Positions 1 through 13,472 of a stretch of DNA of 13,472 bases are shown here, in pieces. The translations under genes were made by a program, and so were the position numbers. The stretch covers positions 1 through 13,472 of the forward strand of contig NW_021826104.1 in the NCBI RefSeq assembly GCF_006345805.1, given 5' to 3'. Position 1 is the stretch's first letter. Every line of letters starts with the position of its first letter. This DNA is from Octopus sinensis. Its lineage: Eukaryota. The notes under the pieces were generated by a model. It ran no database searches. It had not been told where the DNA came from and saw only the letters and a program-made list of their open reading frames with translations.

Positions 1-22
1 GTGTGTGTGTGTGTGTGTGTGT

Positions 23-327
23 GGAGGCGCAATGGCCCAGTGGTAAGGAGCGCGGACTCGCGGTTGTAGGATCGCCGTTTCGATTCTCAGACCGGGCGCT
101 GTGAGCGTTTATTGAGCGAAAGCACCTAAAGCTCCACGAGGCCCCAGCAGGGGGTGGGTGATCCATGCTGTACGCTTTCGCCACAACTTTCTCTCACTCT
201 TTCTTCTGTTGGTCTGCTCGCTTAGCCAGCGGTGTGGCGTCATTTGAAGGCTAAATCAATGCGAAGCGCATTGTGACCAGCGATGTGTAGCAACATCTGA
301 TAGCCTGGTGGCCACGGTGATCACAGT

Positions 328-329
<2 letters not shown>
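23..329 (+). mobile_element. tRNA-derived SINE, family A, full length, tail type 1
   Basis: A-box TGGCCCAGTGG (33-43) and B-box-like GTTTCGATTCT (77-87) in a tRNA-like head. Body recurs at 8598-8720 and tail recurs at 11206-11324. Sits between (GT)n and (TA)n. Confidence 0.85.
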
Positions 330-374
<45 letters not shown>

Positions 375-528
375 ATACACATACAACATACATACATACA
401 TACATATGATATATATATATATATAATATATATATATATATAATTATATATATACATATATATATATTTATACATACATATATATATTTATACATAATAT
501 ATATATATTTATACATACATATATATAT
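329..528. repeat. (TA)n/(TACA)n compound microsatellite
   Basis: Direct inspection. Confidence 0.95.
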
Positions 529-731
529 ATTCCTTTACTACCCACAAGGGGCTAAACACAAAGGGGACAAACAAGGACAGATAAACGGATTAAGTCGATT
601 ATATCGACTCCAGTGCGTAACTGGTACTCAATTTATCGACCTCGGCGGAATTTGAACCCAGAAAGTAACAGCAGACGAAATACGGCTACGCATTTCTCCC
701 GGCGTGCTAACGTTTCTGCCACCTCGCCGCC
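529..731 (-). mobile_element. SINE family C with a 27-bp internal deletion, inserted in (TA)n
   Basis: Reverse complement of the copies at 6193-6426 and 6720-6946. Deletion at 640/641 lies between TCGAC direct repeats. Confidence 0.9.
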
Positions 732-780
732 TTATATATATGTATGTATGTATCTATCTATCTATTTATGTGTGTATCAC

Positions 781-1010
781 TTTGTGTTTATTTTGATCCC
801 TCACCACCTCTTGACAACCGGTGTTGGTGTGTTTACTTCACCGTAACTTAGCTGTTCGGTCAAACCGACTAATAGAATAAGTACTAGGCTTCTAAAAAAA
901 ACATTAAGCTCTTGGGTCTATTCACTCGATAAAAACCATTCAAGGTGATGCATGCTCCAGCATGGCCGCAGCCAAATAACTGAAACCTGTAAAAGACGGA
1001 AGATGAAAGA
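781..1010 (+). mobile_element. SINE family B, diverged 3' half
   Basis: TTGACAACCGGTGTTGGTGTGTTTAC...ATAGAATAAGTACT...GCTCCAGCATGGCCGCAG matches the 3' half of 10157-10559. Confidence 0.85.
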
Positions 1011-1248
1011 CATATTGACTTTTTGACTTGCTTGTAAAATGAACAGGAGAATGCCAGGCTCTATGTGATTTTATCTGAGTTTATTTGCATGAATAAGTAC
1101 GTGTGTGTGTGTGTCTGCATCCGCGCAGCCGCAAGGAAGCATGTCACAGGCTGAAAGCAATGAGTTATAAATGAACGTCTGTGCACGTTTGTTCGATTTC
1201 AATTTCAGCGTCATGGGGGGGTGGGTGATTCTGAATCGAATCTCTTAT

Positions 1249-1334
1249 CCATCCATCCATCCATCTATCTGCCTGTCTATCTATCTATATTATATATATA
1301 TTATATATATATATATATATAATGTGTATCTATC

Positions 1335-1376
<42 letters not shown>

Positions 1377-1690
1377 TATATATAATATATCTATATATAT
1401 ATATATAATGTGTATCTATCTATATATATATATATATATATATATATAATGTGTATCTATCTTCTATCTATCTATATTAATATATAGTATATATATAATA
1501 TATATATATATAATGTGGATCTATCTATCTATCTGTCTGTCTGGCTATCTGTCAATCTATCTATATTATATATATATTTATATATAATATATATATATAT
1601 ATTATATATATGTAATAAAATAGAATATATGCATATAATAAACATATATGTACGTACCTACCTCTACATGTACATATACACGCATATATG
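1249..1690. repeat. (CCAT)/(CTAT)/(TA)n compound microsatellite
   Basis: Direct inspection. Confidence 0.9.
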
Positions 1691-1963
1691 TGTAAAGGAC
1701 ACCAAAAAGACGTCGAACACATAGAGAGACAAAACACATAGACACAAACCAAGGAACAAGACAAGCAAAAACAAAAAAAAGGAGAGATACAGGACAATAA
1801 GCACAACGAAAAATCCCCTTCTTCAGTCGCTAAGATTTCATCTACTAAACGTTTCGAAGGATAAAAGCGAGACGTATACTTCGAGAAAAATTCCTTCCGC
1901 GAAAGCAAATCAATTAAAATTCTGAGATCTTTTCGCAGAGGGGTAAAAGAAAAAAAAAAGCAA

Positions 1964-1993
1964 ATATATATATATATATATATATATAATGTA

Positions 1994-2068
<75 letters not shown>

Positions 2069-2087
2069 GTGTGCGTGTGTGTGTGTG
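1964..2087. repeat. (TA)n-(CTAT)n-(TG)n microsatellite
   Basis: Direct inspection. Confidence 0.95.
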
Positions 2088-2166
2088 AAATATGGGAGAG
2101 AGAAAATGTTTTTTCTTTCTGCCATATTCTCCATAAACTCTACGGACACAAGAATTCTTGAAGTAA

Positions 2167-2216
2167 ATCCGGTGGCATATGCTTCCATATTTGTTGATGT
2201 CATCAGGTACCCGGAT
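2167..2216 (-). ncRNA. Degenerate hammerhead-like motif
   Basis: Minus strand ATCCGGGT-AC-CTGATGA-CAT(N8)ATG-GAA-GCATATGC-C-ACCGGAT. Non-canonical G15.1-C16.1 pair and a 2-nt insertion. Confidence 0.3.
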
Positions 2217-2230
2217 ATTGTGAGCTACAC

Positions 2231-2392
2231 GGTGTAGGCGAGGCTGTGTGGTAAGAAGATGGTTTCCCAACCGCATGGTTCCGGGTTCAGTCCTACTGCG
2301 TGGCACTTAAGGCACGTGTCTTCTGCTATAGCCTCGGGCTGACCAAAGACTAGAGAGTGAATTTGGTAGACGGAAACTGAAAGAAACCTGTC
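2231..2392 (+). mobile_element. SINE family B, 5' head only
   Basis: GGCTGTGTGGTAAG...GGTTCCGGGTTCAGTCC...GACGGAAACTGAAAGAAACCTGTC. Confidence 0.9.
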
Positions 2393-2410
2393 AGACAGTA
2401 GTGGTTTGTA

Positions 2411-2750
2411 TTCTTTTATTTGTTTCAATAATTTCACTGCGGCCATGCTGGAGCAACGCCTTTAGTCGAGCAAATCGACCCCAAGACTTATTCTTTGTAA
2501 GCCTAGTACTAATGTAAGTCTCAGGCGTCAAAAGAAAAGAACAAAAATATGGCCGCTGTTTAATATTAAAACAAAAAGGAATAAACAATACACACACACA
2601 CACACAACACACGCATGCACACACATAGTTATAACTGTATATCTGCATATGCAAACGGCGGGCTTCGTTCAGTTTCCGGCTACCATGTCCACTCTCAAAG
2701 CTTTGGTCGACTCGGACCTATGGTAGAAGATAAGTGCTTCGCAGTGGACA
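2411..2750 (-). mobile_element. SINE family B, degenerate and rearranged
   Basis: Tail at 2411-2510 (GCGGCCATGCTGGAGC...AGTCGAGCAAATCGACCCC), internal CA repeat, head remnant at 2655-2750. Confidence 0.75.
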
Positions 2751-2788
2751 GACAGGAAAACCACAAGCTTGCCTCTGTCGCGTGAGCG

Positions 2789-2799
2789 TGTGTGTGTGA

Positions 2800-2858
<59 letters not shown>
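2789..2858. repeat. (TG)n microsatellite
   Basis: Direct inspection. Confidence 0.97.
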
Positions 2859-2862
<4 letters not shown>

Positions 2863-2963
2863 CTTCCACTGCACTGTTCCGTGGTTTCAGATATTCTATT
2901 GTTGTAGATAATTTGCATGGCGTGAAAATATATTCAGCACCTGACTTTTTGTTATTTTTTGCT

Positions 2964-3050
2964 AAATACTGAAGAGGTATAGTGCCAAGATTACATATTT
3001 CAACAAGCGATGTAATCTCGGCAATAATTTACCGAAACGCGTATACGTTT
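2964..3050 (+). ncRNA. Minimal type I hammerhead ribozyme with long stem II (Penelope-like type)
   Basis: CTGAAGA 2969-2975. Stem II GGTA/TACC extended by TGCC/GGCA and AGATTACAT/ATGTAATCT. GAAA 3034-3037, palindromic loop CGCG, GUA site (cut after 3043). Stem I AAATA/TA(CG)TTT is imperfect. Confidence 0.7.
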
Positions 3051-3094
3051 TATAAAGCATATTACCATTTTTGTTTTCTGGATTTTACCAATAC

Positions 3095-3185
3095 TATATA
3101 TATATATACATACATACACACACATATATATATGCATATATATGTAGTATTTTATGTGTCCGTATATATGTGTTTGTGCGTGTGT
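3095..3185. repeat. (TA)/(CA)/(TG) compound microsatellite
   Basis: Direct inspection. Confidence 0.85.
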
Positions 3186-3322
3186 TCTTTGTGCAGGTGG
3201 GTGGGTATAGAGGTTATGGGTGTATTATTAAGGGTTGATGCTTATTGAATAGTTACTCTGAGTTACCCGATTAAATAGCCGTAGTTCGATTCTAAGAATA
3301 GCTTTCAAGAAAATTCCGTTGA

Positions 3323-3328
3323 TTATAT

Positions 3329-3362
<34 letters not shown>

Positions 3363-3595
3363 GTGTGTGGTATGTATGTATATATGTATTATTTATATAT
3401 ATTAATATATATATATATATGTATGTATATATATATATATATATGTGTGGTGTGTGTGTGTGTGTGTATGTATGTTTGTTTTGTATATATATATGTATAT
3501 ACTATATGTTTGTGTGTGTATCTCTGTGTAAAATATCTGTTATTATATATCGTGTATATGTACATATATAAACACGTGCACACATATACACTAGC

Positions 3596-3640
<45 letters not shown>

Positions 3641-3805
3641 CTATAAAGACACAACATATATGTGTTTATATATATGCATATATATATGTACATATGTATG
3701 TGTTTCTGTATATATATATTTACATACACACATGCACACACACACATAGATACATATACACGTCTACATACATGTATCTATGCACTATGTGTACATGTGT
3801 GCGTG

Positions 3806-3858
<53 letters not shown>

Positions 3859-3951
3859 CATATATATATATATATATATATATATCTATATATATAGATA
3901 TATATATATATACATACTTGCACCAAGAACACCATACATCCACATACATTG

Positions 3952-3991
<40 letters not shown>

Positions 3992-3998
3992 TGTACAT
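3323..3998. repeat. Long compound (TA)n/(TG)n/(CA)n microsatellite field
   Basis: Direct inspection; source of many spurious YI/VC/TH ORFs. Confidence 0.95.
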
Positions 3999-4275
3999 AT
4001 CTTATAAATTGTTGTTGTTTTCTGTTTTAATGGCCACCATCACAAATGCGGTCAATAACAACATTACAATAGACACGATTCAGAAAAAGCCCATTAATGC
4101 CAAACCTCTCGCAGACATTCCTAAATCCAGTAGAATCCATTTCTGCCAACCATTTCAAAAGAAACTATTCAAGCATTCACCAAGACCCATCCTGTCTTTC
4201 GAATAAAGCCATTGGAACATTTCTTTGAATAGGATATCGCCAAAAGTTCGTAACCTCTCCGACTAATTTACTTAC

Positions 4276-4288
4276 CAGTATAAAACAC
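4276..4288 (-). other. Candidate 13-nt microexon
   Basis: Minus strand ...ccttcgttctctgcAG|GTGTTTTATACTG|GTAAGT, with consensus acceptor and donor. Confidence 0.25.
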
Positions 4289-4339
4289 CTGCAGAGAACG
4301 AAGGATATATAGGACAATGGCGGTCTTAGATTTGCAAAA

Positions 4340-4455
4340 ACACGGGATGGTTACGGCTGAATGGCTTTCATCATAGGTCAGCTCGATTATGGCTGACTTG
4401 GGGGGTAAACAGCAACAGCATTAGCAACAATAACAACAGTAGCAGCAACAGCAAC
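4340..4455 (+). mobile_element. Possible retroposon 3' end with (CAA/CAG)n tail
   Basis: Unique segment ending GGGGTAAAC followed by a degenerate trinucleotide tail; single copy in the window. Confidence 0.3.
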
Positions 4456-4473
4456 GATAAGCGTTTCTTGACC

Positions 4474-4760
4474 CTGGCTCTATGGTTAAGAAGCTTGCTT
4501 TTGCAAATGTATAATAACGGATTCAATCCTCTTGTTCGGCGCTCTTTCAGATTGAGTCTTCTGTTATGTTCTCGGATCGGCTGAAGATTTGGGGAGTGGA
4601 AATTTGTATATGGTGAGACTGTGTATATGGTAAGACGTTTGCTGGTCGACCGACCACACGGTTCTGGGTTCAGTCCCTGTCTTCTACTATAGCCTTGGGA
4701 CTACACAAAGCCTTGTGAGTAGATTTGATTGATGGAAACTGTAAGAAGTCCATCATATAT
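4474..4760 (+). mobile_element. Two tandem degenerate SINE family B heads
   Basis: TGGTTAAGAAGCTTGC...GATTCAATCC (4474-4625), then TGGTAAG...GGTTCTGGGTTCAGTCCC/TGTCTTCTACTATAGCC...GGAAACTGTAAGAAGTCCATC (4626-4760), followed by the usual internal microsatellite. Confidence 0.7.
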
Positions 4761-4864
4761 ATATGTGTGTGTGTATGGGGGTGTACATACATCTATGCGT
4801 ACGCATAGATGTGTGTATATATATATATATATATACGGGTGTGTGTGATTGTGTATAGAAGAAT

Positions 4865-5098
4865 ATATTAATAAAAGGAATTTTAGTTTGACAGAAAAAA
4901 ATTGTGAAGCATGACTGTCACCACTACTACATGAACCTGAAGATTGCAGAATTTAATGCATGAAAGTACTAGTTCAATCAGAATGAACATTTAACGTTCT
5001 ATTATTTTATTTTATTTTATTTTATTATATTATATTATATCATTATAAGATTGTAAATAAAACGTGAAAATCAAACAAGGTTGGAATTCCTTTCATTA

Positions 5099-5102
<4 letters not shown>
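4865..5102 (+). mobile_element. Short element with 18-bp inverted termini containing a hammerhead
   Basis: ATATTAATAAAAGGAATT (4865-4882) versus AATTCCTTTCATTAATAT (5085-5102), one mismatch; flanked by microsatellites. Confidence 0.5.
4932..4976 (+). ncRNA. Minimal type I hammerhead ribozyme (Penelope-like type)
   Basis: Perfect stem I TGAAC/GTTCA. CTGAAGA 4937-4943. Stem II TGCA/TGCA after a U-U mismatch. GAAA 4962-4965, palindromic loop GTAC, CUA site (cut between 4971 and 4972). Confidence 0.78.
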
Positions 5103-5128
<26 letters not shown>

Positions 5129-5129
<1 letters not shown>

Positions 5130-5319
5130 AGGAAAGTTTACGAAAATAAACAAAAGACGAAGGCAGGTGGAGTACAAACAAACAAATGTATTAGTATAGC
5201 GCTCAGGAATAGAAAAATTCTTTTATGTTTCGAGCCTACGCTCTTCGACAGAATGATACACAGAAAAAAAGACAAGGAGAGAAAAAAATGTGTGTAGTAG
5301 CTAACGATCTATCATGGCG
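5129..5319 (-). mobile_element. (TA)n-embedded short element with a hammerhead-like core at 5219-5256
   Basis: Sharp boundaries in (TA)n. Minus strand TCATT-CTGTCGAA-GAGC(GTAG)GCTC-GAAA-CATA-AAAGA. Confidence 0.45.
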
Positions 5320-5364
5320 TATATATATATACGACGGGCCTCTTTGAGTTTCTATCCACCAAAT
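5320..5364 (-). mobile_element. SINE family B fragment (end of head next to its microsatellite)
   Basis: TATACGACGGGCCTCTTTGAGTTTCTATCCACCAAAT resembles the reverse complement of ATTTGGTAGACGGAAACTGAAAGAAGCCCGTCG. Confidence 0.6.
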
Positions 5365-5396
5365 AATAATGAAGCGTGCTTATTTATGAGTATAGT

Positions 5397-5432
5397 CGCC
5401 TGACAGGGAAGGTTATACGAAAAGCTTAGGTG
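5397..5432 (+). ncRNA. Degenerate hammerhead remnant
   Basis: CGCC-TGACAGG...C-GAAA-AGCT-TA-GGTG. The 3' half is canonical (palindromic tetraloop, UA, stem I); the CUGANGA box is damaged. Confidence 0.35.
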
Positions 5433-5471
5433 TGGTGTTGTAATTCTAGATACAATACTCGCATTACATAA

Positions 5472-5546
5472 GTGTGTGTATATATATAAATACATACATA
5501 TATATATATATATATATATTATCTACACACATATCGATATACCTAT

Positions 5547-5577
<31 letters not shown>

Positions 5578-5742
5578 TATCTATATATATATATATTTAT
5601 TTATATATATGCATATGTATATATACAAGTATACACACACGCACATACAAATATGTGTGTGCACATGTAGAAATATATATTCATACTCGCGCACGCCGCA
5701 CACACACAGACACACACACACTTACACACACACTCACACACG
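5472..5742. repeat. (TA)n/(CA)n compound microsatellite
   Basis: Direct inspection. Confidence 0.93.
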
Positions 5743-5892
5743 CGCATTGAGAGTAGTGTATCAGTTATTCTGAGACTTAATTCTATTACAACGTGTAAAC
5801 CAACACGGAAATTTATACTTCGTTTCTCACATTATTTTGTTTTTTTTGTTTTTTTTTAATCCATATGTTTTTCTTTTTACCTCTTGTGACAG

Positions 5893-5960
5893 CTGTGACG
5901 TCGGCGACGTCGGCTTCATTGGCGGGGACAGCATTTGCGGTGCTTTCGTTGTTGTTGTGA
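5893..5960 (+). CDS. Candidate terminal coding exon encoding a GPI-signal-like C-terminus (xVTSATSASLAGTAFAVLSLLL*)
   Basis: Long T-rich polypyrimidine tract and CAG acceptor (AG 5891-5892); phase-1 frame ends at TGA 5958-5960. No homology evidence. Confidence 0.25.
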
Positions 5961-6021
5961 TGATGATTGTACAAGACCTTTTTGGAGTGGCGGAAATGAG
6001 TAGAGCGTAGCTGTAATCGCT

Positions 6022-6097
6022 GGTGTGGCTGCGTGGTAAGAAGTTTCCTTATCGAAACACATGGTTCCGGGTTCAGTGTCTTCTACCATAGCCTTGG
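6022..6097 (+). mobile_element. SINE family B head fragment with internal deletion
   Basis: GTGGCTGCGTGGTAAG...CATGGTTCCGGGTTCAGT/GTCTTCTACCATAGCC. Confidence 0.8.
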
Positions 6098-6192
6098 ATT
6101 TAATTGACAGAAGCTGAAGTTGGCTCTTTGAGGTCTATAATTCCCGGTCAAGGGTTTTAGACAAAGGGTAGGTAGGATCTTATAGAAATGGC

Positions 6193-6426
6193 CAAGGCGG
6201 CAAGCTGGCAGAAACGTTAGCACGCCGGGCGAAATGCTTTGCAGTATTTCGTCTGTCTTAACGTTCTGAGTCCAAATTCCGCCGAGGTCGACTTTGCCTT
6301 TCATCCTTTCGGGGTCGATAAATTAAGCACCAGTTACGCACTGGGGTCGATATAACCGACTTAATCCGTCTGTCTGTCTTTGTATATCCCCTCTATGTGT
6401 AGCCCCTTGTGGGCAGTAAAGAAATA
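6193..6426 (+). mobile_element. SINE family C, full length, 9-bp TSD
   Basis: A-box-like TGGCAGAAACG, B-box-like GAGTCCAAATTCC; TSD AGAAATGGC at 6184-6192 and 6427-6435. Confidence 0.92.
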
Positions 6427-6697
6427 AGAAATGGCTGGAACTATCTTGGAGCCTGAGTAGCATTGCCCTGTGTGGACAGAATAATAAGCTATAGCAGCTT
6501 GGAAGAACTTGTGATGACCCTTTTACTGAGGAAGGGCTAGAGTACCTGTCTCCTCCAACCCAATCTCTTAGGCTGGTGCTGAGATGAGGATAAGACGGAA
6601 GTAGAGAACAGCCGAGGTCGTAAAGGCGACAGAATTGCGTTAAGGCAACGAGAAATGGTGAATTTTGTTCCACATGGAAGAGCTAGCTTGAGTATCG

Positions 6698-7273
6698 GGT
6701 AAAAGGTAAATACCCCCTTGATGGCGGCGAGCTGGCAGAATCGTTAGCACGCCGGGCAAAATGCGTAGCCGTTTTTCGCCTGCCGTTACGTTCTGAGTTC
6801 AAATTCCGCCGTGGTCGACTTTGCCTTTCATCCTTTCGGGGTCGATAAATTAAGTACCAGTTACGCACTGGGGTTGATGTAATCGACTTAATCCGTTTGT
6901 CTGTCCTTGTTTGTGTTTAGCCCCTTGTGGGTAGTAAAGAAATAGTTAAATACCCCCTTCGGTCATGAATGACCATGGGATTGCACCTAGAAAGTTCCTT
7001 TCCGAGGCTCAAGGTTGTTTATAGAAGACCTGCAGTCGCCCAAGCATGTCAGGCCTCCCCCTCTGCATGTTATCTATGTTATCCAGAGGAAAGGCAAAGG
7101 CCGATACAGCTTGGATCTAGTGACATAGAAACTCATTTCAACAGTTGGGTGAACTGGAGTAACGTGAAATAAAGTGTCTTGCCCAAGAACACAACACAGC
7201 CTGTCCTGATATCAAACTCACTACCTCATGATTCCGAGCCCGAAGCTCTAAACACTGAGCCATGTGCTTTCAC
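6698..7273 (-). mobile_element. tRNA-derived SINE family D (CORE-like), interrupted by a family C copy
   Basis: Minus strand TGGCTCAGTGTTTAGAGC (A box)...GAGTTTGATATC (B-box-like)...CTTGGGCAAGACACTT, with a (TTTACC)-type tail. Imperfect TSD CTTG(A/C)GTATC at 6687-6696 and 7278-7287. Confidence 0.75.
6720..6946 (+). mobile_element. SINE family C nested in family D, 13-bp TSD
   Basis: TSD TAAATACCCCCTT at 6707-6719 and 6947-6959. Confidence 0.95.
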
Positions 7274-7440
7274 ATGCCTTGCGTATCAGAACCGCACTTT
7301 CGTGTGGGAGGAAAGAACGGGAGGCTATCGTTCGGGAATGAGGTGCGACTTGTGAGGAGATCTACATCAGGAGTTTCCAAGACGCGGAAATATTCCCAAG
7401 GCGTTTATTGCGATATCCTAGTGTGCTGCCAACGATCTGT

Positions 7441-8220
7441 CTTTTATCTTTCATTCGCTTTCAGTCATTAGACAGCGGCCATGCTGGAGCATCGCCTTGA
7501 AGAATTTTTAGTCGAATGAATTGAACCCCCACCCCCCACCCAGTACTTGATTTTTAATGCCTGATACTTTTTCTATCGGTCTCTTTTGATGAAGCGCTAA
7601 TTTACAGGGACAACATAGAGATAAAGACACACACATATATACACGCATATGTGTGTGTGTGTATACAAACACATACATATACGACAAGCTGCTTTCAGTT
7701 TCCATTTATCAAATCCATAGGAGTGGCTGTGTGGTAAGTAGCTTGCTAACCAACCACATGGTTCCGGGTTCAGTCCCACTGCGTGGAATCTTGGGCAAGT
7801 GTCTTCTGCTATAGCCCCGGGCCGACCAATGCCTTGCGAGTGGATTTGGTAGACGGAAACTGAAAGAAGCCTGTCGTATATATGTATATATTTATATATA
7901 TGTGCGTGTGTGTGTGTTTGTCCCCCTAGCATTGCCTGACAACCGATGCTGGTGTGTTTACGTCCCCGTCACTTAGCGGTTCGGCAAAAGAGACCGATAG
8001 AATAAGTACTGGGCTTACAAAGAATGAGTTCCGGGGTCGATTTGCTCGACTAAAGGCGGTGCTCCAGCATGGCCGCAGTCAAATGACTGAAACAAGTAAA
8101 AGAGTAAGGCTTTGGTAGTCCTGAGGCTATGGTAGAAGGAACTTGTCCAAGATACTATGCAATGAGACTGAACCCAAAACCTAGTGTTTAGGAAGCAAGC
8201 ATCTTCCCACACAGCCACGC
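7441..8220 (-). mobile_element. Old SINE family B copy split by a younger antisense copy
   Basis: Parts 7441-7717 and 8106-8220 are collinear with the reverse complement of family B. Confidence 0.85.
7720..8107 (+). mobile_element. SINE family B, full length, young
   Basis: A-box TGGCTGTGTGG, B-box-like GGTTCAGTCCC, internal (TA)(TG) tract, tail AAGTAAAAGAGTAA; near-identical to 10157-10559. Confidence 0.95.
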
Positions 8221-8597
8221 TTGTCTAGGCGGAGTAAAATTTATTCAAATCTGATGAATGTTGATAATTATTTGGTTGTCAAGTTTATTCGACTGTCTGA
8301 CAACCGTGTGTACAATGAAACACGTGACTAGCGATACGATATTTAGTTACTAAGAAAGCCTAATGTGTCACGAAACAATTTATTTCAAAAGAAGTGTGTC
8401 GCCAACGTGAACAGTTTGGGAAGCCGTGGTCTAAGTTGAAACACGACAGAAAAAACTCGTGTGACGCACAATAAATCCTGCCTAGAGATCAATATATTCC
8501 GTGTTGCTTAAGATATGAGCGCACCGAGTAATATTCTGGGCCTCTACGGGTCTGGGGACACAGTGCTAATATATACATACTGTGGTAATCTATACAC

Positions 8598-8932
8598 TTT
8601 CGATTCCCAGACCGGGCGTTGTGAGTGTTTATTGAGCGAAAACACCTAAAAGTTCCACGAGGCTCCGGCAGGGGATGGTGGTGATCCCTACTGTACTCTT
8701 TCACCACAACTTTCTCTCACTCTTACTTCCTGTTTCTGTTGTACCTGTATTTCAAGGGGCCGGCCTTGTCACTCTCTGTGTCACGCTGAATATCCCCGAG
8801 AACTAGGTTAAGGGTGCACGTGTCTGTGGAGTGCTCAGCCACTTACACGTTAATTCTCACGAGCAGGCTGTTCCGTTGATATGGATCAACCGGAACCCTC
8901 ATCGTCGTAACCGACGGAGTGCTTCCACCACC
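8598..8932 (+). mobile_element. SINE family A, 5'-truncated, tail type 2, 11-bp TSD
   Basis: Starts within the B box. TSD AATCTATACAC at 8587-8597 and 8933-8943. Ends in a (CCA)n tail. Confidence 0.92.
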
Positions 8933-9792
8933 AATCTATACACGCTGTAGTAATCCCATTGCTAAAATTCCGGGCGTTTGTAAATTGTGGTAAAACGGCC
9001 CAGAATACAACGAACATAGACAGTGTGATGTTCGGTACAATTCAAGGATCCTTGTGGTTTTCGCCACCGTTTATAATTTTGTTCCAGTTCTTTCAACTTT
9101 GGTATATGGATTAAGTTTTGTATGCTAATTATGGAAATGGAATTCATTTTCCCTATAAATGCATAATCAAAACGTTATTAGCCTTTAAAATTTGAAAAAT
9201 TTTGGTATTTTAGTCAATCAGAAGCGAGTATTTTACACACCACCGCGATGAAAAACTCTGTTTCCATAGTAATCAAAGGTGCTGCTCATGCGCACAAGGA
9301 GGAGAAGGACATACGAGAAATCTACTATAATAATACTCTTGTGTTTTTCTTCGTCACAACATATGAATGAAAAAAGAAGGGGTGATAGATGAATAAAGAA
9401 GGAAGGGGTGATGGCAAATTAGTAGCATGGAGAAGTATATGAATGTATGTGAAGATTAACAAGTATATTAATTTGATTTACCATCAATATTTATATATAA
9501 AATACTACTATCAGCCCTTAATTTTGACGGCCCGTGGCCAGCTATTTTATTTCATAAAATCCTAGCGTGTATTGCAAACTTTCGTTCTTGAATTTTTTAA
9601 ACTAATAAATGTCTTTTTTAAACAATGTGCTGATTGTTATTTCTAGCAACTTCTGTTGGTTTGGTTCTTCGTAGCTTTTAAAAATTTAGTTTGCTCGCGA
9701 ATGTTTTGTTAACTTCATTCGTGTATATTTTAATGTTTTGACTGTTATTTCTAGCAATGCTTTGACATGCCGATGCCCCCACCCCTCTTGAT

Positions 9793-9856
9793 GATGGAAG
9801 AGACAAAGTCGACCACGGCGGAATTTAAACTCAGAACGTAGCGGCAGACGAAATAC
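9793..9856 (-). mobile_element. Partial family C segment fused to the tail of the adjacent copy
   Basis: CAAAGTCGACCACGGCGGAATTTAAACTCAGAACGTAGCGGCAGACGAAATAC repeats ~9989-10040. Confidence 0.85.
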
Positions 9857-10088
9857 CTATTTCTATACTACCCACAAGGGGCTAAACACAGAGGGGACAA
9901 ACAAGGACAGACAAAGGGATTAAGTCGATTACGTCAAACCCAGTGCGTAACTGGTACTTAATTTATCCACCCCGAAAGGATGAAAGGTAAAGTCGACCTC
10001 GGCGGAATTTGAACTCACAACGTAACGACAGACGAAATACCGCTAAACATTGCGCCCGGCGTGCTAACGATTCTGCCAGCTCGCCGCC
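9857..10088 (-). mobile_element. SINE family C, full length
   Basis: Reverse complement of 6193-6426 and 6720-6946. Confidence 0.95.
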
Positions 10089-10156
10089 CTAGTAAATTTG
10101 AGAATAGAGCAGCTAAGTTGGCTCCCAAAAGTGTTATTTATACGGAATATAAGCAA

Positions 10157-10321
10157 GGAGTGGCTGTGTGGTAAGTAGCTTGCTAACCAACCGCATGGTT
10201 CCGGGTTCAGTCCCACTGCGTGGCATCTTGGGCAAGTGTCTTCTGCTATAGCCCCGGGCCGACCAATGCCTTGTGGGTGGATTTGGTAGACGGAAACTGA
10301 AAGAAGCCCGTCGCAAATATG

Positions 10322-10352
<31 letters not shown>

Positions 10353-10559
10353 TTGTGTGTCTGCGTTTGTCCCCCTAGCATTGCTTGACAACCGATGCTG
10401 GTGTGTGTACGTCCCCGTAACATTAGCGGTTCGGCAAAAAGAGACCGATAGAATAAGTACTGGGCTTACAAAGAATAAGTCTCGGGGTCGATTTGCTCGA
10501 CTAAAGGCGGTGCTCCAGCATGGCCGCAGTCAAATGACAGAAACAAGTAAAAGAGTAAA
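10157..10559 (+). mobile_element. SINE family B, full length, young
   Basis: Same structure as 7720-8107. Confidence 0.95.
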
Positions 10560-10955
10560 GCGCAGAGAATGCACCAGCAAAAGATTCTACGATAAGGACG
10601 AGGAAATATTTGGTGTTAGAAAGAAAACCATGGTTGAATTCTACTTAATGTTCTTATATTCTGTTAAAAATAGCACTGGTAAAAGATTTGAGCATTTTAA
10701 AAATGTGGCTTTCGAATTTGATGCTTTTAGATCCAAAGTATTTTGACAACAACGCAGATAAAGCGAATAAATTGGAATTTTTAGCTGACTTGTATATAAG
10801 ATGTCAGTCACAGTCAAACTAAAATCCTACAAGAATTTCATTCATTCAGAGACAAAGAAAGAAAGGAAGAAGAATTCTAGCAGAGAGGTCACTTCGTGTA
10901 TCGAGAAACTGACCGTCAACAGTATTTAAATTCCTCGTCACAAATGTCATATCTA

Positions 10956-11317
10956 TTCCTTCATTTGTCTCAGTCGTTTGGCTGCGGCCATGCTAGAGCA
11001 CCGCCTTGTAGTGGTTTTGTCGAACGATTCGACTCCAGGACCTAATTTTTTAAAGACAAGTACTTGTTCTATTGGCCTCTTTTGACGAACACCGAACAGC
11101 TAAGGGAACATAAACACACCAACACCGATGGTCGAGCGATGATGGGGTGGGGACAAACACAGACACAAAGACACACACACACATACATACATATATATAT
11201 ATATATTGGCCTGCTCGCTTAGCCAGCGGGGTGGCGTCATTCGAAGGCTAAAACAATGCGAACGCATTGTGACTAGCGATGTGTAACAACATCTGATGGT
11301 CTGGTCGGTCACGTGAT

Positions 11318-11360
<43 letters not shown>

Positions 11361-11516
11361 ATATATATTACGACAGGCTTCTTTCAGTTTCTGCCTGCCA
11401 AATCCACTCACATTGGTCGGCCTAGGGCTATAGCAGAAGACACTTGCGCAAATGCCATGCAGTTGGATTGAACCCGGAATCATGTGTTTGGAAAGCAAGC
11501 TTCTTACCACACAGCC
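10956..11516 (-). mobile_element. SINE family B, diverged, with a nested family A tail in its internal microsatellite
   Basis: Tail 10956-11160, microsatellite, head 11371-11516 ending CTTACCACACAGCC. Confidence 0.88.
11206..11324 (+). mobile_element. Family A tail-1 module alone, inserted in (TA)n
   Basis: Matches 209-329; ends in the palindrome TCACGTGATCACGTGA. Confidence 0.88.
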
Positions 11517-11894
11517 GTCTATTTATCCTTACTTGTCAACATTGCAGCAAAATCTTCTGGTTTTATTAATAGCAAGCAAAGTTGATCCATTAATCCAACG
11601 TTTCCCAATTTATTTTCACCCAGGCCCTTCTACACTTTTCAAGAATAATATACGCCTTACCGGTGGTTGTAAAAAAAAAAAAACTTTATTTTTAATATTC
11701 CGTAATTTTACAATTTCCTTAAAGAAATATCCACACCAGGGCATTAGAATAGCGCTATAAAAAATTTTCTAGGGAAAGCTAAATATCACCTATGATTAAG
11801 CGTGGTAAACAGTTCCAATCACTGCAATAATCCATGACGTACCAATTTTGAGTCATTTGAACATTTAACACCTTACTACTTTCATACTACCTAA

Positions 11895-12135
11895 ATTTCT
11901 TCTTATTCTCCCTTCTCTTTCTTCCTCTTCTTCTTCTTCTTCTTCTTCTTCTTTGTCTTCTTTGTCTTCTTCTTTTCCCTCTTCTTCTTCTTTTCCCTCT
12001 TCTTCTTTTCCCTCTTCTTCTTCTTCTTCTTCTCCACCTCCTCCTCCTCCTCCTCCTCCAACTCCACCTCCTCTTCCTTCTTCGTCTTCTTCTTCTACTC
12101 CTTCTCCTCCTCCTTCCTTCTTCTTGTCCTTCCTA
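11895..12135. repeat. (CTT)n/(CCT)n polypyrimidine tract
   Basis: Direct inspection; source of the poly-E/G and poly-S/P ORFs. Confidence 0.95.
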
Positions 12136-12193
12136 ACTTTACCACTATTGCTGTTTAGAATAACACCCACGCAAATTTTATAAACAATTTGTG

Positions 12194-12345
12194 TGACAAC
12201 CGGTGTTGGTATGTTTACGTCCCTGCAACCAAGATCGATAGAATAAGTACTAGGCTTACAAACAATAAGTCCTGAGGCAGATTTCCTCGTCTAAAAACCC
12301 ATTAAGGCGGTGCTCCAGCATAGCCGCAGTCAAATGACTGAAACA
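12194..12345 (+). mobile_element. SINE family B 3' fragment
   Basis: TGACAACCGGTGTTGG...GGCGGTGCTCCAGCATAGCCGCAGTCAAATGACTGAAACA. Confidence 0.88.
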
Positions 12346-12515
12346 GCATTTCGTCCGTCCTTTCGATCTATGTTCAAATTCCGCAGACGTCGACTTTACC
12401 TTTAATCATTTCAGGGTCGATAAAATAAGTACCAGTTTCGCACTGGGGTCGATATGATCAATTAGTCCCCTTCCTAAGAATTTCAGGCCTTGTGCCTATA
12501 GTGGAAAGGGTTATT
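12346..12515 (+). mobile_element. 5'-truncated family C-type body with an alternative tail
   Basis: GTTCAAATTCCGC...GGGTCGATAAAATAAGTACCAG...CACTGGGGTCGAT, then a tail unlike the other C copies. Confidence 0.8.
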
Positions 12516-12551
12516 TCTCCTCGCACCAATCTACTCCAACTTACAATTTTA

Positions 12552-12975
12552 GGATCGTTTCGGTTTGAACGACAGTTTTTTTCTAGCGGTGTCATATGAA
12601 ATTGTCACCCATAATTATGACCCTAGTATCGATCTATTGCATTTCAATCTGTTTTAGGGTTAGGGTTAGGGGTGGGGGGAAGGGTATCTTTTTTTCTTCA
12701 GAAATGTAAATAAACCCAATCTGTTTCTTAAACGAGGGATATATTCATACGGCACATAATGTTTTTTACCTCAATAGATGTCATTGATTGGTTGAAATTG
12801 CAGAAATTGAAGGAAAAAAACAACTACAAATATCTTAAAAACCATATAGAATTTTCTCAATAAAGCCAAAAGAAAAAGATGTTTTATAAACACATTCTAC
12901 CAGTATACGAAGTTTAAAAGTGTTTAGTTACGTGGAAATTATTTTAAAAAACTGCCGTTCAAACCGAAAAGATCC
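12552..12975. mobile_element. MITE (non-autonomous TIR element)
   Basis: 30-bp TIRs at 12552-12581 and 12946-12975 (28/30 match). AATTTT on both flanks (12545-12550, 12977-12982). No ORF. Confidence 0.88.
12654..12684 (+). repeat. Internal (TTAGGG)3 plus G-runs, G-quadruplex-capable
   Basis: TTAGGGTTAGGGTTAGGGGTGGGGGGAAGGG. Confidence 0.8.
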
Positions 12976-13184
12976 GAATTTTTTCTCATTCTCTGGTTAT
13001 TAATCTTTCTCGCCGAAATCCGTCACATTATCTCTCATATACCCTCCTCCTCCTCCTCCCCTCTCTCTCTCAGTCTCTCCCTCTCTGTCACTCTCTCGCT
13101 CTCCTTTCAATTTCTCTTCATTCCTCTACACGCTGCTTTCTCCGTAAAACCATTCTTAATTACACGCCCTCATAATATTTTGGT

Positions 13185-13472
13185 CTGTCTAGCAGTTTGG
13201 CTGTCTTGATATTTGTCTGGTAACCTGCTTGTCTGTCTGTCTCTTCCACGAGCCTGCCTGCCTGCCTGCCTGCCTGTCTGTCTGTCTGTCAGTCTGTCTG
13301 TCAGTCTGCCTGTCTGTCTGTATGTCTGTCTTTGTCCGTAAGGAAGTCTGTCAATCAATCTGTCTACATCGAGGTCCGCGTGTCATTCTATCTATTCGGT
13401 CTGCCTGCATATTTGTCTGTCTGTCTGTCCGTGCGTCCGTAAGCATGTGTATTTGCCCGCCCGCCCGCCTGC
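13185..13472. repeat. (CTGT)n/(CCTG)n tetranucleotide repeat field
   Basis: Direct inspection. Confidence 0.88.

Follow-up and report, generated by a model that had tools for sequence, protein, structure and literature searches.

Minimal type I hammerheads sit in the pLTRs of Penelope-like elements; a single minimal motif is described as giving no cleavage and dimers low cleavage in the accessible part of the study concerned (Cervera and de la Pena, 2014, PMC4209133). Within these elements, a preference for (TA)n is listed for 26 of the 27 Hydra-clade families with metadata, and the Hydra-clade hammerhead table (File S2), as far as available, has U.U closing a 4-bp stem II in 14 of 26 rows (Craig et al., 2021, PMC8557442). 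A (TA)n preference is given for octopus Naiads as well, and for Naiads the sections of that paper at hand report only cores or half cores and no canonical hammerhead, Naiad_Ovul being given a 'half core'. Two further systems are close: the type-SGC hammerheads, in which the blocks of the ribozyme stand in a non-circularly permuted order and which have been shown to cleave (Eckert et al., 2023, PMC10085705, in the part accessible), and the metazoan non-LTR retrozymes, short non-coding repeats with type I hammerheads that have been linked to Penelope-like elements (PMC7229834; bioRxiv 10.64898/2026.07.22.740005, both in part).

The DNA compared with these systems is a stretch of 13,472 bases from Octopus sinensis, called the window throughout. 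Scattered over it are degraded tails, one copy of each, left by several unrelated repeats that are probably Penelope-like retroelements or non-autonomous derivatives of these. The fragments sit among microsatellites and SINE pieces, and three islands, I2, I3 and I4, carry hammerhead motifs. Where a genome has many (TA)n-targeting Penelope-like elements, a hammerhead cluster is to be expected; what is unusual here is the U at core position 6 (U6) of the abundant I4 family and a predicted rearranged hammerhead on the minus strand at 1944-1814. The features of the window are the following.

1685-1950, minus strand: multicopy repeat between TA-rich tracts, seen in contig depth
1814-1944, minus strand: predicted split-core hammerhead in S-G-C order (descriptors, shuffles, helix energies)
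2167-2215, minus strand: island I1, with CUGAUGA at 2206-2200
2236-2392 (plus), 2409-2513 (minus) and 2590-2730 (minus): three pieces of a SINE-like repeat, the commonest in the window
2788-2859: (GT)36 microsatellite, the left border of island I2
2969-3045, plus strand: island I2, putative minimal type I hammerhead (motif 2969-3043; descriptor, shuffles, fold)
3324-3916: long degenerate (TA)n/(CA)n tract
4932-4976, plus strand: island I3, putative minimal type I hammerhead (pattern shuffles, comparison with the Hydra-clade table)
5131-5318, minus strand: copy of the I4 repeat, its 3' end abutting (TA)n at 5099-5129
5219-5256, minus strand: I4 hammerhead, core CUGUCGA (contig depth and majority letters)
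5320-5364, minus strand: short SINE-like piece, a separate depth block
5400-5428, plus strand: island I5, GAAA-AGCU-UA with a 6-bp helix, without CUGANGA

The commonest repeat is presumably a SINE, and the loose contig ends of the piece at 5320-5364 run on into SINE sequence found elsewhere in the window. The repeat at 1685-1950 lies outside the coordinates of a preliminary description of this DNA, which contains neither a family-wide U6 core nor the rearranged hammerhead upstream.

That description had announced five hammerhead cores beside microsatellites or SINE pieces, three of them with GAAA, a palindromic tetraloop and UA. The three were located at 3034-3043 (CGCG), 4962-4971 (GTAC) and 5419-5428 (AGCT), and the five islands indeed have no primary similarity among one another. 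The bare GAAA-palindrome-UA motif is not above chance: outside the microsatellites the window has four, shuffles have 1.9 on average, and 55 of 400 shuffles have at least four; it is the fuller patterns of I2 and I3 that exceed the shuffled background. The sole strict type I match in the window is I2 (0/150 shuffles), with an exact CUGANGA core, a 4-bp stem II carrying a long extension, the loop CGCG, a stem I of 2 bp only, a fold z of -2.82 and a predicted cut after 3043. I3 combines an exact CUGANGA core with a 5-bp stem I, a 4-bp stem II closed by U4944.U4961, the loop GUAC and a predicted cut after 4971; its pattern, drawn up after I3 had been seen, occurs in 0/400 shuffles. Both have GAAA, A15.1-U16.1, a palindromic loop III and H17, and judged by their letters both appear to be real minimal type I hammerheads. 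A permuted reading of I3 gave one weak match with a core mismatch, weaker than its type I fold, and was rejected.

The other two cores did not hold up, the stems I and II flanking the core failing in both. I1 has GAAG in place of GAAA, lacks a proximal stem I, gives no match to the hammerhead descriptors and has a fold z of -0.5; it fails on the features just listed and would be either decayed or due to chance. I5 possesses GAAA, A15.1-U16.1, the palindromic loop III and H17. The reading of I5 as a hammerhead in decay, its 6-bp helix being stem II, was rejected on finding the pattern in 92 of 400 shuffles. Depth over 5370-5460 is zero in all four runs, a hole that alone is no proof, though a large family would show; I5 is at chance level, with no family seen. 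Closeness to microsatellites is weak evidence, because 2,603 of the 13,472 bases of the window are microsatellite, and a family-level (AT)n flank was shown for I4 only. A tRNA scan of the window found none, its 10 ORFs have no RT or GIY-YIG Pfam domain, and none of 105 Rfam matches (E up to 10) is to a hammerhead. Nearly all of these Rfam matches are microsatellite artefacts.

The motifs of the window resemble the published minimal hammerheads in their C-G-S order, the one-pair stem III with a palindromic loop and the short stem I, in the extra base after position 9 (I3, I4), in G10.1-C11.1 (I2, I4) and in the U-rich 5' flank (PMC4209133, accessible part). Common to both sets is also the occurrence of many unrelated families, mostly as single dispersed copies, and the claim of several unrelated hammerhead-bearing repeats of the minimal Penelope-like type was borne out, three motifs passing and one of them, I4, being very abundant and ending in (TA)n. 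They differ in that the published motifs are placed in pLTRs, whereas no pLTR pair or linked ORF was seen with the islands. A Hydra-clade element is the likely source of I3, and for this clade a (TA)n preference together with hammerheads is published. As in the Hydra-clade hammerheads, the U after position 9 of I3 faces the U before GAAA, and stem I has 5 bp in I3 and 4-5 bp in the clade. Stem III, in contrast, is longer in the clade, with 8-10 nt between A14 and position 17 and mostly a 1-3 nt loop; I3 has a 6-nt palindrome only, without the 3-4 pairs beyond the core (PMC8557442, in part). Natural hammerheads with U.U at the foot of stem II are already known, described as U10.1.U11.1 (PMC3088659) and in the axolotl HHR_Amex2 (PMC7229834), both sources being available in part. 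The Naiad/Chlamys/Hydra consensus file contains no match to short motifs of I3 and I4.

I4 is a very abundant family that ends in (TA)n, has a hammerhead better kept than its flanks and is fixed for U6. The element measures 188 nt, has no ORF and shows depth in four of four sequencing runs; in run X3, 59 contigs with loose ends at 5131 continue there as (AT)n. Its hammerhead has U at core position 6 (5248), a variable position 7 (5247), an extra A after position 9, a 4-bp stem II, a 2-nt loop III and a predicted cut between 5224 and 5223. Two private defects of the copy in the window, at 5226 and 5254, are lacking in the family majority, which has a stem I of 4-5 bp and a stem II of 4 bp, and through whose letter at 5226 I4 has GAAA, A15.1-U16.1, the palindromic loop III and H17. 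At 5248, non-U letters all stay below 8 in 100 in the four runs; given U6 in place of A6, I4 is a variant of the minimal type I hammerhead and not a member of the class. The hammerhead is the best-kept part of the family in four runs of three organism labels: in X13 its depth is 2,832-3,566 and that of 5166-5201 and 5262-5297 does not exceed 60, and in X17 it is 1.0-1.7 million against 20,000-197,000 in the same intervals. Variable places number 4 of 36 in the hammerhead and 22 of 132 in the flanks, so that by this count the hammerhead is not clearly below. Among the sequencing runs listed as carrying the sequence, none is an RNA run; run X23 has I4 contigs too, and its RNA label is a guess, so it has no bearing on expression.

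The U6 core found no counterpart where it was looked for. In metagenome contigs the I4 pattern had 0 matches, and a looser stem-II pattern gave 106 matches at 105 loci from 8 of 64 parts, 66 of them hammerhead-shaped; the other 40 were left out before position 6 was counted. Over all 106, position 6 is A in 96, C in 6, U in 3 and G in 1, the three with U all being not hammerhead-shaped, so that U6 stands at 0/66. The I4 hammerhead was the sole match between the window islands and the metagenome loci. These look-alikes have RT or GIY-YIG in 0 of 42 upstream ORFs, and a dinucleotide tract follows them within 300 nt in only 6 of the 66. In viral contigs the U6 pattern had 52 matches, none with both stems of at least 3 pairs. 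U6 is likewise absent from the 56 rows of Fig. S3 of PMC4209133 and the 34 rows of File S2 of PMC8557442, as available, both sets having come from descriptors that required A6, and no published U6 core was found in the literature as far as it was accessible. The nearest cases are an Acropora digitifera Neptune row (Fig. S3, PMC4209133), which I4 resembles in stem II and the 2-nt loop III, and the A6C hammerhead of phage Bcep176 (Perreault et al., 2011, PMC3088659; Naghdi et al., 2020, PMC7151607), where position 6 is changed and the core otherwise whole; that case is one phage sequence with a C, whereas I4 is an animal repeat of very high abundance with a U.

One reading, at somewhat under even chances, is that such a motif no longer cuts and either serves the mobilising RT as a structural or recognition signal or is simply carried along by one very successful master copy. 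Changes at position 6 slow hammerheads, A6C strongly so in Mg2+ (PMC7151607; PMC3088659, in part), U6 is missing from the 66, 56 and 34 sequences above, and stems I and II of I4 are without covariation, no compensatory change being seen in the family at the thresholds used. However, the remaining core letters of the family are fixed, and polymorphism within 5220-5255 falls on position 7, with all four letters, and on position 17, with A or U; working hammerheads vary in exactly this way, and so do the 66 metagenome matches; subfamilies with different flanks retain the motif across the three organism labels; and the natural C6 variant still cuts, with a preference for Mn2+ (PMC7151607, in part).

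The predicted layout of the rearranged element upstream, on the minus strand, is as follows.

1944-1939 (Pa') and 1819-1814 (Pa): strands of helix Pa
1938-1929 and 1905-1898: hairpin Pb
1897-1892 (Pc') and 1861-1856 (Pc): strands of helix Pc
1875-1872 and 1852-1849: stem III
1870-1866 and 1831-1827: stem I
1855-1852: GAAA
1826-1820: CUGAAGA

Contigs placed on 1685-1950, known as a 266-nt tail only, number 1,503 in X3, 123 in X9 (with a depth peak at 1802-1870), 3 in X13 and 0 in X17. Blocks S, G and C follow in this order with an exact core and with stems I and III, the predicted cut falling between 1871 and 1870; the pattern occurs in 0/400 shuffles, and in X3 and X9 no other letter reaches 6 in 100 in the blocks and these stems. 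With the type-SGC hammerheads (PMC10085705, in the part available) it shares the S-G-C order, the exact core, a stem I of 5 bp and a short linker between stem I and the strand that precedes GAAA. The element differs from these in being an animal genomic repeat. In addition, stem II is likely not made by the strand that follows CUGANGA: this strand would pair with an upstream one, from which stem II comes as well, and the assumption of an uninterrupted block C made in that paper would be broken. The S-G-C core is likely completed by the upstream strand; with the 5' strand of stem II borrowed in this way, the element would fold as a monomer. It is unlikely that the repeat instead folds as a plain type-SGC hammerhead, the upstream helices being an off-state or unrelated. 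A plain stem II, formed by the strand directly after CUGAAGA, does exist, with 4 bp including two G.U (-4.5 kcal/mol), and type SGC cleaves, but this duplex is weaker than each of Pa (-8.5), Pb (-7.9) and Pc (-6.5 kcal/mol) and is outcompeted by Pa and Pc; both partner strands occur in the right order in only 16 of 20,000 shuffles, and a common variant at 1814 gives Pa a sixth pair. In Naiad_Ovul, read by eye, a plain stem II would have about 2 pairs against 6 Watson-Crick pairs with the upstream strand. No compensatory change was seen in the 1685-1950 family at the thresholds used.

The repeat at 1685-1950 probably represents a Naiad-type tail with a hammerhead wired in this split manner. Naiads have an ORF that combines an N-terminal GIY-YIG with a CxC linker and RT, and of this element the window contains the 266-nt tail. 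Compared by eye and not aligned by program, its layout is like that of the octopus Naiad consensi adjoining (TA)n, and the tails of Naiad_Ovul and Naiad_Obim (PMC8557442, as available) have the same order of helices as 1944-1814, shortly before the 3' end. The letters differ in every helix, and the element therefore belongs to another family than these two. Twelve Naiad tails were read by eye: the split S-G-C layout is clean in two (Obim and Ovul, which are near-identical) and partial in Esco, a C-S-G layout is found in two nematode tails, and no hammerhead layout was recognised in seven, several of the consensi being incomplete or partly seen. In the literature as far as accessible, permuted or Naiad hammerheads were found in PMC10085705 and PMC8557442 only, and the rearranged hammerhead predicted here in no paper.

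That the islands are solo monomers of non-LTR retrozymes spreading via small circular RNAs is improbable. Such monomers occur in retrozyme families, retrozymes have been argued to derive from pLTRs (bioRxiv 10.64898/2026.07.22.740005, in part), and I4 is short and non-coding. Yet tandem units of the retrozyme kind are absent, no second copy of any island and no tandem unit with complete type I hammerheads being found in the window; no joint linking the end of I4 to its start is among the well-supported joints listed; the predicted cut lies about 93 nt inside the element rather than at its end; and the motifs are of the minimal sort, those of PMC7229834 (available part) being canonical, with loop-loop contacts.

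Still less probable is a role proposed earlier, in which the genomic copies would cleave host pre-mRNA and thereby influence host transcripts. The copy at 1685-1950 has an intact core with all stems in one molecule, and there is a possible host exon at 5893-5960, seen in the sequence. Host-RNA cutting is nevertheless unlikely, because I2 and I3 are lone copies that cannot pair mutually, their palindromes being different, the I4 copy is damaged and has lost its palindrome (self-dimer +3.4 kcal/mol), and published monomers are inactive, dimers cutting at a low level (PMC4209133, in part); the predicted cores are also outside the minimum-energy folds of I4 and of the upstream element. It is barely credible that AT-rich repeat debris produced every motif by chance, for what holds for the bare motif and I5, possibly for I1, and might be taken from the lack of an Rfam hammerhead is refuted for I2, I3 and 1814-1944 by the shuffles and for I4 by its family pattern.

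Taken as tails of Penelope-like elements, the lone hammerhead copies of the window are probably inert, and the motifs would cut the RNA of an active parent element, most likely as dimers. By analogy with the Penelope-like elements in the literature, two hammerheads on one parent transcript would pair by their palindromic stems III, the paired ribozymes would cut after position 17, the reverse transcriptase of the element would copy the cut RNA, its GIY-YIG endonuclease would insert the copy at (TA)n, and 5' truncation would leave the tail only. The cluster likely reflects many families with a common (TA)n target and not a working unit. Tentatively, and at a little under even chances, Penelope-like elements here may use at least three designs side by side: the dimer type, a working U6 variant at very high copy number, and a monomeric split core in the tails of Naiads, with CUGANGA on one strand, the 5' strand of stem II on another, and the two joined via a four-way junction.

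If this is true, Naiads carry non-circularly rearranged hammerheads, of the S-G-C split form in octopus and of C-S-G order in nematodes. Should the rearranged hammerhead cleave, its wiring would go beyond the six block orders considered in the accessible literature, non-circular permutations would move from environmental RNA into animal genomes, and the question of why Naiads seemed to be without ribozymes would be answered. The U6 of I4 means either that a supposedly harmful core change is tolerated in nature or that the motif serves another job, and through the family one can test directly whether Penelope hammerheads have to cut at all.

The bulk of the window consists of microsatellites (57 tandem-repeat rows) and fragments of a few dispersed repeats, which from their look we take to be octopus SINEs. 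At least four SINE-like repeat families are represented by numerous pieces, which often lie within TA-rich tracts or are connected by them.

SINE-like repeat pieces in the window
7719-8107, 10156-10560
528-731, 6196-6426, 6723-6944, 9858-10090
78-210, 8581-8930
206-330, 11206-11320

Three perfect TTAGGG units lie internally at 12654-12671. Some 430 nt free of microsatellite (3992-4420) hold disrupted reading frames and give no Pfam match; on the minus strand, a 13-nt segment (about 4274-4286) is found between good acceptor and donor signals.

Islands and adjoining element
1685-1950, minus, SGC element, a multicopy repeat with a predicted rearranged hammerhead at 1814-1944
2167-2215, minus, I1
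2969-3043, plus, I2
4932-4976, plus, I3
5219-5256, minus, I4
5400-5428, plus, I5

The three GAAA-palindrome-UA motifs lie where the preliminary description had placed them, and the islands share no mutual resemblance, as it had claimed. The frequency of the bare motif is not above background: four were observed, against a mean of 1.9 when the 10,869 bases outside microsatellites were dinucleotide-shuffled 400 times, and 55/400 shuffles reached four or more. Hammerhead cores had been claimed for all five islands, and those of I2, I3 and I4 stand. I2 is the sole match to a strict type I descriptor (0/150 shuffles), while I3 has an exact core, a stem I of 5 bp and a U.U beneath stem II, a pattern found in 0/400 shuffles with a descriptor defined after the island was seen. 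I4 was matched only with one core change and any loop permitted. I5 lacks CUGANGA, its pattern recurs in 92/400 shuffles, and depth over it was 0 in all four public sequencing runs, whose contigs, together with papers, supplied the family evidence. I1 contains CUGAUGA but has GAAG and no proximal stem I, and fails every descriptor. An Rfam search of the window returned no hammerhead matches. The cluster is of a known kind, and the claimed count is too high by two islands.

According to passages of PMC4209133, minimal hammerheads are found both within pLTRs and scattered singly in thousands of copies of many families, with a short stem I, an additional base after position 9 and a palindromic stem III; a lone motif did not cleave, and dimers cleaved weakly. 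The U.U closure of I3 is shared by 14 of the 26 Hydra-clade rows in the portion of PMC8557442 used, where this clade is listed with a (TA)n preference and occurs in Octopus bimaculoides, and the I3 stem III is shorter than theirs. U.U at stem II is a known natural variant (excerpts of PMC3088659 and PMC7229834). A stretch at 5893-5960 (plus) looks like a terminal coding exon, with a pyrimidine tract, an AG acceptor, about 21 small and hydrophobic residues and a stop, and its encoded end resembles a GPI-anchor signal; if this exon is real, I2 and I3 lie in sense in the preceding intron. About 30 nt 5' of the I2 core, at 2918-2941 (plus), two reading frames resemble a GIY-YIG domain in its final helix, and this would fit the end of a Penelope-like ORF.

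The new core variant in the cluster is the U6 hammerhead motif of the I4 family, a putative self-cleaving core. Alignment of contigs to 5130-5460 at 80% likeness gave 19,920, 2,267, 5,097 and 3,520 contigs per run, those on the SINE piece 5320-5364 counted in. The I4 repeat (about 5131-5318, minus) is very abundant, with a summed depth of millions against tens per contig, a sum that does not equal copy number. Its best-kept part is the hammerhead, covered in run X13 at a depth of 2,832-3,566 over 5214-5249, compared with at most 60 in the flanks (5166-5201 and 5262-5297). With the family-majority letters substituted at 5226 and 5254, the palindromic loop and stem I become complete again. All four letters occur at core position 7 (5247), and position 17 (5224) carries either A or U. 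At position 6 (5248) no alternative to U reaches 8 in 100 in any of the four runs, so the family core is CUGUNGA. Weighing against a maintained hammerhead, stem I is shortened to 4 pairs in one subfamily, variable places are not clearly rarer in the motif (4/36) than outside (22/132), and no compensatory changes were listed in the four runs. Loose contig ends at 5131 are (AT)n in 59 contigs of run X3.

A metagenome scan with the stem II of I4 and positions 6-7 left open yielded 106 matches, 66 of them hammerhead-shaped; among the latter, position 6 was A in 64, C in 2 and U in none, and positions 7 and 17 vary as in I4. The C6 matches (loci L082 and L111) are hammerhead-shaped single copies and may reflect decay. 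At locus L054 (1501-1680), two near-identical minimal hammerheads lie on opposite strands with 125 nt between them, as reported for inverted pLTRs. U6 is seen in 0/56 rows of Fig. S3 (PMC4209133) and 0/34 rows of File S2 (PMC8557442), the parts of these papers compared, both sets having been found with an A6 descriptor. A natural A6C hammerhead is known from passages of PMC3088659 and PMC7151607; it performs better in Mn2+ than in Mg2+, where it is slow. Literature searches, whose sources did not include Lunse et al. 2017, found no published U6 core.

The new wiring adjoining the cluster is a predicted, modelled hammerhead with its blocks in the order S-G-C (C, the CUGANGA block; G, the GAAA block). 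With a permutation descriptor covering all six block orders and asking for 4, 4 and 3 extra pairs in the stems, the sole window match was minus 1813-1880, of order S-G-C and exact core; this order arose in 0/400 shuffles and any order in 2/400. The element is multicopy: run X3 gave 1,503 contigs, X9 gave 123, whose depth peaks over the motif, X13 gave 3 and X17 gave 0. Its core, stem I and stem III show no alternative letter at 6 in 100. Stem II in its plain form is weak, at -4.5 kcal/mol. A strand lying upstream is predicted to pair with two partners, the segment that follows CUGAAGA (helix Pa, -8.5) and the one that precedes GAAA (Pc, -6.5), a hairpin (Pb, -7.9) lying between the Pa and Pc strands of the upstream region. 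Both upstream partners recurred in this order in 16/20,000 shuffles, in a post hoc test, and a common variant at 1814 adds one more Pa pair. The non-pseudoknot minimum-energy fold includes Pa and Pb and omits Pc and stems I and III; active-form folding is therefore a prediction.

By eye, the strand order of the SGC element recurs in the published tail of Naiad_Ovul, which carries the flag 'HHR_half_core' in the part of PMC8557442 consulted. The letters differ in every helix (stem I, CUGCCC/GGGCAG in Naiad_Ovul versus UCGCU/AGCGA; Pc, GACACC/GGUGUC versus GAAGGA/UCCUUC), and the Naiad_Ovul Pa contains two G.U pairs and a single mismatch. Among 12 Naiad tails inspected by eye, the split S-G-C layout is clean in 2, near-identical to each other, and partial in 1, the C-S-G order is clean in 2 nematode tails, and 7 have no recognised layout. 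The nematode consensus ends, Naiad_Hcon and Naiad-2_Nbra, show by eye a C-S-G hammerhead with exact core, stems of 5-8 pairs differing in letters, and an added flanking helix. No canonical hammerhead is listed for Naiads in the portion of PMC8557442 used, Eckert et al. (PMC10085705, in part) assume an uninterrupted CUGANGA block, and no paper describing a rearranged motif of this kind in Naiads turned up in the literature searches.

No ORF link for the islands was seen among window ORFs or those upstream of look-alike metagenome hammerheads, and the window holds no tandem units of islands. The processing of host transcripts suggested in the preliminary description is unlikely for I2-I4, because each is solitary, the palindromes are not alike, and that of the I4 copy is lost. 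What has been observed is the motifs, family conservation for two elements and, at the 3' end of I4, (TA)n. In the proposed mechanism, hammerheads acting as dimers, or the rearranged hammerhead acting as a monomer, would cut the parent transcripts; a Penelope-type reverse transcriptase would copy the RNA, and a GIY-YIG endonuclease would insert the copies at (TA)n. Truncation would leave only tails, and unrelated families would be gathered through a common target preference.

What the first reader, a model, noticed from the sequence alone, without database searches (positions are those of the whole stretch)
4932..4976. Near-textbook minimal type I hammerhead ribozyme
TGAAC-CTGAAGA-T-TGCA(GAATTTAA)TGCA-T-GAAA-GTAC-TA-GTTCA has all core nucleotides, a perfect 5-bp stem I and the palindrome AGTACT that would allow dimeric stem III pairing. 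The only deviation is a U-U at the base of stem II. Predicted cleavage is CUA between 4971 and 4972.
Basis: partly seen in the sequence, partly recalled or inferred. Interest (0 to 1): 0.8.

Follow-up and report, generated by a model that had tools for sequence, protein, structure and literature searches.

The report
Hammerhead in truncated Penelope-like retroelement
The motif is a real hammerhead-ribozyme sequence carried in the end repeat of a young, hundreds-of-copies Penelope-like jumping gene, a kind described in 2014; it likely cuts RNA only weakly and only in pairs, and a sister subfamily spread just as widely with a core letter changed.

Summary
Observation confirmed: every element lies at 4932-4976 (0 matches in 1,200 simulated windows). 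It is not a lone ribozyme. It sits in the pseudo-LTR/5' leader of a Neptune-like Penelope element (RT plus C-terminal GIY-YIG, motif repeated in direct orientation 4.2-4.3 kb apart). The window holds only a 212-bp piece plus an inverted tail, between TA repeats. The 35-nt core has 324 exact copies. U·U at the base of stem II is family-wide, not damage, and is known from active natural hammerheads. Five other element families keep the motif with swapped stems, C3-G8/U3-A8 covariation and other palindromes: good support for a selected, dimer-type RNA fold. Cleavage is untested. Against a role in making the template: a U4-to-C subfamily has 342 copies and most intact ORFs, and copies rarely begin at the cut site. 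Verdict: new member of a known kind (Cervera and de la Peña 2014). The scan noted the same kind in four other genomes, none here. Side lead: a conserved ORF1/ORF2 junction (-1 frameshift or splice acceptor).

The parts
4932..4976 (+). type I hammerhead motif (whole)
   Evidence: 30 of 41 ungapped copies in L001-L030 identical, the window's own included
4937..4943 (+). core C3-U4-G5-A6-A7-G8-A9; 4938 (U4) is C in the sister subfamily
4944..4961 (+). U10.1·U11.1 mismatch closing a 4-bp stem II (4945-4948/4957-4960) with an 8-nt loop
4962..4971 (+). G12-A13-A14-A15.1, palindrome 4965-4970 (predicted dimer helix III), A17; predicted cut 4971/4972
   Evidence: homoduplex of the 6-mer -4.8 kcal/mol
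4984..4988 (+). second UGAAC that can pair with 4972-4976 and compete with stem I
4891..5102 (+). piece of the pseudo-LTR/5' leader of a Neptune-like Penelope element; it begins at the family's recurrent 5' end about 41 nt before the motif (inferred transcription start)
   Evidence: 88-96% identical to both pLTRs of L031 and L088; 5' ends
4887..4890 (.). remnant of the fold-back junction seen in back-to-back copies
   Evidence: the same letters form the palindrome centre in L002, L003, L005-L010 and others
4817..4882 (-). inverted outer end ('tail', AC-rich stretch just before ORF1) of the same element
   Evidence: 95-98% identical to L088 3502-3567 and L031 3216-3279
5099..5129 (.). (TA)n flank; TA/TG repeats also lie at about 4805-4836. 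Typical insertion context of this family

Best explanation
The 45-nt motif is the hammerhead of a Neptune-like Penelope retroelement, left here in a short, partly inverted insertion; in the full element it likely works as a weak self-cutting RNA that needs two copies to pair. Shown: full elements have the motif, about 190 nt of leader, ORF1, an RT and GIY-YIG ORF2, a 0.5-kb 3' region and the motif again in the same orientation 4.2-4.3 kb on; the window has no element protein and only one motif. Inferred: a transcript starting about 41 nt before the motif and running through the downstream repeat holds two motifs; their AGUACU palindromes would pair to give a 6-bp helix III and allow cleavage after CUA, slowly because of U·U and perhaps only with the element's protein. 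Inferred: reverse transcription starts at the AC-rich tail near the ORF1 start and mostly copies uncut RNA to its 5' end, sometimes folding back. That would give the window's layout, followed by loss of most of the left arm. The window copy itself is most likely an inert relic.
For: Element anatomy; RVT_1 (27.9-28.7 bits, just under the 29.6 cut-off) and GIY-YIG (above cut-off); DKG motif and C-x4-C-xx-C linker; 1,050 homologues at E<=1e-30, the named ones largely from bivalves. Copies: 324 + 342 + 74 exact matches of three core variants. Selection on the RNA fold: a descriptor that demanded neither a palindrome nor a 3-8 pair gave 13 hits in 41,406 nt of sense 3' region (12 of 19 loci), 12 of 13 palindromic and 13 of 13 with a Watson-Crick 3-8 pair, against 0 in 43,212 nt of ORF2 on either strand and 2 antisense. 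The 13 fall into six element families plus one unrelated motif, with four different 4-nt palindromes and unrelated stems. A further repeat family has U·U in 35 of 35 copies, another stem II, and a 6-nt palindrome in 33 of 35. Papers: PLE hammerheads cut weakly and only as multimers (PMC4209133); U·U hammerheads occur naturally and cut (PMC3088659; axolotl HHR_Amex2, 22% in 1 h as a monomer and much more as a dimer, PMC7229834); the anole Poseidon hammerhead needs the protein and uncut RNA is the main template (PMC11167929); inverted 5'-truncated copies, tails and (TA)n targets are typical of PLEs (PMC8557442).
Against: No cleavage or expression data. No Rfam match. Stem I is weakly populated in longer contexts. 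7 of 19 loci of related families gave no sense hit. U4-to-C is fixed in a subfamily of 342 copies that includes 24 of the 30 best endonuclease hits (5 have U4, 1 has no motif), so an intact core is not needed for spread. Clade assignment rests on motifs, not on a tree with named references.
Confidence: 0.8

Rival explanations
1. The motif descends from a PLE hammerhead but no longer cuts in this lineage. It is kept as a structural, protein-binding or translation-control element of the leader, or merely carried along.
For: U·U throughout, plus U4-to-C in the subfamily that holds most intact ORFs. Only about 6 independent junctions at the cut site against 3 at a control site and at least 740 intact copies. 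PMC4209133 itself allows functions other than self-cleavage.
Against: The whole catalytic core is intact in the window's subfamily and in an older one. The C3-G8/U3-A8 covariation across families matches a pair of the active fold. U4C lowers but does not abolish activity in a viroid (PMC3088659, discussion passage).
Confidence: 0.14
2. The short back-to-back copies are a separate non-autonomous family (retrozyme or palindromic mini-element) that moves as its own RNA.
For: Back-to-back pairs recur with the same spacing (77 nt in 7 of 11, 76 nt in 2), and a few copies are 325-bp direct tandems (L100).
Against: The shared centre coincides with the 5' end of plain, non-inverted copies and of the older subfamily. 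One full element has its own inverted pair with a 54-nt gap (L031). Inverted motifs lie on opposite strands and cannot form the dimer. No tandem arrays were seen in the loci held.
Confidence: 0.05
3. Chance resemblance to a hammerhead inside a repeat.
For: Folding z-score -0.37 and no Rfam match.
Against: 0 of 1,200 simulated windows; covarying homologues at the same place in five other families.
Confidence: 0.01

Closest known systems
Hammerheads in the pLTRs of metazoan Penelope-like elements, variant with a small palindromic helix III (Cervera and de la Peña 2014, PMC4209133; Drosophila, rotifers, shrimp, mosquitoes)
   Same: Type I topology, intact core, short stem I, palindromic insert, one copy in each pLTR, most copies solitary and truncated, some pairs on opposite strands.
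   Different: The published consensus has a bulged H after A9 and G10.1-C11.1; here U·U closes a 4-bp stem II. No octopus entry turned up in the one supplement file that could be searched.
Axolotl HHR_Amex2 (non-LTR retrozyme; PMC7229834)
   Same: Animal type I hammerhead, U·U at the base of helix II, more efficient as a dimer.
   Different: Lies in 350-bp tandem repeats that give circular RNAs. Here the motif belongs to an autonomous RT-endonuclease element and no arrays were seen.
Anole Poseidon element PAc (Frangieh et al. 2024, PMC11167929)
   Same: Hammerhead near the ORF start, AC-rich tail, AT-rich targets, uncut RNA as the main template.
   Different: Poseidon clade with a single ORF starting inside the hammerhead. 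Here there is a Neptune-type Zn linker, the motif lies about 190 nt before ORF1, and ORF1 and ORF2 are out of frame.
Rfam Hammerhead_1 (RF00163)
   Same: Same core and topology; the model finds 7 other motifs in this genome.
   Different: No match to this motif at E up to 10.

Membership tests
Hammerhead ribozyme, type I | Core C3 U4 G5 A6 N7 G8 A9, G12 A13 A14, A15.1-U16.1, H17 | tested here: met
   core as listed in PMC3088659
Hammerhead ribozyme, type I | Stems I and II flank the core, stem I open-ended | tested here: met
   5-bp and 4-bp stems; stems exchange across families
Hammerhead ribozyme, type I | Watson-Crick pair at 10.1-11.1 (usually G-C) | tested here: not met
   U·U family-wide; 18 variant copies, none Watson-Crick, 4 wobble (U4-type copies only). 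A documented natural, active exception
Hammerhead ribozyme, type I | Helix III, as a monomer or through a palindrome in a dimer | tested here: inconclusive
   The monomer would need a 2-nt loop; palindromic inserts in 12 of 13 unbiased hits; pairing itself not observed
Hammerhead ribozyme, type I | Self-cleavage after H17 | not testable with these tools
   needs a bench assay; only contigs were available
Hammerhead ribozyme, type I | Loop I-loop II tertiary contact | not tested
   no loop I was defined
Rfam RF00163 Hammerhead_1 | Score above the gathering threshold | tested here: not met
Endonuclease-bearing Penelope-like element | RT followed by C-terminal GIY-YIG endonuclease | tested here: met
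   (in full copies L031 and L088; none in the window)
Endonuclease-bearing Penelope-like element | Partial tandem forming pLTRs with the hammerhead in each; inverted 5'-truncated copies; tail | tested here: met
Endonuclease-bearing Penelope-like element | Single ORF | tested here: not met
   ORF1 and ORF2 overlap out of frame in four families; the legend of Fig. 1 in PMC8557442 allows a frameshifted ORF1 in some PLE types, figure not seen
Neptune clade | CX2-5CxxC linker before the endonuclease, DKG motif, (TA)n targets | tested here: met
   features from PMC8557442 (Nematis shares the linker)
Neptune clade | Placement with named Neptune references in an RT tree | not tested
   no named references at hand; the tree holds only this genome's families
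Non-LTR retrozyme | Tandem arrays of short non-coding units, each with a hammerhead | tested here: not met
   single motif in the window; only occasional two-unit tandems among the loci

The most novel reading that the evidence does not exclude
This lineage is a natural knock-down experiment on the open question of what Penelope hammerheads are for. The window's subfamily has an intact core, while a closely related, equally numerous subfamily that holds most intact ORFs fixed U4-to-C on top of U·U and kept transposing. The ribozyme would then be a dimer-gated brake on the element's own RNA, not a step in making the template, and weakening it would be tolerated or even favoured. The same lineage may also be a two-ORF Neptune subgroup that makes its RT-endonuclease by a conserved -1 frameshift or an alternative splice.
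Probability: 0.3. Interest if true: 0.55.

Novelty: new member of a known kind. Interest (0 to 1): 0.3.

Why it matters
The catch is correct but the kind is known: Penelope-like elements carry such hammerheads across animals. What this family adds is a matched set of natural variants in one genome (U4 and C4 cores, U·U, C·A or G-C at the base of stem II, several different palindromes). That makes two open points directly testable: whether these motifs really cut as dimers through the palindrome, and whether cutting helps or hinders transposition.

Tried and rejected
Rfam scans of the window and of 4880-5000 gave only microsatellite-driven miRNA matches and no hammerhead. No tRNA genes, and no element protein in the window. 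Expression: no RNA holder listed on record. Four runs laid on L088 were contigs only, three guessed RNA and one of unknown kind; they cover the element and some bridge the predicted cut, but contigs cannot show ends or strand, so nothing is concluded. Footprint of in vivo cleavage: 8 genome hits lack the letters just before the cut site (7 junctions, about 6 independent, 1 deletion), against 7 hits at a control site 12 nt upstream (3 junctions, 4 mutated). The excess is small, and three or four of the junctions can be explained by fold-back at the local 5-bp hairpin, so this is inconclusive. Within-family conservation as a test of selection was set aside: copies are young and my patterns fixed the motif, so it is circular. 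Relative age of C4 and U4 subfamilies: 2.2% against 2.8% pairwise difference over 200 nt, with 30 of 66 C4 pairs dropped as misaligned, too weak to call. No pseudoknot found after the U-run in 6 of 6 junctions, and a strong splice donor in only 1 of 5 families. 'U·U is damage of this copy' rejected. Earlier scan notes by sequence and for this genome: none. One paper (PMC5850863) was not held, so which PLE types have a frameshifted ORF1 stays open; supplement file 1 of PMC4209133, the supplements of PMC8557442 and the bioRxiv supplements were not seen and may list this family.

Full report
1. Observation. The quoted 45 nt are at 4932-4976. Stem I is 4932-4936/4972-4976, the core CUGAAGA 4937-4943, U·U 4944/4961, stem II 4945-4948/4957-4960, GAAA 4962-4965, the palindrome 4965-4970, A17 4971, and the predicted cut 4971/4972. 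A descriptor that did not ask for a palindrome found only this site in the window and none in 1,200 simulated windows. Energy alone shows nothing (z -0.37), Rfam has no match, and a downstream UGAAC (4984-4988) competes for stem I.

2. It is part of a repeat. The genome is a 2.72-Gb animal assembly; the named protein relatives are largely from bivalve molluscs, and my sense that the other repeats look cephalopod-like is recalled, not tested. A search with 4860-5000 returned 60 matches from 40 of 1,335 candidates. Of 41 ungapped motif copies in those 30 loci, 30 are identical to the window. Exact counts of the 35-nt core are 324 for the window's form, 342 for a form with C at core position 4 and 74 for an older form with another loop II; the reversed controls gave 0.

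3. The repeat is a Penelope-like element. L031 shows the motif at 3063-3107, ORF1 from about 3300, an RT (PF00078, 28.7 bits, just under cut-off), a GIY-YIG domain (PF01541, above cut-off) and the motif again at 7240-7284, with an inverted copy head to head. Six of the eleven loci picked for long ORFs (L087, L088, L091, L093, L096, L097), and L094 with a broken ORF, show the same two-motif unit of about 4.3 kb. The DKG motif, the C-x4-C-xx-C linker and TA-repeat flanks fit the Neptune (or Nematis) type as described in PMC8557442; no tree with named references was made. The window holds 4891-5102 of the repeat on the plus strand, an inverted 66-nt tail at 4817-4882 and no coding sequence. The four letters at 4887-4890 are those of the fold-back centre of back-to-back copies, so this looks like such a pair that lost most of its left arm.

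4. The U·U pair. Only 10 U4-type copies have another letter at 10.1 and 9 at 11.1 (18 distinct copies); none is Watson-Crick and 4 are wobble pairs. The nearest other family has C·A there, another has U·U or U-A, and the rest mostly G-C. A further repeat family has U·U in 35 of 35 copies with a different stem II. U10.1·U11.1 is a known natural variant and the best-tolerated mismatch (PMC3088659), and the axolotl HHR_Amex2 with U·U cuts 22% in an hour as a monomer and much more as a dimer (PMC7229834).

5. Evidence of selection on the fold. A distant homologue (P0006) pulled out other families of the element, at 46-54% ORF2 identity to ours. With no palindrome and no 3-8 pair demanded, 19 loci gave 13 hits in the sense 3' region (12 loci; 7 gave none), 2 antisense and 0 in ORF2. 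Of the 13, 12 have a palindromic insert (GUAC, GCGC, CCGG, CAUG, CG; the exception has a one-letter loss) and all 13 pair positions 3 and 8, C-G in our family and U-A in the five others. The hits are not independent: they fall into six families plus one unrelated motif. Both antisense hits were non-palindromic as found; one proved to be a variant copy of a family that is palindromic in 33 of 35 copies.

6. Mechanism. Shown: anatomy, copy numbers, covariation. Inferred: copies repeatedly start about 41 nt before the motif (16 of 38 first-search copies at exactly -41, a set biased towards this end; 3 of 47 by alignment in the unbiased motif-only set, plus about ten of the older subfamily whose flanks show the same start), which suggests a transcription start. 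A full transcript would hold two motifs that pair through the 6-nt palindrome (-4.8 kcal/mol) and cut slowly, as reported for other PLE motifs (PMC4209133), perhaps only with the element's protein (PMC11167929). Insertions mostly copy uncut RNA: junctions at the cut site number about 6 against 3 at a control site and at least 740 intact copies, in line with the anole work. The window's single motif has no partner in cis and is probably inert.

7. Against a needed role. The C4 form occurs in 24 of the 30 best endonuclease hits (5 U4, 1 without motif), although the query came from a U4 copy. The eleven long-ORF loci all differ from the window motif at 2-3 places, as the C4 form does, and one U4 copy also has a 770-aa frame. 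U4C is reported to lower activity considerably in vitro while allowing viroid infectivity (PMC3088659). Whether C4 is the younger subfamily is not settled.

8. Comparison and novelty. This is the PLE hammerhead with a small palindromic helix III of Cervera and de la Peña 2014, differing in U·U for G10.1-C11.1. A search for octopus, hammerhead, ribozyme and Penelope together gave 3 papers (2 listed); the passages I saw do not describe this family. Repbase and Dfam could not be searched. The scan's own notes hold four similar cases in other genomes and none in this one; they agree with, but did not shape, this reading.

9. What I saw of each paper. PMC4209133: parts 1-2 of 4, plus supplement file 2 (keyword search and part 2 of 3); file 1 not searchable. 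PMC11167929: parts 1-2 of 4. bioRxiv 10.64898/2026.07.22.740005: parts 1-2 of 5. PMC3088659: passages and section 8. PMC7229834: passages and section 15. PMC8557442, PMC6962438, PMC2837043, PMC11300833, PMC5408684, PMC6431247: passages. PMC5850863: not held. No figures were seen.

10. Verdict. Real motif, right reading, known kind. Interest 0.3, lifted a little by the natural U4/C4 contrast and by the conserved ORF1/ORF2 junction, which may be a -1 frameshift site or a splice acceptor.

Noticed in passing
L093 (-), L151, L145, L152, L154, L139, L140, L148; about 40 codons before the KGLxF motif of ORF2: Full elements have a 410-470 aa ORF1 (27-44% identical between families, no Pfam match) overlapping ORF2 in the -1 frame in four families, with a run of six or more U in slippery-site phase. 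In 5 of 5 families the first AG after the run falls in phase 2 of ORF2, so a splice acceptor fits as well. In the window's family the first Met of ORF2 lies after the conserved N-terminal motif. No pseudoknot found. Four paper searches found no description for Neptune elements, but a figure legend in PMC8557442 mentions a frameshifted ORF1 in some PLE types.
   Followed up: partly
L087-L097, L042, L046-L068; window equivalent 4938: Sister subfamily with C at core position 4 (342 exact copies); it holds most intact RT-endonuclease frames, though one U4 copy (L118) also has a 770-aa frame.
   Followed up: yes
L031 7774-7820 (-); L157-L186: Another dispersed repeat family with a hammerhead motif, U·U at the base of a different stem II in 35 of 35 copies and a 6-nt palindrome in 33 of 35; its link to a PLE ORF was not shown.
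   Followed up: partly
L102-L108: Seven Rfam Hammerhead_1 matches in the genome; five share one motif type with G10.1-C11.1, and two of these lie 431 bp apart in tandem (retrozyme-like).
   Followed up: no
L135 about 4781 (-), L145 about 6208 (+): Classic minimal hammerheads (bulged A, G10.1-C11.1, CG insert) of yet other repeat families.
   Followed up: no
window 4891; L100, L101, L023, L024, L191, L192, L206: Copies of two subfamilies repeatedly begin at ACAG, about 41 nt before the motif; likely the element's transcription start and the centre of the back-to-back pairs.
   Followed up: partly
window 528-733, 6194-6426, 6723-6914, 9858-10088; 2238-2513, 7723-8220, 10160-10557: Several SINE-like interspersed repeats in both orientations, 70-92% alike, amid dense microsatellites; no ORF in the window looks like a gene.
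   Followed up: no
L036 2995-5081 (-): Two long ORFs that look like a hAT-type transposase (recalled resemblance, not tested).
   Followed up: no
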